Positions 1-64,000 of a DNA stretch of 64,000 nucleotides are shown here, in pieces. A model generated the notes under the pieces. The model was not told the DNA's origin and searched no databases. It was given only the letters and a program-made list of their open reading frames with translations. Origin of the DNA: Limnochordales bacterium. Its GTDB lineage: Bacteria > Bacillota > Limnochordia > Limnochordales > ZCTH02-B6. Each line of letters begins with the position of its first letter. The stretch's first letter is position 1. The stretch is from the NCBI GenBank assembly GCA_035304545.1, contig DATGPV010000018.1, positions 4,331 through 68,330 on the forward strand, in the 5' to 3' direction. The position numbers were made by a program, and so were the translations under genes.

Positions 1-840
1 CGCCGCCGCCATGATCAGGGCGTCGGCGCCGGCCACGGCCCTTTTCACCGCGGCCAGCATCTCCTGGGCCGAGGCCACCTGTTCCACGTGGATGCCGGCC
101 GCGGTTTCCGGGTCGGGGGCGACGGTGGTCACGAGGGTGACCTGGGCGCCCCGATCCCGGGCGGCGGCGGCCAGCGCGTGGCCCATCTTGCCCGAGGAGC
201 GGTTGGTGATGTAGCGCACGGGGTCGATGGCTTCCCGGGTGCCCCCGGCGGACACCACCACCCGCCGGCCGGCCAGGTCCCCCTGGCGCCCCAATACCCA
301 GCGCAAGGTGCCCAAAATGGTGCCCAGATCCGCCAGCCGCCCGATGCCGGCTTCCCCCGACGCGAGGCGGCCGCGGGCGGGGGGCACGATGACCGCCCCC
401 CACTCCCGGAGCCGGGCCAGGTTGGCCTGGGTGGCGGGATGCTGGTACATGCGGGTTTCCATGGCGGGGCAGACGATGATGGGCGCGGCCGTGGCCAGCA
501 CGGTGGCGGTCAGCACGTCGTCGGCCAAACCCAGGGCCAGGCGGGCGATGAGCTGGGCGGTGGCCGGGGCCAGGAGCACCGCGTCGGCCCGCCGGGCCAG
601 GGCCACGTGGTCGATGCTGATCTCCGAACGGGGATCAAACATGTCGGTCAGCACCGGCCGGTGGGTGAGGGCCTGGAAGGTGAGGGGTTTGATGAACTCG
701 GCGGCGCCCCGGGTCATGACGGTCTCCACCCGCGCGCCCGCCTGCACCAGGCGGCTGGCCAGGTCCGCAGCCTTGTACACGGCAATGCTGCCCGAAACGC
801 CCAGCACGATGGTCTTGCCCGACAGGGGGTGCTCCGTCAT
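1..840 (-). CDS. coaBC: Bifunctional phosphopantothenoylcysteine decarboxylase / phosphopantothenate-cysteine ligase CoaBC (5' portion; 3' end runs off the window)
   Basis: Absent from the ORF track because there is no stop in the window. My reverse translation from ATG 840-838 gives MTEHPLSGKTIVLGVSGSIAVYKAADL (flavoprotein domain). Further on it reads VVVSAGGTREAIDPVRYITNRSSGKMGHALA (CoaB signature). The ATG overlaps the coaX stop (ATGA at 840-837). Confidence 0.85.
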   Translation of the reverse strand, partial: MTEHPLSGKTIVLGVSGSIAVYKAADLASRLVQAGARVETVMTRGAAEFIKPLTFQALTHRPVLTDMFDPRSEISIDHVALARRADAVLLAPATAQLIARLALGLADDVLTATVLATAAPIIVCPAMETRMYQHPATQANLARLREWGAVIVPPARGRLASGEAGIGRLADLGTILGTLRWVLGRQGDLAGRRVVVSAGGTREAIDPVRYITNRSSGKMGHALAAAARDRGAQVTLVTTVAPDPETAAGIHVEQVASAQEMLAAVKRAVAGADALIMAAA

Positions 841-1655
841 GCGTTCAAGCCTCCCCGGGCGCGGTCGGGATGGTTGGGCTCGTAGTGGGGGTGGTTGAGC
901 AGGTACAGCAGGCGCAAGCCCTCCAGGGTCAGGTGCGGGTCGATGACGTCAAAGACGCCGCTGTCCCGGGCCACCACCTCGGCCAAGCCGCCGGTGGCGA
1001 TGACCCGGGCCTGGCCGCCCAGCTCGGCCCGGATGCGCTCGATGAGCCCCCGCACCAGGCCCGCGTAGCCGTAGACCGTGCCCGCCTGCATGGCGTGCAC
1101 GGTGTTGCGGCCGATGGCGGTGGGCGGCGGCGACAGGTCCACCCGGGGCAGTTTGGCCGCCCGGACAAACAGGGCTTCCGCGGCGATCTGCACGCCGGGG
1201 GCGATGGCGCCGCCCAGGTACTCCCCGTCCGCGGAGATGACGTCGAAGGTGGTGGCGGTGCCCATGTCCACCACGATGGCCGGGCCGCCGTAGCGCTGGT
1301 GGCAGGCCACCGCGTTGGCCAGGCGGTCCGCGCCCACCTCGGCGGGATTGTCCACCTGGATGCGGACCCCCGTCACGCCGATCCGCCCGCTGACGGACCA
1401 GGGGGCCGTCGAGAACAGGTGGCGCACCACCCGCTCGAAGTGGGGCTGCAGGGGCGGGACCACGTTGCCGATGACCACCGCGTCCACCTCCAGGGGGGTG
1501 TGGCCGGCCCGCTGGAACCAGTTGTCGATCTGGATCTCGTATTCGTCGGCGGTGCGGCGCAGATCCGTGGACAGGCTCCACGTGCGCAGCAGCTGCTCCC
1601 CCCGGAACAAGCCAAAGCTGATGTTGGTGTTGCCGATGTCGATGGCCAACAGCAT
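837..1655 (-). CDS. coaX: Type III pantothenate kinase
   Basis: 272-aa ORF. The N-terminus MLLAIDIGNTNISFGLF is the CoaX-family phosphate-binding motif. The stop is translationally coupled to the coaBC start. Confidence 0.95.
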   Translation of the reverse strand: MLLAIDIGNTNISFGLFRGEQLLRTWSLSTDLRRTADEYEIQIDNWFQRAGHTPLEVDAVVIGNVVPPLQPHFERVVRHLFSTAPWSVSGRIGVTGVRIQVDNPAEVGADRLANAVACHQRYGGPAIVVDMGTATTFDVISADGEYLGGAIAPGVQIAAEALFVRAAKLPRVDLSPPPTAIGRNTVHAMQAGTVYGYAGLVRGLIERIRAELGGQARVIATGGLAEVVARDSGVFDVIDPHLTLEGLRLLYLLNHPHYEPNHPDRARGGLNA

Positions 1656-1667
1656 GGGATCACATCC

Positions 1668-2753
1668 TTATGCGGGCGGAAATGGGAGGGGCCCGGGCGG
1701 GACCTCAGGCAGGCAGCGGGCCACGGCTTCCCGCACCCGGGCGCCGGAATCCATCTCTTCCAAAGGATCCCGTCGCAGTCGATGGCTGAGGGCCATGGGC
1801 GCCAGCCCCGCCACGTCGTGCACGGCCACGGCTTCCCGGCCCGCCAGGGCGGCGTAGGCCCGGGCCGCCCGGAGCAAGGTCAGCTCCCCCCGGTGGCCCG
1901 CCAGGCCCAACGCGGCCGACAGGCCGGCCACCGCTTCCAGCACGGCCTCGGGTACGTCCACGCTGTTCAACCGCTCCCGGGCCGCGACGATCCGGTCCCG
2001 CCAGTCGGCTTCGGCCGCGGCAAAGCGGGCGGCAAAGGCCCGGGGATGGCGCTCGAACTCATCCCGCCGCCGCACGATCTCCACCCGCAGCGGGATGTCG
2101 GTGATGGTGGCCACGGGCACAAACAGCCCGAAGCGGTCCAGAAGCTGCGGGCGCAGATCGCCCTCTTCGGGGTTGCCGGACCCGATGAGGACAAACCGGG
2201 CCGGGTGGGTGAGGCTGATGCCTTCCCGCTCCACCACATTGACCCCGCTCGCGGCTACATCCAGCAGCAGGTCCACCAGGTGGTCCTCCAGCAAGTTGAC
2301 TTCGTCGATGTAGAGGAACCCCCGGTGGGCCCGGGCCAAAAGGCCCGGCGCGAAGACGGTTTCGCCGCGCACCAGGGCCGCTTCAATGTCCAGGCTGCCC
2401 ACGACCCGGTCTTCCGTCGCGCCCAAGGGCAGATCCACGACGGGGATAGGCTGCCACTCGGTTTCCAGCTTCTCTCCCTGGGCGTCCCGCTCCTGGCACA
2501 GGCGGCACCATTCCTCGGGACGCCCAGGATCGCAGCGGAAAGGGCACCCCGCGACGACGGGAATGGGCGGCAGAAGCCGGGCCAGGGCCCGCACGGCGGT
2601 GGACTTGGCGGTGCCCCGATCGCCCATGGCCAGCACACCGCCGATAAGCGGGTCAATGGCCACCAGCACTAGGGCCAGGCGCAGCGCGTCCTGTCCCACG
2701 ATGGCGGAGAAAGGATACACCGGCTGCAGGCCGGTGGCAGTCTTGAGCGGCAC
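1668..2753 (-). CDS. chlI: ChlI/BchI-type AAA+ ATPase subunit of a class I (CobN/ChlH-type) metal chelatase
   Basis: 361 aa. It contains [40 protein letters not shown] (Walker A) and [20 protein letters not shown] (Walker B). The GTG start at 2753 directly abuts the cobN TGA (2756-2754). Confidence 0.85.
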
Positions 2754-5700
2754 TCACACAACCCCCTCGACGCGATCTTCCGCGTCGGCCAGGATGGCTT
2801 GCAACTTCGCCCAGCGGTGGTCGTCGGCCTGCCAAAAGCCGCGCGCGTAAGCCTCCGCGAGCCGGCCCGCCATCCGTTGCACTGCCCGGGGATTCAGCTC
2901 AAGCAGGCGGGTCCGCATGGCGTCGTCCAACAGGAACGTGTCCGCGGCGGCGGTGTAGACCCAGCTGTCCACCGCGCCCGCGGTGGCCGACCAGCCAAAG
3001 GTGTTGTCCAGCCGCGTCGCAATCTCGTGCACCCCCTGGTAGCCGTGGCGCAGCATCCCTTCGTACCAGCGGGGGTTCAAAAGGCGCGTCCGGGTCTCCA
3101 GGCGCAGCGTCTGCGCGAGGGTGCGCACCTTTGCCCCGGGCGCCACGGTGTCGGCCACGAAGGCGGCCGGCGGCTGGCCCCGCACCTTTTGCGCGGCCGC
3201 GGCCAGGCCGCCCAAGTATTCGAAGTAGTGGTCCACGTCGGCCAGCCCGATTTCGGCGGAATCCAGGTTTTGAAACGCGGCCGCGCACGTTTTGAGGCAC
3301 GCGGCCAAAAGGTCCGGGTGGGCTTCTCCGGTCCGGCCGTCGCCGTAGACGTAGGCCTTGCGCTCCAGGAACGCCGCGCCCAAGTCGTCCGCGGTGTCCC
3401 ACGTGGACGCCTCCACCAGGTGATTGACGCCGGTGCCGTACTGCCCGGGGGCGTTGCTGAACACCCGGCGGGCTGCCTCCCGCAAGGGCAGGTCCAGGCT
3501 CCGGGCGATGGCCAGCGCGTGCTTGCGGATGTAGTTGTGCTCGGGATCTTCGTCGGCGGCGGCCGCCAGCTGGATAGCCCGGTCCAACAGCTCCAGGACG
3601 TTGGGAAAGATGTCCCGGAAAATCCCCGACACCGACAGCACCACGTCGATGCGGGGGCGGCCCAGCTCCGCCAAGGGCACCAGGGCCAGGCGGGTCATGC
3701 GGCCCAGGCTGTCGGGCAGCACCCGCACGCCGATGAGCTCCAGGACTTGGGCTACCCCTTCGCCCTGGGTCTTAATATTGTCGGTGCCCCAAAGCACGCA
3801 GGCGATGGTTTCCGGCCACCCGCCGTCCCGTTCCCGCAGGGCTGCCAAGAGCTGCTGGACCACGGGCCGGGCCCGGGCCACCGCGGCCGCGGACGGGATC
3901 CGGTGGGGGTCCAGGGCGTGCAGGTTGCGGCCCGTGGGCAGCGCGGCCGGCACCCGGGCGGGGTCGCCGCCGGGAGCGGGGGGGATGTACCGGCCGGCCA
4001 TGGCGGCCAGAAGGGCTGGGATTTCCCGGTCTTGACGCAGGCGCTCCAGGAAGTCCCGGGCAAAACCTAGCAGCGCCTCCCATTGGGGGCCCCGGGCTGC
4101 CCCCGGCAGCTCCGGCCAGGCCGCTTCCCCCGCGGCACCGTCTTTGGCCGGCAGCTCTCCGGCCGCCAGCAGGCGGACCACTTGCCGCCCCGCGTCCAGC
4201 ACCGCCGCGCGGCGGGGGTCGGCGGCGTCCAGCTGGTCCCAATCCAGCCCGAATCCTGCGGCGATGAGCTGGGGCAGGCCGGGGACCCCCAGTTCGGGGC
4301 GGGGGTGCTGCAGGGCGGCCCACAGGAATTCCGCGGCTTCCTCGGTGGTGACGGGTTCGCCGGCCACGTGGAGGCCCACGGGGATGAGCCGCTCCGCCAA
4401 GGTCCGCAGGTAGGTTTCCAGGCGGCCGACGTAGGCCTCGGGAGCCTCACCGTCCGCCGGCCGCGCCACGTCATCGTCCAGGTGCGCTTCCTGCGCCAGG
4501 GCCCGCACCGCTTCCCAGGCCCGTTGCCGCTGGGACTGGGGGGCGCTGCGCCAGGCCGCGAGGGCGTCTTGCAAGGCCAGGAGCTGGCGGTACAGCCCTG
4601 CCTCCCGCAGGGGCGGGCTCAAGTAGGTGACCATGGTCGCGTAGGCGCGGCGCTTGGCGATGGTGGCTTCCGAAGGGTTGTTCATGGAGTAAAAGTACAC
4701 GTGGGGCAAGTCGCCCAAGAGCAGATCCGGCCAGCAGCCGGCGGTGAGCCCCACCTGCTTGCCGGGCATAAACTCCAGCGCCCCGTGGGTGCCCAAGTGG
4801 ACCACCACGTCGGCCCGCCAGACGTGCTGCAGCCAGGCGTAATACGCGGCGAAGCTGTGGGAGGGGCTCGCGTCCTGGGCAAACAGCAGGCGCATGGGAT
4901 CCCCTTCCCAGCCGAAGCCCGGCTGAACGCCGATAAAGACATGGCCCAGGGCCCGGCCGCGGATGAAAAGGCCGCGCCCGTCGGTGTCCAGCTGGCCCGG
5001 GGCCGGGCCAAAGTTGGCCGCGATGCGGTCCGCGCCCGGCACCAGCCGGAGGTAGTCCTCCACCGGCAGCCGATCGGCCACGGCGATAGTAGGGGCGCCG
5101 GGCAAGGCTTCCTCGGACCCCAGCACCAGGTCCAGCAGGGTGCGGGGGTCGGGCGGCACCGTCACCTGGTAGCCGGCGGCTTGCATGGCCGCCAGCAGGC
5201 GGTGGAGGGTGCGAAACACGTCCAGGTAGGCCGCGCTGCCGACGCTGCCCTTGTCGGGCGGGAAGCTGAAGATGGTGATGGCCACCCGCCGCTGCGCCGG
5301 CGGCTTGCGGCGCAGGTCAACCCAGCGGCGGACCCGCCGGGCCAGGGCCGCCACCTGGTGTGCCTCCGGCACAAAGTCGCCATCCTGGCCCAGGCCGGCA
5401 AACACCCGGGGTTCTGTGGCTCCCTCCAGTTCGGGCAAGACCACCTGCAAGGCCGTCTGCATGGGCGCCAAGCCCACGGGATGCGCGAGCCACTGCTCGC
5501 GGGTCTGGAACAGGAGCGGGAAGGGGACCAGGTACGGCACGTCCAGTTCCTGCAAGAGCTGCACTGCTTGGTCGGGCTGGGGCCGGCCCATGGAGCCGAT
5601 GAGGTTGAACCCCGTCAAGTTCAGCAGGAGGTCAATGCCCGCGGGGCGCAAAAGCGTCGCCACCAAGGTGCGGTTGTCCAGCCCGCCGAACCCCGCGACC

Positions 5701-6551
5701 ACGTCCAGCCCCTGCTCTTCCAGGGCGGTGATGACCGCGTCGTAGTGCCGCCACGCGCCGCTGGTGACGTACTGGCGAAACACGATGACGCCCACCGCAG
5801 GCCGGGACCGCGGCGCCGCCGGCCCTTGCCCGCGGCGGGGCTGCCCCGCGGGACCGGCCGCGTCGCGGTACTCGTCGTACCAGGCCCGGTAGGCGTCGTA
5901 GGAGGCAAAATACCGCTCCGCCCGGGGGTGCCACAAGGCCACCTCGGGATACGCCTCGGGCGGCTCGGGGTCGAAGCGGCCGGCGTGGGCCGGATGGTGA
6001 TTGGCCAAATGCAGCAGCAGCCGGCGAAAGTTTTCCGGCGAGGCGTGGAGCCAGTAGGCGCCGGCCCGGGCATAGGCCCAGGCGTCGCCCAGGGCTTCGG
6101 GGCCCAGGCGCATGCCCAGGCGGGGCAGGGCCAACAACAGCGCCGGGGGCGAGGGGGGAGGAGCAGCGCCCGCCGCCGCCAGCCTCTGGACCAGGGCGTC
6201 CCAGCCCGGGCCGCCTCGGGCCAGGACCTCGGCGTCGAAGGAACCGAGCCGCGTGAGAAGCATCAGTTCGGGCTGGGATGTGAAAAAGACGGTGACCGGC
6301 GGCCGCTGCCGGCGGAGCAGGTCCGCGAGCAGCGCCGCTTCCCGGTCGCTGTTGATCATGGAACCAATGAAGATGTCGGCCCGGGCCAGCCGTGGGCCCA
6401 ACCGGGCCGCGTCCAGCCCCGCAAGCTCATCCAGCGTGCAGCCGTCCAGCTCCACGGCCATATCCGGCCCGGCCCCCCGCAGGGCCGCGGCCGCGGCCCG
6501 CAGGGCGGGCACCAGCTGGGATTCGGCCACAATGTAAAACACGCGCAGCAA
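2754..6551 (-). CDS. cobN: CobN/ChlH-family large chelatase subunit (cobaltochelatase CobN-like)
   Basis: Track ORF 2754..6584 (1276 aa) has CobN/Mg-chelatase H-family length and sequence throughout. The preferred start is TTG at 6551, 6 nt downstream of GGGAGGA (6564-6558). The track start at 6584 has no SD. Confidence 0.9.
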   Translation of the reverse strand: MLRVFYIVAESQLVPALRAAAAALRGAGPDMAVELDGCTLDELAGLDAARLGPRLARADIFIGSMINSDREAALLADLLRRQRPPVTVFFTSQPELMLLTRLGSFDAEVLARGGPGWDALVQRLAAAGAAPPPSPPALLLALPRLGMRLGPEALGDAWAYARAGAYWLHASPENFRRLLLHLANHHPAHAGRFDPEPPEAYPEVALWHPRAERYFASYDAYRAWYDEYRDAAGPAGQPRRGQGPAAPRSRPAVGVIVFRQYVTSGAWRHYDAVITALEEQGLDVVAGFGGLDNRTLVATLLRPAGIDLLLNLTGFNLIGSMGRPQPDQAVQLLQELDVPYLVPFPLLFQTREQWLAHPVGLAPMQTALQVVLPELEGATEPRVFAGLGQDGDFVPEAHQVAALARRVRRWVDLRRKPPAQRRVAITIFSFPPDKGSVGSAAYLDVFRTLHRLLAAMQAAGYQVTVPPDPRTLLDLVLGSEEALPGAPTIAVADRLPVEDYLRLVPGADRIAANFGPAPGQLDTDGRGLFIRGRALGHVFIGVQPGFGWEGDPMRLLFAQDASPSHSFAAYYAWLQHVWRADVVVHLGTHGALEFMPGKQVGLTAGCWPDLLLGDLPHVYFYSMNNPSEATIAKRRAYATMVTYLSPPLREAGLYRQLLALQDALAAWRSAPQSQRQRAWEAVRALAQEAHLDDDVARPADGEAPEAYVGRLETYLRTLAERLIPVGLHVAGEPVTTEEAAEFLWAALQHPRPELGVPGLPQLIAAGFGLDWDQLDAADPRRAAVLDAGRQVVRLLAAGELPAKDGAAGEAAWPELPGAARGPQWEALLGFARDFLERLRQDREIPALLAAMAGRYIPPAPGGDPARVPAALPTGRNLHALDPHRIPSAAAVARARPVVQQLLAALRERDGGWPETIACVLWGTDNIKTQGEGVAQVLELIGVRVLPDSLGRMTRLALVPLAELGRPRIDVVLSVSGIFRDIFPNVLELLDRAIQLAAAADEDPEHNYIRKHALAIARSLDLPLREAARRVFSNAPGQYGTGVNHLVEASTWDTADDLGAAFLERKAYVYGDGRTGEAHPDLLAACLKTCAAAFQNLDSAEIGLADVDHYFEYLGGLAAAAQKVRGQPPAAFVADTVAPGAKVRTLAQTLRLETRTRLLNPRWYEGMLRHGYQGVHEIATRLDNTFGWSATAGAVDSWVYTAAADTFLLDDAMRTRLLELNPRAVQRMAGRLAEAYARGFWQADDHRWAKLQAILADAEDRVEGVV

Positions 6552-6718
6552 CGGTGGTCCTCCCGATACGCAAGACCTAGGCAATTAGCCTTCGCCTTGC
6601 GCCCAGGCCAATCCTCCGGCCCGCCCGCAGGGCGGGGAAGTCGGGCGCAGGCCTTGGGGGCGGTGCCGGAGAAATCATACCCGATGCAGGGGAGAAATTT
6701 CCAAGGGGAGGCGTTCCC

Positions 6719-7924
6719 ATGGATGATACGCAGCTGCTGAAGCAGCTGGCGGTGGCCGCCGACAGCAAGCTGGTGCTCTTGGTGCTGGACGGCCTGGGCG
6801 GCCTGCCCGACCCGGCCACGGGCCGCACCGAGCTGGAGACGGCCCGCACGCCCAATTTGGATGCCTTGGCCCGGCAGGGATCCGTCGGCCTCATGACGCC
6901 CATCGCCCCCGGCGTCACCCCGGGCAGCGCCCCGGCCCACCTGGCGCTGTTCGGCTACGACGCGGTGCAGTACCAGATCGGGCGCGGGGTTCTCTCGGCG
7001 GCAGGCGTCGGGCTGGAGCTGGGTCCCGGCGACGTCGCGTGCCGGGTCAACTTCGCCACGATGCAGGACGGCGTCATCACCGACCGGCGGGCCGGCCGCA
7101 TCCCGACGGAGGAAGCCCGGCGGCTGTGCCAGCGCCTTAGCGAGATCCAGCTGCCCGGGGTGGACGTCGTCATCCGGCCGGAGATGCAGCACCGGGCCGT
7201 CATCGTGTGGCGGGGCCGGGGCCTGTCGGATCAGCTGACCGATACCGACCCGCAGGTGACGGGCAAGCCGCCCCTGCCGGTGCGGGCCCTGTCCCCCGAG
7301 GCGGAGCCGACCGCGGCCTTGGTCAACCAGTTTGTGGCCGAGGCCAACCGGATCCTGGCCGGCGAACCCCGGGCCAACACCATTTTGCTGCGGGGCTTCG
7401 GCCGCCTGCCGTCCATTCCCCGTTTCCCGGAGTTGTACCAGCTTAGGGCCGCGGTGCTGGCCGTCTATCCCATGTACCGGGGCCTGGCCAAGCTGGTGGG
7501 CATGACGGAACTGCCGGCCGGGGAGGGCTTCCGGGACCAGCTGGCGGCCTTGCGGGAGGCCTGGGACGAGTACGACTTCTTCTTCATCCACGTCAAAGGG
7601 GCGGATGCGGCCGGCGAAGACGGGGATTTCCAGCGCAAGGTGCAGGAGATCGAGGCGGTGGACGCGCTCCTGCCCCAGCTGCTGGACCTCAAACCCGACG
7701 TGCTGGTGGTGACGGGCGACCATTCCACGCCCGCGGCCCTGCGCAGCCACAGCTGGCACCCGGTGCCCGTGCTCCTGGCATCTCGCTGGGCGCGGCCCAA
7801 CCCGTGGGTGGAGGAATTTGGGGAAACCGCGTGCACCCGCGGCACGCTGGGGCATTTCCGATCCCGAGAGCTGATGGGCCTCATGCTGGCCCACGGCCTG
7901 CGGCTGAAGAGATTCGGCGCGTAG
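6719..7924 (+). CDS. apgM: Cofactor-independent phosphoglycerate mutase, archaeal ApgM type
   Basis: 401 aa. It contains [42 protein letters not shown]...[29 protein letters not shown] lies 7 nt upstream of the ATG. Confidence 0.9.
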
Positions 7925-8028
7925 CCCCGCCGGTCCGCGCCCCGGCGGGGCCCGGCGCCACGCGCGCCGGGTCCGCCCGCGCCGGGGCACGGCGGCGCGG
8001 CCGGGCCGGCGCAGGGAGAGGTCAAGGC

Positions 8029-8508
8029 ATGGCGACGGTGTCCGTTGGGGTATGCGGCGCCCTCGTGCGCGACGGGCGCGTCCTCATGGTGCGGCAGGCG
8101 TACAACAACCGCTACGGCAAAGGAGCCGGCCACTGGTTCGTCCCCGGCGGCTACGTCCAGCCCGGGGAGACCTTGGCCGAGGCGGTGGTGCGGGAGATCC
8201 GGGAAGAGACGGGCGTGGTGGGCCGGGTGCGGGGGATGTTGGGCATCCGGGAACGGGAAGGGGATTTGGTGATCGCGTTTCTCCTGCATTATGTGGAAGG
8301 CCAGCTGCGGCCCGACGGCCAGGAAGTGACGGACGCCCGCTTCGTGTCCCTGGAGGAGCTGGAGGAGCTGACGCCCGTCATGGGCCTTTCCCGGGAGATC
8401 GCCCGCACGGCCTTGCGATGGCCCCACGCCGCGGTGCCCCGCCACCGCTACCGCCCCGCCGGGGCCAAGGGCTACGTGCTGTACTTGGCCGACGCGGGCC
8501 AGGCATAA
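8029..8508 (+). CDS. NUDIX hydrolase
   Basis: Nudix box [24 protein letters not shown]. The start is ATG 8029 with AGGGAGAG 8 nt upstream. The longer track ORF from 7804 overlaps the apgM 3' end and looks like a GC artefact. Confidence 0.85.
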
Positions 8509-8514
8509 AAATTT

Positions 8515-8552
8515 CACGCTTCCGCCGCGGCCCAAGCCGCTGGGGAAGCGTG
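8515..8552 (-). terminator. Hairpin terminator downstream of rnpB; it also sits just after the NUDIX stop
   Basis: CACGCTTCC (8515-8523) pairs with GGAAGCGTG (8544-8552). On the minus strand the stem is followed by AAATTTTTAT. There is no U-tract in the + direction. Confidence 0.6.
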
Positions 8553-8567
8553 GACGACACCAGGCAA

Positions 8568-8922
8568 CAACAGGTGTGACCGTAAGCCAGATTCTGTTTC
8601 CGATGGCCATCTATCTCGCCCGGCCAAGGCCGGACGGCCTCCCTCGGGAGGCTGCCCCCTACCCGCCCCTACCGGGGCCTATTTGGGGTTGCTCGGTGGT
8701 GGGGGTTACCGCGTTCCACCCGCCCCGTCGCCGGGGCGACTCGTCTCTATGGCCCTTTTATAGCTAATCCCGACCGCGAGGGCCGGTTTCGCATCCGTCG
8801 GCTCGCGCCGCCCTGCCTTGCGGCAGGCACCAACTTTCTGCCGGTGGAAACCGACAGCCGAGTCTGGACTTTCCTCTAGCGGCCCCAAGGGGCCGCCAGC
8901 GGCCATCCGTCACACCTGTCGC
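8568..8922 (-). ncRNA. rnpB: RNase P RNA (bacterial, apparently type A)
   Basis: The minus strand reads GCTAGAGGAAAGTCCAGACTCGGC (CR-I), then GCGGTAACCCCCACCACCGAGCAACCCCAAATAGGCCCC, then GGAAACAGAATCTGGCTTACGGTCACACCTGT (CR-V region). P1 forms between 5' ACAGGTGTGAC (8919-8909) and 3' GTCACACCTGT (8580-8570). Ends are approximate (+/- 5 nt). Confidence 0.88.
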
Positions 8923-8964
8923 GCCCGGGCCCGGGCGGACCGCAGCCGATCCGCCGGCACACCA

Positions 8965-8993
8965 ATTATACCACCGGGAAAGCTGTTTCACAA
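8965..8993 (-). promoter_or_regulatory. Putative sigma-A promoter of rnpB
   Basis: Minus strand: TTGTGA (8993-8988), 17 nt, TGgTATAAT (extended -10; TATAAT at 8970-8965). It implies a leader of about 35 nt before the mature 5' end. Confidence 0.5.
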
Positions 8994-9047
8994 CCGGCGC
9001 GTTCTGGTACAATGGACCTGGACACATCAAGGGAGGCGCGGCCGGCG

Positions 9048-10292
9048 ATGAAGATCGCGGTGTTCACCGACAGCTACCAGCCGTACGTCAGCGGCGTCGT
9101 GCGGTCTATTGACACCTTTGGCGCCGAGCTGCTGGAGCTGGGGCACGAGGTGTACATCTTCGGCCCCCGCTACTATCACCAGGCGGCTAGCCCGGCGGCG
9201 CCCAAGCCCGAGCGGCCGCCGGCCCTGCGCGTCTTCCGCTTCTGGTCTATCCCCGTGCCCACCTACCGGGGCTTCACGGTGCCGGTGCCCATTTCCATGC
9301 AAGCCGAGGCCCTCTTGGCCGAGTTGGGCATCGACATCATCCACTCCCATTCGCCTTTCGTCATGGGTGTCATGGCCGCGGTGCTGGCCCGGCGCCGGGG
9401 AATTCCCCTGGCCTTTACCCACCACACCATGTACCACGAGTACGTCCACTACGTGCCGGGGGTCCGGACGGTGCTGCGCCAGCTGATGCTGCGCTATGTG
9501 GGCAGCTACTGCCGGCGGGCGGACCTTATTGTCGCCCCTACGCCCCAGATTCGCGACTTCATCGTGGAAACCTACGGCCTCGCGGGCAAGCCGGTCAAGG
9601 TGATTCCCACGGGCATCCCCGTGGACGACTACCGCCACGGCCATCGCCTTTGGCTGCGGGAGCGGCTGGGCATCCCTTCCGACGATCCGGTGCTGATCTT
9701 CGTCGGCCGCCTCGGAAGGGAAAAAAACGTCGCGTTTCTCCTGGAGGCGTTGCGCCGGGTCCGCGAGGCGGTGGACCGGGTGCACTTGGTGCTGGTGGGC
9801 GACGGCCCCGACCGGCCGCGGCTGGAGCGCATGGCCCGGGAGATGGGGCTGGCGGCGCAGGTGCACTTCACCGGCACCTTTACTAGGGATCAGGTTATAC
9901 AGGCCTATCACGGCGCGGATCTTTTCGTCATCGCCTCCACCACCGAAACCCAGGGCCTGGCCACCTTGGAAGCGATGGCGGCCGGGCTGCCGGTGGTGGG
10001 CGTGGACGCGCCGGGCACCCACGACATGGTGCAAAACGGAGTACAGGGGCTCTTGCGGCCCGAGGATCCGGCGGCCTTCGCGGCGGCGGCGGTGTCCCTC
10101 CTGACGGATCGGGCCAAGTACCAGCGCTTTGCCGCCCGGGCGCGGACCCGGGCCGAGTCTTTGAGCGCCCGGGAGATGGCCCTGCGGCTGGTGGGGGCCT
10201 ACCAGGAACTGCTCACGCCGGGACTGCACAGCCGCGAGGTGGGCAGGGATTCGCGGGTTCCGGTGGAATTGCCCAAGGGAGTTTCCCACTGA
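9048..10292 (+). CDS. GT4-family glycosyltransferase (GT-B fold; possibly a glycolipid synthase)
   Basis: Track ORF 9012..10292. MKIAVFTDSYQPYVSGVVRSIDTF is a typical GT4 N-terminus. The C-terminal half carries the EX7E-type region (TETQGLATLEAMAAGLPVV). The preferred start is ATG 9048. Confidence 0.85.
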   Translation: MKIAVFTDSYQPYVSGVVRSIDTFGAELLELGHEVYIFGPRYYHQAASPAAPKPERPPALRVFRFWSIPVPTYRGFTVPVPISMQAEALLAELGIDIIHSHSPFVMGVMAAVLARRRGIPLAFTHHTMYHEYVHYVPGVRTVLRQLMLRYVGSYCRRADLIVAPTPQIRDFIVETYGLAGKPVKVIPTGIPVDDYRHGHRLWLRERLGIPSDDPVLIFVGRLGREKNVAFLLEALRRVREAVDRVHLVLVGDGPDRPRLERMAREMGLAAQVHFTGTFTRDQVIQAYHGADLFVIASTTETQGLATLEAMAAGLPVVGVDAPGTHDMVQNGVQGLLRPEDPAAFAAAAVSLLTDRAKYQRFAARARTRAESLSAREMALRLVGAYQELLTPGLHSREVGRDSRVPVELPKGVSH

Positions 10293-10355
10293 CGCGGGTG
10301 GACGGCTGCGGGGCCGGCTCAAGGCGCCGGCCCGGGCCGCGGGAGGTGAGGGTGG

Positions 10356-10511
10356 ATGCGGCGGCCGACGGCGGCCACTATCGTCTTTGGTTCCCTGGTG
10401 CTGCTGGGGTTTGTCCTTTTGGCCACAGTGCTCCTGCCCTTGAGCGGCGCGGGGTGGTCCCTGTGGGGCGCTGACGGCCTCTTTTACCACTACCTGACGG
10501 AATTTTTCTAG
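10356..10511 (+). CDS. Small hypothetical membrane protein (51 aa) with a signal-peptide-like N-terminus
   Basis: Below the track's size cutoff. GGGAGGTGAGGG precedes the ATG. Translation: MRRPTAATIVFGSLVLLGFVLLATVLLPLSGAGWSLWGADGLFYHYLTEFF. GC3 is about 80%. Confidence 0.35.
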   Translation: MRRPTAATIVFGSLVLLGFVLLATVLLPLSGAGWSLWGADGLFYHYLTEFF

Positions 10512-10603
10512 ACCCCGGGGACTGGCCGCTGGCGGTTTGACCGCGGCGGTCCGGCGCGGGGCGCGCCCGGGTGTTGGCCGGGCGCGGATGGGGGTGAGCG
10601 CGG

Positions 10604-10744
10604 ATGGATCGGGAGGGCCAGGTGCAGGAGGAGACCCCGGTGCTGCCCGAGACGGGCGAAGCGCCTGTGCCCGGCTGGCTGGTGGGCCTGGGCATCGCCC
10701 TGGTGCTGTGGGCCGGCTGGTACCTGACCCTGTCGGTGCGCTGA
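10604..10744 (+). CDS. Small hypothetical protein (46 aa) resembling a bare LPXTG sorting signal
   Basis: Translation: MDREGQVQEETPVLPETGEAPVPGWLVGLGIALVLWAGWYLTLSVR. That is LPETG, then a hydrophobic span, then a terminal Arg. GC3 is about 93%. There is an in-frame stop 9 nt upstream of the ATG. Confidence 0.35.
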   Translation: MDREGQVQEETPVLPETGEAPVPGWLVGLGIALVLWAGWYLTLSVR

Positions 10745-10792
10745 CGGGACTGCCGGCTACGGCGGCTGGGGACGGCGCTCACCGGCGGGCCG

Positions 10793-10822
10793 TTGACAGC
10801 GCAAAAGGCTCTGTGCTAGGAT
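10793..10822 (+). promoter_or_regulatory. Putative sigma-A promoter of the leuS T-box leader
   Basis: TTGACA (10793-10798), 18 nt, TGcTAGGAT (extended -10; TAGGAT at 10817-10822). Confidence 0.6.
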
Positions 10823-10827
10823 CATAT

Positions 10828-11172
10828 CCACCATCCACGCAACGCAGGAAAATTGTGAATGACGATGAAGGGGACCAGTAGGGCGCAGCCGGGTTGCAGA
10901 GAGCCATCGGTTGCTGCGAGATGGTACCTGGCCCGACCCGAAGCTCACCCCGGAGTCGTTGGCCGAACGTCCCGGAGGCGCAGCGGCGGCTGCAGGCGGT
11001 CGCAGACGCGCACGGGGCCAGTAAGCCCAACCGGGCTCCGCCCGTTATTGCGGATTGGCACGGCGCCCGCAGCAGGGGCCCGGCCGGCGAGGGGGCCGCG
11101 GGAGCGGCCAATTAGAGTGGTACCGCGGAAGGTGTGCGCCTTTCGTCTCTAAGGGACGAGGGGCGCTTTTTC
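10828..11172 (+). promoter_or_regulatory. T-box riboswitch leader (tRNA-Leu responsive) with intrinsic terminator
   Basis: The T-box sequence AATTAGAGTGGTACCGCGG lies at about 11110-11128. Stem I has an AGAGAG motif. The specifier-loop context is GAAG-CUC-A, with CUC (Leu) at 10944-10946. The terminator is a 12-bp stem, GCGCCTTTCGTC (11136-11147) with GACGAGGGGCGC (11155-11166), followed by TTTTT. The gene downstream is leuS. Confidence 0.9.
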
Positions 11173-11185
11173 ATGAGCGAGGTGT

Positions 11186-13699
11186 ATGGATATGGCACGC
11201 ACGGCGACCATGAGGCCCACCACCTACGATTTCGACGCGGTGGAGCAAAAGTGGCAGAGGCGATGGGAGGAGCAGGACCTCTACCGGGTGGCAGAGGATC
11301 CGTCCAAGCCCAAGTACTACTGCCTGGAAATGTTCCCTTACCCGTCGGGCAAGCTCCACATGGGCCACGTCCGCAACTACTCCATCGGCGACGTGGTGGC
11401 CCGCTACAAGCGCATGCGCGGGTTCAACGTGCTGCACCCGATGGGCTGGGACGCCTTTGGCCTGCCGGCGGAGAATGCGGCCATTCAGCACAACATCCAC
11501 CCCAGCCCTTGGACGTGGGACAACATCGACAACATGCGGCGGCAGCTGAAGCGGCTGGGGATCAGCTACGACTGGAGCCGTGAGGTGGCCTCGTGCCATC
11601 CCGACTATTACCGCTGGACCCAGTGGCTGTTTCTGCAGTTTTTCAAGGCAGGCCTCGCGTACAAGAAGCGCAGCCCCGTCAACTGGTGCCCCAACTGCGC
11701 CACGGTGCTGGCCAACGAGCAGGTGGTCCAGGGCCGCTGCGAGCGGTGCGATACGCCCGTCACGACCCGGGAGCTGGAGCAGTGGTTTTTCCGCATTACC
11801 CAGTACGCCGACCGGCTGCTGGAGGATCTGGATAACCTCCCGGGCTGGCCCGAGAAAGTCAAGATCATGCAGCGCAACTGGATCGGCAAGAGCCACGGTG
11901 TGGAGATCCGGTTTCCGATCAAGGGCATGGATGAGGTCTTGCCGGTGTTTACCACCCGGGCCGACACCATCTACGGTGCCACCTACATGGTGGTGGCTCC
12001 CGAGCACCCCCTGGTGCCCCGGCTCATTGCGGATTCCCCGGACCGGGCGGCCATCGAGCGGTTCATTGAAGACGTGCGGCGCCAGGACGAGATCGCGCGC
12101 ACGGCCGAAGAAGGCGAAAAGCTGGGGATGTTCACCGGCAGCTACTGCGTCAATCCTTTCACGGGCGAGGACATTCCCATCTGGATCGGCAACTACGTCC
12201 TGATGGGCTACGGGACCGGAGCGATCATGGCGGTGCCGGCCCACGACCAGCGGGACTTGGACTTTGCCCGCCGCTACGGCCTGCCGGTGCGGGTCGTCAT
12301 CGCGCCCAAGGACGGCCCCATGCCCGATGCGGCCACCATGACCGAAGCCTTTGTGGACGACGGCATCATGGTCAACTCGGGGCCCTATGACGGGCTTGCC
12401 AACCGGGAGGGGCTGGAGCGCATCGCCGACGAGGTGGAGCGGCGGGGCATCGGCCAGCGCCGGGTGCAGTACCGGCTGCGGGACTGGCTCATCTCCCGCC
12501 AGCGCTACTGGGGCTGTCCCATCCCCATCGTCTACTGCGGCCAGTGCGGCATCGTGCCGGTGCCTGAGGATCAGCTGCCGGTGCTGCTGCCCGAGGATGT
12601 GGCCTTCAAGCCCACCGGCCAGTCGCCGCTGGTGGAAAAGGAAGAGTTCGTCAACACCACCTGCCCCCACTGCGGCGGCGCGGCCCGGCGGGAGACGGAC
12701 ACCATGGACACCTTTGTCGACTCGTCCTGGTACTTCCTGCGCTTTTGCGACCCCCACAACAAGAATGAAGCCTTCGCCCGGGACAAGGTCGACTATTGGA
12801 TGCCGGTGGACCAGTACATCGGCGGGGTGGAGCACGCGATCCTGCACTTGATGTACGCCCGGTTTTTCCAGATGGTGCTGGCGGACCTGGGGCTAGTCAC
12901 CGCCGAGCGGCCCTTCGAGCGGCTCCTCACCCAAGGCATGGTGCTCAAGGACGGCGCCAAGATGTCCAAGTCCAAGGGCAACACGGTGGACCCCGACGCC
13001 ATTGTCCGCAAGTACGGGGCCGACACCGCACGGCTGTTCATCTTGTTCGCCGCGCCGCCCGAGCGGGACTTGGAGTGGAGCGACGCGGGCGTCGAGGGCG
13101 CCTACCGGTTCCTCAACCGGGTGTGGCGGCTGGTGGGCGACTTGGTGGAGGAGCTGGGGCCCCTGCCCGCGGGTCAGGCGGCGCCGGGTCAGGATGCGGC
13201 CGCGGAGGACTTGCGGCGCATGGTGCACCGCACGGTGCAGCGGGTGACCCAGGACATCGAGGAGCGGTTCCACTTCAACACCGCCATCAGTGCCATCATG
13301 GAACTGGTCAACGCGTTTTACCTCTACAAGGAATCCGGCGGGCCGCGGGACCGGGCGGTGGTCGCGGAAGGGTTGGAGAAGCTGGTGCTGCTGTTGGCGC
13401 CCTTTGCCCCCCACCTGGCCGAGGAGCTGTGGGAAATGTTGGGCCGCAGCGGCAGCGTCCATGAGCAGCCGTGGCCGGCCTACGATCCCGAAGCGGTGCA
13501 GGCCGACACCGTGGAGATCGTGGTGCAGGTCAACGGCCGGGTGCGGGACCGGCTGTGGGTGGCGCGGGATGCCTCCGAAGAGGAGGTGCGGGCGGCCGCC
13601 TTGGCCATGCCCAAGGTGCAGGAGCACATCGGCGGGCGTCCCGTGGCCCGGGTGGTGGTGGTGCCCGGCCGCCTGGTGAACGTGGTGGTGGCCGGGTAG
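11186..13699 (+). CDS. leuS: Leucine--tRNA ligase
   Basis: 837 aa. It has the HMGH-type motif ([15 protein letters not shown]) and the KMSKS motif ([10 protein letters not shown]). The start is either ATG 11186 or, better spaced from GAGGTG, ATG 11192. Confidence 0.97.
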
Positions 13700-13779
13700 G
13701 GCCCTGCGGGCAAAGCAGCGTCTCCCCAGAAACAGCGTCTTCCAGGGGGCGGGCGATCCACGCTGGCCCGTGAAAAACC

Positions 13780-13813
13780 GCTGCGGCCGCCGGTGTCCAC
13801 CGGCGGCCGCAGC
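13780..13813. terminator. Bidirectional hairpin between convergent leuS and the glutaredoxin-like gene
   Basis: Perfect 14-bp stem: GCTGCGGCCGCCGG (13780-13793), loop TGTCCA, CCGGCGGCCGCAGC (13800-13813). It is preceded by AAAAA on the + strand. Confidence 0.7.
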
Positions 13814-13821
13814 TCGTTAGG

Positions 13822-14058
13822 TTAGCTTCCTACGCCCACCGCGTCCAGGATCTGCTGGGGCTGGTAGCCGATGATCACCTGGCCGTCCACCACGGTGGTG
13901 GGCACCCCGAGGGTCCCCAAGGACGCGAGTTCGGCCGCGTACCGGCGGTCGTAGCTCACGTTGCGCTCCTCGTAGGGGATGCCTTGATCTTCCAGGAACT
14001 GCTTGAGCATGACGCAATAGGGGCACGTGGAAGTCGTGTAGACGATGGGCTTCTTCAA
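13822..14058 (-). CDS. Glutaredoxin-like / NrdH-like small thiol-disulfide oxidoreductase
   Basis: KKPIVYTTSTCPYCVMLKQFLEDQGIPYEERNV...GVPTTVVDG shows a CPYC active site and a thioredoxin fold. The track start GTG 14067 abuts the SD. TTG 14058 lies 9 nt from GGAGG and gives MKKPIVYT. Confidence 0.85.
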   Translation of the reverse strand: MKKPIVYTTSTCPYCVMLKQFLEDQGIPYEERNVSYDRRYAAELASLGTLGVPTTVVDGQVIIGYQPQQILDAVGVGS

Positions 14059-14078
14059 GACGCACACCCTCCTCTTAT

Positions 14079-14141
14079 ATACTCATACGGGGTATTGTAT
14101 ATCGACGCCTTCATCATAATATACCCTTTGGGGTATGTCAA
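14079..14141 (-). promoter_or_regulatory. Near-consensus sigma-A promoter with two CsoR/CstR-like palindromic operators
   Basis: Minus strand: TTGACA (14141-14136), 17 nt, TATGAT (14118-14113). The spacer is filled by the palindrome ATACCC-TTTG-GGGTAT (14121-14136). A second related site, ATACTCATACGGGGTAT (14079-14095), lies downstream of the predicted transcription start site (TSS). Confidence 0.5.
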
Positions 14142-14311
14142 CCTCCTCTCTGTCTCCTCCTAACGGCCCGCTGTGAACCGGGAAAGCCCCATGCCGACAA
14201 AGAATACCGCGAATTGACCGAAGGATGGCCGCCCCGGGGGACGGAAGGGGAAGAGCCGACTGCCGCGCGCACGGCGGGCGCACCTAGAAGTCCAACGGGA
14301 GGGGTATCGGG

Positions 14312-14782
14312 ATGTTTGGGTGGTCTCGCTGGGAGAGCTGGTTGGCGGTGGCGGTGAGCGTCCTGTTGGTGACCGGCGTGTTGGGCCACTGGTGGCTGGA
14401 CCGCCGGTGGGGCCGCGGGGGCCTGGGGCCGGTCATCATTGAACCCGCGGCGGCGGCTACCCTGGCCAGCGATGCCGGATCGGAGTCAGCCGGCGCCGCC
14501 GCAGGCGATGCCTACGGCACCGCGGCGGGCGAGGCGGACGGTCCGTGCCCGCCCGCGGCGGCGCCGGTCCCGGCGGCGGCGGTGGACCTCCGCATCGACA
14601 TCAACCGGGCCCAGGCGTCGGAACTGGAGCGCCTGCCCGGCATCGGGCCCGCCCTGGCCCGGCGCATCGTGGAGTACAGGGAGGCATGGGGGCCCTTCAC
14701 CGTTATCGAGGACATCATGGAAGTGCCCGGCATCGGTCCCGCGAAGTTCAACGCCATCCGGGACTTGATCCGGGTCCAGTGA
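14312..14782 (+). CDS. comEA: Competence protein ComEA (DNA receptor, tandem helix-hairpin-helix)
   Basis: N-terminal TM segment. The C-terminus reads INRAQASELERLPGIGPALARRIVEYREAWGPFTVIEDIMEVPGIGPAKFNAIRDLI. Confidence 0.9.
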   Translation: MFGWSRWESWLAVAVSVLLVTGVLGHWWLDRRWGRGGLGPVIIEPAAAATLASDAGSESAGAAAGDAYGTAAGEADGPCPPAAAPVPAAAVDLRIDINRAQASELERLPGIGPALARRIVEYREAWGPFTVIEDIMEVPGIGPAKFNAIRDLIRVQ

Positions 14783-14786
14783 GGCC

Positions 14787-17216
14787 GTGGGGCCCTTTGT
14801 CACCTGGAGCCTGCTGGTGGCCGCGGGCATGGTCCTGCAGGGGCATGTGGGGCTCCCGCCGGCAGCATGGACGGCGTTGGCCGCCGCGCTGGGCCTGCCG
14901 GTGGCCGTGGGCACGGCCCGGGGCCGTGGGCTGGGGCCGCTGGCGGCTTTGCTGGTGGTCGTCTGCGGGGCTGGCTGGCTGGCCCAATACGAGTCCCGGA
15001 TGGAGCTGGGCCTCGCTTCCTTTATCGACACGGGTCCCGTGGTGTTGACGGGGCGGGTGGTGGGCTTTCCCGAGCCCGCGGGATCCCGCACCCACGTGGT
15101 GGTACAAGTGGATCAGGTCCAAGCCCGCGGCGAGGCCGTGCCGGCGCGGGGCAAGGTGCGGGTGACACTGCCGGCGGCCGTGCCGGTCCGGTACGGCGAT
15201 ACGCTGCAGGTGCGGGCGGTGCTGCGCCGGCCCGCGGCCGCCACCAACCCCGGAGCCTTTGACTACCGGGAACACCTGCGGCGGCAAGGGGTGACGGCCG
15301 TGGCCACCGTCACCTATCCCCGCCATGCCTCCATCGTCGCGCGGGGCGGCGGGAACGTGCTGAAGCGGTTGGCGGCGGGCGTGCGGGAGCGGGTGGCCGG
15401 TGGCCTTGCGGCCGTGCTGGCGCCGGACCAGGCGGCGGTGATGGCCGGCCTCGTCCTGGGGCAGCGGCAAGGGCTGCCGCCAGAGTTGGAGGCCACGTTC
15501 CAGAGGGCCGGGGTCATGCACCTGCTGGCCGTCTCGGGGCTGCATGTGGGTTTTGTAGCGGGGGCCGCATGGCGGCTGCTGGCGGCGGCCCGGGTGCCGC
15601 GCCCGTTGGCGGCCGTGGTCGGGTCGGTGCTGGTGTGGGTGTACGTGCTGGCCGCCGGTGCCCGCCCGCCGGCGGTGCGGGCGGGCGTGGGGAGCACCTT
15701 GGGGCTTTTGGCCGCGGCCCTGGCGCGAGAGCGGGACATGGCCACCGCCCTGGCGGTGGGCGCCCTCATCCTGCTGGTGGAAAATCCCCTGGCGCTGTTT
15801 GACGTGTCCTTCCAGCTGAGCTTCGCGGCCACCGCGGGCATCCTCGTGGCCTACGGGCCCATCCGGCGGGCGCTGGGGCGACTGCCGGGCGCCGTCGCCG
15901 CGGCCGTGGCCGTCACCGCCGGGGCCCAACTGGGCGTCGTGCCGTTGCTGGCCTACTACTTTCAAAAAGTGTCCCTGGTCGGCTTTGCGGGCAGCCTCAT
16001 CGGCGGGCCCCTGACCGGCCTGTTGGTGCCCTTGGGATTGGCCACGGGGCTGCTCCACGGGGTGTGGCCGCAGGCGGCCCATCTCTTGGGCCACGGCGTT
16101 GTTTGGCTGGTGGAGGCGCTGACGACGGCCATGACGTGGTTGGCCCGCTGGCCTTGGGCTCTGGTGGAGGTGCCCCGGCCGTGGGTGGGCACCATGCTGG
16201 TGTGGTGGGGGCTGGGCGTCCTGCTTCTGCGGGGCCCGGGGTGGGCGCCCCGGCAGCGGCGGGCCGTGGCGTGGGCGTGCGGCCTCGTTGTCGTGGCCGG
16301 ACTGTGGCTCCCCCTGTTGGGGGAAGCCCGGCGGCTGGAGCTGCTGGTGCTGGACGTGGGGCAGGGGGACGCGATCTTCATCCGCACGCCCGCCGGCGTC
16401 ACCGCCCTGGTGGACGGCGGCGGCCACCGGTGGCGGGAGGGCGTCGAAGTCTTCAATGCCGGCCGGGATGTGATCGTGCCCTTTCTCCGGCGGGAAGGGG
16501 TGCGGCGGGTGGACATGGTGGTGCTGACCCATGCCCACGACGATCACCTGGCGGGGCTGCTGCCCGTGGTGGCCCAGATGGAGGTGGGCCTGGCGGTAGA
16601 CAACGGCCAGTCCGGGGCGACGCCCTTGTGGGACGCCTACCTGAGTTTGCTCGCGGAGCGGGGCGTGCCCCGCCGGGTCGTGGGGGCGGGCCACGTCATC
16701 GCCCTGGATGCCCATACCGTGCTGGAGGTGTTGCACCCGCCCTCCGAGCCGGTGGCTGGCGCCGGCGACGGCCTCAACGACAATTCTATCGTCTTGCGGC
16801 TGCGCTACGGCGATACCGCGGTGCTGTTGACGGGCGATCTCGAGGCACCCGGGCAGCGGCACCTGTTGGCCAGCGGCACCGATCTGCGGGCCGACGTGGT
16901 CAAGGTGCCCCACCATGGCAGCCGCCTGTCCCTGGTGTCTCCCTTTTATGCCGCGACAGGGGCCGCCGCGGCCATCATTCCCGTGGGTCCCAACAACTAC
17001 GGGCAGCCCCACCCCGATGTGCTGGCAGCCCTCGCCCAGCTGGAGATGGCCGTCTACCGCACCGACCTGCACGGGGCGGTGCGGTGGGTGAGCGACGGCG
17101 CCCGCTGGTCCCTTTGCCCGGCGGTGGCCGGATCGGCGCGCAGCCCCGGCTGTTCCGGGTGCAGGAAGACGGCGGTGCCGTGCGGAATTGCCGCCCAGAA
17201 CGAAGCGGTACGGTGA
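14787..17216 (+). CDS. comEC: DNA internalization competence protein ComEC/Rec2
   Basis: 809 aa. It has a polytopic membrane core plus a C-terminal metallo-beta-lactamase domain (LLVLDVGQGDAIFIRTPAGVTALVDGG...VLTHAHDDHLAGL...KVPHHGS). Confidence 0.93.
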   Translation: MGPFVTWSLLVAAGMVLQGHVGLPPAAWTALAAALGLPVAVGTARGRGLGPLAALLVVVCGAGWLAQYESRMELGLASFIDTGPVVLTGRVVGFPEPAGSRTHVVVQVDQVQARGEAVPARGKVRVTLPAAVPVRYGDTLQVRAVLRRPAAATNPGAFDYREHLRRQGVTAVATVTYPRHASIVARGGGNVLKRLAAGVRERVAGGLAAVLAPDQAAVMAGLVLGQRQGLPPELEATFQRAGVMHLLAVSGLHVGFVAGAAWRLLAAARVPRPLAAVVGSVLVWVYVLAAGARPPAVRAGVGSTLGLLAAALARERDMATALAVGALILLVENPLALFDVSFQLSFAATAGILVAYGPIRRALGRLPGAVAAAVAVTAGAQLGVVPLLAYYFQKVSLVGFAGSLIGGPLTGLLVPLGLATGLLHGVWPQAAHLLGHGVVWLVEALTTAMTWLARWPWALVEVPRPWVGTMLVWWGLGVLLLRGPGWAPRQRRAVAWACGLVVVAGLWLPLLGEARRLELLVLDVGQGDAIFIRTPAGVTALVDGGGHRWREGVEVFNAGRDVIVPFLRREGVRRVDMVVLTHAHDDHLAGLLPVVAQMEVGLAVDNGQSGATPLWDAYLSLLAERGVPRRVVGAGHVIALDAHTVLEVLHPPSEPVAGAGDGLNDNSIVLRLRYGDTAVLLTGDLEAPGQRHLLASGTDLRADVVKVPHHGSRLSLVSPFYAATGAAAAIIPVGPNNYGQPHPDVLAALAQLEMAVYRTDLHGAVRWVSDGARWSLCPAVAGSARSPGCSGCRKTAVPCGIAAQNEAVR

Positions 17217-17276
17217 GGGGAGAGGGCGGCCATCGACGGGCTGACCGAGCTCGCGCAAGAGCTGCGCACAGGAGCG

Positions 17277-18242
17277 GTGGCTGGATTATACCTTGTGGTG
17301 GGCGAGGATGCCTTTGCCCGGGAGCGGGCGTGCCGGCTCATCGAGGAAGCCCTCGCGTCCGGGCCGGGCGGGGTGGACCGGCTGGTGCTCTATGGCGATG
17401 AAACGACGCCCGAGGCCATCATGGGCGCCATCGGCACGGGCTCTCTGTTCGGGGACGCCCGCCTGGTGGTGGTGCGGGGGTTTGACCGGCTCGGCGCCGA
17501 CGGCCAGGAGCAGCTGACCCCGCTGCTGGCCCGCCTGCCCGCCGGGGTGACCGTCGTGCTGGTGGCCACTGCCCTGGATCGGCGCCGCAAGGGCGTGCAG
17601 GCGCTGATCCGCGCGGGCCGGGTGGTGGCCTGCGACCCGCCCCCCCGGGGCGCCTTGCCCCAGTGGGTAAAGCAGCGGGCCCGGGACCTGGGCCTCCGCC
17701 TCGCACCCGACGCGGTGCAGGCCCTTTTGGCGTCCGCGGGTCCGGACCCCCAGACCCTGCATACGGAGTTGGAGAAGCTGGCCACCTATGCCGGCGGCGC
17801 GCCCGTGGATGCAGCCACGGTGGAGCAGGTGGCCAGCGTGGCCATCCCCTACGCGGCCGAGTACGCCGTCTTTCGCTTCGCGGATGCGGTGGCCGAAGGC
17901 CGGGCCCAGGACGCGCTGGTTATCTTGAACGATCTGTTGGCGGTAGGCCATCCTCCCCTGGCCCTTCTCGGCATGATGGCCCGGCAGTACCGGCTCATTC
18001 TCCTGGTGCTGGACGCCGCGGCGGACCGGCGGGAACTGGCGGCCCGCCTGCGGCTGCAGCCCTTCGTGGTGGACCGGCTGGTCCGGCAAGGGGCGCTGCT
18101 GGGCCAGGAAAGGGCGGCGGCGGCCCTCCGCCGCGTTATCCAGGCCGATAAGGAAATAAAAACGGGCCGGGACCCCCGGATCGTGCTGGAAACGCTGGTG
18201 GTCGCGCTGGCCCATGGACAACAGGATCGAAAGGTGGGTTAG
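17277..18242 (+). CDS. holA: DNA polymerase III subunit delta
   Basis: 321 aa. LYLVVGEDAFARERACRLIEEAL matches the HolA N-domain. Synteny is comEC-holA-rpsT. The true N-terminus may lie upstream (see findings). Confidence 0.88.
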   Translation: MAGLYLVVGEDAFARERACRLIEEALASGPGGVDRLVLYGDETTPEAIMGAIGTGSLFGDARLVVVRGFDRLGADGQEQLTPLLARLPAGVTVVLVATALDRRRKGVQALIRAGRVVACDPPPRGALPQWVKQRARDLGLRLAPDAVQALLASAGPDPQTLHTELEKLATYAGGAPVDAATVEQVASVAIPYAAEYAVFRFADAVAEGRAQDALVILNDLLAVGHPPLALLGMMARQYRLILLVLDAAADRRELAARLRLQPFVVDRLVRQGALLGQERAAAALRRVIQADKEIKTGRDPRIVLETLVVALAHGQQDRKVG

Positions 18243-18244
18243 GT

Positions 18245-18514
18245 TCAGCCCGCCTGCAGCGCGTTGAGCCGGGCCGCAAGCCGGGCCTTGCGGCGGGAGG
18301 CCTGGTTGGGATGGATGACACCTTTGGCCGCCGCGCGGTCGATCTGGCTGACCGCGTGCCGGAACAGCTCCGTAGCCGTTTGCAGATTGCCTTCGTTGAC
18401 AGCTGCCTGGTACTTGCGGATGGCCGTTTTCATCCGCGACCGGATCATCCGGTTGCGCAGGGTGCGCTTGGCGGTCACCCGCACCCGCTTTTCAGCCGAG
18501 CGCGTGTTGGGCAC
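18245..18514 (-). CDS. rpsT: 30S ribosomal protein S20
   Basis: The start is GTG 18514, 6 nt after GGGAGGT. Translation begins VPNTRSAEKRVRVTAKRTLRNRMIRSRMKTAIRK. The 555-aa track ORF (18245..19912) is an artefactual extension antisense to gpr. Confidence 0.95.
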   Translation of the reverse strand: MPNTRSAEKRVRVTAKRTLRNRMIRSRMKTAIRKYQAAVNEGNLQTATELFRHAVSQIDRAAAKGVIHPNQASRRKARLAARLNALQAG

Positions 18515-18619
18515 GTCGCGACCTCCCTTCTGCCGTGAAGTGAACGCGAACATTGTACCACACATTTTCGCTGGAGGGTATAGGGATTTGCCCCCGGAGG
18601 CAGACTGTGACGGCAGGAG

Positions 18620-19813
18620 GTGGGGCCTTTGGAACTGGGCGCCATCCACACCGAGTGGACCCGCCGCTACCGGACCCGCACCGACCTCGCCTTGGAAGCC
18701 CGGGAGGTGGTGATCCAGCACGAAGGCCCGCCCGAGATCCCCGGGGTCGCGGTGGAGACCGAAGAAACGCCGGTGGGGACCATTTCCCGGGTGGCCATCA
18801 CCACCGAGACCGGGGCGCGGGCCATGGGCAAGCTGCCGGGCCACTACACCACCATCGAGGCGCCGGCCCTGCGCCAGCGGGATCAGGATGCGCTGGAACA
18901 AGTGGCCCAGTTGATCGGACGGGAGCTCCAAGCCTTCCTCACCCGCTGGCAGGTGCCCCTGGACGGGGAGGTGCTGGTGGTGGGCCTCGGCAACTGGAAC
19001 GCGACGCCCGACGCCGTTGGGCCCCGCACCATCCACCACCTGATCGTCACCCGCCACTTCTACTACATGGCGCCGCCGGGAGCCCGCACCGGGGCCCGGC
19101 CCGTGGCCGGCATCTCCCCGGGCGTTTTGGGCATCACCGGGCTGGAGACCGCCGAGATCGTTCAGGGCATCGTTCGCCAAATCCACCCGGCCTTGGTGGT
19201 CTGCATCGACGCCCTCGCGGCCCGCAGTACGGAGCGGCTGGGCACGACCGTCCAGATCGCCGACGCCGGGATCCAGCCCGGTTCGGGCGTGGGCAACAAG
19301 CGGTTTGGCATCACTCGCCAGACCTTGGGCGTGCCCGTCCTGGCCATCGGCGTGCCCACCGTGGTCCACGCGCTGACGGTGGTGGCCGATGGCCTGGAGC
19401 GGATGGCCGCCCACCGCAGCCCGGCGGCAGCGCCGGCCCCGGGCCCGGCGCCCGCGCCTCCAGGGACCGGCCCGGCCGCGGCATCCCCCGGCGGTGCCGC
19501 CCCGGTCCCGGGCGTGCCGCTGCCGGATCCCCGCTGGATCTTCGGTTCGGGCGCCCCGGGTCATCCGCCGGCGGCGGGGTCCGCCGGGGGCCTTTCCCAG
19601 GCTGGGGGACCGCCGCCGGGCCCCCAGCAGCGGGCGGTTCTGGAGGAAGTGCTGGGGCCGTACATGGGCGAGTTGATCATGACGCCAAAAGAGATCGACG
19701 TGCTGGTGGAAGATGTGGCCGAAATGCTGGCCGAAGGGCTCAACCAGGGCCTCCATCCCGACTTGGATTTGAACCGGCTGATCCTGGCCGCCACGGGCGG
19801 GGCGCCAGCGTAG
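18620..19813 (+). CDS. gpr: Germination protease (GPR endopeptidase)
   Basis: VLVVGLGNWNATPDAVGP...GISPGVLGITGLETAEIV...IDALAARSTERLGTTVQIADAGIQPGSGVGNKR...GVPVLAIGVPTVV...MTPKEIDVLVEDVAEMLAEGLN. The likely start is TTG 18629, 8 nt after AGGAGG. Confidence 0.92.
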   Translation: MGPLELGAIHTEWTRRYRTRTDLALEAREVVIQHEGPPEIPGVAVETEETPVGTISRVAITTETGARAMGKLPGHYTTIEAPALRQRDQDALEQVAQLIGRELQAFLTRWQVPLDGEVLVVGLGNWNATPDAVGPRTIHHLIVTRHFYYMAPPGARTGARPVAGISPGVLGITGLETAEIVQGIVRQIHPALVVCIDALAARSTERLGTTVQIADAGIQPGSGVGNKRFGITRQTLGVPVLAIGVPTVVHALTVVADGLERMAAHRSPAAAPAPGPAPAPPGTGPAAASPGGAAPVPGVPLPDPRWIFGSGAPGHPPAAGSAGGLSQAGGPPPGPQQRAVLEEVLGPYMGELIMTPKEIDVLVEDVAEMLAEGLNQGLHPDLDLNRLILAATGGAPA

Positions 19814-19821
19814 CGGCGCCG

Positions 19822-21213
19822 TCAGGGCGCCGGCCCGCCCTCCAACAGGTCTCGCACCACGGCGGCAGCCCACTCCTCGGGCACGGGGCTGTCGGTCCAG
19901 AAGGCTGCCCACTGGGGGGCGGCCCGGTCCCAGAGGGATTCCGCCGCAAACGCGGCCCCCGCGCCGGAGCCCGCGTGCAGCACGTACTCAGCCAGAAATT
20001 GCTTGCTGCGGGCGTCCAGGGGGGCCAGGTCGTGCCAGGCGTGCAAGGTCGCCGGTCGGGCCGGCAAGAGCCCCAGCGTTTCCGCGAGCCAAGTCTCGGT
20101 GCGGGCCGCAAGCCAGCTGGCTAGCTCCATGGCCAGGCGCGTGTGATCATCTCCTTGGTAGGCGTCCTGGCGAAACACGAGGTAGCCGCTGGGTACCGCG
20201 GGCGCGGTTTCCGGGGCGGCGGGGTGGTGGGGGATGGGCACCAGCAGGAACCGACCGGGCCGGCGGCGCAGGACGGCCTGCGCGAGGTGCGGGCCCACCG
20301 GGCCGATGAGCGCCGTCCGGCCGGTGATGAGCCGTTCCAGCCGGGTGCGGCTGGCGGTGGCCGGATCGCCGGGCACGGCTCCGTGCTCCCGGAGGGTTTG
20401 CAGCCAGCGGGCCACCCGCACCAGGGCTTCCTGCAGCCCGGCGACGCCTTCCGGAGGATGGGGCGGGACCGGGGCCCCCGCGTTGAGGACCAGCTCCGCC
20501 AAGGTCGGGACGGACGCGGCGTCCAGCACCAGCGGGTCCGCCACGGCTTCCCGCAGCCGCTCCGCCAGCTGCAGGACGTCGTCCCACGTCCAGCCCCGGA
20601 CCAGCACGGCGTCCACGTCCACGCCGCCGCGAGCCAACAGCTCCGGATCGGCCAGCCAGACCGACCACCATAAGGCTCTCGGCCAGGCCCAGACGGTGCC
20701 GTCGCGGGTCAAGCCGCCGGTGGCCGCGGGGAGAAAGGGCGGCAGCTCGCCGCGGCCGGTCCCGGGGAAATACGGTTCGGCGGGGATCTGGTGGGACGGA
20801 TGCAGGATGAGCCCCGCGGCGGTGCCGTACACATCGGGGGGCCGGCCGGCGGCCACCGCGGCGGCCAGCTGGTCCCGGGCTTGCAGCGGGTCCAGGAGGC
20901 TGTAGCTGACCCGGACGTTGGGCCGCCGCTCCGTAAAGGCCGCCACGGCCTCATCCAGCACCGAACGGTGATCCGCCTCGGCCCAGGGCACGACGATGGC
21001 TTCCTCCCATACGACCAGCTCGTATTGCCGCTGGGGATCGACGCGGGCCTGGGGATCGATGGCGATGCCAGCGGCTTCAAAACGGGGGACCAGCCAGGTC
21101 CGCCAGGCCCAGAAGGCCCCCGCGGCGGCCGCCAACGCGCCCAGGACGATGATGAGGACCGCGCGCCCCCACCGACGCGCCACCGGCGTTCGCCTCCTCC
21201 ACTGGCTAACCAT
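19822..21213 (-). CDS. Membrane-anchored extracellular solute-binding-protein-like protein (ABC SBP family 1-like), orphan
   Basis: 463 aa. The N-terminal TM anchor is RAVLIIVLGALAAAAGAFWAW. The rest resembles sugar-type SBPs in length and composition. No permease or ATPase genes are adjacent. Confidence 0.6.
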   Translation of the reverse strand: MVSQWRRRTPVARRWGRAVLIIVLGALAAAAGAFWAWRTWLVPRFEAAGIAIDPQARVDPQRQYELVVWEEAIVVPWAEADHRSVLDEAVAAFTERRPNVRVSYSLLDPLQARDQLAAAVAAGRPPDVYGTAAGLILHPSHQIPAEPYFPGTGRGELPPFLPAATGGLTRDGTVWAWPRALWWSVWLADPELLARGGVDVDAVLVRGWTWDDVLQLAERLREAVADPLVLDAASVPTLAELVLNAGAPVPPHPPEGVAGLQEALVRVARWLQTLREHGAVPGDPATASRTRLERLITGRTALIGPVGPHLAQAVLRRRPGRFLLVPIPHHPAAPETAPAVPSGYLVFRQDAYQGDDHTRLAMELASWLAARTETWLAETLGLLPARPATLHAWHDLAPLDARSKQFLAEYVLHAGSGAGAAFAAESLWDRAAPQWAAFWTDSPVPEEWAAAVVRDLLEGGPAP

Positions 21214-21222
21214 ACGGTGCGG

Positions 21223-21262
21223 CCCCGGGCTTTATGCCGGGGAGCCGGCATAAAGCCCGGGG
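21223..21262. repeat. Perfect 18-bp inverted repeat in the divergent SBP-like/spoIIP intergenic region
   Basis: CCCCGGGCTTTATGCCGG (21223-21240), loop GGAG, CCGGCATAAAGCCCGGGG (21245-21262). The right arm contains GCATAAA. 15 nt further on is CATAGACT (21270-21277), giving a sigma-E-like -35/-10 pair. Confidence 0.8.
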
Positions 21263-21300
21263 TTCGTCCCATAGACTGGCAGTGGAAAGGGAGGGGAGCC

Positions 21301-22752
21301 GTGCGTCGGATCCGACACGGGAGGCTGCGCTGGCGCCTGCGGATTACTCGCGTCCGGGTCGGGCGGTGGCTGCCCCGGGCCCTCCGCCGGCCCATCCGCA
21401 ACCTGCTGGTTTTTTGGTGCCTCCTATTGGTGGCCCTGGGGCTGGTGGCCGCAGTGGGGCGATACCCAGGCGCCCGCGGCTGGGCGGGGGAGGCCGCGGC
21501 CCGGGCGTGGCAGTCGGCCAGGGCGGCGGCGGGCGAGCTCTTGCCGGGCCTGGTGTCTTGGGCCCAGGCCGGCGGGCGGCTGGCGCCGGCCGCCCTGCGG
21601 GAGGGCCTGCCCAAGGGGGTGTGGGCCGCCGAGACCGAGCCCCCGCCGGCCCCCGGCTGGCGGCAGCAGGTGCAGGCGGTGGTGTACGCCTTGACCCGCT
21701 ACGACCTGCGAAGCCCAGGCGCGATCCTGGCCGCGGGGCTGCCGGGCGGGGGCCAGGGGCTGGGGAGCGCCGGACTGTGGCCGCCGGTGCCCCCGGCGCC
21801 CGGCTCCCGGGGTCGGGTCGTGGTGACCGCCCGGGGTGAACCCTCCCTCGGGTCGCCGCCCGCGCCCCCGGCGCCGGGGCCGGCCTCCTTTGGCGATGTT
21901 GAGCCCCGGCCAGGGGATGGCCGCCCAGGGCCTGCCCTTGGTTCCGGAGCGGCGCCGGGAGCCGCCCCCGTTCCGGTGCCGGACCCCGCGCCCGAGTCCC
22001 GTCCGCAGGCTCCCTTGCGGCCCGGGGATGAGCCCGGCGGGAGCCTCCCCGCGGCGCCCCCGGACCGCGACTGGCGGGCCCGGCTGCGGGCCGCCCAGTG
22101 GAGCGAGGGCTGCCGGGTCCTCATCTACCACACCCACACATCGGAGACGTACCGGACGGGTTCCTTTGCCCCAGCCGACGAAGACGCGTACCACCTTTGG
22201 AACACACCGGAAACGGGCATCGTCGCGGTGGGGCGTGCCATCAAGGCGCGGCTGGAGACGGTCTACGGCATTCCCACCTGCCACTCGACGGCCATCCACG
22301 ACTGGCCGTCCCATCCCCGGGCCTACATCCAGTCCCGGGCCACGGTGCAAGAGCTCTTGGCTCAAAATCCCCAGGTGGAGCTGGTGCTGGACGTGCACCG
22401 GGACGCGCCCGCGGGGCTGGTGGCCACCGTCGCTGGCCGCCGGGCTGCTCAGCTGGCCTTGGTAGTGGGCACCAACACCGCGATGCATCCCGGTTGGCGG
22501 CAAAACCTGGCCTTCGCGGAGGAACTGGGCGCCCGCATCGCGGACCGCTATCCGGGCCTGTTCCGCCGGGTCATCCAGCGGCCCGAATCCCGCCTCAACC
22601 AGGACCTGCACCCCCGGGCGGTGCTGGTGGAAGTGGGCTCGTACCACAACCACCTGGACGAGGCGCTGTTCGCAGCGGAGCTGCTGGCCGATGTGCTGGC
22701 GGAGACGCTGGCGGAGATCCTGGACCGCCGGACGGATGGGACCGTCCGCTAG
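21301..22752 (+). CDS. spoIIP: Stage II sporulation protein P (SpoIIP amidase/endopeptidase)
   Basis: The C-terminal domain reads VLIYHTHTSETYR...ELVLDVHRDA...AQLALVVGTNT...NQDLHPRAVLVEVGSYHN. The start is GTG 21301 after AAAGGGAGGGG, followed by a TM segment (LLVFWCLLLVALGLVAAV). The track ORF from 20791 is an overextension. Confidence 0.9.
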   Translation: MRRIRHGRLRWRLRITRVRVGRWLPRALRRPIRNLLVFWCLLLVALGLVAAVGRYPGARGWAGEAAARAWQSARAAAGELLPGLVSWAQAGGRLAPAALREGLPKGVWAAETEPPPAPGWRQQVQAVVYALTRYDLRSPGAILAAGLPGGGQGLGSAGLWPPVPPAPGSRGRVVVTARGEPSLGSPPAPPAPGPASFGDVEPRPGDGRPGPALGSGAAPGAAPVPVPDPAPESRPQAPLRPGDEPGGSLPAAPPDRDWRARLRAAQWSEGCRVLIYHTHTSETYRTGSFAPADEDAYHLWNTPETGIVAVGRAIKARLETVYGIPTCHSTAIHDWPSHPRAYIQSRATVQELLAQNPQVELVLDVHRDAPAGLVATVAGRRAAQLALVVGTNTAMHPGWRQNLAFAEELGARIADRYPGLFRRVIQRPESRLNQDLHPRAVLVEVGSYHNHLDEALFAAELLADVLAETLAEILDRRTDGTVR

Positions 22753-22764
22753 CGGGCGGCCCGA

Positions 22765-24336
22765 TCAGGACGAGCGGCGGGCCATGCGGCGCAAGGCGTC
22801 CCTGACCAGGGCAAGCTCCTCCATGCGCAGCGCCAGGGCCACCAGCCCGTAGACGGCCACGCCCGCGGCGATGCCCGCCAACACCTGGATCAGGCGGCCG
22901 CTGGTGAGGGCCAGGTCCACCCGGGCACCGGCCGCGGCCGCCGCGGCCCGGGCCGCGGGGAACATGATCGCGGCGGCCAAGGCCGCCCGGGCGCCGGTGC
23001 CCAGCAGGGCGCGGATGTCCAGGCGCCCGCCCAGCCGGGGCCGCAGCAGGACCAGCTGCGCCGTCATCTGCACCAGCGAGGCGATGGAGAAGGCCAGGGC
23101 CAGCCCGCCGTGGGCCAAGTCCGTCCACCGCAGCAGGGCTGCGCTGAGGCCCGTGTTGGTGGCCACGGAAAGGACGCCGATCTTGACCGGCGTCACGGTA
23201 TCCTGCAGGGAGTAGTAGGCCCGGGTCAGCACCTGGACCGAAGAGACGGCAAACACCCCGGCGCCAAAAAACCATAAGGCGTAGGCCGTGGTCGCGGTGT
23301 CCTCGGGGCCAAAGGCGCCCACCTCAAAGAGGAGGCGCACGATGGGTTCGCCCAGGGCCACCAGTCCCGCCGCGGACGGAATGGTGACAAACAGCACCGT
23401 CCGCAGGCCCGTTCCCAAGGTGCGCCCGAACTCCTGCCAGTCGCCCAGGGCCGCCAGACGGGCCATGACGGGGAAAATGACCATGGACATGCCCATGCCG
23501 AACACGCCCAGGGGCAGCTGGACCAGGCGGTTGGCCAGGTTGAGCGCGGTGATGTGGCCTTCGGCAAGGGTGGAGGCCAGGGCGGTGAGGATGATGGTGT
23601 TGAGCTGGACGATGGAGAGCCCGAGGATGGTGGGCCCCATCAGCCGCACCACCTTGCGCAGGCCCGGGTGCCGCCAGTGGGGTTTCCATGGAAACCGGCG
23701 GGCTGCCCAAAGCACAAAGGGGGCCTGGATCAAGAAGTTGCCCACCGCGCCGGCCACGGTGCCCACCGCCATGCCCATAATGCCCATCACCGGGCCCAAA
23801 AGATAGGCGCCCAGGGTGATGGCGATGTTGTAAAAAATGGGGCCGAGGAGCGGGACGGCAAAGCGCTGGTACGCGTTGTGCACGCCCATGCCCACGCCGG
23901 CCAGGGCGGTGAACAAGACGGCCGGGAACATGACGCGCATGAGCAGGACCAAGAGGGCCAGCTGGTCGCCGCCGAAGCCGGGCGCGACCAAGGGCGCAAG
24001 CCACGGCGAAAAGCCTACGCCCAGCACCGTCAGCACCACCAGTCCCAGGCTGACGCCGCTGATGAAGGCGGCCGCCATGCGCCACGCTTCTGCTTCCTGG
24101 CCCCGGGCCAGGTAGCTGCTGAAGACGGGGATGAAGGCCGAGCTGATGGCGCCGCCTACCAGGAGGAAATACATCAGGTCCGGGATGTTGAAGGCGGCCC
24201 GGAAGGCGTCGGTTTCCCAGGTGAGGCCGAACACGTCCGCGATGGCCCGCTCCCGGATGAAACCCAATAGACGCGAGATGAGGATGAGGAGCATGACGGT
24301 GCCGGCGTTGCGGGCGACGGAGCGGGACTGTTGCAT
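22765..24336 (-). CDS. murJ: Lipid II flippase MurJ (MviN)
   Basis: [37 protein letters not shown] is a canonical MurJ N-terminus, and the protein is polytopic. The start is ATG 24336, 6 nt after GGAGGA. Confidence 0.92.
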
Positions 24337-24428
24337 GGGCGTTCCTCCAAGGACCCAAAGAGGTGAGCTTCGCCCCTGTCGGCAGGGTGTCCTGGTCGGG
24401 TCCACGATATTTTTGCTATAATGGGTGC

Positions 24429-26225
24429 ATGCATCAGCGGCGGATACGCAACTTCTGCATCATTGCCCACATCGACCACGGCAAGTCGACCTTGGCGGAC
24501 CGTCTCTTGGAGCGGACCGGCGCCCTGTCCCAGCGGGAGATGAAGGACCAGATCCTGGACAGCATGGAGCTGGAGCGGGAACGGGGCATCACCATCAAGC
24601 TGACCCCGGTGCGCATGACCTACCGGGCCCGGGACGGCCAAGAGTACGTTCTCAACCTGATCGATACGCCGGGGCACGTGGACTTCTCCTACGAAGTGTC
24701 CCGCAGCCTGGCCGCCTGCGAAGGGGCCTTGCTGGTGGTGGACGCCAGCCAGGGCGTGGAGGCCCAGACCTTGGCCAACTGCTACCTGGCCCTGAAGCAC
24801 GACCTGGAGATCATCCCGGTCATCAACAAGATCGATCTCCCCAACGCGGACCCCCAGCGGGTGCTCAGGGAGATCGAGGAAACCATCGGCCTCGATCCGG
24901 AGACCGCGCTCCTGGCCAGCGCCAAGACCGGCCAAGGCGTGGACGAGATCCTTGAGGCCATCATCCAGCGGGTGCCGCCGCCCAAGGGCGATCCCGACGC
25001 GCCCTTGCGGGCCTTGATCTTTGACTCCCATTTCGACCCTTACCGCGGCGCCGTGGCCTACGTGCGGGTGGTGGACGGCACCGTGCGGCCCGGGATGACC
25101 ATTCAGATGATGAGCTCGGGCAAGACGTACGAAGTGGACGAAGTGGGCGTGTTTGTCCCGGCCATGACCGCCGTGCCCCAGTTGGCCGCGGGAGAGGTAG
25201 GCTGCATCCTGGCCACCATCAAGAACGTGCGGGACACCCGCATCGGCGACACCATCACCCAAGCGGATCGGCCGGCCGCGGCGCCCTTGCCCGGCTACCA
25301 GCCCGTGAAGCCCATGGTGTTCTGCGGCCTTTATCCGGTGGACAACGACGATTTCGCCGACTTGCGGGACGCCCTGGAGAAGCTGCAGCTCAACGACGCG
25401 GCCCTCACCTTTGAGGCGGAGACGTCCAGCGCCCTGGGGTTTGGGTTTCGCTGCGGGTTTCTTGGCCTTTTGCACATGGAGATCGTCCAGGAGCGGCTGG
25501 AGCGGGAGTTCGGGCTGAACCTCATCACCACCGCGCCCAGCGTGGTCTACCGGGTGACGCTGACCAACGGCCAGGTGGTGGAGGTGGACAACCCGGCCAA
25601 ATTCCCCGAGCAGCAGTACATCGAGCAGGTGGAAGAGCCCTATGTGCGGGCCACCATCATGGCGCCCAGCGACTACGTGGGCCCCGTCATGGAGCTGTGC
25701 CAGGAGCGGCGAGGCGTTTTCATCAACATGGAATACACGACCCCGGAGCGGGTGCAGCTCATCTACGAGCTGCCTTTGAGCGAGATCCTGCTGGACTTCT
25801 TTGACCGGCTCAAGACCCGCACCCGGGGGTACGCTTCGCTGGACTACGAGCTCATTGGCTACCGCCCCGGGGACCTGGTCAAGATGGACATCCTGCTCCA
25901 CGGCGAGCCGGTGGACGCGCTGTCGTGCATCGTGCACCGGGAAAAGGCCTACGCGCGCGGCCGCCAGCTGGCCGAAAAGCTCAAGGAAGTCATTCCCCGG
26001 CAGCTGTTTGAAGTGCCCATCCAGGCCGCCATCGGCCGCAAGATCATCGCCCGGGAAACCGTGCGGGCCCTGCGCAAGGACGTGCTGGCCAAGTGCTACG
26101 GCGGCGACGTCACCCGCAAGCGCAAGCTGCTGGAAAAGCAGAAGGAAGGCAAGAAGCGCATGAAGCAGCTGGGCAGGGTGGAAGTGCCGCAGGAAGCCTT
26201 TATGGCCGTGCTGCGCATCGATTGA
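24429..26225 (+). CDS. lepA: Elongation factor 4 (LepA)
   Basis: [22 protein letters not shown] (G1), DTPGHVDF (G3), NKIDL (G4). The start is ATG 24429. Confidence 0.97.
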
Positions 26226-26234
26226 AGGGGCCCG

Positions 26235-27386
26235 GTGATGCCCATGCGGGGGCTGTACGTCCACGTTCCCTTCTGCGAAAAGCGGTGCCATTACTGCGAT
26301 TTCAACACGTACCTGCTGCGGGACGGCGGCGTGGAGGAGTACTTGGAGGCGCTGGCCACGGAGGCGGCCCTCTACGCCGCCCAGGAGGACGTGCGGGCAG
26401 CCCCCTTTGATACTCTCTACATTGGCGGCGGCACGCCCACGGCCCTGGGGCCCGCCCAGCTGGAGCGGCTGTTCGCGGCCTTGGCCCCCCTGCCCCTGAA
26501 GCCAGGCGCCGAGGTCACCGTGGAAGCCAACCCGGGCACCTTGACCGACGCGCGCCTCAAGGCCCTGCAAGCCGGCGGCGCCAACCGGATCAGCCTGGGG
26601 GTGCAGTGCCTGGACGACGGGCTGCTCCGGCGGCTAGGGCGCATCCACACGGCGGCCCACGCCCGGGACTGCTTTCGCCGCGCTCGCCAGCTCGGTTTCG
26701 ACAACATCAACATCGACCTCATGTTTGGCCTGCCCGGGCAGGACGGAGCGGCGTGGCGCCGGACGGTGGACGAGATCATCGCCTGGGGGCCCGAGCACAT
26801 CTCCTGCTACAGCCTCATCATCGAGGAGGGCACCCTCTTTGGCGATCTTTACGCCCGGGGGCAGCTCTCCCTGCCCGGCGACGAGGCGGAGCTGGCCATG
26901 TTTCAGTACGCGATGGAGGCCCTGGGCGCCGCGGGCTACGAGCACTACGAGATCTCCAACTGGGCCCGGCCGGGGCGCTCCTCGCAGCACAACCGCATCT
27001 ACTGGCTCAACGGGGAGTGGCTAGGCCTCGGCCCCGGGGCCCATTCCCAGTGGCGGGGCTTCCGCTTTGCCAACGAGCGGCTGCCGCAGGACTACGCCCG
27101 CCGCCTGGCCGCCGGAGAGCTGCCCATCGCGTGGCGGGAGCCTGTGGACGGGGCCACGGCCCAGGAAGACACCGTCATTTTGGGCTTGCGGCTGCGGGAG
27201 GGCGTCGACGGCGAAGCCTTTCGCCGGCGCTTTGGCCAGGGGCTGGACGCGGTGTTCGGGCGGGAAATCGCCCGGCTGCAGGATCTGGGACTGGTGCAGT
27301 GGGACGGCGTCCGCCTGCGCCTGACGGAAAAGGGACTGCCCGTGGCCAACCAGGCCTTCCAGGCCTTTATCCGCGTCCCGGCCTGA
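26235..27386 (+). CDS. hemW: Radical SAM heme chaperone HemW (HemN-like, oxygen-independent coproporphyrinogen oxidase family)
   Basis: LYVHVPFCEKRCHYCDFN carries the CxxxCxxC radical-SAM motif. It sits in the lepA-hemN position. Confidence 0.9.
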   Translation: MMPMRGLYVHVPFCEKRCHYCDFNTYLLRDGGVEEYLEALATEAALYAAQEDVRAAPFDTLYIGGGTPTALGPAQLERLFAALAPLPLKPGAEVTVEANPGTLTDARLKALQAGGANRISLGVQCLDDGLLRRLGRIHTAAHARDCFRRARQLGFDNINIDLMFGLPGQDGAAWRRTVDEIIAWGPEHISCYSLIIEEGTLFGDLYARGQLSLPGDEAELAMFQYAMEALGAAGYEHYEISNWARPGRSSQHNRIYWLNGEWLGLGPGAHSQWRGFRFANERLPQDYARRLAAGELPIAWREPVDGATAQEDTVILGLRLREGVDGEAFRRRFGQGLDAVFGREIARLQDLGLVQWDGVRLRLTEKGLPVANQAFQAFIRVPA

Positions 27387-27436
27387 AGGGCCGGGGCGCA
27401 GGCCGCAGCCGTGGCCGAGCGGCCTGGCCGGCGCCT

Positions 27437-27490
27437 GGGGCTGCGCCGAAGGCTCGGGGCTGCGCTCTAATGCTGGGGGCTGCGCCCTAA
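27437..27490. repeat. Three tandem 19-20 bp direct repeats in the convergent hemW/pyrD intergenic region
   Basis: GGGGCTGCGC recurs at 27437, 27456 and 27476, each followed by a CGAAGG or CTAA(T/G)G-type tail. The third unit overlaps the pyrD stop. Confidence 0.6.
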
Positions 27491-28599
27491 GGATCAGGCC
27501 AGCGGTGGGCTTCGACGCCTACCGCGTCGGCCACCCGCCGGAAACCGTCCCGGGCCAGGAGATCCCGCAGCTGCCGCAATAGCCGCGCCGGAAAGCCCGG
27601 CCCGCCGTAGACGAATCCCGTGTACACTTGCACCAGCGACGCCCCGGCCTTGATCTTCGCATACGCGTCGGCGGCTGACATGATGCCGCCCACGCCGATG
27701 ATGGGCAGGCGGCCGCCGCACCGGCGGTAAAGGGCCGCCACCACCCGGGTGGAAAGGTCAAACAAGGGCGCGCCGCTCAAGCCTCCGGGCCGTTGCGCCG
27801 CGCGGCCCGCCAGACCCGGCCGGGTGACGGTGGTGTTGGTGGCGATAAGGCCGGCCACGCCCTGCTCCAGGCAGACGCCGACGATGGCGTCCAACTCCGC
27901 TGCATCCAGATCCGGAGCCACCTTGACAAAAAGGGGGCGGGTGGGGCTGTCGCCCCGGGCGGCCAGCCGGACTTGGGCCTCGCGGAGGGCGGCCAAGAGC
28001 TGGGCCAGCACGGGCGCCGCCTGCAGACCCCGCAGTCCTGGGGTGTTGGGGGAACTGACGTTGACCACCACGTAATCGGCCACGGGGTAGACGGTTTCCA
28101 GGCAGCGCGCGTAGTCGCCGGCGGCGGCTTCCGCGGGGGTGTCCCGGTTTTTGCCGATGTTGACGCCGATGGGCACCGCCACCTGGGGCCGCGCAGCCGC
28201 CAGCCGCCGGGCCAGGGCCGCCGCGCCGCCGTTGTTGAAGCCCATGCGGTTGATGAGGGCCTGGTGGGCCGGGAGGCGCCACAGCCGCACGCCCGGGTTG
28301 CCCGGCTGGGGGCGGGGCGTCACCGTGCCCACTTCCACAAACCCGAAACCCAGCGCCGCCAGCGCCGGCACGGCCTCGCCGTCTTTGTCCAGCCCCGCGG
28401 CCAAGCCCAGGCAGTTTTGGAAGCGCATGCCCGCGAGCTCCACCGCCAGGGCGGGATCGGAAAAGCCCCAGCGGCGCTGCCAGCGGGCCAGGAGAGCGGG
28501 CCGGCCGCTGGCCCGGCGCAGCAGGGCCATGGCCAGGCGGTGGGCCCGCTCGGCGTCCATGGTCCAAAGGAGGGGGCGGATGCAGTCGTAGAAGCCCAT
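27487..28599 (-). CDS. pyrD: Dihydroorotate dehydrogenase (quinone), class 2
   Basis: MGFYDCIRPLLWTMDAERAHRLA...FVEVGTVTPRPQPGNPGVRLWRL...GFNNGG...GVNIGKN...IGVGGI. The start is ATG 28599; the track start 28701 adds 34 unsupported residues. Confidence 0.92.
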   Translation of the reverse strand: MGFYDCIRPLLWTMDAERAHRLAMALLRRASGRPALLARWQRRWGFSDPALAVELAGMRFQNCLGLAAGLDKDGEAVPALAALGFGFVEVGTVTPRPQPGNPGVRLWRLPAHQALINRMGFNNGGAAALARRLAAARPQVAVPIGVNIGKNRDTPAEAAAGDYARCLETVYPVADYVVVNVSSPNTPGLRGLQAAPVLAQLLAALREAQVRLAARGDSPTRPLFVKVAPDLDAAELDAIVGVCLEQGVAGLIATNTTVTRPGLAGRAAQRPGGLSGAPLFDLSTRVVAALYRRCGGRLPIIGVGGIMSAADAYAKIKAGASLVQVYTGFVYGGPGFPARLLRQLRDLLARDGFRRVADAVGVEAHRWPDP

Positions 28600-28652
28600 C
28601 GGCACAAGCCTACCCGTCCCGTTCCAGCGTGTCAACCGGGGATCCGTGAAGA

Positions 28653-28682
28653 TTGACAACACTTCTGGGCCGGTGCTATTTT
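28653..28682 (+). promoter_or_regulatory. Putative sigma-A promoter of hrcA
   Basis: TTGACA (28653-28658), 18 nt, TATTTT (28677-28682), immediately upstream of CIRCE. Confidence 0.55.
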
Positions 28683-28694
28683 GAAGGGGAGAAG

Positions 28695-28721
28695 TTAGCA
28701 CTCTCTCGGGACGAGTGCTAA
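28695..28721 (+). promoter_or_regulatory. CIRCE operator (HrcA binding site)
   Basis: TTAGCACTC-tctcgggac-GAGTGCTAA is a perfect match to the TTAGCACTC-N9-GAGTGCTAA consensus, directly upstream of hrcA. Confidence 0.95.
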
Positions 28722-28730
28722 GGGAAGGAG

Positions 28731-29774
28731 GTGGAGCGCGTGCTGGACGAGCGCAAGCGACGGGTGCTTCATGCGCTGACCGAGGATTACATCCAGACAG
28801 CCGAGCCCGTCGGGTCCCGCAACCTGGCCCGCAAGTACAACTTGGGCGTGAGCCCGGCCACCATCCGCAACGAGATGGCGGATCTGGAGGACGAGGGCTA
28901 CCTGCACCAGCCCCATACTTCTGCGGGCCGCATCCCGTCGGACAAAGGCTACCGGTACTACGTGGACGAGCTGATGGCGCGGTGGGAACCCAGTCCGGCT
29001 GAGCGCTCCGCTGTCTACCGGGAAGTGTTGGCCGTGCGGCGGGCCATGGAGGAAATGGTGCACGAGGCGGCCCGGCTCTTGGCCCGGGCCACGCAGTACG
29101 CTTCGGTGGTGGCCGCCCCGAGCCTGGAGGCCAGCATCTTCCGGCGCCTGGATCTGGTGCCGCTGGATGACCTCCGGGTCGTCGCGGTGGTGGTGGCCGA
29201 TCCTGGCTTCGTGCAGCACCGCATCGTGGAAGTGGGCCGTCCGGTCAGCCAGGCGCAGTGCGACCAGATGGCTGCCCGCCTAAACCGGCGACTTTTTGGC
29301 GTGCGCTACGGCGACATCCGGCGCGACCTTTTGGCTGGGATTAAGGAAGAGGTGGGCCATCCTGAGCTCTACGACGCGGTGGCCGATCTGCTGACCACCG
29401 GCCTCAGCGACCGCAAGAGCGATAAGGTCTACCTGGAAGGCACCCTCAATATTCTCAACCAGCCGGAGTTCCGGGACATCGAGCGGGCCCGTTCGCTCCT
29501 GGCGCTCTTGGAGGCCCGGGACATCCTCAACGAGGTGTTGAGTGTGGCGGCCCGGGGCGGGGGCACCACGGTCATCATCGGCCACGAGAACCCCGTGGCC
29601 GGCTTGCGGGAGTGCAGCGTGGTGTCGTCGGCCTACCGGCTGGGCGACGAAGTCATCGGGGTCATCGGGGTGCTGGGGCCGACCCGCATGGACTACTCCC
29701 GGGCGGTGGGGATGGTCGAGTACGTGGCCGACCAGCTGACCGAAGCGCTGGACGCGCTCATGCGGGGCCACTGA
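28731..29774 (+). CDS. hrcA: Heat-inducible transcription repressor HrcA
   Basis: LDERKRRVLHALTEDYIQTAEPVGSRNLARKYNLGVSPATIRNEMADLEDEGYLHQPHTSAGRIPSDKGYRYYVD. GTG 28740, 6 nt after AAGGAGGTG, is the more likely start. Confidence 0.96.
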   Translation: MERVLDERKRRVLHALTEDYIQTAEPVGSRNLARKYNLGVSPATIRNEMADLEDEGYLHQPHTSAGRIPSDKGYRYYVDELMARWEPSPAERSAVYREVLAVRRAMEEMVHEAARLLARATQYASVVAAPSLEASIFRRLDLVPLDDLRVVAVVVADPGFVQHRIVEVGRPVSQAQCDQMAARLNRRLFGVRYGDIRRDLLAGIKEEVGHPELYDAVADLLTTGLSDRKSDKVYLEGTLNILNQPEFRDIERARSLLALLEARDILNEVLSVAARGGGTTVIIGHENPVAGLRECSVVSSAYRLGDEVIGVIGVLGPTRMDYSRAVGMVEYVADQLTEALDALMRGH

Positions 29775-29809
29775 CGGGCCCCCGTCCGGGCGCGCCTTCG
29801 GCCCTGGCG

Positions 29810-29838
29810 TGGACAGGGCCGCGGGCGTCCATTATTAT
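29810..29838 (+). promoter_or_regulatory. Possible internal sigma-A promoter ahead of grpE-dnaK-dnaJ
   Basis: TGGACA (29810-29815), 17 nt, TATTAT (29833-29838), in an otherwise GC-rich spacer. No CIRCE is associated with it. Confidence 0.4.
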
Positions 29839-29932
29839 AGATGGGGCAGGGCCCTTGAGGCGTGTGCGCCGCGAGGGATTTTTTCTTTGTCCAGGGGAGT
29901 CGACGGTGTTGCGGCAGGAAAAGGATGATTCC

Positions 29933-30631
29933 ATGACCGGACCGGCGCCGCGCGAGGCGGAAGCCGCGCCGGCGGAGGAAGCAGGCCAGGAGAGCATCCC
30001 GGAGGGGCAGCCGCCGGCGGCCGCAGAGAAGGGCGCTGCGGAGCCTCTCGCGGGTGAAGCCCTGGATGAGGCAGGCGAGGCCCGCGCGCCGGCGGCCCCC
30101 ACCGCCGCCGAGGGGGAATCTGCGGCGGGCGACGGGGGCGCGGCGCCAGAATCCCAGCCCGACGTGGCCTCTCTCGAGGACCGCATCGCGGCCTTGGAGG
30201 CGCGCGAGCGGGAGCTGTCGGATCAGTATGTGCGGCTATTGGCAGAATTTGACAACTACCGGCGCCGCACCCGCCAGGAGATGGAGACGCTGCGGGCCAC
30301 GGCCGCGGAGCGGCTGTTGGCCGACGTGCTGCCCGTCATCGACAGCCTCGATCACGCCCTGGCGGCGGCCGGCGGCGACGCCGCGGGCCCGTTGGGTCAG
30401 GGGGTCAAGCTCATCCGGCAGCAGCTGCTGGACGTGCTGGCCCGCCACGGCCTTGCGCCCATCGAAGCGGTGGGCCAGCCCTTTGATCCGAATCTGATGG
30501 AAGCCGTGGCCGAAGCTGAACCCGGTGACGGGGCGCCCCCGGGCTACGTCGTGGAGGAGTACCGGCGGGGCTACCGGCTCCACGACAAGGTGCTGCGCCC
30601 CAGCCTGGTCAAGGTCGCCGCCGCGCGCTGA
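29933..30631 (+). CDS. grpE: Nucleotide exchange factor GrpE
   Basis: The C-terminal half reads [23 protein letters not shown]...[12 protein letters not shown]...FDPNLMEAV...[23 protein letters not shown]. An alternative start is GTG 29906, 6 nt after AGGGGAG. The track ORF from 29612 overlaps hrcA. Confidence 0.93.
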
Positions 30632-30663
30632 CCACGGCACCCAGTGACGGGAGGAATTGGCAC

Positions 30664-32520
30664 ATGAGCAAGGTCATCGGCATTGACTTGGGCACGACCA
30701 ACTCGGTGGTGGCGGTGGTGGAAGGCGGCGAACCCGTCATCATTCCCAACGCCGAGGGCGGCCGCACCACGCCGTCGGTCGTGGCCTTTACCAAAGAAGG
30801 GGAACGCCTGGTGGGCCAGGCGGCCAAGCGGCAAGCGGTCCTCAACCCGGACCGGACGGTCATGTCCATCAAGCGCAAGATGGGCACCAACCACCGGGTG
30901 CGCATCGACGACAAGGAGTACACGCCCCAGGAGATCTCGGCCATGATCCTGCAGAGGCTCAAGGCCGATGCCGAAAACTACCTGGGCGCGCCCGTGACCA
31001 AGGCGGTCATCACCGTGCCCGCCTATTTCACCGACGCCCAGCGCCAGGCCACCAAGGACGCGGGCACCATCGCCGGTCTCGAGGTGCTGCGCATCATCAA
31101 TGAGCCCACGGCCGCCTCGCTGGCCTACGGACTGGACAAGGAAGGCAACCAGACCATCCTTGTCTTTGACCTGGGCGGCGGCACTTTTGACGTCTCCATC
31201 CTGGAGATCGGCGACGGCGTCTTTGAGGTCAAGGCCACCAGCGGCAACAACCATCTGGGCGGCGACGATTTCGACGACCGCATCATCCGCTGGCTGGTGG
31301 AACAGTTCAAGATGGATCACGGGATCGATTTGACCCGGGACCGGCAGGCCATGCAGCGCCTCAAGGAGGCCGCGGAGAAGGCCAAGATCGAGCTGTCGGG
31401 CGTGACCACCACCAACATCAGCCTGCCCTTTATTTCCATGGGGCCCGAGGGGCCGCTGCACATCGATGTCACCTTAACCCGGGCCAAGTTCGAAGAGCTC
31501 ACCCGGGATCTGGTGGAGGCCACCATGGGGCCGACCCGGCAGGCCCTCAAGGACGCGGGCTTGGAGCCGCATCAGGTCGACAAGGTCATCCTGGTGGGCG
31601 GGTCTACCCGCATCCCGGCGGTGCAAGAAGCCATCAAGAACTTGACGGGCAAGGAACCCCACAAGGGCGTCAACCCCGACGAGGTGGTGGCCTTGGGCGC
31701 CGCCATCCAGGCCGCGGTGCTGGCCGGCGAGATGAAGGACCTGGTGCTGTTGGACGTGACGCCGCTGTCGTTGGGCATCGAGACGTTGGGCGGGGTGTTC
31801 ACCAAGCTCATCGAGCGCAACACCACCATCCCCACCTCGGCCAAGCAGGTGTTTACCACCGCGGCCGACAACCAGACGACGGTGGAGATCCACGTGCTGC
31901 AGGGCGAGCGCCCCATGGCCGCGGACAACGTGACGCTGGGGCGTTTCCGCTTGGACGGCATCCCGCCCGCGCCCCGGGGAGTGCCCCAAATCGAGGTCAG
32001 TTTTGACATCGACGTCAACGGTATTGTCAAGGTGTCGGCCAAGGATCTGGCCACCGGCCGCTCCCAGCAGGTGACCCTGACCGCGTCCACGGGTCTGTCC
32101 TCCGAGGACATCCAGCGCATGATCCGGGAGGCCGAGCAGTACGCGGAGGAGGACCGGCGCCGCAAGGAGCTGGCCGAGCTCAAGAACCAGGCCGACAGCT
32201 TGATTTACACCGTCGACCGCACCTTGAAGGATCTGGGCGACAAGGTGACGCCCCAGGAGAAGGAAAACATCGAGCAGGCCAAGCAGCGGCTGCAGTCGGT
32301 CGTGGGCGGCGACGACGCCCAGGCCATCAAGGACGGCCTGGAGGCCCTTAGCAAGGCGTTGCACGATGTGACCACCCGGGCGTACCAAACCGCCGGGCAG
32401 GCGGGCGCTGGTCCCCAGCCCCCGCCGGGCGGCGGCGGCGCCACCGGCGGGGCCGGCGGCGGTGCCACCGTGGAGGGCGAGTACACCGTGTCGGGGGACG
32501 AGGAGCGGCGGGGCGCATGA
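30664..32520 (+). CDS. dnaK: Molecular chaperone DnaK (Hsp70)
   Basis: [24 protein letters not shown]...[13 protein letters not shown]...[15 protein letters not shown]. Confidence 0.98.
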
Positions 32521-32573
32521 CCCGCCGCCCCTGTTTGCCCGGGCGGTTTCGGGATTGGCGGGCGGTGTAGCCA

Positions 32574-33746
32574 TTGGCGACCAAGCGGGATTACTACGAG
32601 GTGCTGGGGGTCAGCCGGGACGCGTCGCAGGAGGAGATCAAGCGGGCGTTCCGGCGGCTGGCGCGCCAGTACCATCCCGACGTGAACAAAGACGATCCCC
32701 AGGCCGAGGAAAAGTTCAAGGAGATTAGCGAGGCCTATCGCGTCCTGAGCGACCCCAAGACCCGGGAGCAGTACGACCGCTTTGGACACGCGGCCTTTGA
32801 CGGGGCCGGGGGCGCCGGTCCCGGGGGCTTTGGCCCCTTTGGCCCCGGCGGCTTCGGTGGCGCGGGGGGCTTTGATCCCTTCGGCGATCTCTTCTCTGAG
32901 GTCTTCGAGATGTTTACCGGCGGCACCCGCCAGCGGGCCCGGGGCCCCGCGCGGGGCCGGGACTTGGAGATGGAGATCGAGGTGGAGTTTCGGGAGGCCG
33001 CGTTTGGCGCGGAGAAAACCATCGAGGTGCCCCGGGTGGAGGTGTGTGCCCGTTGCCACGGCGACGGCGCCGAACCGGGCACGCCCATCCAAACGTGTCC
33101 CGAATGCCATGGGACCGGTGAGGTGCGCCACGTCCGGACCAGCGCCTTCGGGCAGTTCGTGACGGTGACCGTATGCCCCCGGTGCAGGGGTGAGGGCCGG
33201 TTTCCCCAGAAGCCCTGCCGGGAGTGCCAGGGGGCGGGCCGGGTGCGGCGCCGCCGGCGGATCACGGTGAAGATCCCCGCGGGGGTGGACACGGGCAATC
33301 GCATCCGGCTCAGCGGCGAAGGCGATGCCGGTGCCCGGGGCGGCCCGCCGGGGGACCTGTACCTGTATGTCCGGGTGCGGCCCCATCCCTTCTTTGTGCG
33401 GGACGGGGTCGACGTCATCACCGAAGTCCCCATCAGCTTCGTTCAAGCGGCGCTGGGGGACGAGATCGACGTGGAGACCTTGGACGGGACGCAAAAGGTC
33501 ACCATCCCTGAGGGCACCCAGCCGGGCACCGAGTTTCGCTTGCGGGGCCAGGGCATTCCCCGCATGGGCGGCTACGGCCGCGGGGATCAGATCGTGCGGG
33601 TCCGGGTGGAAGTGCCCCGCCGGCTCAGCGCGAAACAGAAGGAGCTGCTGCGGGAGTTCGCCCGGGCCAGCGGCGAGGAGCCCAAGGGCAGCCGCGGGTT
33701 TTTTGATCGGGTGCGGGACACTCTGGGCGGGCGCAATGCCCAATAG
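32574..33746 (+). CDS. dnaJ: Molecular chaperone DnaJ
   Basis: J-domain ([33 protein letters not shown]), a G/F-rich region, and four CxxCxGxG zinc-finger motifs. Confidence 0.97.
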
Positions 33747-33758
33747 CCCCGGCGTCCG

Positions 33759-34646
33759 GTGGAGGTTGGCGCGGTGCGGTGGATGAAGGTGGCTGTACAC
33801 ACCTACTCGGAATGCGAAGAGGCCGTCACCCAGATCCTGCTGGCCGCCGGCGCCCAAGGCGTGGTGCTGGAGGGGGAGGGCCACCAGCGGGCCGTCATCG
33901 CCTTTCTCCCCGAGGGCGCCGCGGTGTCCGCGGAAGAAATCGGCCAACGCGTCCGGGCCCTGGCCCGGTACGGCTTGCAGCCGGGGCCGGCCCAGGTGTC
34001 GGTGGAGTGGGTGCACGACGAAGCTTGGGCCGAAAGCTGGAAGCGCCACTACCGGCCCTTGCCCGTGGGCCGGCGGCTCCTGATCAAGCCGGCGTGGGTG
34101 ACGGTGGCGCCTACGGACCGGCACGTCATCGAGCTGGACCCGGGCATGGCCTTTGGCACCGGCTATCATCCCACCACCGCGCTGTGCCTGGAAGCCTTGG
34201 AAGAATTGGTCCGCCCCGGCGACACCGTGGTGGATGTGGGCACCGGCTCAGGGATCTTGGCCATTGCGGCCGCCCTCCTGGGTGCCGGCGCGGTGATCGC
34301 CGTCGACATCGACCCCCAGGCGGTGCACGCGGCCCGGGAAAACTGCCGGCGCAACGGGGTCCACGACAAGGTGTGGGTGGCCGAGGGCAGCGCGGCCGCG
34401 GCCCGGGCTTTGCTGGCACAGCAGCAGGCGGATGTGGTGGTGGCCAACATTTTGGCCGACGTCATCGCCGGCATGGTCCCGGAGCTGCACGGCCTCTTGC
34501 GCCCCGGCGGGCAGCTGGTGGCCAGCGGCATCATCGCCGACGCGTGCGACGGGGTGCGGGCGCGGCTGGTGGACGCGGGGTTTGTCCTCCGCGCCCAGCG
34601 GGCCCGGGGCGAGTGGCGCTGCCTGGTGGCGGAGCGAGCCCGCTGA
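33759..34646 (+). CDS. prmA: Ribosomal protein L11 methyltransferase
   Basis: IELDPGMAFGTGYHPTTALCLEAL...VVDVGTGSGILAIAAALLGA. The likely start is ATG 33783 (MKVAVHTY). Confidence 0.93.
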   Translation: MEVGAVRWMKVAVHTYSECEEAVTQILLAAGAQGVVLEGEGHQRAVIAFLPEGAAVSAEEIGQRVRALARYGLQPGPAQVSVEWVHDEAWAESWKRHYRPLPVGRRLLIKPAWVTVAPTDRHVIELDPGMAFGTGYHPTTALCLEALEELVRPGDTVVDVGTGSGILAIAAALLGAGAVIAVDIDPQAVHAARENCRRNGVHDKVWVAEGSAAAARALLAQQQADVVVANILADVIAGMVPELHGLLRPGGQLVASGIIADACDGVRARLVDAGFVLRAQRARGEWRCLVAERAR

Positions 34647-35548
34647 TGCACCGCTTTTTCCTGGCCGGAGATCCGGGAGACACAGGGGAGGCGACGGTCC
34701 AACAAGGCGTGCAATATCCGGCCGGCGGGGGAGAGGCGGCCGCGGTGGGCGAGCCTGCCTTGGCGCCCGGCCAAGTCGCGGTGCTGGTGGGCAGCGACGC
34801 GCAGCACATCGCCCGGGTGCTTAGGCTGCGGCCCGGCGACCGGATCGTTCTCTGCGACGGGCGGGGCTTTGACTACGCCGCGGAGTTGGTTTCCGTGGAC
34901 CCGGCCCGGGTGGCGGCCCGGGTCCTGTCATCCGCGCCCTCCCGGGGCGAGCCGCCCCTCTTCCTCATCCTGGTGCAAGGCATTCCCAAGGGCGACAAGA
35001 TGGACCTGGTGGTACAGAAGGCGGTGGAGGTCGGGGTAAGCCGCATCATTCCCGTGTTGGCTGCCCGCACGGTGGTGGCGTGGGACGCAGCCAAGGCCGA
35101 GGCCCGCCGCCGCCGCTGGCAGCGCATCGCGTATGAGGCGGCCAAGCAGGCCCAGCGGGGGCGGGTGCCCACCGTGGCGCCGGTCACTTCCTTGTCGGAC
35201 CTTTTGGCCTCCGCCGCGCCGGGCGCCGGCGGGGACCTGGGGCAGATCATCGTCCCCTGGGAAGCGGCCCGGGACGCGGGCCTGCGGGACGTGTTGCGCG
35301 GAGTGCCGCCGCCGGGACCCGTGACGGTCATTATCGGTCCCGAGGGCGGACTTGAGGCGGGGGAGGTGGCCCTGGCCCAAGCGCGCGGCGCCCACACCGT
35401 CACCTTGGGTCCCCGGGTGCTGAGGACGGAGACCGCTGGGCTGGTGGCGGCCAGCGTGATCCTGTACGAGTGGGGGGACCTGGGCGGATCCGAACGGGAC
35501 GCCGGGGACGGGGCCGGGACCGCCCCGCACCGGGTGCCGGCGGACTGA
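34646..35548 (+). CDS. rsmE: 16S rRNA (uracil1498-N3)-methyltransferase RsmE
   Basis: MHRFFL...HIARVLRLRPGDRIVLCDGRG...LVQGIPKGDKMDLVVQKAVEVGVSRIIPV...IIGPEGGL...LGPRVLRTETA. The ATG overlaps the prmA stop (TGATG). The N-terminus carries an extra Gly/Ala-rich insert of about 30 aa. Confidence 0.9.
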   Translation: MHRFFLAGDPGDTGEATVQQGVQYPAGGGEAAAVGEPALAPGQVAVLVGSDAQHIARVLRLRPGDRIVLCDGRGFDYAAELVSVDPARVAARVLSSAPSRGEPPLFLILVQGIPKGDKMDLVVQKAVEVGVSRIIPVLAARTVVAWDAAKAEARRRRWQRIAYEAAKQAQRGRVPTVAPVTSLSDLLASAAPGAGGDLGQIIVPWEAARDAGLRDVLRGVPPPGPVTVIIGPEGGLEAGEVALAQARGAHTVTLGPRVLRTETAGLVAASVILYEWGDLGGSERDAGDGAGTAPHRVPAD

Positions 35549-35574
35549 GCCGGGCGGGACCAGCCGCCGGCGGG

Positions 35575-36108
35575 TCAGGGCAGCCGCAAGGTCACGGCCT
35601 CGGCGGCCAGCGGCGGATCCGAGGTCAGCGTCCCGTGCACCTCCACGGTGCCTGTCACCGGGCGCCCCGCGGCGTCCCGGCCGTCCCATACCGCGGTGAA
35701 GATGACCAGTTCTCCCGGCGGCCAGCGGCGCTGCTGGATGGCCTGGTGGAAGACGCGGCCCTGGGACCAGCGCCAGATTTCCTCGCCGTCTTGAACGACG
35801 ACGAAGTCGTAGGTCTGGCCGTTGCGGAAGGTCACCACTGCCGTCTCCTCGCCCGTGGCCATGGCGCCCAGGACGAAAAGGTATCGCGGCTCGTCGCCTG
35901 TAGCCAGCGGTTCCACGGACAGGGCGACGGCTACCGGGGGCGCGGTCCCGGGCCATCCGGGGCCCGTGACGGTTTCCCCTGCGCCTTTCCCTGCGCCCAT
36001 CCCTGCGCCAGTCATGAGGGCGCCCACCCCTCCCAAGATGAACAGCAGCCGCCAATCCCAGCGGAGAGCCGCCGGTCGGCGCGCTCGGACCGTATGGTTC
36101 CTCCACAT
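35575..36108 (-). CDS. Membrane-anchored BsuPI-like (intracellular proteinase inhibitor family) protein
   Basis: TM anchor WRLLFILGGVGALMTGAG, then VVTFRNGQTYDFVVVQDGEEIWRWSQGRVFHQAIQQRRWPPGELVIFTAVWDGRD. This matches my recollection of the BsuPI (PF12690) pattern sGq.yDf.v.d..G..vWrwS.g..ftq......l.pGe. The start is ATG 36108. Confidence 0.7.
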   Translation of the reverse strand: MWRNHTVRARRPAALRWDWRLLFILGGVGALMTGAGMGAGKGAGETVTGPGWPGTAPPVAVALSVEPLATGDEPRYLFVLGAMATGEETAVVTFRNGQTYDFVVVQDGEEIWRWSQGRVFHQAIQQRRWPPGELVIFTAVWDGRDAAGRPVTGTVEVHGTLTSDPPLAAEAVTLRLP

Positions 36109-36208
36109 CAGGTAAACCCCCTCTCGTGGGCAAGACCGCCCCACGGCCTTAAGCCCGGGGCCCGGATCCGGCGCCGCGGGGCCGGCGGCCCGGGCCCATG
36201 GGCTCGGC

Positions 36209-38221
36209 TCAGCGGTGGATCAAGGCCGCCAGGCGACTCTGGTCCGCGGCCGGCAGCGTGTCCCAGATGGCCAGGGGCAAGTCGACGGACACGGTACCGT
36301 CCTCGGGCACGGCGACTTCAGCCAGGCCGGCGAAGTCACCGGGGCCCATCAGGCCGTCGGGGTACGCATCGATCCAGCCAAACACCGTGTGCCGGCCGGG
36401 GACAAGCCCTTCGACCCGGGCCACGGCCTGGCCCCCCTGCCGTTGGGGATGGACGGGTCCCCAGACGTGGCTGCCGTCGGCCGCGGCAACACCTACCAAG
36501 GCGTGAATCGGATCCGACCGGGTCACCGCCGCGTAGGCATTGACCAGGCCCCATCCGTACCGGTGGTCGAAGCCGGGCGCCCCCAGGTCCTCCGCCGTGT
36601 AGCGCAAGAGGTCCCGGATCTCCTGGGCGTCGGTGATACCTGCACTATACATCAGCGCGACGATGCCCGTCACGTGGGGAGCCGCGAAGGAAGTTCCCTG
36701 TTGGTAGGAGTAGACGGCGCTGCCGCTGGTCAGGTTGGTGCTCAGGACGCCGTCCAGCCGGCTGCGCCGGGTGTCGCCGCCGGGCGCCACCAGATCCAGC
36801 TCGGGCCCGTAGTTGCTGTACCAAGCGGCTTGCTTGTGGCGGTCCACCGCTCCCACCGCGATGACGTCGGGATGGCTGGCGGGCATGGTGACTCGGCCGC
36901 TGTCATTGCCGGCGCCGGCCACCAGCACGACGCCCCGGCTGGCCGCGTACTCGATCTGCTGATTGACGAAGGTGTCGTTGTAGGCCGCGTCCCAGGCCAG
37001 GCTCATGTTGATGACGTGCGCGCCGTTGTCGACGGCCCAGCGGATACCCTGGCCCACCGCGGCCACCGTGCCGCCGGACCGGGAGCTCATGACCCGCACC
37101 GGCATAATGGACACATTCCAGTTGATGCCGGCGATGCCCCGGGCGTTGTTGGCCGCGGCCGCGATAATTCCGGCCACCATGGTGCCGTGGCTGACGTCGG
37201 TGGCGTCGTCGGTGTAGTTGGTGGCCGACTGGCCGCTGGCAAAGTTGCGGCCGTGGACGATGTTGACCCCCGCCAAGTCGGGATGCTGGGGCAACAGGCC
37301 CGTGTCCAGCACCGCCACCACCACGTCGCGGCTGCCGGTGGTCACTCCCCAGGCGTAAGGGATGCTGATCAGGGGCAGGCTCCACTGTTGGTCGAAGTAG
37401 GGATCGTTGGGGGTCGGAACCGCCACCGGGTATACCTGCCGGTTGGGTTCCACCGACACCACGTTGGGCAGCTGGGCCAGCCGCAGCTCCGTCTCCAGGG
37501 GCGACGCACCCTCGGGCGCCGCGACCAGGTAGAAGTTGTCGGCCAGCCGCTCCAAGACGTGGACGCCCGCCGCGGCCCACATGTCTTGCACAGCCTGGAC
37601 CGGGTAATCGGCGTTCATCTGGACGATCCACTGGCCGGGCACCGTGGCGGCCGCGGTGCGCACCACGGATCGGCTTGCGCCCGCGGCCCGCAGCTCCTCC
37701 TCCAGCCGGCCGGCGGACCCGATGGAGGCTGGCCGGGCGCCGGCCGCGCCCGCGGCACTGGTGCCGGACGGGGCGTTGACCAGCCGGACGAGGGCTTCCA
37801 CGGCGCCGTTGCCCATGGGCGGCGGCGCATCGCCGCTGCCGCCGTCGTCGCCGTCCTCCAATGGCAGCAGGCGTACGGTGATAAAGAGCTGCTGGCCCGG
37901 GGCCGGCTGGATGAGCACTGTGGCGCTGCGGTAGCCCGGGGCCACCGCGGTCACCGTCATGGTGGCGCCATCCACCGGCACCTGGGGCAACGAGAAGGCG
38001 CCGTCGTCGCCGGAGATGGTTTCCAGGTCACCGACCCGCACCACCGCGCCGGCGATGGGGGCGTCGCCGGCGCCGTCGGCCACCACGACCCCTTGCAGGC
38101 CAAAGGTGCCGGCGCCGGGGCGGGACCCGAAGCATCCCGCCAAGACCGCGGCCAGCAGCAGCAGCGCGATGCCTGCCAGCGGGCGGCGGCGCGTCCTCTG
38201 GGCATTGGGAACGTCTCTCAC
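36209..38221 (-). CDS. S8-family (subtilisin-like) serine peptidase, predicted lipoprotein, with N-terminal carboxypeptidase-regulatory-like domain
   Basis: Catalytic triad contexts: VVVAVLDTGL (Asp), SHGTMVAGIIAA (His), GTSFAAPHVTGIVALM (Ser). Lipobox LLLLAAVLAGC. The preferred start is GTG 38221 (RDVPNAQRTRRRPLAGIALLL), downstream of GGAGGAGG. The track start 38419 adds 66 aa with no support. Confidence 0.9.
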   Translation of the reverse strand: MRDVPNAQRTRRRPLAGIALLLLAAVLAGCFGSRPGAGTFGLQGVVVADGAGDAPIAGAVVRVGDLETISGDDGAFSLPQVPVDGATMTVTAVAPGYRSATVLIQPAPGQQLFITVRLLPLEDGDDGGSGDAPPPMGNGAVEALVRLVNAPSGTSAAGAAGARPASIGSAGRLEEELRAAGASRSVVRTAAATVPGQWIVQMNADYPVQAVQDMWAAAGVHVLERLADNFYLVAAPEGASPLETELRLAQLPNVVSVEPNRQVYPVAVPTPNDPYFDQQWSLPLISIPYAWGVTTGSRDVVVAVLDTGLLPQHPDLAGVNIVHGRNFASGQSATNYTDDATDVSHGTMVAGIIAAAANNARGIAGINWNVSIMPVRVMSSRSGGTVAAVGQGIRWAVDNGAHVINMSLAWDAAYNDTFVNQQIEYAASRGVVLVAGAGNDSGRVTMPASHPDVIAVGAVDRHKQAAWYSNYGPELDLVAPGGDTRRSRLDGVLSTNLTSGSAVYSYQQGTSFAAPHVTGIVALMYSAGITDAQEIRDLLRYTAEDLGAPGFDHRYGWGLVNAYAAVTRSDPIHALVGVAAADGSHVWGPVHPQRQGGQAVARVEGLVPGRHTVFGWIDAYPDGLMGPGDFAGLAEVAVPEDGTVSVDLPLAIWDTLPAADQSRLAALIHR

Positions 38222-38469
38222 GAGCGGTGAATGCCTCCTCCACTGACAATCGCTTGCGGCAGTGGTCAACCATTCCTTGACCCGCGGTCTGGAACCCTGC
38301 TCCGGCCATAATGGGAATCGCTGGGGCGGATAGGAACGGTCGGGCCGGGGACGGTTTCCGTCCTGGGCCGCCGCGCGGCATAGACTGGTACGAACCCGGC
38401 GGGCTTTGGGACGGGTCATGGCCCTGGGACGTGCCCGTTCCGGAGCGTTCCTTTGGAGAGGTGGAGAGA

Positions 38470-38937
38470 ATGCCGAGAAAAGTTGTCGCGCCTAGGCGCC
38501 TGGGCGCCGCGCGGGGGCGCCGATCGGTCCCCCGGAGCTGGCGCCGGCGGCGGGGGGGCCGCACCAGATTCCGGCGGGTGGCGCTCCCCGTTCCTTCCCG
38601 GCGGCTTCGGGCCAGCGTGCCTCAGGCAGCGTCCGACTACCCAGCGGCAGCCCCGGCGGCTGCGCCCGAGCTTTCCCTGGAAGACCCGCTGGTGCGGGCG
38701 ACCCGCGACGCGCTCCGCCGGCTGGTGGGGCAGCGGGTCCAGCTGCTCATCGCGGGCCAGGCAGTGCCCGAGATCGGGCCCTGGGACACGGACGGCATGC
38801 TGACCGGGGTGGGAGAGAGCCTGGTCGCTTTGCGCCCCGGGCACGGCCCCAACGCCGGGCGGGAGATCCGCTTCTCCCTGCACAGCGTGCTGGGCTTCAT
38901 TCCCTTGCCCGGCATGGACCCGGGGATGCCCCGGTGA
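38470..38937 (+). CDS. Hypothetical protein with an Arg-rich N-terminal tail and a small C-terminal globular domain
   Basis: ATG 38470 follows GGAGAGGTGGAG. Translation: MPRKVVAPRRLGAARGRRSVPRSWRRRRGGRTRFRR...LVGQRVQLLIAGQAVPEIGPWDTDGMLTGVGESLVALRPG...IRFSLHSVLGFIPLP. I do not recognise a family. Confidence 0.5.
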   Translation: MPRKVVAPRRLGAARGRRSVPRSWRRRRGGRTRFRRVALPVPSRRLRASVPQAASDYPAAAPAAAPELSLEDPLVRATRDALRRLVGQRVQLLIAGQAVPEIGPWDTDGMLTGVGESLVALRPGHGPNAGREIRFSLHSVLGFIPLPGMDPGMPR

Positions 38938-39065
38938 CCGACCGGACCGCCGCCGGGGCCGAGGTGAGGCGACCGGGGCCGCGCAAATGAGAAAGCGTTC
39001 CTAAGGCAGGGGGGGACGGGCCCACATACCGTAGCACTGAAGCCAACGAAAAGGAGGTGCCGTCG

Positions 39066-39383
39066 ATGTCTTGCGTCAACGGCGTGCGTACGGTGGTGGT
39101 GCGGCCCGTTTCCGTCTGCTCGAGCTTCGTGCGGACCATTGCGGTCAAGCCCATCGCCCTGCGGACGGTGGCTGTGCGGCCCATCTTCGTCCGCTCCATC
39201 GCGGTGCGGCCGATCCTGGTGCGGCGGATCTTTCTGCGCACCGTCGCCGTCAAGCCCGTCTCTGTCCGGCCTGTCTTCCTGCGCACCATCGCGGTCCGGC
39301 CCGTGTTGGTCCGCCGGGCCTTCGTCAGGCCTATCTTCGTCAATGGCCTGCGCACTATCGCCGTGAAGAACCACTTCTGCTGA
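39066..39383 (+). CDS. Hypothetical 105-aa hyper-basic protein made of about 18 tandem pentads (non-canonical pentapeptide-repeat-like)
   Basis: AAGGAGGTG (39051-39059) lies 6 nt before ATG 39066. Translation: MSCVNGVRTVVVRPVSVCSSFVRTIAVKPIALRTVAVRPIFVRSIAVRPILVRRIFLRTVAVKPVSVRPVFLRTIAVRPVLVRRAFVRPIFVNGLRTIAVKNHFC. GC3 is about 90% in this frame. Synonymous codon variation (gtg/gtc, cgg/cgc/agg, atc/att) preserves the residue pattern. Confidence 0.65.
   Translation: MSCVNGVRTVVVRPVSVCSSFVRTIAVKPIALRTVAVRPIFVRSIAVRPILVRRIFLRTVAVKPVSVRPVFLRTIAVRPVLVRRAFVRPIFVNGLRTIAVKNHFC
39081..39374 (+). repeat. 15-bp-periodic degenerate tandem repeat (coding repeat of the CDS above)
   Basis: Example units: gtgcggcccatcttc / gtccgctccatcgcg / gtgcggccgatcctg / gtgcggcggatcttt / ctgcgcaccgtcgcc / gtcaagcccgtctct. 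Arg or Lys recurs every 5th codon. Confidence 0.85.
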
Positions 39384-39477
39384 AGCTGCTCCCGCGCGGG
39401 CCCGCACCCGGGCCCTCCACCCCGCGGCAGCCGCCGCCAGGCGCGTCCCGGTTGAGCTCAGCACCGGGGCGCGCCGC

Positions 39478-39506
39478 TTTACCTTTGCTCCCGCCTGCGT
39501 TATACT
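39478..39506 (+). promoter_or_regulatory. Putative sigma-A promoter of tatA
   Basis: TTTACC (39478-39483), 17 nt, TATACT (39501-39506). Confidence 0.45.
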
Positions 39507-39551
39507 GAAGGCAAGCTCGGCCGCAGGCTCAGGAGAAGGGAGAGCGGGACC

Positions 39552-39776
39552 GTGTTTGGCATCGGCGCGACGGAACTGATCATCATCTTAGTCCTGGCCT
39601 TGATCATTTTTGGCCCCGGCAAGCTGCCTGAGGTGGGCAAGGCCATCGGCCGCGGCATTCGGGAGTTCAAGAAGGCCACCAGCGCGGCGGTAGACGACGA
39701 GGACGAGAAGCCGAAGATCGCCAACACCGTGGAAGCGCAAGCCGTGCGCAAGGACGACGTGGCCTCTTCCACCTGA
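39552..39776 (+). CDS. tatA: Twin-arginine translocase subunit TatA/E
   Basis: [42 protein letters not shown] is a canonical TatA TM segment plus amphipathic helix. The start is GTG after GGAGAAGGGAGAG. Confidence 0.9.
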
Positions 39777-39875
39777 TGACCATCACCGGTTGCGGATACC
39801 GGTGACCGACCACCTGCGCACCATCATGATCGGGCCGGGTCCCGGACGGGCGCTGCCGACCGGAGGGGCGCTGGC

Positions 39876-40583
39876 TTGAGGATTTTTGCTATCGGTGATC
39901 TGCACCTCCCGGGCGGGCAGGACAAGCCCATGGACGTGTTCGGGCCTGGCTGGGCCGATCACCCGCAAAAGATCCGCCGCGCCTGGCTGGAAGTGGTTGG
40001 GGCGGGCGATGTGGTCCTCATGCCCGGCGACCTCTCCTGGGCCATGACCTTGGAGCAAGTCCAAGGGGATTTCCAATATTTGGCCACCCTGCCCGGGCGC
40101 ATCGTCCTCATCCGCGGCAACCACGACTACTGGTGGAGCAGCATCAGCAAGGTGCGGCGGGCGTTGCCCCCCAACGTGACGGCGTTGCAAAACGACCACC
40201 TGCTGCTGCCCCGCGGGTGGGCCGTGTGTGGAACCCGGGGCTGGACCGTGCCGGGCAGCAGCGGGTTCCGGCCCGACGAAGATATGAAGATCTATTTGCG
40301 GGAGCAGCAGCGCCTGGAACTCTCTCTCAAGAGCGCCCTGCAGGCGGGGGCGGAGCGCCTCATCGTTATGCTGCACTACCCGCCCACCAACGAGCGCCAC
40401 GAGCCTTCCGGCTTCACCCGCCTCATGGAGGCGTATCCCGTCGTGCACTGCGTCTACGGCCATCTCCATGGGGCCGCCCGGCGGCAAGCCCTCACGGGCC
40501 AGGTGGGCAGCATCCGCTACCATTTGGTGGCTTGTGACGCCATCGATTTCCGCCCCATCCTCATCGAAACCATCCCCGACTGA
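39876..40583 (+). CDS. Metallophosphoesterase (calcineurin-like phosphoesterase family)
   Basis: MRIFAIGDLHLP...VVLMPGDLSW...LIRGNHDYWW...MLHYPP...CVYGHLH carries the D-x-H / GD / GNH(D/E) / H / GH motifs. The start is TTG. Confidence 0.85.
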   Translation: MRIFAIGDLHLPGGQDKPMDVFGPGWADHPQKIRRAWLEVVGAGDVVLMPGDLSWAMTLEQVQGDFQYLATLPGRIVLIRGNHDYWWSSISKVRRALPPNVTALQNDHLLLPRGWAVCGTRGWTVPGSSGFRPDEDMKIYLREQQRLELSLKSALQAGAERLIVMLHYPPTNERHEPSGFTRLMEAYPVVHCVYGHLHGAARRQALTGQVGSIRYHLVACDAIDFRPILIETIPD

Positions 40584-40801
40584 ATCCGTGCATAGGGTTT
40601 CTACGGGCAATCCCGCCCTGGGCAGGAAATGCCACGAAACCTTTGAAAGATGCCGACATAATCCGTCCTAGCCGTGGAGGTGCCGGGCGCGGTTGACAAC
40701 GGCGCGGAAAGGGAAACCCTTGCCGCCGCGCGCCCGCACCGGCCTTTGCACATATCCTGCTGCGGGGCCTTTGAGGAGCGCGCCGGGGAGGAGGGGCAGG
40801 T

Positions 40802-41986
40802 ATGGTGCGGTTGAGCCCGGACCACCAGGCCATTCAGGCCATGGCCCGGGATTTTGCCCGGAGCGAAGTGGCGCCCCTGGTGGAAGAGTACCAGCGGCGG
40901 CGGGCGCTCCCGCCGGACATCGTGCGCCGCATGGGGGAGCAAGGCCTGATCGGGATCATGTTCCCGGAAGAGTACGGCGGCGCCGGCGGCGACGTGCTGG
41001 CCCAAGCCCTGGCGGTCCAGGAGATCTCCAAGGTGGACGCCGGCATCGGCGTCACGCTGCTGGTCCAAGTACTGGCCCTTTACCCCATCTGGCAGCACGG
41101 CACCGAGGAGCAAAAGCGCCGCTACCTGCCGGCGGGCTTGCGGGGCGAGATCATCGGGGCCATCGGCATGACGGAGCCCGACGCGGGTTCGGACTTCGCC
41201 GCGGTACAGACCCGGGCTGTTCGGGACGGGGACGCCTGGGTCATCGACGGCCGCAAGACTTTCATTACGAACGGACCGGTGGCCGATTTCGTCCTGGTCG
41301 CGGCCCGGACGGTGCCGGGCGCCGGGCGCAAGGGCTTGTCCCTCTTCATCGTCGACAGGGGCACGCCGGGCTTTTCCGTCGCGCGCAAGTTGGACAAGAT
41401 GGGATGGCACACGTCGGAAACCGGAGAGCTGCTCTTTGAAGGCTGCCGGCTCCCAGCGGAGCAGCTCCTGGGCCGGGAGCAGCAAGGCTTCTATTATGTC
41501 ATGGAGGACTTCAATCTGGAGCGGGTCTTCCTGGCCGCGCAGTGCGTGGGGCTGGGCGAAGCGGCCTACGAGGCGGCCCGGGACTACGCCCTGGCTCGCC
41601 GGCAGTTTGGCCGGCCCATCGTGGCTTTCCAGGCGGTGCGCCACCAGCTGGTGGAAATGTACGCGCAGGTGGAGCAGGCGCGGCTCTTGCTGTACCAGGC
41701 CTGCGGGGCGTACCAGGACGGGGGCGGGGACCGGGTGCTGGCCGCGTCTTTGGCCAAGTGGGTCGCGTCGGAGATGGTCAACCGGGTTACCGGCCAGGCG
41801 GTGCAAATCCACGGTGGCTACGGCTACGTCACTGACTACCCCGTGGAGCGGTACTACCGGGACGCGCGGGTCTACACCATCGGTGGCGGCACGTCGGAGA
41901 TTCAAAAGGAGATTATGGCGCGGCGGCTTGGTTTGGCCGTACCAGAAGCCCGGGACGAAAAGGGCGCTTCGAAAGGACATCCCTGA
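40802..41986 (+). CDS. Acyl-CoA dehydrogenase
   Basis: 394 aa. IGAIGMTEPDAGSDFAAVQTRA...WVIDGRKTFITNG...QIHGGYGYVTDYPVERYYRDARVYTIGGGTSEIQKEIMAR. Confidence 0.93.
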   Translation: MVRLSPDHQAIQAMARDFARSEVAPLVEEYQRRRALPPDIVRRMGEQGLIGIMFPEEYGGAGGDVLAQALAVQEISKVDAGIGVTLLVQVLALYPIWQHGTEEQKRRYLPAGLRGEIIGAIGMTEPDAGSDFAAVQTRAVRDGDAWVIDGRKTFITNGPVADFVLVAARTVPGAGRKGLSLFIVDRGTPGFSVARKLDKMGWHTSETGELLFEGCRLPAEQLLGREQQGFYYVMEDFNLERVFLAAQCVGLGEAAYEAARDYALARRQFGRPIVAFQAVRHQLVEMYAQVEQARLLLYQACGAYQDGGGDRVLAASLAKWVASEMVNRVTGQAVQIHGGYGYVTDYPVERYYRDARVYTIGGGTSEIQKEIMARRLGLAVPEARDEKGASKGHP

Positions 41987-42050
41987 GCAGGAAGGCATCG
42001 GCCGCCGTCGAACCATTAGGAAAGACCTGCGGGAAGGGGGTGGAGCGCGG

Positions 42051-42395
42051 GTGACTGAAACCTGCGTCTTCTGCCGGATCGTGAGGGGCGAGTTGCCCAG
42101 CGACCGAGTGTATGAAGACGACCGCGTCATCGCGTTTCGCGACATCAACCCCCAAGCCCCGGTGCATGTGCTCATCATACCCAGGCAACACATCGCTTCC
42201 CTGGCGGAGCTGGGGCCCGGCGACACGGAGCTGGCCGGGCACCTGCTGCAGGTGACGCGAAACCTGGCCGAACAGTTGAATATCCGGGAATCGGGCTACC
42301 GCGTGGTGACCAACTGCGGCCCGGATGGTGGTCAGGTCGTCTTTCACCTGCATTTCCACCTCCTGGGCGGCAAACCTCTAGGGCGGTTTGCGTAA
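42051..42395 (+). CDS. hinT: HIT-family (histidine triad nucleotide-binding) protein
   Basis: CVFCRIVRGELPSDRVYEDDRVIAFRDINPQAPVHVLIIPRQHI...GGQVVFHLHFHLLGG contains the HxHxHxx motif. The start is GTG 42051. The track ORF from 41436 is an off-target extension inside the ACAD gene. Confidence 0.9.
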   Translation: MTETCVFCRIVRGELPSDRVYEDDRVIAFRDINPQAPVHVLIIPRQHIASLAELGPGDTELAGHLLQVTRNLAEQLNIRESGYRVVTNCGPDGGQVVFHLHFHLLGGKPLGRFA

Positions 42396-42442
42396 AGGCC
42401 CGCGGTGCACATCTGGCGCCAGAGAGGGGGTAGCCCGGAGCC

Positions 42443-42616
42443 ATGGCCGAAGTGCGCGTCGGGAAGAACGAGAGCCTGGACAAGGCCCTGCGCCGGTTCA
42501 AGAAGCTCAGCCGCCGGGAAGGCATCCAGTCGGAGCTGCGCAAACGGGAACACTACGACAAGCCCAGCGTGAGGCGGAAGAAGAAGGCGGCCGCCGCACG
42601 CAAGCGCCGCAAGTGA
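42443..42616 (+). CDS. rpsU: 30S ribosomal protein S21
   Basis: Below the track's size cutoff. My translation is [57 protein letters not shown]. Confidence 0.93.
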
Positions 42617-42640
42617 CAGGCGGGCCACGGGACGAGGAGG

Positions 42641-42667
42641 GGGAGGCCGGAAGGGCCTCCCTTTTTT
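42641..42667 (+). terminator. Rho-independent terminator after rpsU
   Basis: GGGAGGCC (42641-42648), loop GGAAG, GGCCTCCC (42654-42661), then TTTTTT. Confidence 0.8.
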
Positions 42668-42754
42668 CCGCCAAGTTCCGCCCCAGCCCGTCGGCGGCGG
42701 CGGCCGAGGAAGGGACCCGGTCGCTGGGCCGGACCGTGGAACGGGGGAGGGGCC

Positions 42755-44056
42755 GTGGGCATAAGCCGTTGGTTGGGCCTGGTGTTGGGCCTGCTCTTGG
42801 GCGTCTACGGGGGCGGCGGGTTTGGCCAGCCGGCGGCGCCCCAGGTGGTCGTCATCCCTATCACCGGGACCATCGATGAGGGACTGGCCGCCTTCGTGGA
42901 GCGGGCGGTGGCAGCCGCAGCCAGCGCCGGAGCCGACGCGATCCTGATCGAGGTCAATACCTTTGGCGGCCGGGTCGACTCGGCTACCGGCATCCGCGAC
43001 GCCCTCTTGGGCGCGGGGCGGCCGGTGCTGGCCTTTGTCCGGGAACGGGCGTGGTCCGCGGGAGCCCTCATCACCTTGGCCGCGGAGAAGATCGCCATGG
43101 CGCCGGGCAGCAGCCTGGGCGCGGCCGAACCCCGGCCGGCGGAGGAAAAGACCATCTCGGCCCTGAGGGCCGAGTTCGAGGCCACCGCGGAGCGCCACGG
43201 GCGGGATCCCCGGGTCGCGGCGGCCATGGTGGATCAGCGCATCGAGATCGAGGGGCTGGTGGCCGCCGGCGAGATCTTGACCCTGTCCGCCGCCCGGGCC
43301 TACGACATCGGGTTCGTGGATCTTGTGGCTGACAGCCGGGACGCGGTGCTGGCGGCCTTCGGGTTTCCCGGCGCGGTGGTGGAAGAACTGGCTCCCAACT
43401 GGGCAGAGCGGGTGGCGCGGTTTCTGACGGATCCCGTTATCAGCTCCCTGCTGCTCACCTTGGGCATGCTGGGCCTGTGGGCCGAAATCACCACCCCAGG
43501 CTGGGGCGTGCCCGGCACCGCGGGATTGGCCGCCTTGGCGCTGTTTTTTGGCGCGCGCCTGATCACCGGCCTCGCGGGGCTGGAAGTCGTGCTCCTGTTC
43601 CTATTGGGCGTCGGCCTGCTTTTGCTGGAGATCCTAGTGATTCCGGGCTTTGGCATTGCGGGCATCGGGGGCCTGGTGGCCATCTTTGCCAGCCTGTACT
43701 TGTCCTTTCCGGACGCGGCCACCGCGTTCACCGCCATCGGCGCCGCGACCCTGGCCACCGTCGTCTTTGCTATCCTGCTGCTGCGGCGGATGCCCAAGAC
43801 CGGGCTCTGGCGGCGCCTCGCCTTGGAAACCAAGCTGGAGGATGTGGGCGTGCCGGAGGACGATCCCGACCATCCCGTGGTCCGCGTGGGCGCCCTCGGC
43901 CGGGCCTTAACGCCCCTGCGCCCGGCCGGCACCGTCGAGATAGAGGGCGTGCGGGTGGATGCCGTGTCCGACGGCGAGTTTGTCCCGGCGGGCACCGCGG
44001 TGGTCGTGGTCCGGGTGGTGGGGGGCCGGGTGACGGTGCGGGCCCACCGCGACTGA
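42755..44056 (+). CDS. nfeD: NfeD-family membrane-bound ClpP-class serine protease (YqeZ-like)
   Basis: 433 aa. It has a signal/TM segment, a ClpP-like domain (VIPITGTIDEGLAAFVERAV...INTFGGRVDSA...AWSAGALI), a multi-TM middle region, and a C-terminal OB NfeD domain (GRALTPLRPAGTVEIEGVRVDAVSDGEFV). It lies directly upstream of floA. Confidence 0.88.
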   Translation: MGISRWLGLVLGLLLGVYGGGGFGQPAAPQVVVIPITGTIDEGLAAFVERAVAAAASAGADAILIEVNTFGGRVDSATGIRDALLGAGRPVLAFVRERAWSAGALITLAAEKIAMAPGSSLGAAEPRPAEEKTISALRAEFEATAERHGRDPRVAAAMVDQRIEIEGLVAAGEILTLSAARAYDIGFVDLVADSRDAVLAAFGFPGAVVEELAPNWAERVARFLTDPVISSLLLTLGMLGLWAEITTPGWGVPGTAGLAALALFFGARLITGLAGLEVVLLFLLGVGLLLLEILVIPGFGIAGIGGLVAIFASLYLSFPDAATAFTAIGAATLATVVFAILLLRRMPKTGLWRRLALETKLEDVGVPEDDPDHPVVRVGALGRALTPLRPAGTVEIEGVRVDAVSDGEFVPAGTAVVVVRVVGGRVTVRAHRD

Positions 44057-44157
44057 GGGCCTGGGCCTGTCCGGCGGGCGGGAGAGCGGGGGCTGCAAGG
44101 GTAACATGAGCATGAGAATACGAGGCTGTGGCAATGGCCTGTGGGGAGGCTGAGACC

Positions 44158-45171
44158 GTGGAACTGGCGACCATGTCGGGACTGTTGCTCTTCCTGCTGG
44201 CGATCATTTTTGTCATCGTGTTCTTCAACTTCATTCCGGTGGGGCTGTGGATCTCCGCCTGGGCGTCGGGCGTGCGGGTGGGCATCCTGCAGCTGGTGGG
44301 GATGCGCCTGCGCCGGGTGCCACCGGCGAAAATCGTGCTGCCGCTGATCAAGGCGGTGAAGGCCGGGCTGGACGTGGCCATCGACAAGCTGGAAGCCCAC
44401 TACCTGGCCGGCGGCAACGTGGACCGGGTGGTGGATGCCCTGATCGCCGCCCACCGGGCCCAGATCGAGTTGAGCTTTGAGCGGGCTGCGGCCATCGATC
44501 TGGCCGGCCGGAATGTGCTGGAAGCGGTGCAGGTGAGCGTCAACCCCCGGGTCATTGAGACGCCCGTCATCTCCGCGGTGGCGAAAAACGGCATCGAGCT
44601 CAAGGTCAAGGCCCGGGTGACGGTGCGGGCCAACATTCAGCGCCTGGTGGGCGGCGCCGGCGAAGAGACCATCGTGGCCCGGGTGGGCGAAGGCATTGTC
44701 ACCACCGTCGGGTCGTCGGCCAGCCACGAGGAAGTGCTGGAGAACCCGGACTTGATTTCCAAGACGGTGTTGGAAAAGGGCCTAGACGCGGGCACCGCCT
44801 ACGAGATCTTGTCCATCGACATCGCCGACGTGGACGTGGGCCGCAACATCGGGGCTCAGCTGCAGATCGACCAGGCGGAAGCCGACAAGAACATCGCCCA
44901 GGCCAAGGCGGCGGAGCGGCGCTTTGCCGCCCTGGCCCGGGAGCAGGAAATGCGGGCGATGGTGGAAGAGATGCGGGCCCGGGTGGTGGAAGCCGAAGCC
45001 GAAGTGCCCAAGGCGCTGGCCGCGGCCCTGCGGGAAGGGCGCCTGGGCGTGTTGGATTACTACGCCATGCGCAATCTCATCGCCGACACCGAGATGCGCC
45101 AGGCCATCAGCCGGGGCGGGGAGGCCCCTGAGCCCAAGCCGGGCGGTGAAGCCCCCAAAGGATCCCGGTGA
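44158..45171 (+). CDS. floA: Flotillin-like protein FloA (YqfA)
   Basis: [36 protein letters not shown]...KAGLDV...[21 protein letters not shown]...[23 protein letters not shown]. The start is GTG 44158, 8 nt after GGAGG. Confidence 0.92.
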
Positions 45172-45232
45172 GAGCCGGTGGAGAAACCGATACGGGGGAA
45201 TGGGACGGCGCCGGCCGGGGAGGTGAGGCATT

Positions 45233-45994
45233 GTGCCCCTGGATGAGCTTTTGGCCCTGTTGTTTGCTTTCTACATTCTGAGCTGGGTCATGGCGGCCCT
45301 GGCGCGCCGCCGGCCCGGGCCCGGCGGCGGGTCCGCCGGGGACGACGGGGCGGGGCCCGAAGACATCTTGGACATGGACGAACTGGAGCGGCGGCTGCGC
45401 CGGGCCCGGGAGGAGATGCTGCGCCCGCCGCCGGCCGGCCCGGATGAGGGGCCGCCGCCGGTGATCCCGCGGCCTGCCGCCCCCGGGGAGTGGCCGCTGG
45501 GGGTGCCGTCCCCGCGGCCGGCGGCGGAAACGCCGGCTCGGACAGCGCCGGCTCCGGCGGCGCCGGTTCCCGTGGGGGCGCCCGCCCAAGGCGGGGCAGA
45601 GAGGCCCCGGATGCCCGCGGCGATGCGGCGCCCCGCCACCCGGCCCACGGTACGGCCATCCCGCCCCGACGAGGTTTTTGATGACCTGACGCTGGCCGAA
45701 GGTGACTGGGGCGCGGGCGCCGCGGATATCCCGCTGGGCGCGGACGTCCTGGACATCCCGGACATCGCGGGGAGCGGGGGCGCCTTGACGGACGGTCCGC
45801 TGCGCGGCCAGCCGCCGGCCGCCCCTGGGGCCGGGGAACGGCGGGCTGCGCCCGGGCAGCTGCCCCCCGCGGCCGCGGCGCTGCTCGCGCGGGGGCAGCC
45901 GTGGCTGGCGGCGGTAGTCCTCAAGGAGGTGTGGGATGCTCCCCGGGCCCTGCGGCCCCATCGGGCCTGGCCCAGGGGGCATCCGCAGGTCTAG
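45233..45994 (+). CDS. Hypothetical TM-anchored Pro/Ala-rich protein (positional equivalent of yqfB)
   Basis: GTG 45233 lies 6 nt after GGAGGTGA. The N-terminal TM segment is LLALLFAFYILSWVMAALA, and the rest is low-complexity P/A/G. All six frames are open here, so the call rests on the SD, the TM segment and gene position. Confidence 0.5.
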   Translation: MPLDELLALLFAFYILSWVMAALARRRPGPGGGSAGDDGAGPEDILDMDELERRLRRAREEMLRPPPAGPDEGPPPVIPRPAAPGEWPLGVPSPRPAAETPARTAPAPAAPVPVGAPAQGGAERPRMPAAMRRPATRPTVRPSRPDEVFDDLTLAEGDWGAGAADIPLGADVLDIPDIAGSGGALTDGPLRGQPPAAPGAGERRAAPGQLPPAAAALLARGQPWLAAVVLKEVWDAPRALRPHRAWPRGHPQV

Positions 45995-46035
45995 CCGGCG
46001 CGCCCGCGGCATAGGGTGTCCCGGGAGGGACGGCC

Positions 46036-46314
46036 GTGGGACGGCAGCGCGGCAGCGTGGCAGAGCGCCTGGTGCGGGCCTTGGAGCTGCCCCAGGATAT
46101 CGTTTTCAACCTGCCCAAGACGACGCTCATCGGCGATGTGCAGATGCTGGTGGAGAACCATCAAGGGCTGCTCAAGTACACGCCCCGCGAAATCCGGATT
46201 CGCACCACCCAGGGTGAGCTGGTCGTGACGGGCAGCCGCCTCGCCATCGGCAGCATTCTCCCTCAGGAACTGGTGGTGGACGGGCGCATCCTCCAAGTGC
46301 AGCTGCACCGCTGA
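46036..46314 (+). CDS. yqfC: Sporulation protein YqfC
   Basis: ALELPQDIVFNLPKTTLIGDVQMLVENHQGLLKYTPREIRIRTTQGELVVTGSRLAIGSI matches the YqfC family pattern and gene order. Confidence 0.9.
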   Translation: MGRQRGSVAERLVRALELPQDIVFNLPKTTLIGDVQMLVENHQGLLKYTPREIRIRTTQGELVVTGSRLAIGSILPQELVVDGRILQVQLHR

Positions 46315-46332
46315 GGAGGCCCGCCCCGGCCT

Positions 46333-47547
46333 ATGCGCGCCCTGTCGTCCCTGTTCAGAGGATATGTTATAATCAGAGCAAAGGGTGGCCGCCTCGAAGC
46401 GTTCGTAAACCGGGTCGTCGCCCAGGGGATCGCCCTGTGGCGGCTGGAGCGGGTGGCCCCGCACCTCCTGGTGGCCCGGGTGGCGGCGTCCGACTTCCCG
46501 CGGGTGGCCAGGGCGGGCCGGCGGCTGGGAGTGCACGTGGTCATCCTGCACAAGGCCGGCCTGCCGTTTTTGTTGCTGCGGGCTGGACGCCGGCCCGCCT
46601 TCGTGGCCGGCGGGGCGCTGCTGGCCGCCCTGCTGTACGTGCTGGGCCAGTTCGTCTGGTTCGTGCGGGTGGAGGGTGTCCAGGCCTTGCCGCCGCACCG
46701 CCTGTTGGCGGTGGCGGCCGAGGCGGGCTTGCGCCCGGGCGTTTTGCGGGACCTGGTGCGGCGGGACGTGGTGGAGCGGCGGCTGTACCTGGAGATCCCC
46801 CAGTTGGCCTGGACGGCGGTGGAGATCCGGGGCACGGTGGCCACCGTCCGGGTGGTGGAGCGCACCGAACTGGAGGCCGGCCAGCGGCAGCCGGGCCATA
46901 TCGTGGCCGTACGCGACGGTGTGGTGGAACAGGCGGCCGCGCTGCGGGGCGAAGTGCTGGTGACCCCCGGGGAAACGGTGCGGGCGGGCCAGCCCCTCAT
47001 CAGCGGCATGCTGCCGCCGGGCAGCGCGGAGTACCAGGAGCACATCGCCCGGGGTCAGCTGCCCTACGTGCGGGCCGCCGGCGTCGTGCGGGGCCGCACG
47101 TGGTACCGGGGGCTGGCGGAGGCGCCGCTTGTGCGGGTCGTAGAGGAGGATACGGGCAGGCGGCACCGCTACGGGATCCTCCGCCTGGGCCGGTGGCAAC
47201 TGCGCCTGGGCCGCACCGCGGCCCCCTTTGCCGCGGCCCGGTGGGAGGAGCACACCCGGTCGCTGGCCGCCCTACCCGGGCTCTCGTGGACGTGGCATGT
47301 GGCCTACGAAGTCCGGCGGTGGGAGGAACCCGTGGGCGCGGCCCAGGCCCGGGCCGAAGCGGTGGCCCAGGCCCGCGCCCAGGTGGCGGCGCAGCTGCCG
47401 GCCGGGGGCGAAATTCTGGACGAGCAGGTAACCGTCACCGAGGACCGGTCCGCGGGTGTGGTGCGGGCCATGGTCACGCTGGAGGTCCTGCAGGATCTGG
47501 GCCGGTTTGCGCCCATCGGCGCCGGCCCGGACGGCCAAGACGGCTGA
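46333..47547 (+). CDS. yqfD: Sporulation protein YqfD (stage IV)
   Basis: LFRGYVIIRAKGGRLEAFVNRVVAQGIALWRLERV, a central TM segment, and YqfD family architecture. It follows yqfC. Confidence 0.9.
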   Translation: MRALSSLFRGYVIIRAKGGRLEAFVNRVVAQGIALWRLERVAPHLLVARVAASDFPRVARAGRRLGVHVVILHKAGLPFLLLRAGRRPAFVAGGALLAALLYVLGQFVWFVRVEGVQALPPHRLLAVAAEAGLRPGVLRDLVRRDVVERRLYLEIPQLAWTAVEIRGTVATVRVVERTELEAGQRQPGHIVAVRDGVVEQAAALRGEVLVTPGETVRAGQPLISGMLPPGSAEYQEHIARGQLPYVRAAGVVRGRTWYRGLAEAPLVRVVEEDTGRRHRYGILRLGRWQLRLGRTAAPFAAARWEEHTRSLAALPGLSWTWHVAYEVRRWEEPVGAAQARAEAVAQARAQVAAQLPAGGEILDEQVTVTEDRSAGVVRAMVTLEVLQDLGRFAPIGAGPDGQDG

Positions 47548-47573
47548 CTTCCGGGGAGGGATACGGACCAGCT

Positions 47574-48602
47574 TTGAGCAAACCGTTGATGGAAGCCGCC
47601 TTCGCGGTGGAGGACAACTCCGCGGCCCTGGGCGTCTTTGGCGAGCGGGATGAGCACCTGCGCACCATCGAGCGGGCCCTGGGGGTAACCATCGTGCCCC
47701 GGGGCAACGCCCTCGCCATCAGTGGAGAGCCGGCCGCCGTGGACCAGGCTCTGCGGGTGCTGCGGGATTTGGCGGAACTATGCCGGACGCGTCCTTACCT
47801 GACGGCCCAGGAGGTCCGCTACGCCCTGCGGCTGGCCGCGGGGGGCGCCGGCGCCACGCTGGCAGACATCCAGCGGGATGTGGTGGTGGTGACGGCCCGC
47901 GGGCGGCCGGTGACGCCTCGCACCTTGGGGCAAAAGCTGTACGTGGACGCCATGCGGCGCCACAGCCTCGTCTTTGCCATCGGGCCCGCGGGGACCGGCA
48001 AGACGTACCTCGCGGTGGCGGTGGCCGTGGCCGCCCTGCGGGCCCGGTCGGTGGCCCGTCTCGTCCTGACCCGGCCCGCGGTGGAAGCCGGGGAGCGCCT
48101 CGGTTTCCTCCCGGGGGATCTGCAGGATAAAGTGGATCCCTACTTGCGGCCTTTGTACGATGCCTTGTACGATATTGTCGGTGCGGAGGCGTTCCAGCGC
48201 CAGGTGGAGCGGGGCGTCATCGAGGTGGCTCCCCTGGCCTACATGCGGGGCCGGACCCTGGAGGACGCCTTTGTCATCCTGGATGAGGCGCAAAATACGA
48301 CGCCCGAACAGATGAAGATGTTTCTTACCCGCATGGGCCTCCGCTCCCGCATGGTGGTCACGGGGGACTTGACGCAGATCGACTTGCCCCCGGGCCAGAT
48401 GTCGGGGCTGGCCCATGCCCGGGCCGTGCTGGCCGACACGGGCATTCCCTTTGTGGATTTGTCCGACGCGGATGTCGTCCGGCACGAGCTGGTGCAAAAG
48501 ATCGTCCGCGCCTACGAGCGGGCGGAGCAGCGCGGCTTGCGGGCTCGGCCGGCGGGCCGGGCCCCCGAGCCGGGAGATGAGGAGTATGACCAAGAAACCT
48601 GA
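47574..48602 (+). CDS. phoH: PhoH-family ATPase (YqfE/PhoH-like)
   Basis: VFAIGPAGTGKTYLAVAVAVAAL (Walker A)...FVILDEAQNTTPEQMKMFLTRMG...MVVTGDLTQIDLP. The start is TTG 47574 or ATG 47589; neither has a well-spaced SD. Confidence 0.92.
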   Translation: MSKPLMEAAFAVEDNSAALGVFGERDEHLRTIERALGVTIVPRGNALAISGEPAAVDQALRVLRDLAELCRTRPYLTAQEVRYALRLAAGGAGATLADIQRDVVVVTARGRPVTPRTLGQKLYVDAMRRHSLVFAIGPAGTGKTYLAVAVAVAALRARSVARLVLTRPAVEAGERLGFLPGDLQDKVDPYLRPLYDALYDIVGAEAFQRQVERGVIEVAPLAYMRGRTLEDAFVILDEAQNTTPEQMKMFLTRMGLRSRMVVTGDLTQIDLPPGQMSGLAHARAVLADTGIPFVDLSDADVVRHELVQKIVRAYERAEQRGLRARPAGRAPEPGDEEYDQET

Positions 48603-51102
48603 CGGTACCGGAGTCCACGATCCGGCCCGCAAAGGAGGCGCCCACCGGGTGTGGGCGTCTTTGCGCGCGGGCCTGTGGGAGCCGGTGCACGGCTTTTTCT
48701 CCCGGTCCAGCCGGGCCCGGCGGGTCCTGTTGGCCGCCGTGATGTTTGCGGTACTGCTGGCGGTGATGGCCGCCGACAAGGCGCCTGACGTGCTGGACTG
48801 GCAAGTGGGCGACGTGGCCACCCGGGACGTGGCCGCGCCCCGGGACGTGGTGGACCGCTACCGCACAGAGCAGCTGCGGGAGCAGGCGGCCCGGGAGGCG
48901 GTGCGGCAGGCCGAGCTGGACCCTGTGAACTGGGAAATTAATCCCGCCGAAGCCCTGCGGGCCGAGGAGCGGGTTAAGGCCATTTTCCAGATACTGTGGG
49001 CGGTGCGGGCCCGGGCCGGGGTCGAGCTGGGCGGCGAGCCCGGCGGGGGAGCGCCCCCGGAGCCTGGGGCCACCGCACCCGGAGCCGGCGGGGAACCGGA
49101 CGCCGCGGCCGGCGCTGCGGCACCGGCCGATGACGGGGCCGGAGACACCGGGGCGGCGGGCGACGCCCTTTCGCCGGAGGTCGCCGAGCCGGCGCCGTCC
49201 GTCGCCCTGCCCCCCGAGCTGGTGGAGGAGCTGCTGGCCGAGGCCGAGGCGCTCTTGGCCGAGCAGGGTATGCCCCTCGGGCGTGACGTCCTGGCCTACG
49301 GGTTGACGCGGGACGACGGTGCCCTCGCGGCCCTGGAGGAGCGCACCCTGCGGGTGGTGGCCGATGTGATGCTGCGCCGCCGCATCAGCGCCGAAGACCT
49401 GGAGCGGGAGCGGGAAGCGGTGGCGGCCGAACCGCAGGTGGCGACCCTGTCCGGGGAGGAGCAGGCCTTCGTGGCCGAGGTGGTGCGCGCGGTCCTGCGC
49501 CCTAACCTGATCCCAAGTCCGGAGCGCATCGAGCGGGCCCGGCAGGAAGCGATGCGGGCCGTGGCCGAGGTGCGGGTCCGGGAAGGCCAGATCATTATCC
49601 GCCGCGGCGACCCGGTGACCGTGGAACATATCATGCTGCTGCAGGATCTGGGCATGCTGGACGGCCGCTACAGCTACGGCCAGCTGGCCGGCGACGCGCT
49701 GCTGCTGCTGCTCCTGTTTGCCATGGTCGGGGTGTACCTCAACCAGCACCGGCGGGACATCCTCACCAACGAGAAGCAGCTGGCCCTGCTGGGCCTCATC
49801 GTGCTGCTGGTGGTCGGTTTGGCCAAGGTGGGCACCTTCATCCCCTGGGACGGCACGGCGCTGCTGGTGCCCGTGGGGCTCGCGGGCCTGCTGGTCACGC
49901 TCCTTTTGGATTCCCGGCTGGCCATGCTGGTGACCGTCGTCCTGGCCATCCTGTTGGCCGCGCTGTTTGGGTTTGATGGACGCTACTTTGTGGTGGCTGT
50001 CGGCGGGGGCGTGGCGGGCGTGTACAGCGTTTCCCGGGTCAGCCAGCGGTCGGATCTGACTCGCGCCGGCCTCATCGTGGGCGGGGCGTGCTTCCTGACC
50101 ATGATCGCCCTGGGGCTGCTGCGCAGCGAGATGTTTCTCATCCAGTACTCGTTTTTGGGGCTCCTCAACGGCCTTGTGTCCGCGGTGGGCACCATCGGGC
50201 TGTTGCCCTACCTGGAGACGCTGTTTGGCATCACCTCCTCCATCCGCCTCCTGGAGCTGTCCAATCCCAACCACCCGCTGCTGCGCAAGCTCCTGATGGA
50301 GGCGCCGGGCACGTACCACCACAGCATTCTGGTGGGCAACCTGGCAGAGGCCGCCGCGGAGGCCATCGGCGCGGATCAGCTGCTGGTGCGGGTGGGGGCC
50401 CAGTACCACGACATCGGCAAGACCAAGCGGCCCTACTTCTTCGTGGAGAACCAGTTTGGAGGGGACAACCCCCACGACAAGATTTCGCCGACCTTGAGCA
50501 CGTTGATCATCATCTCCCACGTGCGGGACGGCGTGGAACTGGCCAAGGAGTACCAGCTGCCCGAGGTCATCGTGGACTTTATCCGGGAACACCACGGCAC
50601 CGACCTGGTGAAGTATTTCTACCAAAAGGCGGTGGAAAACGCCAAGGGCGAGCCCGTGGACGAGCTGGACTTCCGCTATCCGGGGCCGCGGCCCCAGTCC
50701 AAGGAAACCGCGGTGGTCATGCTGGCCGACGCGGTGGAGGCGTCGGTGCGGTCCTTGGGGCGGCCGACGCCAGGCCGCATCGAGGGCCTGGTGCGGCGCA
50801 TTATCAAGGAGCGGCTGGAAGCGGGCGAGCTGGACGAAAGCGACTTGACCCTCAAGGACCTGGACAAGATCGCGGAAGCTTTTGTGCGGGTCTTGACGGG
50901 CATCTACCACAAGCGGGTCGAATACCCCGACATGAGCGCCAAGGAACAGGAGTTGAAGCGGCTCAAGGAGCGGCGGCGCGCCGGCCGGGAAGCGCCCCAG
51001 GCCGCCCACGACGGTGTGCCCGACGCCCTACCGCCCGGCGGACAGCCCGCCCCGCAGCCCGCTTCGCAGTCGGGCTCGCACCAAAGCGCACAGGTGGGAT
51101 AG
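48586..51102 (+). CDS. pgpH: 7TM-HD membrane phosphohydrolase (YqfF/PgpH-like, putative cyclic-di-AMP phosphodiesterase)
   Basis: N-terminal TM segment plus an extracytoplasmic domain, a 7TM region, and a C-terminal HD domain (HSILVGNLAEAAAEAIG...GAQYHDIGKT...ISHVRDGVELA...IREHHGT). The start (48577 or 48586) overlaps the phoH 3' end. Confidence 0.9.
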   Translation: MTKKPDGTGVHDPARKGGAHRVWASLRAGLWEPVHGFFSRSSRARRVLLAAVMFAVLLAVMAADKAPDVLDWQVGDVATRDVAAPRDVVDRYRTEQLREQAAREAVRQAELDPVNWEINPAEALRAEERVKAIFQILWAVRARAGVELGGEPGGGAPPEPGATAPGAGGEPDAAAGAAAPADDGAGDTGAAGDALSPEVAEPAPSVALPPELVEELLAEAEALLAEQGMPLGRDVLAYGLTRDDGALAALEERTLRVVADVMLRRRISAEDLEREREAVAAEPQVATLSGEEQAFVAEVVRAVLRPNLIPSPERIERARQEAMRAVAEVRVREGQIIIRRGDPVTVEHIMLLQDLGMLDGRYSYGQLAGDALLLLLLFAMVGVYLNQHRRDILTNEKQLALLGLIVLLVVGLAKVGTFIPWDGTALLVPVGLAGLLVTLLLDSRLAMLVTVVLAILLAALFGFDGRYFVVAVGGGVAGVYSVSRVSQRSDLTRAGLIVGGACFLTMIALGLLRSEMFLIQYSFLGLLNGLVSAVGTIGLLPYLETLFGITSSIRLLELSNPNHPLLRKLLMEAPGTYHHSILVGNLAEAAAEAIGADQLLVRVGAQYHDIGKTKRPYFFVENQFGGDNPHDKISPTLSTLIIISHVRDGVELAKEYQLPEVIVDFIREHHGTDLVKYFYQKAVENAKGEPVDELDFRYPGPRPQSKETAVVMLADAVEASVRSLGRPTPGRIEGLVRRIIKERLEAGELDESDLTLKDLDKIAEAFVRVLTGIYHKRVEYPDMSAKEQELKRLKERRRAGREAPQAAHDGVPDALPPGGQPAPQPASQSGSHQSAQVG

Positions 51103-51108
51103 ACGGCC

Positions 51109-51588
51109 ATGGACGTGGTGGTGACCAAACGCACGGCGGCCCCGCTGCCCGAGGGCGCCGCCCGGCAGCTGGCCGCGGCGGGGCGGGCGGCCTTGGCCGC
51201 GGAAGGCATGCCCGACGGGGTCGAGGTGTCGGTCACGCTGGTGGACGACGAGGAGATCCGGACTCTCAACCGGGACTACCGGGGCCAGGACGCGCCTACC
51301 GATGTGCTGTCCTTTCCCCTCTGGGAGCCCGATGAGATCGCGGCCCTGCGCCTTGACCCCCAGCGGTGGCCCGAGCGGCCGCTGCTCTTGGGCGATGTGG
51401 TCATCTCCGTGGAAACCGCGGTCCGCCAGGCCGAGGAATACGGCCACGGCCTGGAGCGGGAGCTGGGGTATCTGTGCGTCCACGGGGTGCTCCACTTGCT
51501 GGGTTACGACCACCAGGAGGAGGCGGCCCGGGCCGTCATGCGGGCCCGGGAAGAGGCCATTTTGTCCCAGCTGGGCCTGGCCCGCTGA
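51109..51588 (+). CDS. ybeY: rRNA maturation endoribonuclease YbeY
   Basis: TDVLSFP...GDVVIS...[14 protein letters not shown] contains the HGxLHLxGYDH zinc motif. Confidence 0.95.
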
Positions 51589-51617
51589 CACAGGAGGCGG
51601 CTGCCGGTGAAGCGCAC

Positions 51618-52508
51618 ATGAGCCCCATGCGGGCCCGCACGTTGGGCGAGAGCTTTCGGTACGCTTTCGCGGGCGTAGCCTACGCCTGGCGCACCCAGCG
51701 CAACCTGCGCGTTCACGCCGCGGCGGCGGTGGTGGTGCTCCTGCTGGCGTGGGCCGTGGGGGCGACGGGCGGGGAGCTGGCGCTCTTGGTGCTCACCATC
51801 GGCATGGTGGTGGCCGCGGAGCTGTTCAACACGGCCATCGAGGCCGTGGTCGATCTGGTGACCGAGGCGTACCATCCCCTGGCCGCGGTGGCGAAAAACG
51901 TGGCAGCGGGAGCGGTGCTGGTGCTGGCCGGGGTGGCGGTGGTCATCGGCTACCTGGTCTTTGTCCCCCATCTCCCGCCGGCGCTGGCGGCGGTGCCCGT
52001 GGGGGGTTGGGCGGCGGCGCTGGTGCTGGCGCCCCCGGCAGTCATCACAAGGAGGGTGATCACGGTGCAGGAGACGGATAGGCAGCCGGTTTCCGGTCTG
52101 ACGGAGGCCGAGGTGGAGCAGCTGCTGGCTGCGGCCCGGGCGGTGCGGGAGCGGGCCTACGTGCCCTACTCGGGCTTCCGGGTGGGGGCAGCCTTGCTGA
52201 CGGCGGGGGGCGACATCGTCGCGGGCTGCAATGTGGAAAACGCGTCGTACGGGGCCACCATCTGCGCCGAGCGGGTCGCGCTGGGCACGGCGGTGGCCGC
52301 CGGCCACCGGGATTTCCGGGCCCTCGCGGTGGTCACCGATGGGGACGAGCCCGCGACCCCCTGCGGCATCTGCCGGCAGAGCCTGGTGGAGTTTGCCCCT
52401 AACATGCCCGTCATCCTGGCCAACCTCCAGGGCCGGCGGCAGGTGACCACCGCGGCCGAGCTGTTGCCGGGCGCTTTTCGCTTGCCTGCCCGCGAAGGGA
52501 AAGGCTAA
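51618..52508 (+). CDS. dgkA: In-frame fusion ORF: DgkA-family lipid kinase (diacylglycerol/undecaprenol kinase) + cytidine deaminase
   Basis: The DgkA part is FRYAFAGVAYAWRTQRNLRVH...AAELFNTAIEAVVDLV...AKNVAAGAVLV, with 3 TM segments. There is no stop before the Cdd domain in the same frame (the single track ORF runs 51366..52508). Confidence 0.8.
   Translation: MSPMRARTLGESFRYAFAGVAYAWRTQRNLRVHAAAAVVVLLLAWAVGATGGELALLVLTIGMVVAAELFNTAIEAVVDLVTEAYHPLAAVAKNVAAGAVLVLAGVAVVIGYLVFVPHLPPALAAVPVGGWAAALVLAPPAVITRRVITVQETDRQPVSGLTEAEVEQLLAAARAVRERAYVPYSGFRVGAALLTAGGDIVAGCNVENASYGATICAERVALGTAVAAGHRDFRALAVVTDGDEPATPCGICRQSLVEFAPNMPVILANLQGRRQVTTAAELLPGAFRLPAREGKG
52065..52508 (+). CDS. cdd: Cytidine deaminase domain/gene (possible independent initiation inside the fusion ORF)
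   Basis: AYVPYSGFRVGAALLTAGGDIVAGCNVENASYGATICAERVAL...PCGICRQSLVEF carries the CAE and PCGxCRQ zinc motifs. AAGGAGGG (52049-52056) lies 8 nt before the in-frame GTG 52065. Confidence 0.75.
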   Translation: MQETDRQPVSGLTEAEVEQLLAAARAVRERAYVPYSGFRVGAALLTAGGDIVAGCNVENASYGATICAERVALGTAVAAGHRDFRALAVVTDGDEPATPCGICRQSLVEFAPNMPVILANLQGRRQVTTAAELLPGAFRLPAREGKG

Positions 52509-52511
52509 GCT

Positions 52512-53453
52512 GTGGGAGGAATGGATTCCCGCGTGGGGGAAAGGAACGTCTTCCGAGAGGCTTCCTCGGCCAAGGGCTTCCGCTCTGGGTTCGCCGCCAT
52601 CATCGGGCGGCCCAACGTGGGCAAATCCACGTTGCTCAACTGTATTGTCGGCGCCAAGGTGGCCATCGTCTCGGACAAGCCCCAGACGACCCGCCACCGC
52701 ATTCAGGCCGTCTTGACCCGGCCCGATGCCCAGGTGGTGTTCATCGACACCCCGGGCCTGCACAAGCCCAAGCACCGGCTGGGCGACTATATGGTCCGGG
52801 TGGCGCGGGCCACGTGGTCCGAAGTGGACGTCATCCTCTGGGTGGTGGACGGGGCTGCGGGGGTGCGGTCCGCGGACAAGCGCATCGCTAGGGAGCTGGC
52901 GGGCATCGAGACGCCGGTGGCTTTGGTGGTCAACAAGCTGGACCTGGTCGAGGATAAAGCAGCCGCGGTAGCCGCCTTTGCCGAGCTGGGAACCTTTGCC
53001 CACGTGGCGCCCGTGTCGGCCGTCACAGGGGAAGGCACCGCCGAGCTGGTGGACTGGATCGTGGCCCGCCTGCCGGAGGGACCCAAGTACTTTCCCGACG
53101 AATGGCTCACCGACCGGCCCGAGGAGTTCCTCATCGCGGAGCTCATCCGGGAACAGGTCTTTCACCACACCCAGGAGGAAGTGCCCCACTCGGTGGCGGT
53201 GGTGGTGGAGGCGATGCGCCGCCGGCCGGACCGGGATCTGGTGGATGTGCAGGCCACCATCCTGGTGGAACGGGAAAGCCAGAAGGGCATCATTATCGGC
53301 CAGGGCGGGCGCATGCTCAAAGAGATCGGCCGCCTGGCCCGCATGGAGATCGAAGCCCTTTTGGGCAGCCAGATCAACCTGCAGCTGTGGGTCAAGGCGA
53401 AGCCGGGCTGGCGGGACCGCCCCGGGTCGCTTCAGGAACTGGGGTACCGTTGA
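52512..53453 (+). CDS. era: GTPase Era
   Basis: FRSGFAAIIGRPNVGKSTLLN (G1), DTPGLH (G3), NKLD (G4), and a C-terminal KH domain. The start is GTG 52512 or ATG 52521. Confidence 0.95.
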   Translation: MGGMDSRVGERNVFREASSAKGFRSGFAAIIGRPNVGKSTLLNCIVGAKVAIVSDKPQTTRHRIQAVLTRPDAQVVFIDTPGLHKPKHRLGDYMVRVARATWSEVDVILWVVDGAAGVRSADKRIARELAGIETPVALVVNKLDLVEDKAAAVAAFAELGTFAHVAPVSAVTGEGTAELVDWIVARLPEGPKYFPDEWLTDRPEEFLIAELIREQVFHHTQEEVPHSVAVVVEAMRRRPDRDLVDVQATILVERESQKGIIIGQGGRMLKEIGRLARMEIEALLGSQINLQLWVKAKPGWRDRPGSLQELGYR

Positions 53454-53472
53454 CCCTCAGGGGGAAACCGCA

Positions 53473-55708
<2,236 letters not shown>

Positions 55709-55744
55709 GAGTTTACATGCCCCCAAGAGAGGTGTGAACCACGG

Positions 55745-56035
55745 ATGGTGTTTCTGCAGGCGGAGACGAGCGCGGGGATGTTGGGCCCGCTTTTGCCTTT
55801 CATCCTCATGATCGCCGTGTTCTACTTTTTCCTCATCCGGCCCCAACAGCAGCAGCAGCGGAAACGCAAGGAAATGCTGGACAGCCTGAAGGCCGGCGAC
55901 AAGGTGATCACCGTGGGCGGCATCCACGGAGAGATCACCGCCGTCAAGGACGACACGGTGCAGCTGCGCATCGCGGACAAGGTGGAGATCCGCATGAGCC
56001 GGCAAGGCATCGGGCACGTGAAGGGCCGGGAGTAG
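55745..56035 (+). CDS. yajC: Preprotein translocase subunit YajC
   Basis: LPFILMIAVFYFFLIRPQQQQQRKRKEMLDSLKAGDKVITVGGIHGEI. Confidence 0.9.
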   Translation: MVFLQAETSAGMLGPLLPFILMIAVFYFFLIRPQQQQQRKRKEMLDSLKAGDKVITVGGIHGEITAVKDDTVQLRIADKVEIRMSRQGIGHVKGRE

Positions 56036-56048
56036 GGGAAAGGCCAGG

Positions 56049-56747
56049 ATGGTGCCCATGGAAACCGGAGCCGGGGGAAAGCAGGCGCCGGTCACCCTGG
56101 AGGCGGTGCGGGCGCACCCCCGCGTCGGCGCCTTCATCCGGCAGGCGGACGCCCACTTGGCCGCGCTGGGGTTCACCGAGCACGGTGAACGCCACTGCAG
56201 CTTGGTAGCCAACATCGCCCACAACGTGGTGGCGCGCCTGGGCTACTCCCCCCGGGAGGCGGAGCTGGCGGCCATCGCCGGGTATACCCACGACATCGGC
56301 AACGTGGTGGGGCGAGCCGGCCACGCCCTGACCGGGGCGGTGCTCATGGCGCCCATTCTGGACGAGCTGGGCATGCCGCCCCACGAAGCGGCCATCATCC
56401 TGGGCGCCATCGGCAACCACGAGGAGGCCCACGGCCACCCCGTCAACCGGGTGTCCGCGGCGTTGATTTTGGCCGACAAGAGCGACGTCCACCGCACCCG
56501 GGTCCGCAACCGGGACCCGGCCACCTTTGACATCCACGACCGGGTCAATTACGCGGTGGTGCGCTCCTTTTTGCACGTGGATGGGTCCGCCCGCGCCATT
56601 ACCCTGGAGCTGACCATCGAGCAGCAGGCCACCTCGGTGATGGAGTACTTCGAAATTTTCCTGCAGCGGATGATCATGTGCCGCCGGGCAGCCGAGTTTC
56701 TCGGCTGCCGGTTTCACCTGGTGGCCAACGGGGCGCGGCTGGCGTAG
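56049..56747 (+). CDS. HD-domain phosphohydrolase
   Basis: FTEHGERHCSLVANIAHNV...AGYTHDIGNVVGRAGHA...ADKSDV shows the H...HD...D pattern. 232 aa. Confidence 0.8.
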   Translation: MVPMETGAGGKQAPVTLEAVRAHPRVGAFIRQADAHLAALGFTEHGERHCSLVANIAHNVVARLGYSPREAELAAIAGYTHDIGNVVGRAGHALTGAVLMAPILDELGMPPHEAAIILGAIGNHEEAHGHPVNRVSAALILADKSDVHRTRVRNRDPATFDIHDRVNYAVVRSFLHVDGSARAITLELTIEQQATSVMEYFEIFLQRMIMCRRAAEFLGCRFHLVANGARLA

Positions 56748-56795
56748 ACGAGCAACCGGTGCCAAGGGGCGGCGGCCGTTTGGAAGTTGTCGAAA

Positions 56796-56824
56796 TTGAC
56801 AAGCCCCGGGGCCGGGATTATAAT
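56796..56824 (+). promoter_or_regulatory. Perfect-consensus sigma-A promoter upstream of secDF
   Basis: TTGACA (56796-56801), exactly 17 nt, TATAAT (56819-56824). It is followed by a GC-rich leader of about 100 nt before the secD TTG start. Confidence 0.7.
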
Positions 56825-56928
56825 GGGCGCGTATGTCTTGAGGAGCGCCTGATGCCGGTTTCCGCCGGCTGGGCGCCCGCGGACCCGGGACCGCGAGGGC
56901 CCCGCGGCCAGCGAGGGAGGAACCGAGC

Positions 56929-58137
56929 TTGCCCCGCGCGAACGTCCTGCGAATCTTGGTAATCCTGGTCATCCTCGCCGCGACGGGCGGAGTTCTCTAC
57001 CGCTTCCCTATGCAGTTGGGTTTGGATCTGCAAGGCGGCGTCCATATCGTCCTGGAAGCCCGGGAAACCGGCGCTGCGCCCGTGACCGCCGAGGCGCTGG
57101 AGCGGGCCATGGCCATCATCGACCGGCGTATCAACGCCTTGGGCGTGGCCGAACCCGTCATCCAGCGGGAAGGAGCCCGGCGCATCGTAGTGGAGCTGCC
57201 CGGCGTCACCGACCAGCAGCAGGCGGTGGAACTCATCGGCCGGACGGCTCTCTTGGAGATCAAAGATCCCCTGGGCCGCACGGTGCTCACGGGCGCGGAC
57301 CTGGCCGACGCCCGCCTGGGCCTGGACCAGTTTGGGCGGCCCGCGGTGGACGTGGAGTTTACGCCTGAGGGGGCGGCCCGCTTTGCCCAGCTGACCACCT
57401 TGTACGTGGGCCAGCAGATTCCGCACCTTTTGGACGGGGAGCTGCTGGTGGCGCCGGTGGTGCAGGAGCCCATCACGTCAGGCCAGGGCCAGATCACAGG
57501 GGGATTCACCCACGAGGAGGCCCGCCATTTGGCCATCCTGCTCAAGGCCGGATCCTTGCCGGTGCCCCTGGATGTGGTGGAAATGCGCAATGTGGGGCCT
57601 ACCCTGGGCCAGGAATCCATCGACCGCAGCCTCAAGGCCGGCATCGCGGGGCTGGTGCTGGTGGTCCTCTACATGATCATCTACTATCGCCTGCCGGGTC
57701 TGCTGGCCGACGTGGCTCTGGGCGTCTACGTCATGCTGGTGCTGGCCTTGTTGGCGGGCCTGGGGGCCACCCTGACGCTGCCGGGCATCGCGGGGCTGAT
57801 CCTGTCGGTGGGCATGGCGGTGGACGCGAACGTCATCATCTACGAGCGCATCAAGGACGAGCTGCGGGCCGGCAAGCGGGTGCGGGCCGCTATCCGGGCC
57901 GGTTTTAGCCGGGCCTTCCGGGCCATCCTGGATGCCAACATCACCACCCTCATCGCGGCCGGCGTCCTGTTTTACCTGGGCACAGGGCCGGTGAAGGGCT
58001 TTGCCGTGACCTTGAGCCTGGGGGTGCTGGCCAGCATGTTCACGGCCATCGTCGTCACCCGCTGGCTGCTGGTGGCCGCGGTAGACGCCAATCCCCAGGG
58101 CGCAGCCCGTTACTTCGGCGTCGGGGAGGCAGCCTGA
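56929..58137 (+). CDS. secD: Protein translocase subunit SecD
   Basis: LGLDLQGGVHIVLEA...VVELPGV...GPTLGQESI...GIAGLILSVGMAVDANVIIYERIKDE. The start is TTG, 7 nt after GGGAGGA. Confidence 0.95.
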   Translation: MPRANVLRILVILVILAATGGVLYRFPMQLGLDLQGGVHIVLEARETGAAPVTAEALERAMAIIDRRINALGVAEPVIQREGARRIVVELPGVTDQQQAVELIGRTALLEIKDPLGRTVLTGADLADARLGLDQFGRPAVDVEFTPEGAARFAQLTTLYVGQQIPHLLDGELLVAPVVQEPITSGQGQITGGFTHEEARHLAILLKAGSLPVPLDVVEMRNVGPTLGQESIDRSLKAGIAGLVLVVLYMIIYYRLPGLLADVALGVYVMLVLALLAGLGATLTLPGIAGLILSVGMAVDANVIIYERIKDELRAGKRVRAAIRAGFSRAFRAILDANITTLIAAGVLFYLGTGPVKGFAVTLSLGVLASMFTAIVVTRWLLVAAVDANPQGAARYFGVGEAA

Positions 58138-58141
58138 CCCC

Positions 58142-59056
58142 ATGGCACGGACACGCTTCAACTTTATGCGCTACGGCAAGGCCACCCTGACCTTGTCGGC
58201 GGTGCTGGTCCTTTTGAGCTTGCTGAGCATCGCCGGGCGGGGGTTCAATTTCGGCATCGACTTCACGGGCGGCACCTTGATCGAGCGGCAGTTCAACCGG
58301 CCGGTCACCGCCGATGAGGTGCGGGCGGTGTTGACCGGCGCGGCCCTAGCCGACCTCGACCTGGGCGCCGCGGTCATCCAGCCTTTGGACGATCCCCGGG
58401 ACGTGCTCATCCGGACCCGGCCCCTGACCAACGACCAAATCGAGCGGGTGGACGGGGCCTTGGCGGAGGCGTTGGGCGGGGTGGAGATCCGCCGCACCGA
58501 GCTGGTGGGGCCCGTCATCGGCGCCGAGTTGGTCCGCCGGGCCCTCCTGGCGGTGGCCTTTGCGTCCCTAGGGATTTTGGTTTACGTCTGGTTCCGGTTT
58601 GAGTTCAAGTTCGCGGTGGCGGCCATCGCTGCGCTGCTCCACGACGCCATCGTGTCGGCCGGCGTGGTTTCCCTTCTGGGCGTCGAAGTCAACAGCCCCT
58701 TCATCGCCGCGATCTTGACGGTGGTGGGCTACTCCCTCAACGCCACCATCGTCATCTTCGACCGGGTGCGGGAAAATCTGCAGCTGCGCAAGAACGAATC
58801 CTTGGTGGAGCTGATCAACCGCAGCCTCAACGAGACCTTGGCCCGCACCGTCAATACCAGCCTCACCACGCTGCTGGTGGTGGCCACCCTCTTTGTCTTT
58901 GGCGGCTCGACCTTGCGGGATTTCATCCTGGTGCTGCTGGTGGGCTTGTCGGTGGGCACCTACTCCTCGATCTTCGTGGCCAACCCCTTGTGGCTGGCGC
59001 TGAAGGGGCGGGAGAAGCGCGAGGGAGCTGAGGTGAGCCCGGCCCCCGTCCGGTAG
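58142..59056 (+). CDS. secF: Protein translocase subunit SecF
   Basis: FNFGIDFTGGTLIE...VGPVIGAEL...LHDAIVSAGVVSLLGVEVNSPFIAAILTVVGYSLNATIVIFDRVRE. Confidence 0.95.
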   Translation: MARTRFNFMRYGKATLTLSAVLVLLSLLSIAGRGFNFGIDFTGGTLIERQFNRPVTADEVRAVLTGAALADLDLGAAVIQPLDDPRDVLIRTRPLTNDQIERVDGALAEALGGVEIRRTELVGPVIGAELVRRALLAVAFASLGILVYVWFRFEFKFAVAAIAALLHDAIVSAGVVSLLGVEVNSPFIAAILTVVGYSLNATIVIFDRVRENLQLRKNESLVELINRSLNETLARTVNTSLTTLLVVATLFVFGGSTLRDFILVLLVGLSVGTYSSIFVANPLWLALKGREKREGAEVSPAPVR

Positions 59057-59059
59057 GCG

Positions 59060-60739
59060 GTGACAAGTGTGCCCTTGGGCTTCATGCAGCGGCGCTACCG
59101 GCACTGGCGCCGCTACCGGCAAGTGGTCGAGGTCCTCCTGCGCCACGGCTTCGGCTACGCTCTGGACCAGTTGGACCTTCAAGACTTGGTGCCCTTTGGC
59201 CGCCGGGTGCTGCCGCCCGCTCCCCCTGAGCAGACCCGGGGCGCCCGCTTGCGTGCCGCCCTGGAAGCCCTCGGTCCCACCTTTGTGAAACTGGGACAGA
59301 TCCTGAGCACCCGCCCCGACATCGTCCCCGAAGACGTCGTGGAAGAGCTGAGTCTCCTGCAGGATCACGTACCCGCGGTGCCTGTGGACCAGGTCATCCC
59401 CGTGGTGGAGGCGGAACTGGGGCGCCCCCTGTCCGAAGCCTTTGCCTCCTTTGATCCCGAACCCCTGGCTGCGGCATCCATCGGCCAGGTGCACCGGGCC
59501 ACCTTGCCCGACGGCACCGGCGTGGCGGTCAAAGTGCGGCGCCCCGGCGTGGAAGAGGTCGTGGAAACCGACCTGGAGATCTTGCAGGACCTGGCCCGCC
59601 TTATTGAAGAGCGGTGGCGGCCGGAGCGGATCAGTCCCGTGGCCTTCGTGGACGAAGTCGCCCGGGTGCTGCGCCGGGAGATGGACTACCGACTGGAGGC
59701 CGGCAACATCCAGCGGTTCCGCCGCGCGTGGGCAGGCGACCCCCGGGTGCGCATCCCCCGGGTGTACTGGGACCTCACCACTTCCCGGGTCTTGGTGATG
59801 GAGTACTTGAGCGGCGTCAAGGTAGACGACCGGGCGGGACTGGAGCGGCTGGGCGTCGACCCCCGCCAGATCGCGCGCCTGGGCGCGGAAATTTTCCTCC
59901 AGCAGGTGCTCATCGACGGCGTGTTCCACGGGGATCCCCACCCGGGAAACCTGCTGGTCCTGGACGACGGCAGCCTGGGGATGCTCGACTTTGGCATTGT
60001 GGGGCGCCTGGACCAGGAGCTGCTGGACGCGGTGGCCGATCTTTTCGTGGGCGTCACCCGGCGGGATACGGAACGCATCGTGCGGGGCCTCACCCGCGTG
60101 GGGGCCGTGGGGGACGACGTGGATCCGCGGGCCCTGCGCCGGGACTTGTCGGACCTGATTGATCGGCATTACGGCAAGACGCTGCAGCAGATGGAGCTGG
60201 GGCCTATTGTCCAGGAGATCCTGCGGCTGGCCCATCGCCACCAGCTGCGCCTGCCCGAAGATTTGCTCTTGCTGGCCAAGGCCCTGGTCACCATCGAAGG
60301 GGTCGGCAAACACTTGGACCCCGATTTCAACGCCCTGGAAATTGCCGAACCCTTTGCCCGGGAACTCATGGAGCGCCAGCTGGACCCGGCCGCCGTGGCC
60401 CGCAGGGCCCTGGCCGAGGCCGGGGCCTACCTGCAGCTTTTGGGACGCCTGCCCGAACGGGTAGATGAATCGTTGTCCCGCCTGGTCCGGGGCGAGATCC
60501 AGATTCAATTTGTGCACAAGGGGCTGGACCCCACGGTCCAGCGCCTGGAGCGCACCAGCAATCGGGTGGCCATGTCGGTGGTCCTCGCGGCCCTCATCCT
60601 GGGCTCGGCCATCATCTTGCAGGCCCACGCGGGGCCCACCGTGTGGGGCGTGCCGGTGCTGGGGGTATTGGGCTTCGTCATGGCCGCCTTCCTGGGCTTG
60701 GGGCTCGTCATCGGCATCTTGCGCTCGGGGCGCTTCTGA
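59060..60739 (+). CDS. ABC1/UbiB-family atypical kinase
   Basis: [32 protein letters not shown]...[24 protein letters not shown]...[11 protein letters not shown]...LDFGIVGRL, with C-terminal TM segments. Confidence 0.9.
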
Positions 60740-60815
60740 GGGCGAGGGCAGGGAAGCGGCCCTTTTGGAGCGAAGTGCCAATCGATGCCAGCTCCCGCGG
60801 CGGGGGGACTTCACG

Positions 60816-61142
60816 GTGCAGCTGCTGCTCATCATCGCGCTGTTGTTCGCCCTGGCTGTGGCCGTCTTTGCGGTGCAAAACGCCGAGCCCATTACCGTCA
60901 ATCTCATCCGCTGGCAACTGGAAACGTCGCTGGTGGTGGTGGTGGTCGGATCAGCGGCCGCAGGCGCGCTGGTGGCCGGCGTTTTCGGCTTCATCCGGCA
61001 AGTGCGGGCGTCTTGGCGCATCCGCCAGCTGCAAGGCCAGGTGCACCGACTGGAACAGCGGCTCAAGGCGTTGGAGCCGCCTGCCACCGACGAGGCGCAG
61101 CGGGCCGCCGACGATCCCCAGTCTTCCCCGCCTGTAGCCTAA
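60816..61142 (+). CDS. LapA-domain (DUF1049) small membrane protein
   Basis: Start is GTG 60816. VQLLLIIALLFALAVAVFAVQNAEPITVNLIRWQLETSLVVVVVGSAAAGALVAGVF...RIRQLQGQVHRLEQRLKALE shows two TM segments plus a coiled tail, typical of PF06305. Confidence 0.7.
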   Translation: MQLLLIIALLFALAVAVFAVQNAEPITVNLIRWQLETSLVVVVVGSAAAGALVAGVFGFIRQVRASWRIRQLQGQVHRLEQRLKALEPPATDEAQRAADDPQSSPPVA

Positions 61143-61166
61143 GCGGCGCGAAACGGGTGGATCCCC

Positions 61167-63812
61167 ATGCAATTGCACACGGTTTGGAAGATGAGTCCGG
61201 CCCCCGACGAGGCCGTGGTGGAGGGGCTGATGCGGGAGGCGGGCGTATCCCGGGTGGCCGCGCGCCTTTTGGCCGCGCGCGGGTTCACGGACCCCGCAGC
61301 GGTGCGGGCCTTTTTGCGCTCAGATCCCTCGGCCTTGCACGACCCGTGGGCGCTGCCCGACATGGCGCCCGCGGTGGAGCGGCTGGCCCAGGCCATCTCC
61401 CTGGGGGAGCCGGTGGCGATCTACGGCGACTACGATGTGGACGGCCAGACCAGTGTAGCCTTGCTGGTCCGGGCCCTGGCGGGCCTGGGCTTGCCCGTGC
61501 AGTGGTACATCCCCGAACGGCAGTCCGAGGGGTACGGCCTGCACCGGGACGCGGTGGAGCGCCTCGCGGCCCAAGGGGTGCGCCTCTTGGTTACGGTAGA
61601 CTGCGGCACCCCGTCGGTGGCCGAGGTGGCCCGGGCCCGGGAACTGGGGATGGACGTCATCATTACGGATCATCACGAACCGGGGGCCGTGCTGCCCGCG
61701 GCCGCGGCCGTCATCAATCCTAAGCGGGCCGACAGCCAGTACCCTTTCCGGGAGCTCGCGGGCGTTGGGGTCGCGTACAAGCTCCTCGTGGCCCTCGGCC
61801 AGCGGTTGGGCCGGCCGCTGGTGGGGGACGATGGGCTGGGCCTGGTGGCCCTGGGCACCGTGGCCGACGTCTGTCCCCTGGTGGACGAAAACCGCATCTT
61901 GGTCCGGGCGGGGCTCCAGCAGATGCAGCGGGAGCCTTCGGTGGGCCTCGCGGCCCTGGCCCGCGTGGCGGGCCTCGACCACCGGCGGATGACCGCGGCG
62001 CACGTGGCCTTTGGGTTGGCGCCGCGGCTCAACGCGGCGGGCCGGGTCCGCCACGCGCGCTTGGGCGTCGAGCTGCTGTTGACGGAAGACCCGGCTCGGG
62101 CCGAGGCCGTGGCCGGTACGCTCAATGAGGCCAACCGGGAGCGCCAGCAGATGGAAGCCGACATCTTGGCCGCGGCCATCGAACAGGTGGAGCGGGAGGA
62201 CCTGCTGGCCGACTGGGTGCTGGTGGTGGCCGGCGAGGGCTGGCATCCTGGCGTCATCGGCATCGTGGCCGCGCGCTTGGTGGAGCGGTTTGCCCGGCCG
62301 GCGGTGGTGGTGGCCCTGGACGGCCCGGAGGGCAAAGGGTCCGCCCGCAGCATCGTCGGCTTCGATCTTTTTTGGGCCCTGAGCCGGTGCGCCCACCTCC
62401 TGTTGCGCTACGGGGGCCACGCCCTGGCGGCCGGCTTGACGGTGAGCCGGGAACAGCTGCCCGCGCTGCGGGCCGGCCTCAACGCGGTGGCCGCCCAAGT
62501 CCTGGGGCCCGCGGATCTGTTGCCCCGGGTGCGCATCGACTTGCAGGTGGACCTGGGACAGGTGGACGAGGGCCTGGTGCGGGAGCTGGAGGCCTTGGCG
62601 CCCTTTGGCGCCGGCAATCCCACCCCCGTGCTGGCGGCCCGGGGCGTACGGGTGCTGGGGGCCCGCACCGTGGGCGCCGACGGCCAGCACCTCAAGCTCA
62701 GCCTGCGCTGCCCCGCTACGGGCCAGGTGCAGGAGGCCATCGCTTTCGGTGCCGGACACCTCCTGGACCTGGCGGCCCCCGGCAGCCAGCTGGATGTGGC
62801 CTTTACGCCCCAGCTCAACGAGGGCTTTGGCAAGACCCGGGTGGACCTGCTTGTGCGGTCCTTGCGCGCGCCGGAAGCCAGCGCGGAGGTGGCGGCGGCC
62901 CTGGAGGCCCAGCCCCAGCAGCTGCGGGTCGCGCCCATCACCGCCCGGCGGCCCGGGCCCGTGCCGGTGGCCGACCGGCGGGAAGGCCCGCCCCGCCATC
63001 CCTTGGCCCGCACCGCGTATCTGGCGGCCCTGGCCGCCGCGGGCGCCCGCATCGTGGCCGTCACCGGCCCGGGCGAGGATCCCCGGCTCCTGGCTGCCGC
63101 CGCGGAGGCCATGCTGGGCGACGAGGCGCCGGTGGCCACGGGCCTGGAGGCCTTGCCCGGCCGCCGGGTGACGGTGGTGGACGGGACGCGGGTGGCCGCG
63201 GCCGGCGGCGCGCCCTCGCCTTGGGCCGGGCGCGGCCATTTGGTGCTGTTCGGCGTGCCGGAGGATGCGGGCGCTTGGTGGGCGCTCCTCGCGGCCGCCG
63301 CCCTGGGGCCGGGCTGGACCGTACATCTGGCCTACGACGCCGCGGCGGTGCAGGCCGCGGCCGCGCATCTGGAGCGCTGCTATCCCGGCGAGGAGACCTT
63401 GCGGTGGATTTTCCGGGCGGTGCGGTTCCTGGCCGGCCGGGCGGGCGGGAACGTGCCGCCGGCGGAACCCGTGGCGGCGCTGGTGCAGGAGCGGTGGCCG
63501 GGGCTGGTGTCGGTGGCCGGCGTCGAGTTCGCGCTGGCGGTCTTTGCCGATCTGGGGCTCATCCGCCCCGGCGGGCCGGGGCAGGCCCGCCTGGCCCCGC
63601 CGCCCCGGGCCAAGGTGGACGTCACCGCCTCGGCGCGGTATAATGACGGTGTCAAGAGGAAACAGGCGTTTGCCGCACTGAGCCGGATGGCCCTGGAGGC
63701 CAGTCCGGCCCGTTTGATTTCGCTGGCTGCCGAGAGGAGCGAACTGGTGCATGGACCTGCGGTCGCTGATCCGCGAGGTGCCCGATTTTCCCAAGCCGGG
63801 GGTCAGCTTTAA
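61167..63812 (+). CDS. recJ: Single-stranded-DNA-specific exonuclease RecJ
   Basis: DHH motifs are present: VAIYGDYDVDGQTS, VTVDCG, VIITDHH. The DHHA1 region reads GGHALAAG. At 881 aa it has a long Ala/Pro-rich C-terminal extension, and its 3' end overlaps apt by 63 nt. Confidence 0.93.
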   Translation: MQLHTVWKMSPAPDEAVVEGLMREAGVSRVAARLLAARGFTDPAAVRAFLRSDPSALHDPWALPDMAPAVERLAQAISLGEPVAIYGDYDVDGQTSVALLVRALAGLGLPVQWYIPERQSEGYGLHRDAVERLAAQGVRLLVTVDCGTPSVAEVARARELGMDVIITDHHEPGAVLPAAAAVINPKRADSQYPFRELAGVGVAYKLLVALGQRLGRPLVGDDGLGLVALGTVADVCPLVDENRILVRAGLQQMQREPSVGLAALARVAGLDHRRMTAAHVAFGLAPRLNAAGRVRHARLGVELLLTEDPARAEAVAGTLNEANRERQQMEADILAAAIEQVEREDLLADWVLVVAGEGWHPGVIGIVAARLVERFARPAVVVALDGPEGKGSARSIVGFDLFWALSRCAHLLLRYGGHALAAGLTVSREQLPALRAGLNAVAAQVLGPADLLPRVRIDLQVDLGQVDEGLVRELEALAPFGAGNPTPVLAARGVRVLGARTVGADGQHLKLSLRCPATGQVQEAIAFGAGHLLDLAAPGSQLDVAFTPQLNEGFGKTRVDLLVRSLRAPEASAEVAAALEAQPQQLRVAPITARRPGPVPVADRREGPPRHPLARTAYLAALAAAGARIVAVTGPGEDPRLLAAAAEAMLGDEAPVATGLEALPGRRVTVVDGTRVAAAGGAPSPWAGRGHLVLFGVPEDAGAWWALLAAAALGPGWTVHLAYDAAAVQAAAAHLERCYPGEETLRWIFRAVRFLAGRAGGNVPPAEPVAALVQERWPGLVSVAGVEFALAVFADLGLIRPGGPGQARLAPPPRAKVDVTASARYNDGVKRKQAFAALSRMALEASPARLISLAAERSELVHGPAVADPRGARFSQAGGQL

Positions 63813-64000
63813 AGACATCACCCCCCTGTTGACTGACGGACAGGCCCTGCGCTACGTGGTGCGGCGCATGGCCGACCACTTCCGGGACAAGCGCCCCGAG
63901 CTCATCGTCGGCGTTGAGTCGCGCGGGTTTCTCTTTGGCGCCCCCCTGGCGTACGAGCTGGGCGTGGGCTTCGTGCTGATCCGCAAGCCCAACAAGCTGC
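63750..64000 (+). CDS. apt: Adenine phosphoribosyltransferase (5' portion; continues beyond the window)
   Basis: My translation from ATG 63750 is MDLRSLIREVPDFPKPGVSFKDITPLLTDGQALRYVV...LIVGVESRGFLFGAPLAYELGVGFVLIRKPNKL. Gene order recJ-apt matches Bacillus. Confidence 0.9.

Follow-up and report, generated by a model that had tools for sequence, protein, structure and literature searches.

A small acid-free, arginine-rich pentad protein defines a lineage-restricted orphan family in Limnochordales

Within the 64,000-nucleotide stretch of Limnochordales DNA analysed here (the window), positions 39066..39383 of the + strand make up a genuine, single-copy, monocistronic protein-coding gene. Its product, a 105-residue protein built from consecutive five-residue units and devoid of acidic residues, belongs to a lineage-restricted orphan family confined to a narrow Limnochordales clade. 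On sequence comparison it matches no described family. We infer that its members are most likely self-assembling, cross-linkable structural or polyanion-binding proteins. The host clade consists of diderm, high-GC Bacillota from compost-type metagenomes, the Limnochordia being deep-branching, two-membraned Firmicutes.

The coding sequence comprises 105 codons plus stop, from ATG 39066 to TGA 39381-39383, and is preceded by the Shine-Dalgarno sequence AAGGAGGTG (39051..39059, + strand) with a 6-nt spacer to the ATG. A direct check of the sequence agrees with the preliminary description of this DNA on all of these translation signals, and the GGAGGTG core of the ribosome-binding site is invariant in 8/8 loci. 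The GC contents at the three codon positions are 0.61/0.48/0.89, the last in line with the roughly 90% reported earlier. On the opposite strand of the window, ORFs of 152 and 275 aa run across the gene. The lower GC3 read earlier for the codon-aligned antisense frame is confirmed (0.62) and is confined to that frame: another antisense frame also reaches 0.89 and is open in the window; stops in the orthologs rule this frame out as coding. A paralog search of the window and all fetched loci found the gene in single copy. A DNA search with the 6.5-kb region around the gene gave no match to plasmids, and its vicinity gave no match to Rfam.

Orthologs are found in the equivalent slot at seven other loci (eight in total), with a divergent S8-protease/BsuPI pair on one side and tatA on the other; the protease side was scored at the loci reaching that far, the available DNA at L001 and L017 ending short of it. 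Only the + frame is open in 8/8 loci. Indels among the orthologs span 1, 3, 5 or 6 codons and preserve the frame, the sole exception being P0024, a C-terminal frameshift variant on one 1-kb contig. The dN/dS values lie between 0.16 and 0.59 (0.22 in the comparison with L017, the closest ortholog, and 0.33-0.59 in those with the other subfamily), and in several ortholog pairs amino-acid identity exceeds nucleotide identity. Invariant columns of the family include M1, C3, the last Cys, seven Arg and some hydrophobic and Pro/Thr positions; most Arg positions are conserved, and constraint spans the full length including both termini. Together, the dN/dS values, the in-frame indels and the retention of Shine-Dalgarno sequence, start codon and terminal Cys bear out the earlier proposal that selection acts on the protein and not on a DNA repeat.

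The opposite reading, that this is a shadow ORF or a neutrally drifting tandem repeat that looks coding in a 70% GC genome, would draw on the long spurious ORFs that arise in high-GC genomes, here exemplified by the overlapping antisense ORFs, on a C-terminal tail whose copy number varies between close relatives, and on the absence of the exact window sequence from the protein collection searched. It is already largely refuted by the + frame being the only one open at every locus, by dN/dS values well below 1, by the conservation of Shine-Dalgarno sequence, ATG, Cys3 and terminal Cys, by a repeat that is maintained at the protein level with synonymous codons mixed, and by the calling of the gene, with an identical protein, on contigs spread over 70 blocks of the assembly collection; we consider it extremely unlikely. 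Across 6 contigs of different sample origin, the DNA of the ORF is unchanged.

Searched exhaustively with an HMM, 1.84 billion representatives yielded one family cluster. A scan of genome contigs recovered a single MAG and no cultured relative, and a scan of viral contigs for the family gave no match. Family members, including a sister ortholog, are labelled "hypothetical protein" at NCBI; with this label, and with the exact window sequence missing from the protein collection, the family is easily overlooked.

The protein contains 0 D/E, 17 R, 3 K, 25 V, 9 I, 8 P, 8 A and 7 F, the remainder being 6 each of S, T and L, 3 C, 3 N, 2 G and 1 H, so that direct count bears out the acid-free composition with 17 Arg and 3 Lys given previously. 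Its net charge is +20 and its GRAVY +0.83, with 56% hydrophobic and 19% basic residues. The family as a whole is rich in beta-branched residues and made up of V/L-R-[P/T] pentads; lengths range from 93 to 119 aa, net charge from +14 to +20 and GRAVY from +0.3 to +0.83, with a pI of about 12. FoldIndex values of +0.17 to +0.33 (+0.31 for the window protein) and a mean beta propensity of 1.12-1.19, versus about 1.0 for alpha, place these proteins on the collapsed or ordered side, unlike disordered basic proteins.

The pentad array (39081..39335, + strand; aa 6-90) consists of 17 in-register units of the form [A/F/L/S]-[V/L]-[R/K]-[P/T/S/R]-[I/V], each with one Arg or Lys. The basic residues fall at 8, 13, 23, 28 and on to 88 in one register, with Cys18 occupying one in-register basic position and Arg54 and Arg84 lying off register. 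After the sequence NGL the register shifts by 3 and continues with R96 and K101; with 17 in-register and 2 shifted pentads, the original estimate of about 18 is fair. A basic residue at every fifth position over some 90 residues, as first described, is found from aa 8 to 88 and was matched by 0/100,000 shuffles (15 lag-5 basic-basic pairs observed, against a maximum of 10 in the shuffled sequences). Tandem Repeats Finder (TRF) gives periods of 15 and 45 bp. The 15-bp periodicity noted earlier is therefore present, but the true super-repeat is of 15 aa (45 bp), starting at aa 31 with the pattern [AVRPV][LVRRI][FLRTI]. The accompanying statement that the units differ mostly at synonymous sites was overstated, with 113 synonymous against 238 residue-changing differences among codon pairs, although the invariant V and R columns do mix GTC/GTG/CTG and CGG/CGC/AGG/AAG codons. 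In the other subfamily the pentad register is broken repeatedly.

Cysteines lie near both ends, as previously reported. Cys3 (codon 39072..39074, + strand) is invariant in the family within the motif M-[G/S/A]-C, and Cys105 (39378..39380, + strand) has its counterpart in all full-length members, which end in Cys or Cys-Val. A third, Cys18 (39117..39119, + strand), sits in the motif SVC[S/P]SFVR and is kept in the window subfamily (window, L017 and P0001). The longest uncharged stretch is only 9 residues (aa 14-22), leaving no h-region of about 12 residues or more and hence no Sec or Tat N-terminal signal; the RR pairs, at aa 53-54 and 83-84, are internal.

No Pfam family was matched at E<=10 by the window protein, its L017 ortholog or P0006, and this holds specifically for PF00805, PF13599, PF13576, PF01469 and PF25296, the first three having been named in the preliminary description; a genuine pentapeptide-repeat protein (PRP) scored 1e-49 in the same search. 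An NCBIfam match to ribosomal protein L23 is noise (15 bits against a cutoff of 154). DNA- and RNA-binding families in Pfam, NCBIfam and PDB profiles gave no match, nor did PADLOC. These profile and homology searches concur with the initial impression that the protein belongs to no described family. A tblastn match to Ralstonia phage BOESR1 (E 4e-7) is an artefact: it lies out of frame inside a canonical (ADLRG)n gene, starting 55 nt into the coding sequence, and BLASTP against the real BOESR1 product gave no alignment at E<=100.

The nearest known architecture is that of the PRPs (PF00805 and relatives; MfpA, Qnr, Rfr), with which the protein shares a long unbroken five-residue periodicity, here across 17 units, hydrophobic residues two apart and a frequent Arg directly after the central hydrophobic residue. 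With hydrophobic residues at the would-be i and i-2 positions and Arg at i+1, three of the five positions fit the broad published consensus, (A/C/S/V/T/L/I)(D/N/S/K/E/I/R)(L/F)(S/T/R/E/Q/K/V/D)(G/D/E/N/R/Q/K), of which at least 8 contiguous pentads are required (PMC8145042). That the protein is a divergent PRP is nevertheless very unlikely. Of 20 pentads, only 1 fits this consensus fully in the most favourable of the five registers, and in the register of the preliminary description none does; the [D/N] at i-1 and [L/F] at i of PRPs are both absent, and the surface would be cationic and hydrophobic where that of PRPs is acidic. The mycobacterial-type XNXGX family, PF01469, is not matched by a protein with only 3 Asn and 2 Gly. 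An hhalign comparison of the family alignment (A5) with a bona fide PRP, the (ADLRG)n protein of BOESR1, returned a probability of 0.1%, the super-period is 3 pentads and not the 4 of PRPs, and the other subfamily is repeatedly out of pentad register. Canonical membership is rejected on Pfam, consensus and hhalign, and AlphaFold2 predicted no beta-helix, in accord with the earlier view that the protein is unlike the canonical acidic PRPs.

The beta-solenoid suggested in the preliminary description, with four pentads per turn, finds no support, and the super-period in DNA and protein is of 3 pentads. AlphaFold2, run with an 11-sequence family alignment, gave a mean pLDDT of 31 for the window protein and 34 for P0002 and produced neither a beta-helix nor any stack of coils, in predictions that rest on a shallow alignment and treat the monomer, an oligomeric or ligand-dependent fold being outside their reach.

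Upstream of the gene, four blocks on the + strand are conserved with fixed spacing in an alignment of the 8 orthologous regions. Block A, AAATGAGAAA (38985..38994), has the consensus gAAAnnGrGA. Block B, TTCCTAAGGC (38998..39007), which reads GTACTATCGCC in most orthologs, is a candidate operator or -35-like element, and its CTA always lies 21 nt ahead of the CAT of block C, CCCACATACCGTA (39021..39033). Block C, with the consensus CCACAT[A/G]sCGTr, is present in 8/8 loci, occurs as an exact match only here in the window and may serve as the -10-like element of a promoter not of the sigma-A type. Between block C and the ribosome-binding site stands the conserved block D, GAAGCC (39039..39044). 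The DNA upstream of the ORF yielded no sigma-70-type promoter. A conserved RNA element in the 5' UTR is rejected, the consensus structure being weak (-0.5 kcal/mol) and devoid of covariation, so RNA structure does not explain the conservation of the blocks. The CATAnnnT of block C resembles the -10 elements of mother-cell sigma factors and is broken in L017 (CATG); with this and with misfitting spacings, inspection by eye led to no assignment to sigma-E, K, F, G, H, an ECF sigma or sigma-54. The CTA-to-CAT spacing of 21 nt compares with 16 nt before yqfC.

Downstream, a GC-rich terminator-like hairpin (39440..39475, + strand) with a 13-bp stem followed by GCTTTACCTTT abuts the -35 element of tatA, which has its own canonical promoter, TTTACC-N17-TATACT (39478-39506); hairpins with a T-run stand at the equivalent place in L001, L012, L014 and L017. 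We reject operonic coupling to tatA on account of the hairpin between the genes and the separate tatA promoter. On the other, upstream side, about 650 bp lie between the end of the S8 protease ORF and the start of the pentad ORF (about 850 bp with the shorter called start at 38221); the subtilisin-like protease placed 1 kb away in the preliminary description is thus indeed nearby, at a shorter distance. The two genes are separated by a 155-aa ORF in the window species and by about 220-250 bp in the others. The subtilase carries a lipoprotein-type signal containing RRR. Its adjacency is kept in every locus extending that far, as is the whole dnaJ...rpsU block, and for this reason carries little functional weight; the conserved neighbourhood of the pentad gene is this dnaJ...rpsU backbone. 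The window or its contig also carries the sporulation genes gpr, spoIIP, yqfC (YabP family) and yqfD; no coat genes, cotH-type kinase or transglutaminase were found next to the pentad gene.

Three features suggest that the protein is produced in large amounts, though only under a specific condition of the cell: a ribosome-binding site that is strong and conserved, upstream elements that are conserved and unlike those of sigma-A, and the missing export signal. Our preferred reading, held tentatively and at somewhat less than even odds, is that it is a condition-specific, beta-prone cationic glue that self-associates and coats a polyanionic surface, possibly that of the spore, and is locked in place by terminal disulfides. 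Residue 2 is small, so methionine aminopeptidase would remove Met1 and leave a mature chain with a Cys near each end. The V/I/L/F-rich pentads would form short beta-strands interrupted by Arg-Pro or Arg-Thr turns, and these strands may drive self-association into an insoluble beta-rich assembly, a step deduced from composition, AlphaFold2 having given no confident structure for either subfamily. The Arg residues, spaced one per five and lacking a counter-charge in the chain, would then bind a polyanionic surface or polymer, while the terminal Cys could lock molecules head-to-tail, or to partner proteins, under oxidising conditions. With gpr, spoIIP, yqfC and yqfD present in the genome, the protein would most likely be laid down on the developing spore from the cytoplasm of the mother cell, serving as a coat- or integument-type component.

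A bolder version, which we regard as unlikely, sees in the family a novel class of structure, a polymer of beta-solenoid or cross-beta type that is acid-free, hyper-cationic and yet hydrophobic, with turns of 3 pentads (15 residues), Arg ladders neutralised by a polyanion and Cys links from head to tail. Stacked Arg in such a fold would need a counter-ion partner, for which DNA, polyphosphate, lipopolysaccharide or an anionic wall polymer are candidates. If true, the diderm, sporulation-competent Limnochordia would build their spore or envelope with a material not seen before, physically the converse of the acidic pentapeptide-repeat helices that mimic DNA. Provided that the protein is made, it unites two rarely joined properties, a net charge of about +20 per 100 residues and a Val/Ile-rich hydrophobic sequence in strict five-residue spacing, both kept by purifying selection in uncultured bacteria of thermophilic compost. 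It would be a small, tractable case for the folding and assembly of stacked Arg without counter-charge and could show which polyanion is coated. A structural protein specific to lineage and condition could also mark a dormant or envelope structure of the Limnochordia, a value that stems from genomes that hold sporulation genes, while the study of cultured Limnochordia consulted here reports round bodies in its two new genera and does not mention spores.

Several other roles would make use of the same features, nucleic-acid condensation and membrane activity being the serious contenders among them. A nucleic-acid-binding or condensing protein (protamine- or histone-like, or protecting spore DNA) or an RNA chaperone is a somewhat unlikely alternative, in which the Arg ladder would contact phosphates and the hydrophobic faces would pack proteins along the polymer. 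The acid-free charge of +20, an Arg:Lys ratio of 17:3 and the Arg positions being the most conserved columns are consistent with it; lacking an export signal, the protein would stay in the cytoplasm with DNA and RNA, and the gpr gene indicates that packaging of spore DNA by small proteins is part of the biology of this genome. However, a GRAVY of +0.83 with 56% hydrophobic residues is unlike known soluble DNA-condensing proteins such as protamines, HU, Hc1/Hc2 and the alpha/beta small acid-soluble spore proteins (SASPs), the nucleic-acid-binding profiles are unmatched, the absence of Glu means that there is no Gpr-type cleavage site, and the terminal Cys pair would have no obvious role. Protamines, histone-like proteins and SASPs are likewise small and very basic, lack an export signal and could reach high levels in a dormant type of cell. 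Such proteins are hydrophilic, whereas the pentad protein has a positive GRAVY and no profile similarity to them, including to the SASP profiles of Pfam and NCBIfam.

A cationic and hydrophobic composition is also the hallmark of membrane-active peptides, and the divergent S8 protease/BsuPI inhibitor neighbours, together with a non-housekeeping promoter that would suit a product toxic when constitutive, would fit a toxin, lysis factor or antimicrobial, or a precursor of Arg/Pro/Val-rich peptides possibly cut by the subtilase. We consider such a role improbable. The protein has no leader or signal, and no transporter, immunity gene or modification enzyme lies nearby in the 8 loci; PADLOC gave no match. 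The lipoprotein-type signal implies that the subtilase acts outside the cytoplasm, which the small protein has no signal to leave, and in the window species the 155-aa ORF intervenes between the two genes. Constraint over the entire length also argues against a precursor, since excisable units with conserved cleavage sites are not seen. Bac5/Bac7-type and cationic beta-hairpin peptides share the Arg-Pro-hydrophobic repeats, the cationic and hydrophobic character and the end-bridging Cys. These are secreted host-defence peptides of 13-60 residues with prepro-leaders, in contrast to a bacterial, cytoplasmic, leaderless chain of 105 aa with 8% Pro.

The position of the gene directly upstream of tatA in 8/8 loci raises the idea of a Tat-pathway accessory or decoy, the internal R-R-x-F-L-R mimicking a twin-arginine signal: RRIFLR at aa 53-58 matches the RRxFLK core, RRAFVR at aa 83-88 and RRVFLR in L017 are similar, and the neighbouring subtilase has RRR in its lipoprotein signal. 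Yet the motif is internal rather than N-terminal, is followed by no uncharged h-region and is a trivial outcome of any pentad with Arg at position 4; in the other subfamily V/A comes after RR and F-L is missing, tatA is served by its own promoter after the hairpin, and the whole region is syntenic anyway, leaving this idea with hardly any probability.

A precedent for our preferred reading of a cationic structural glue is offered by CotG and the CotG-like proteins, repeat-built, strongly cationic proteins that need not be homologous between species and are abundant components of the Bacillus spore coat (PMC9765600). They and the pentad protein are small to medium in size, elongated by repetition of a short unit and without export signal, and both have a very high positive charge and a repeat region lacking acidic residues, here the 17 tandem pentads. 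CotG itself has 47% basic and 9% hydrophobic residues; its Ser-rich, disordered chain (index -0.72) is multiply phosphorylated by the CotH kinase, the product of an adjacent, divergent gene (PMC9765600), whereas the pentad protein is 19% basic and 56% hydrophobic, with a FoldIndex of +0.31 and 6% Ser. At loci on long contigs, no CotH-family gene lies within at least 6 kb on each side.

The only other contacts of the family profile in the 1.84 billion representatives are P0029-P0032 and P0034-P0036 (E 4e-6 to 5e-4), which carry (ALRSI)n, (GLRSI)n and (GVRNI)n arrays in secreted choice-of-anchor-Q, CSLREA or beta-helix surface proteins of 1,100-2,500 aa. Common to these arrays and the pentad family is the unit x-L-R-[S/T]-I, which in the family takes the forms ALRTI, GLRTI and FLRTI. 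The surface arrays differ in comprising 8-12 identical units located internally in giant multidomain proteins with acidic residues, and the likeness is one of low complexity and probably convergent. The ALRSI and GLRSI arrays match no Pfam family, and the GVRNI array of P0035 matches PF01469.

The small gene opens with a Shine-Dalgarno sequence, AAGGAGGTG, at 39051-39059 (+), six bases before an ATG at 39066, and ends with TGA at 39381-39383 (+). Its translated product, MSCVNGVRTVVVRPVSVCSSFVRTIAVKPIALRTVAVRPIFVRSIAVRPILVRRIFLRTVAVKPVSVRPVFLRTIAVRPVLVRRAFVRPIFVNGLRTIAVKNHFC, comprises 105 residues; Asp and Glu are absent, Arg occurs 17 times, Lys three times and Val 25 times, and Cys stands at positions 3, 18 and 105. 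From residue 8 to residue 88 each fifth position is basic, with the sole exception of Cys18; past residue 88 the register slips by three residues and two further units follow. We counted 15 basic-basic pairs at a lag of five, compared with no more than 10 in any of 100,000 shuffles. The Shine-Dalgarno sequence, the start, the acid-free ORF and the five-residue basic periodicity given in the preliminary description were thus confirmed directly on the sequence. The five pentad columns hold Ala, Phe, Ser or Leu; Val (14) or Leu (3); Arg (14), Lys (2) or Cys (1); Pro (8), Thr (5), Ser (2) or Arg (2); and Ile (8) or Val (7). Units starting at residue 31 are grouped by a 15-residue super-repeat, AVRPV-LVRRI-FLRTI, with which the 45-bp period found by TRF agrees. 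GC at the three codon positions is 0.61/0.48/0.89, in a window of 70% GC. The units had been said to differ mostly synonymously, which is not so overall (238 residue-changing vs 113 synonymous pairs among codons that differ), but codons are indeed mixed within the invariant columns of Val and Arg (GTC/GTG/CTG and CGG/CGC/AGG/AAG). The claim of a lower antisense GC3 also needs qualification: one antisense frame, also open in the window, is equally high in GC3.

A profile made from the first two matches recovered a family of proteins 93-119 residues long, and further ortholog DNA was found at seven loci (eight including the window). The gene slot is identical in every locus on a long contig, with a divergent lipoprotein-type S8 subtilase and a BsuPI inhibitor gene upstream and tatA downstream; wherever a locus reaches that far, the subtilase-inhibitor pair keeps this place beside the small gene and its neighbor tatA, only the tatA side being visible in L001 and L017. 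The slot is embedded in a conserved backbone, dnaJ-prmA-rsmE ... metallophosphoesterase-acyl-CoA dehydrogenase-HIT-rpsU-nfeD. Only one of the six frames, the + frame, is open across all eight loci. Pairwise dN/dS is 0.16-0.42 inside the main subfamily and 0.33-0.59 across subfamilies, and 0.22 (dS 0.58) between the window and its closest ortholog, L017. The L017 protein (107 residues, 73% identity to the window protein) is also acid-free and contains 19 unbroken pentads, and the indels between the two span 1, 5, 3 and 1 codons. In relatives with 90% identity or more, the length of the C-terminal tail varies by five or six residues in frame, the sole exception being the C-terminal frameshift of P0024, a 121-residue family protein on one 1,079-bp JGI contig. 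A second family protein, P0001 (116 residues), has a non-repeat tail read through from the contig edge; both aberrant ends may be sequencing or assembly errors or real variants. The ORF shows no differences among six contigs of the window species from different samples, and gene calls in 70 assembly-collection blocks give the identical protein. Invariant across the family are Met1, Cys3, the last Cys, seven Arg and several Val, Ile, Thr and Pro positions. The small gene is a monocistronic gene under constraint and is probably well translated; that it is an ORF without function is scarcely credible.

All members begin with M-[G/S/A]-C-V-[R/K]-T and end in Cys (KNHFC, KNHHC, KVC or RFC) or Cys-Val. 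The main subfamily possesses a conserved but less regular 80-residue core, MGCVRTISLRPSALRTIVVRNGLRTIAVNSHGLRTIVVPRTISLRPISFSDSFLARVRVTVTPISNGVARAVAVRPVFVRP, which holds one or two acidic residues and is followed by a variable V-R-P tail, whereas in the window subfamily (the window, L017 and the partial P0001) the pentads are regularised over the whole length and every acidic residue is lost. All members have a pI of ~12, a net charge of +14 to +20 and a positive GRAVY; FoldIndex is +0.17 to +0.33, and mean propensity is 1.12-1.19 for beta vs 0.97-1.00 for alpha. Charge-free stretches are at most nine residues long, and therefore no Sec or Tat signal is present. The product is hydrophobic and polycationic, is predicted to be beta-prone and cytoplasmic, and has a conserved Cys beside both mature termini.

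Searches of Pfam, NCBIfam and PADLOC and a PDB profile search returned nothing for the family protein, and an exhaustive search of 1.84 billion representatives with the family profile returned one family cluster, so that the statement that it belongs to no described family was upheld; the family is new, odd in composition and narrow in distribution. Weak matches from the same search, with E between 4e-6 and 5e-4, included seven to giant secreted choice-of-anchor-Q proteins with arrays of (ALRSI)n type, a similarity we regard as convergent low complexity. These secreted proteins (P0029-P0032 and P0034-P0036; 1,100-2,500 residues) carry choice-of-anchor-Q, CSLREA, NosD-like beta-helix and OmpL47-barrel domains, and each contains 8-12 identical internal pentads, (ALRSI)n, (GLRSI)n or (GVRNI)n, then PLSEIPL (e.g. 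~390-470 of P0030). The ALRSI and GLRSI arrays have no match in Pfam or NCBIfam; PF01469 matches the GVRNI array only. A phage tblastn match was an out-of-frame artefact. CotG-like coat proteins, like the family protein, are repeat-built, acid-free and polycationic, but they are hydrophilic, disordered, Ser-rich and cotH-linked (PMC9765600), and the family protein is therefore not a member.

We tentatively favor a single explanation in which the hydrophobic strands would drive self-association, the arginines would bind a polyanionic partner, the termini would allow disulfide locking and the protein would be made in a special state, for which late sporulation is the most plausible candidate. 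That the product instead serves nucleic-acid condensation is unlikely, and membrane activity or a role as peptide precursor is more doubtful still. The beta-solenoid reading of the preliminary description is conceivable but not supported. Membership of the pentapeptide-repeat proteins failed on profiles, published consensus and hhalign, and two AlphaFold2 runs gave pLDDT of 31 and 34; a divergent cationic helix of that class is quite improbable. A Tat-related role, for a gene lying beside tatA, has very little to commend it.

The Shine-Dalgarno core GGAGGTG is invariant across loci, and four conserved blocks with fixed spacing lie upstream of the ORF (38985-38994, 38998-39007, 39021-39033 and 39039-39044). 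We rejected RNA structure as an account of these blocks, and detected no sigma-70-type promoter in the region upstream of the small gene. The third block (39021-39033) has the consensus CCACAT[A/G]sCGTr, resembling the CATAnnnT -10 of mother-cell sigma factors, and a similar CATAGGGTG precedes yqfC in the window; the likeness is imperfect, with CATG in L017 and an upstream CTA spaced at 21 nt, not 16. At 46000-46036 (+) a sigma-E-like tCTAgcc-N13-CATAGGGTG is found ~17 nt ahead of the yqfC GTG start, a layout that suggests that Bacillus-type mother-cell promoters may be recognisable in the lineage. Upstream of gpr (18560-18620, +), GGTATAGGG is like the GTATA -35 of forespore sigma-F/G promoters, its -10 part being unconvincing. 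The tatA promoter is canonical, TTTACC-N17-TATACT, in every locus. Between the small gene and tatA lies a GC-rich hairpin with a 13-bp stem (39440-39475, +), and L001, L012, L014 and L017 have T-run hairpins at the equivalent place. In the window (39440-39506, +) and these four loci the terminator-like hairpin leads straight into the tatA -35 hexamer TTTACC, the T-run overlapping the promoter element, a compact layout conserved across species.

The window also encodes gpr (germination protease; 18620-19813, +), spoIIP (20791-22752, +) and yqfC/yqfD (46036-47547, +), and its gene order comEA-comEC-holA-...-gpr-spoIIP-lepA-hemN-hrcA-grpE-dnaK-dnaJ-prmA is presumably colinear with the B. subtilis map. 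The neighbor proteins are annotated at NCBI as those of a Limnochordales bacterium MAG. The class is diderm, high-GC and frequent in thermophilic compost (PMC11456536; PMC8434746), and for its two newly cultured genera round bodies are described and spores are not mentioned (PMC11456536).

The subtilase (36209-38419, -), which has a CarboxypepD_reg domain, is followed by the BsuPI protease-inhibitor gene (35575-36144, -); its likely N-terminus carries a lipoprotein-type signal, ...TRRRPLAGIALLLLAAVLAGC, and its RRR run means that it could be a Tat substrate. Where an orthologous locus covers the intergenic stretch, the subtilase-to-small-gene gap is only ~220-250 bp. In the window species a 155-aa ORF with an Arg-rich N-terminal half (38470-38937, +) lies between the two, without a match in Pfam or PADLOC. 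L008, L010, L012, L014 and L001 share an extra conserved block, TGCCAATTGGTGG, ~85-110 nt upstream of the small-gene ATG, within the region between the divergent genes. The block includes the palindrome CCAATTGG in L008 and L012 and may act as an operator or as the promoter of the subtilase; it is absent from the matching window position because the 155-aa ORF is inserted there. In the main-subfamily species (L008, L010, L012 and L014) a 472-aa beta-eliminating lyase (tryptophanase-type, PF01212) is encoded right after tatA and before the metallophosphoesterase gene; it is missing after tatA in the window species. Between floA and yqfC, a 253-aa Pro/Ala/Gly/Arg-rich ORF (45233-45994, +) has one N-terminal hydrophobic segment and no Pfam match at E<=10. 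The only Rfam gathering-threshold match in the window is a bacterial RNase P RNA class B (8578-8914, -; 146 bits).

Follow-up and report, generated by a model that had tools for sequence, protein, structure and literature searches.

In a Limnochordales bacterium, the genes for a prokaryotic diacylglycerol/undecaprenol kinase (DgkA) and a cytidine deaminase (Cdd) form a single gene, and this dgkA-cdd fusion is a genuine, selectively maintained joining of operon neighbors. The fused gene occupies positions 51618 to 52508 of the window, i.e., the whole 64,000-nucleotide stretch of contig DATGPV010000018.1 (assembly GCA_035304545.1) analyzed here, on whose + strand all of the features described below are located. 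It is an uninterrupted frame of 296 codons plus stop (ATG at 51618, TAA at 52506 to 52508), with no stop codon between the two domain-coding regions. The 296-amino-acid product contains a complete DgkA domain (amino acids [aa] 14 to 115) followed by a complete tetramer-type Cdd domain (aa 163 to 288), and both the in-frame fusion and the completeness of the domains bear out the preliminary description of this locus. Most likely, the gene specifies two products, a membrane-tethered DgkA-Cdd and a free Cdd.

The DgkA domain (51657 to 51962) matched Pfam DAGK_prokar (PF01219) over its full length (profile positions 1 to 102 of 102, E = 3.4e-32), scoring 110.7 bits against a cutoff of 22.3, and a phmmer comparison of the window protein with Escherichia coli DgkA structures gave an E value of 1.8e-9. 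Residues 13 to 114 of the window protein align with residues 14 to 115 of E. coli DgkA, a 121-aa homotrimer (PDB 3ZE3/3ZE5 and 2KDC) built from an N-terminal cytosolic surface helix and three membrane helices (PMC4703834). The same helices are predicted by AlphaFold in the window protein, with a surface helix at aa 9 to 26 and membrane helices at aa 28 to 46, 51 to 78, and 87 to 118 (pLDDT mostly 84 to 93). The active-site residues line up with ELLNSAIEAVVD...AKD of E. coli, and the catalytic positions are kept: E68, N71, E75, D79, and K93 (E. coli Glu69, Asn72, Glu76, Asp80, and Lys94) are invariant across an alignment of 25 fusions, whereas E. coli Asp95 is replaced by Asn94 in the window protein. 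The DgkA part evolves at a dN/dS of 0.1 to 0.39. As to its substrate, the family is taken to be an undecaprenol kinase in Bacillota, and PMC5723303 (citing Jerga et al. 2007) regards DgkA as one in the Bacillus and Staphylococcus setting.

The deaminase half (homotetramer-type domain, 52104 to 52481) is equally well defined. It scored 141 bits with the tetrameric cytidine deaminase model TIGR01354 (cutoff of 113.65; aa 167 to 288) and 140.3 bits with NF004064 (cutoff of 74), and it carries the zinc and catalytic motifs CAE (52263 to 52271) and PCGICRQ (52359 to 52379). The zinc ligands, the catalytic Glu, and the CNVEN residues (C216, E218, C249, C252, N205, and E207) are invariant or nearly so in the fusions, and a Foldseek comparison of the Cdd part of the AlphaFold model with 2FR6, 1JTK, and 2D30 gave target-normalized TM-scores of 0.91 to 0.95 at an rmsd of about 0.9 Å. 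The dN/dS of the Cdd part is 0.08 to 0.28. Cytidine deaminases of the Bacillus subtilis type need the tetramer for their active site, which is closed by the C-terminal Phe of a neighboring subunit. In the fusions, L282, P284, and F287 of the C-terminal LLPGAF are invariant (25 sequences), which suggests that the fused Cdd has retained its oligomerization.

Because the sequence comes from a metagenome-assembled genome, one might suspect that the dgkA stop codon vanished through faulty sequencing or assembly, or through a recent mutation in a single genome, and some database "fusions" are clearly artifacts: two 361-aa entries (P0028 and P0066) have a middle part resembling an out-of-frame PAP2 and come from a frameshift-ridden long-read contig in which numerous genes are split, and P0197, a candidate stand-alone DgkA with linker, is a frameshifted copy of P0013. 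For the window gene, however, such an explanation has a negligible probability. The gene was found in six independent assemblies (ENA, the NCBI MAG GCA_047459605.1, and four Logan runs) with 0 to 1 nucleotide differences, and the identical protein is listed on 44 contigs in a sequence collection. The assembly error that had been considered earlier is thereby discounted. The other origin proposed then, that dgkA lost its stop codon recently, is contradicted by the relatives: the fusion is common to both subgroups of Limnochordales at 56 to 75% amino acid identity and near-saturated synonymous divergence (pS of 0.4 to 0.6), and every difference keeps the frame, including an in-frame 6-nucleotide indel in the linker.

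In total, full-length fusions with 56 to 100% identity to the window protein were recovered in about 20 Limnochordales protein clusters (P0001 to P0021); both subgroups contain members that bear the name Limnochordales, and every cluster lies in the same ybeY-fusion-era-queA-tgt context. Comparison of the junction in related genomes, which the preliminary description had called for, thus found the fusion conserved, and a stop codon or frameshift is not universal among the relatives. That no reversion was seen is partly a matter of ascertainment, because reverted relatives would look like ordinary separate genes. At least four further fused lineages, all below 50% identity, comprise Aneurinibacillus tyrosinisolvens (P0025), P0024, P0146, and P0159, and the fusions in these lineages arose independently. 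Among the matches listed for reference Bacillota, which include no Limnochordales genome, 0 of 80 loci carry a fused dgkA-cdd. A metagenome scan with the window protein matched mostly generic Cdd motifs and returned no additional fused loci, and most of the two-stretch matches in a search of representative sequences are tandem Cdd-Cdd proteins with no DgkA fusion. A literature search found no description of a DgkA-Cdd fusion or of a membrane-anchored Cdd.

The fusion sits in an otherwise familiar operon. In Bacillus and Staphylococcus, ybeY, dgkA, cdd, and era form an operon of separate genes (PMC6738653), and the side-by-side but unfused placement of dgkA and cdd, noted earlier for Bacillus, was confirmed there and extends to Paenibacillus and others. 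The window shares with the Bacillus/Staphylococcus operon the gene order, both protein families, the position of the cdd Shine-Dalgarno (SD) sequence at the end of dgkA, and the tight coupling to era: ybeY (51109 to 51588) lies upstream, and era (52512 to 53453) starts 4 nucleotides past the fusion stop codon, with its SD located within the 3' end of the fused gene. It differs in lacking the stop codon and in having a 45-aa linker with an extra hydrophobic helix, so that a membrane enzyme is joined to a soluble one. In four reference loci (L009, L011, L014, and L020), dgkA and cdd are in the same frame and are separated by a single stop codon.

What distinguishes the junction is a hydrophobic segment. 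The E. coli chain stops after helix 3, at the equivalent of about aa 120 of the window protein, whereas the window protein adds a putative fourth helix, a tether, and the Cdd. In E. coli, the DgkA C terminus lies outside the cell. Because DgkA of this kind ends outside after three helices, an extra crossing would be needed to return a fused Cdd to the inside. The linker PPALAAVPVGGWAAALVLAPPAVITRR (aa 120 to 146, about 51975 to 52055) contains the candidate for such a crossing, ALAAVPVGGWAAALVLAPPAVI (51978 to 52046; aa 121 to 142/143), a 22-residue apolar stretch followed by Arg-Arg, for which AlphaFold places a helix at aa 121 to 137 directly after helix 3 (pLDDT of about 68 to 79). The linker is under purifying selection, with a dN/dS of 0.16 to 0.6, whereas the tether (aa 150 to 165) has values from 0.5 to about 1. 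The tether itself (52029 to 52103; aa 138 to 162, about 25 residues) is poorly conserved and predicted to be disordered, with a pLDDT of 44 at aa 141 to 150 and a length that differs among relatives.

Between DgkA and Cdd, each of the five fused lineages carries a hydrophobic segment followed by a basic cluster, whereas such a segment was found in only 2 of 53 non-fused, non-PAP2 DgkA proteins. A comparably hydrophobic stretch followed by at least two Arg or Lys residues occurs in 0.4% of the stop-free 45-aa segments in the six frames of the window, and estimates of the chance frequency of the pattern range from 0.4 to 2.4%. Even so, the hydrophobicity of the fourth helix in the window protein is marginal. 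Its best Kyte-Doolittle score over 19 residues (KD19) is 1.75, compared with 2.00 for TM1 and 1.98 for TM2, and because it contains three prolines and two glycines, it sums to about +6 kcal/mol on the Hessa scale, compared with +2 for TM1 and TM2. In subgroup 2 of the Limnochordales (P0010 to P0021), the stretch has a KD19 of 0.94 to 1.54 and an AlphaFold helix of 11 residues, making it doubtful as a true membrane crossing, though the fusion persists there. The evidence on the linker as a return crossing is mixed: a helix-forming hydrophobic stretch followed by Arg-Arg is present just beyond the point where E. coli DgkA ends, whereas its marginal insertion energy and the short helix of subgroup 2 speak against it.

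Related proteins indicate where such helices may have come from. Stand-alone four-helix DgkA proteins of Aneurinibacillus sp. Ricciae_BoGa-3 (L036) and a Peptostreptococcaceae member (L078) likewise have an extra hydrophobic helix and a basic C terminus after helix 3; they differ in that a stop codon follows the helix, overlapping the cdd start, and in that the helix is more hydrophobic (KD19 of 2.3 to 3.3 versus 1.75 in the window). The Ricciae_BoGa-3 DgkA is 64% identical to the fused A. tyrosinisolvens protein through helix 4, and in Aneurinibacillus the extra helix is already present in the product of a separate dgkA, whose end overlaps the start of cdd (ATGGATGA); judging from these sequences, the extra helix is older than the fusion in this genus. 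DgkA-PAP2 proteins (P0064, Hydrogenispora L016, Capillibacterium L018, and many from Clostridia) also have more membrane helices directly after DgkA, and in P0146 the linker helix aligns with the first helix of the PAP2 module of a DgkA-PAP2 protein. The extra helix may hence derive from a preexisting four-helix DgkA in Aneurinibacillus or from a DgkA-PAP2 protein in P0146. For the window protein, the closest non-Cdd relative of the DgkA domain is P0064 (63% identity). However, unlike the DgkA-PAP2 proteins, the window protein lacks the PSGH motif and gave no PAP2 match in a domain search, and since its alignment with P0064 stops at aa 119, homology of its fourth helix to the PAP2 module lacks support.

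The second feature of the junction is a ribosome-binding site inside the frame. The internal SD AAGGAGGG (52049 to 52056), which also encodes Arg145-Arg146 (AGG AGG), the basic cluster that follows the hydrophobic stretch, lies 8 nucleotides before an in-frame GTG at codon 150 (52065 to 52067), the probable internal start of a free 147-aa Cdd; this arrangement had been pointed out before, and its equivalent is kept in all 11 of the fused genes examined at the DNA level, each with a strong SD and an ATG or GTG 4 to 9 nucleotides downstream of it ahead of the Cdd. A second candidate internal start, the GTG of codon 166 (52113 to 52115), has GGAGG 5 nucleotides upstream. The anti-SD duplex at GTG 52065 (−11.7 kcal/mol) is the strongest among the 36 in-frame NTG codons of the window gene, whose own start reaches −6.0. 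Across the 11 fused genes, the junction NTG has the best anti-SD pairing of the in-frame NTG codons in 10 and is tied in the eleventh; the junction energies (−10.2 to −12.4 kcal/mol) beat those of the gene's own start in every case.

An alternative is that these genes have a single product, all Cdd being membrane tethered, with the SD-like motif kept as an Arg-Arg or Arg-Lys "positive-inside" anchor, a relic, or a pause site. The motif does fall precisely on the basic cluster that topology demands, AAGGAGG is not enriched across the window (10 found versus 6.7 expected), and RNA structure around the internal SD was no better than in shuffled sequence (z = 0.40), giving no significant hint of regulation at the junction. 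Without window-wide enrichment of AAGGAGG, the case for an internal start depends on where the motif lies, which codons form it, and how well it is conserved, and we regard a single product as unlikely. Topology needs Arg or Lys but not AGG, and AGG, from which the window SD is built, accounts for only 7 of 251 Arg codons (2.8%) in eight neighboring genes. The start codon follows at 4 to 9 nucleotides in every fused gene, and in the fused gene of A. tyrosinisolvens (45% G+C) the SD (AAAAGGGAGGG, 7 nucleotides before an ATG) is apart from the basic cluster, RYRR, which is situated elsewhere. Further, a single DgkA trimer supplies three Cdd chains, one too few for a homotetramer.

The opposite alternative, which we hold to be rather improbable, treats the locus as two cistrons minus a stop codon: active Cdd would in essence be made by internal initiation, the DgkA-Cdd chain produced by read-through would be a tolerated by-product with a Cdd moiety that is possibly misplaced, unassembled, or degraded, and the hydrophobic linker would be a mere C-terminal extension of DgkA. 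The superiority of the internal SD over the gene's own in every fused gene fits this well, as does the usual placement of the next gene's SD within the preceding frame in this operon, as seen for era. Stand-alone four-helix DgkA proteins exist, the helix of subgroup 2 is too short for a bilayer crossing, the trimer/tetramer mismatch speaks against an obligate fused assembly, and RefSeq and PGAP annotate the short Cdd alone in two genomes. Yet, were the long form useless, a linker stop codon could bring back the ancestral arrangement for free, and the frame nevertheless stays open in about 20 Limnochordales clusters and four other lineages, despite near-saturated synonymous divergence and the linker indel. 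In addition, every fusion has the hydrophobic segment and basic cluster that a cytoplasmic Cdd requires.

On balance, we favor a maintained fusion that combines a lipid kinase and a hairpin-returned, tethered Cdd with free Cdd from the internal start. The 296-aa product would be a DgkA-family lipid kinase whose three-helix core ends outside the membrane; helix 4 (aa 121 to 143) and the following Arg-Arg would turn the chain back to the cytoplasm, putatively as a hairpin with helix 3, and the flexible tether would carry a Cdd with intact catalytic residues there. As the ancestral cdd ribosome-binding site and start persist inside the frame, the fused gene very probably gives rise to free Cdd as well, and the retained site probably makes the fused gene a two-product one. 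The single frame, its two intact domains, the conservation of the fusion and of the internal SD and start, and the purifying selection on the linker are seen in the sequences themselves; that helix 4 inserts into the membrane, that the tethered Cdd is cytoplasmic, that the internal start is used, and that tethering may bring any functional gain are inferences. The earlier framing of the outcome as either a tethered enzyme or a lost stop codon is probably wrong, the evidence favoring the tethered form together with free Cdd. Bacterial genes such as those for ClpB, IF2, and CheA yield, besides the full-length protein, a shortened one that initiates at a start codon inside the same frame. The window gene resembles them in having an SD and a start inside the frame, with a short product that would correspond to the C-terminal portion of the full-length protein; it differs in that its internal start, which is predicted from sequence, has been kept from a time when cdd was a gene of its own.

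Because DgkA is a trimer and Cdd needs a tetramer, the fused chain faces a symmetry mismatch, and a trimer-tetramer fusion of this kind is an unusual assembly problem. It is conceivable, if distinctly improbable, that the gene is a built-in stoichiometric device, in which three tethered Cdd domains per DgkA trimer and one free Cdd would form a tetramer docked beneath the kinase trimer, and that, more generally, a membrane protein can be fused to a downstream cytoplasmic enzyme only if the membrane helices that precede the junction are even in number. If true, the device would solve the trimer/tetramer mismatch and place pyrimidine salvage beside undecaprenyl or phospholipid metabolism at the membrane.

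The biochemical novelty of the fusion is limited because both enzymes are textbook ones and fusion of operon neighbors is common, and we found no functional rationale for linking DgkA and Cdd beyond operon adjacency. To our knowledge, the dgkA-cdd neighborhood across the Bacillota has no known functional rationale either, which makes a covalent link noteworthy. The retained ribosome-binding site also accounts for inconsistent public annotation, in which the same sequence appears as a "cytidine deaminase" of 296 aa (MFS8664844.1, "MAG: cytidine deaminase [Limnochordales bacterium]," identical to the window protein) or 131 aa (NCBI HLT57738.1, with the start taken at GTG codon 166) and the kinase half goes unnamed. 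Fused genes of this type should be labeled bifunctional; otherwise, DgkA would be scored as missing in Limnochordales genomes. Beyond annotation, the DgkA-Cdd proteins are an example from nature of membrane topology constraining which genes can fuse, each independent fusion having the extra helix and basic cluster, and, if the even-helix-number rule is true, the five independent fusions would illustrate it for membrane protein fusions.

The gene preceding era encodes a diacylglycerol kinase (DgkA) and a cytidine deaminase (Cdd) in one frame, as the preliminary description stated; the frame is open for 296 codons from ATG 51618 to TAA 52506-52508 on the forward strand, where the motifs and start sites of this gene mentioned below also lie. 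Pfam identified a full-length prokaryotic diacylglycerol kinase domain (aa 14 to 115; 110.7 bits) and a cytidine/dCMP deaminase zinc-binding domain (aa 166 to 261), the second half matched NCBIfam TIGR01354 (homotetrameric cytidine deaminase) with 141 bits against a cutoff of 113.65, and the CAE and PCGICRQ motifs of the Cdd part were found at 52263-52271 and 52359-52379; in membership tests, each domain was assigned to its own family. Among the fusions compared, DgkA residues E68, N71, E75, D79, and K93 are invariant. The zinc and catalytic residues of Cdd are likewise invariant, and so is its C-terminal LLPxxF motif; tetrameric deaminases use this motif to close the active site of the neighboring subunit. 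The Cdd part of the predicted model gave TM-scores of 0.91 to 0.95 with solved tetrameric enzymes. Judged from sequence, both halves appear catalytically competent.

The surrounding gene order (yqfD, phoH, a 7TM-HD protein gene, ybeY, the fusion, era, queA, tgt, yajC, and secDF) matches the classical era operon of Bacillota (PMC6738653). GTG 52512, where era starts, is 4 nt past the fusion stop (window 52490-52525), and the era Shine-Dalgarno (SD) sequence, GAAGGGAAAGG, sits within the final codons of the fusion, a tight arrangement common to all Limnochordales relatives. The mechanical ORFs of phoH and the 7TM-HD (PgpH-like) gene (46437-48602 and 48415-51102) run far upstream, with Gly/Ala/Arg/Pro-rich translations; as gene callers give products of 337 and 838 aa, translation of both probably begins well downstream.

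The fusion is neither an artifact nor recent. An assembly error is contradicted by an identical protein on record in 47 assembly-collection blocks and 44 contigs, whose sources include a 138-kb contig from ENA as well as several independent sequencing runs, and by six fetched gene copies that differ from the window gene by 0 to 1 nt; the NCBI MAG GCA_047459605.1 also has the identical protein (MFS8664844.1, "cytidine deaminase [Limnochordales bacterium]"). The recent loss of a dgkA stop codon, which the preliminary description had offered as one outcome, is likewise at odds with the relatives. Homology search yielded about 25 two-domain clusters (90% identity clustering), 21 of which, at 56 to 100% identity, split into two subgroups, with Limnochordales labels in both. 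Synonymous divergence among the fetched relatives is near saturation (pS of 0.4 to 0.65), dN/dS values of 0.10 to 0.39 (DgkA) and 0.08 to 0.28 (Cdd) indicate purifying selection on both domains, and the ybeY-fusion-era-queA-tgt context is common to eight relatives with fetched DNA. Across the junction, the frame is open in the Limnochordales relatives and linker length changes preserve it (e.g., two codons more in the window than in loci L175 and L087).

Exhaustive searching of 1.84 billion representative proteins with HMMER showed the architecture to be rare but recurrent, with fusions beyond the Limnochordales cluster in P0146 and P0159 (both Pfam confirmed) and in P0024 and P0025, the last from the cultured Aneurinibacillus tyrosinisolvens. 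Bacillus-type dgkA and cdd are indeed distinct genes: among the matches listed, not one of the 80 reference Bacillota loci that were examined is fused, and in several the two ORFs share a frame with a single stop codon between them. Clusters P0028, P0066, and P0197 were set aside as frameshift artifacts; the 361-aa "DgkA-Cdd" P0028 (L094, ENA ERZ25039591 contig_3665), similarly to P0066, is probably a DgkA-PAP2 (phosphatase module) protein and cdd merged by frameshift errors; on its long-read contig many genes are broken up (HIT is 48 aa, and era falls into two parts). In Limnochordia MAG JAWLBR010000117.1 (L047), two DUF881 genes precede cdd-era and dgkA is absent within 3 kb, so not every member of the class has the fusion.

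Alignment of window aa 13 to 114 with residues 14 to 115 of the 121-residue E. coli DgkA places the end of the latter at about window aa 120. The classical topology study of that enzyme is that of Smith et al. in 1994. With an odd number of crossings, the C-terminal end of an E. coli-type DgkA lies on the outer side, so that any partner joined behind helix 3 must cross the membrane once more to reach the cytoplasm. In the window, linker PPALAAVPVGGWAAALVLAPPAVITRR (aa 120 to 146) follows, and the hydrophobic stretch and arginine pair described earlier are present as 22 apolar residues after about aa 120 and then Thr-Arg-Arg. The strength of this segment (helix 4) is mixed: its best 19-residue Kyte-Doolittle mean (KD19) is 1.75 versus 2.00, 1.98, and 2.68 for TM1 to TM3, but the Hessa-type sum is unfavorable, at about +6 kcal/mol, owing to three prolines. 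AlphaFold (mean pLDDT, 86.5) predicted helix 3 at aa 87 to 118, a two-residue break, helix 4 at aa 121 to 137 (pLDDT of about 68 to 79), and a disordered tether at aa 138 to 162 (pLDDT, 44) before the deaminase. Such hydropathy occurs in 2.4% of stop-free 45-aa segments in all six frames of the window, and in 0.4% with two basic residues after it; helix 4 is more than a side effect of 72% G+C. The segment is under purifying selection (dN/dS of 0.16 to 0.6), with mostly apolar exchanges, while the tether past codon 150 is nearly neutral (0.5 to about 1).

In the second Limnochordales subgroup (P0010 to P0021), the stretch is reduced in length and hydropathy (KD19 of 0.94 to 1.54; an AlphaFold helix of just 11 residues), and a true membrane crossing is doubtful. 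This weakness favors the main alternative, to which we assign a rather low probability, namely, that Cdd from an internal start is the only product that counts and the long form a by-product that is tolerated. Two observations speak against it: the frame has been kept open over the long term, and in the fusions the helix is always paired with a basic cluster. Every other fused lineage has that layout in more convincing form than the window: P0025 has ISFVIVSILVLVFLIAGVV-RYRR (KD19, 3.16), P0024 reaches 2.12, and P0146 and P0159 share the arrangement.

Among 85 loci with nonfused DgkA, 50 proteins stop within 19 residues past helix 3, 32 run on into PAP2 (including L016, L018, L034, L035, L053, L057, L102, and L113), and just two have a single extra helix. 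These two, in Aneurinibacillus sp. Ricciae_BoGa-3 (L036 3330-3520) and L078, are DgkA proteins that stand alone and end in an additional transmembrane helix plus a basic tail, which makes them a rare four-helix form of a kinase described as the smallest. In the complete Aneurinibacillus genome, the separate dgkA already encodes helix 4 and ends in a stop codon that overlaps the start of cdd (ATGGATGA), and the product through helix 4 is 64% identical to the fused A. tyrosinisolvens protein. The alignment of P0146 with a DgkA-PAP2 protein extends through helix 4, which pairs with the opening helix of the PAP2 module. The nearest non-Cdd relative of the window protein is also a DgkA-PAP2 protein (P0064; 63% identity, alignment ending at aa 119), whereas the window protein lacks a PAP2 domain and is therefore not a DgkA-PAP2 fusion. 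Clostridia, Hydrogenispora, Capillibacterium, and some Paenibacillus very commonly have DgkA with C-terminal PAP2 and a separate downstream cdd, an architecture that joins a lipid kinase to a likely undecaprenyl-pyrophosphate-type phosphatase; the B. subtilis kinase of the DgkA family is regarded as an undecaprenol kinase (PMC5723303).

The internal SD AAGGAGGG (52049-52056) was found 8 nt before the in-frame GTG 52065 (codon 150), as reported, and all 11 fused genes with DNA have an SD-like sequence (AAGGAGG, AAGGAAGGTG, AAGGGAGGG, or AAAGGGGTGGA) 4 to 9 nt ahead of an in-frame ATG or GTG, 16 to 41 codons upstream of the deaminase core. When all in-frame NTG codons (22 to 39 per gene) were compared by duplex energy with the 16S rRNA 3' end, the internal start was best in 10 genes and tied for best in the eleventh, with −10.2 to −12.4 kcal/mol versus −4.4 to −9.3 for the genes' own starts. 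So strong an internal SD also favors the by-product alternative. In the window it is spelled by two AGG arginine codons, even though AGG makes up 7 of the 251 arginine codons of eight neighboring genes. It is not merely the encoding of a positive-inside signal, since SD and basic cluster occupy separate positions in A. tyrosinisolvens. A second, weaker candidate start is GTG 52113, with GGAGG 5 nt upstream. No notable RNA structure was found at the fusion junction.

The fusion's own start has a poor SD (−6.0 kcal/mol), and a four-codon mini-ORF (GTG AAG CGC ACA TGA; GTG at 51607, region 51592-51621), with AGGAGG 9 nt upstream, may therefore serve as a termination-reinitiation coupling device. 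Its stop overlaps ATG 51618 as ATGA, and the same layout occurs in L175 and L087.

Between the two outcomes first proposed, recent stop loss fails on the age of the fusion, and tethering is one part of the best-supported reading. We consider it somewhat probable that the fusion is maintained with two products: a long one, DgkA-helix 4-tether-Cdd, which would be held at the membrane, and a short one, free Cdd, which would be made from the retained cdd start. Cdd of this type is a tetramer. DgkA is a trimer (PMC4703834), so the fused chain faces a symmetry mismatch, which the disordered tether or free Cdd subunits may resolve; a putative assembly of three tethered and one free Cdd is an attractive idea.

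Public annotation names these fusions simply "cytidine deaminase" and is not consistent: a single Limnochordales sequence is recorded both as 296 aa (MFS8664844.1) and as 131 aa begun at GTG 52113 (HLT57738.1), and RefSeq gives A. tyrosinisolvens only a 135-aa internal-start Cdd (WP_047154969.1), so that the DgkA half goes unnamed or unannotated in these genomes. Other Cdd architectures, seen among P0095, P0106, P0084, P0043 to P0061, P0145, and P0147, include 294-aa YbeY-Cdd proteins (another operon-neighbor fusion), proteins in which Cdd is attached to F420-0:glutamate ligase (PF01996) or accompanied by TsaA-like PF01980, and tandem Cdd-Cdd proteins; P0084, which combines Cdd with the Era N terminus, appears to be a frameshift artifact. 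Neither a DgkA-Cdd fusion nor a membrane-anchored Cdd was found described in the literature searched. The fusion shows no new chemistry or mechanism; it is a clean natural example of a gene fusion that is constrained by topology and has kept an internal start.
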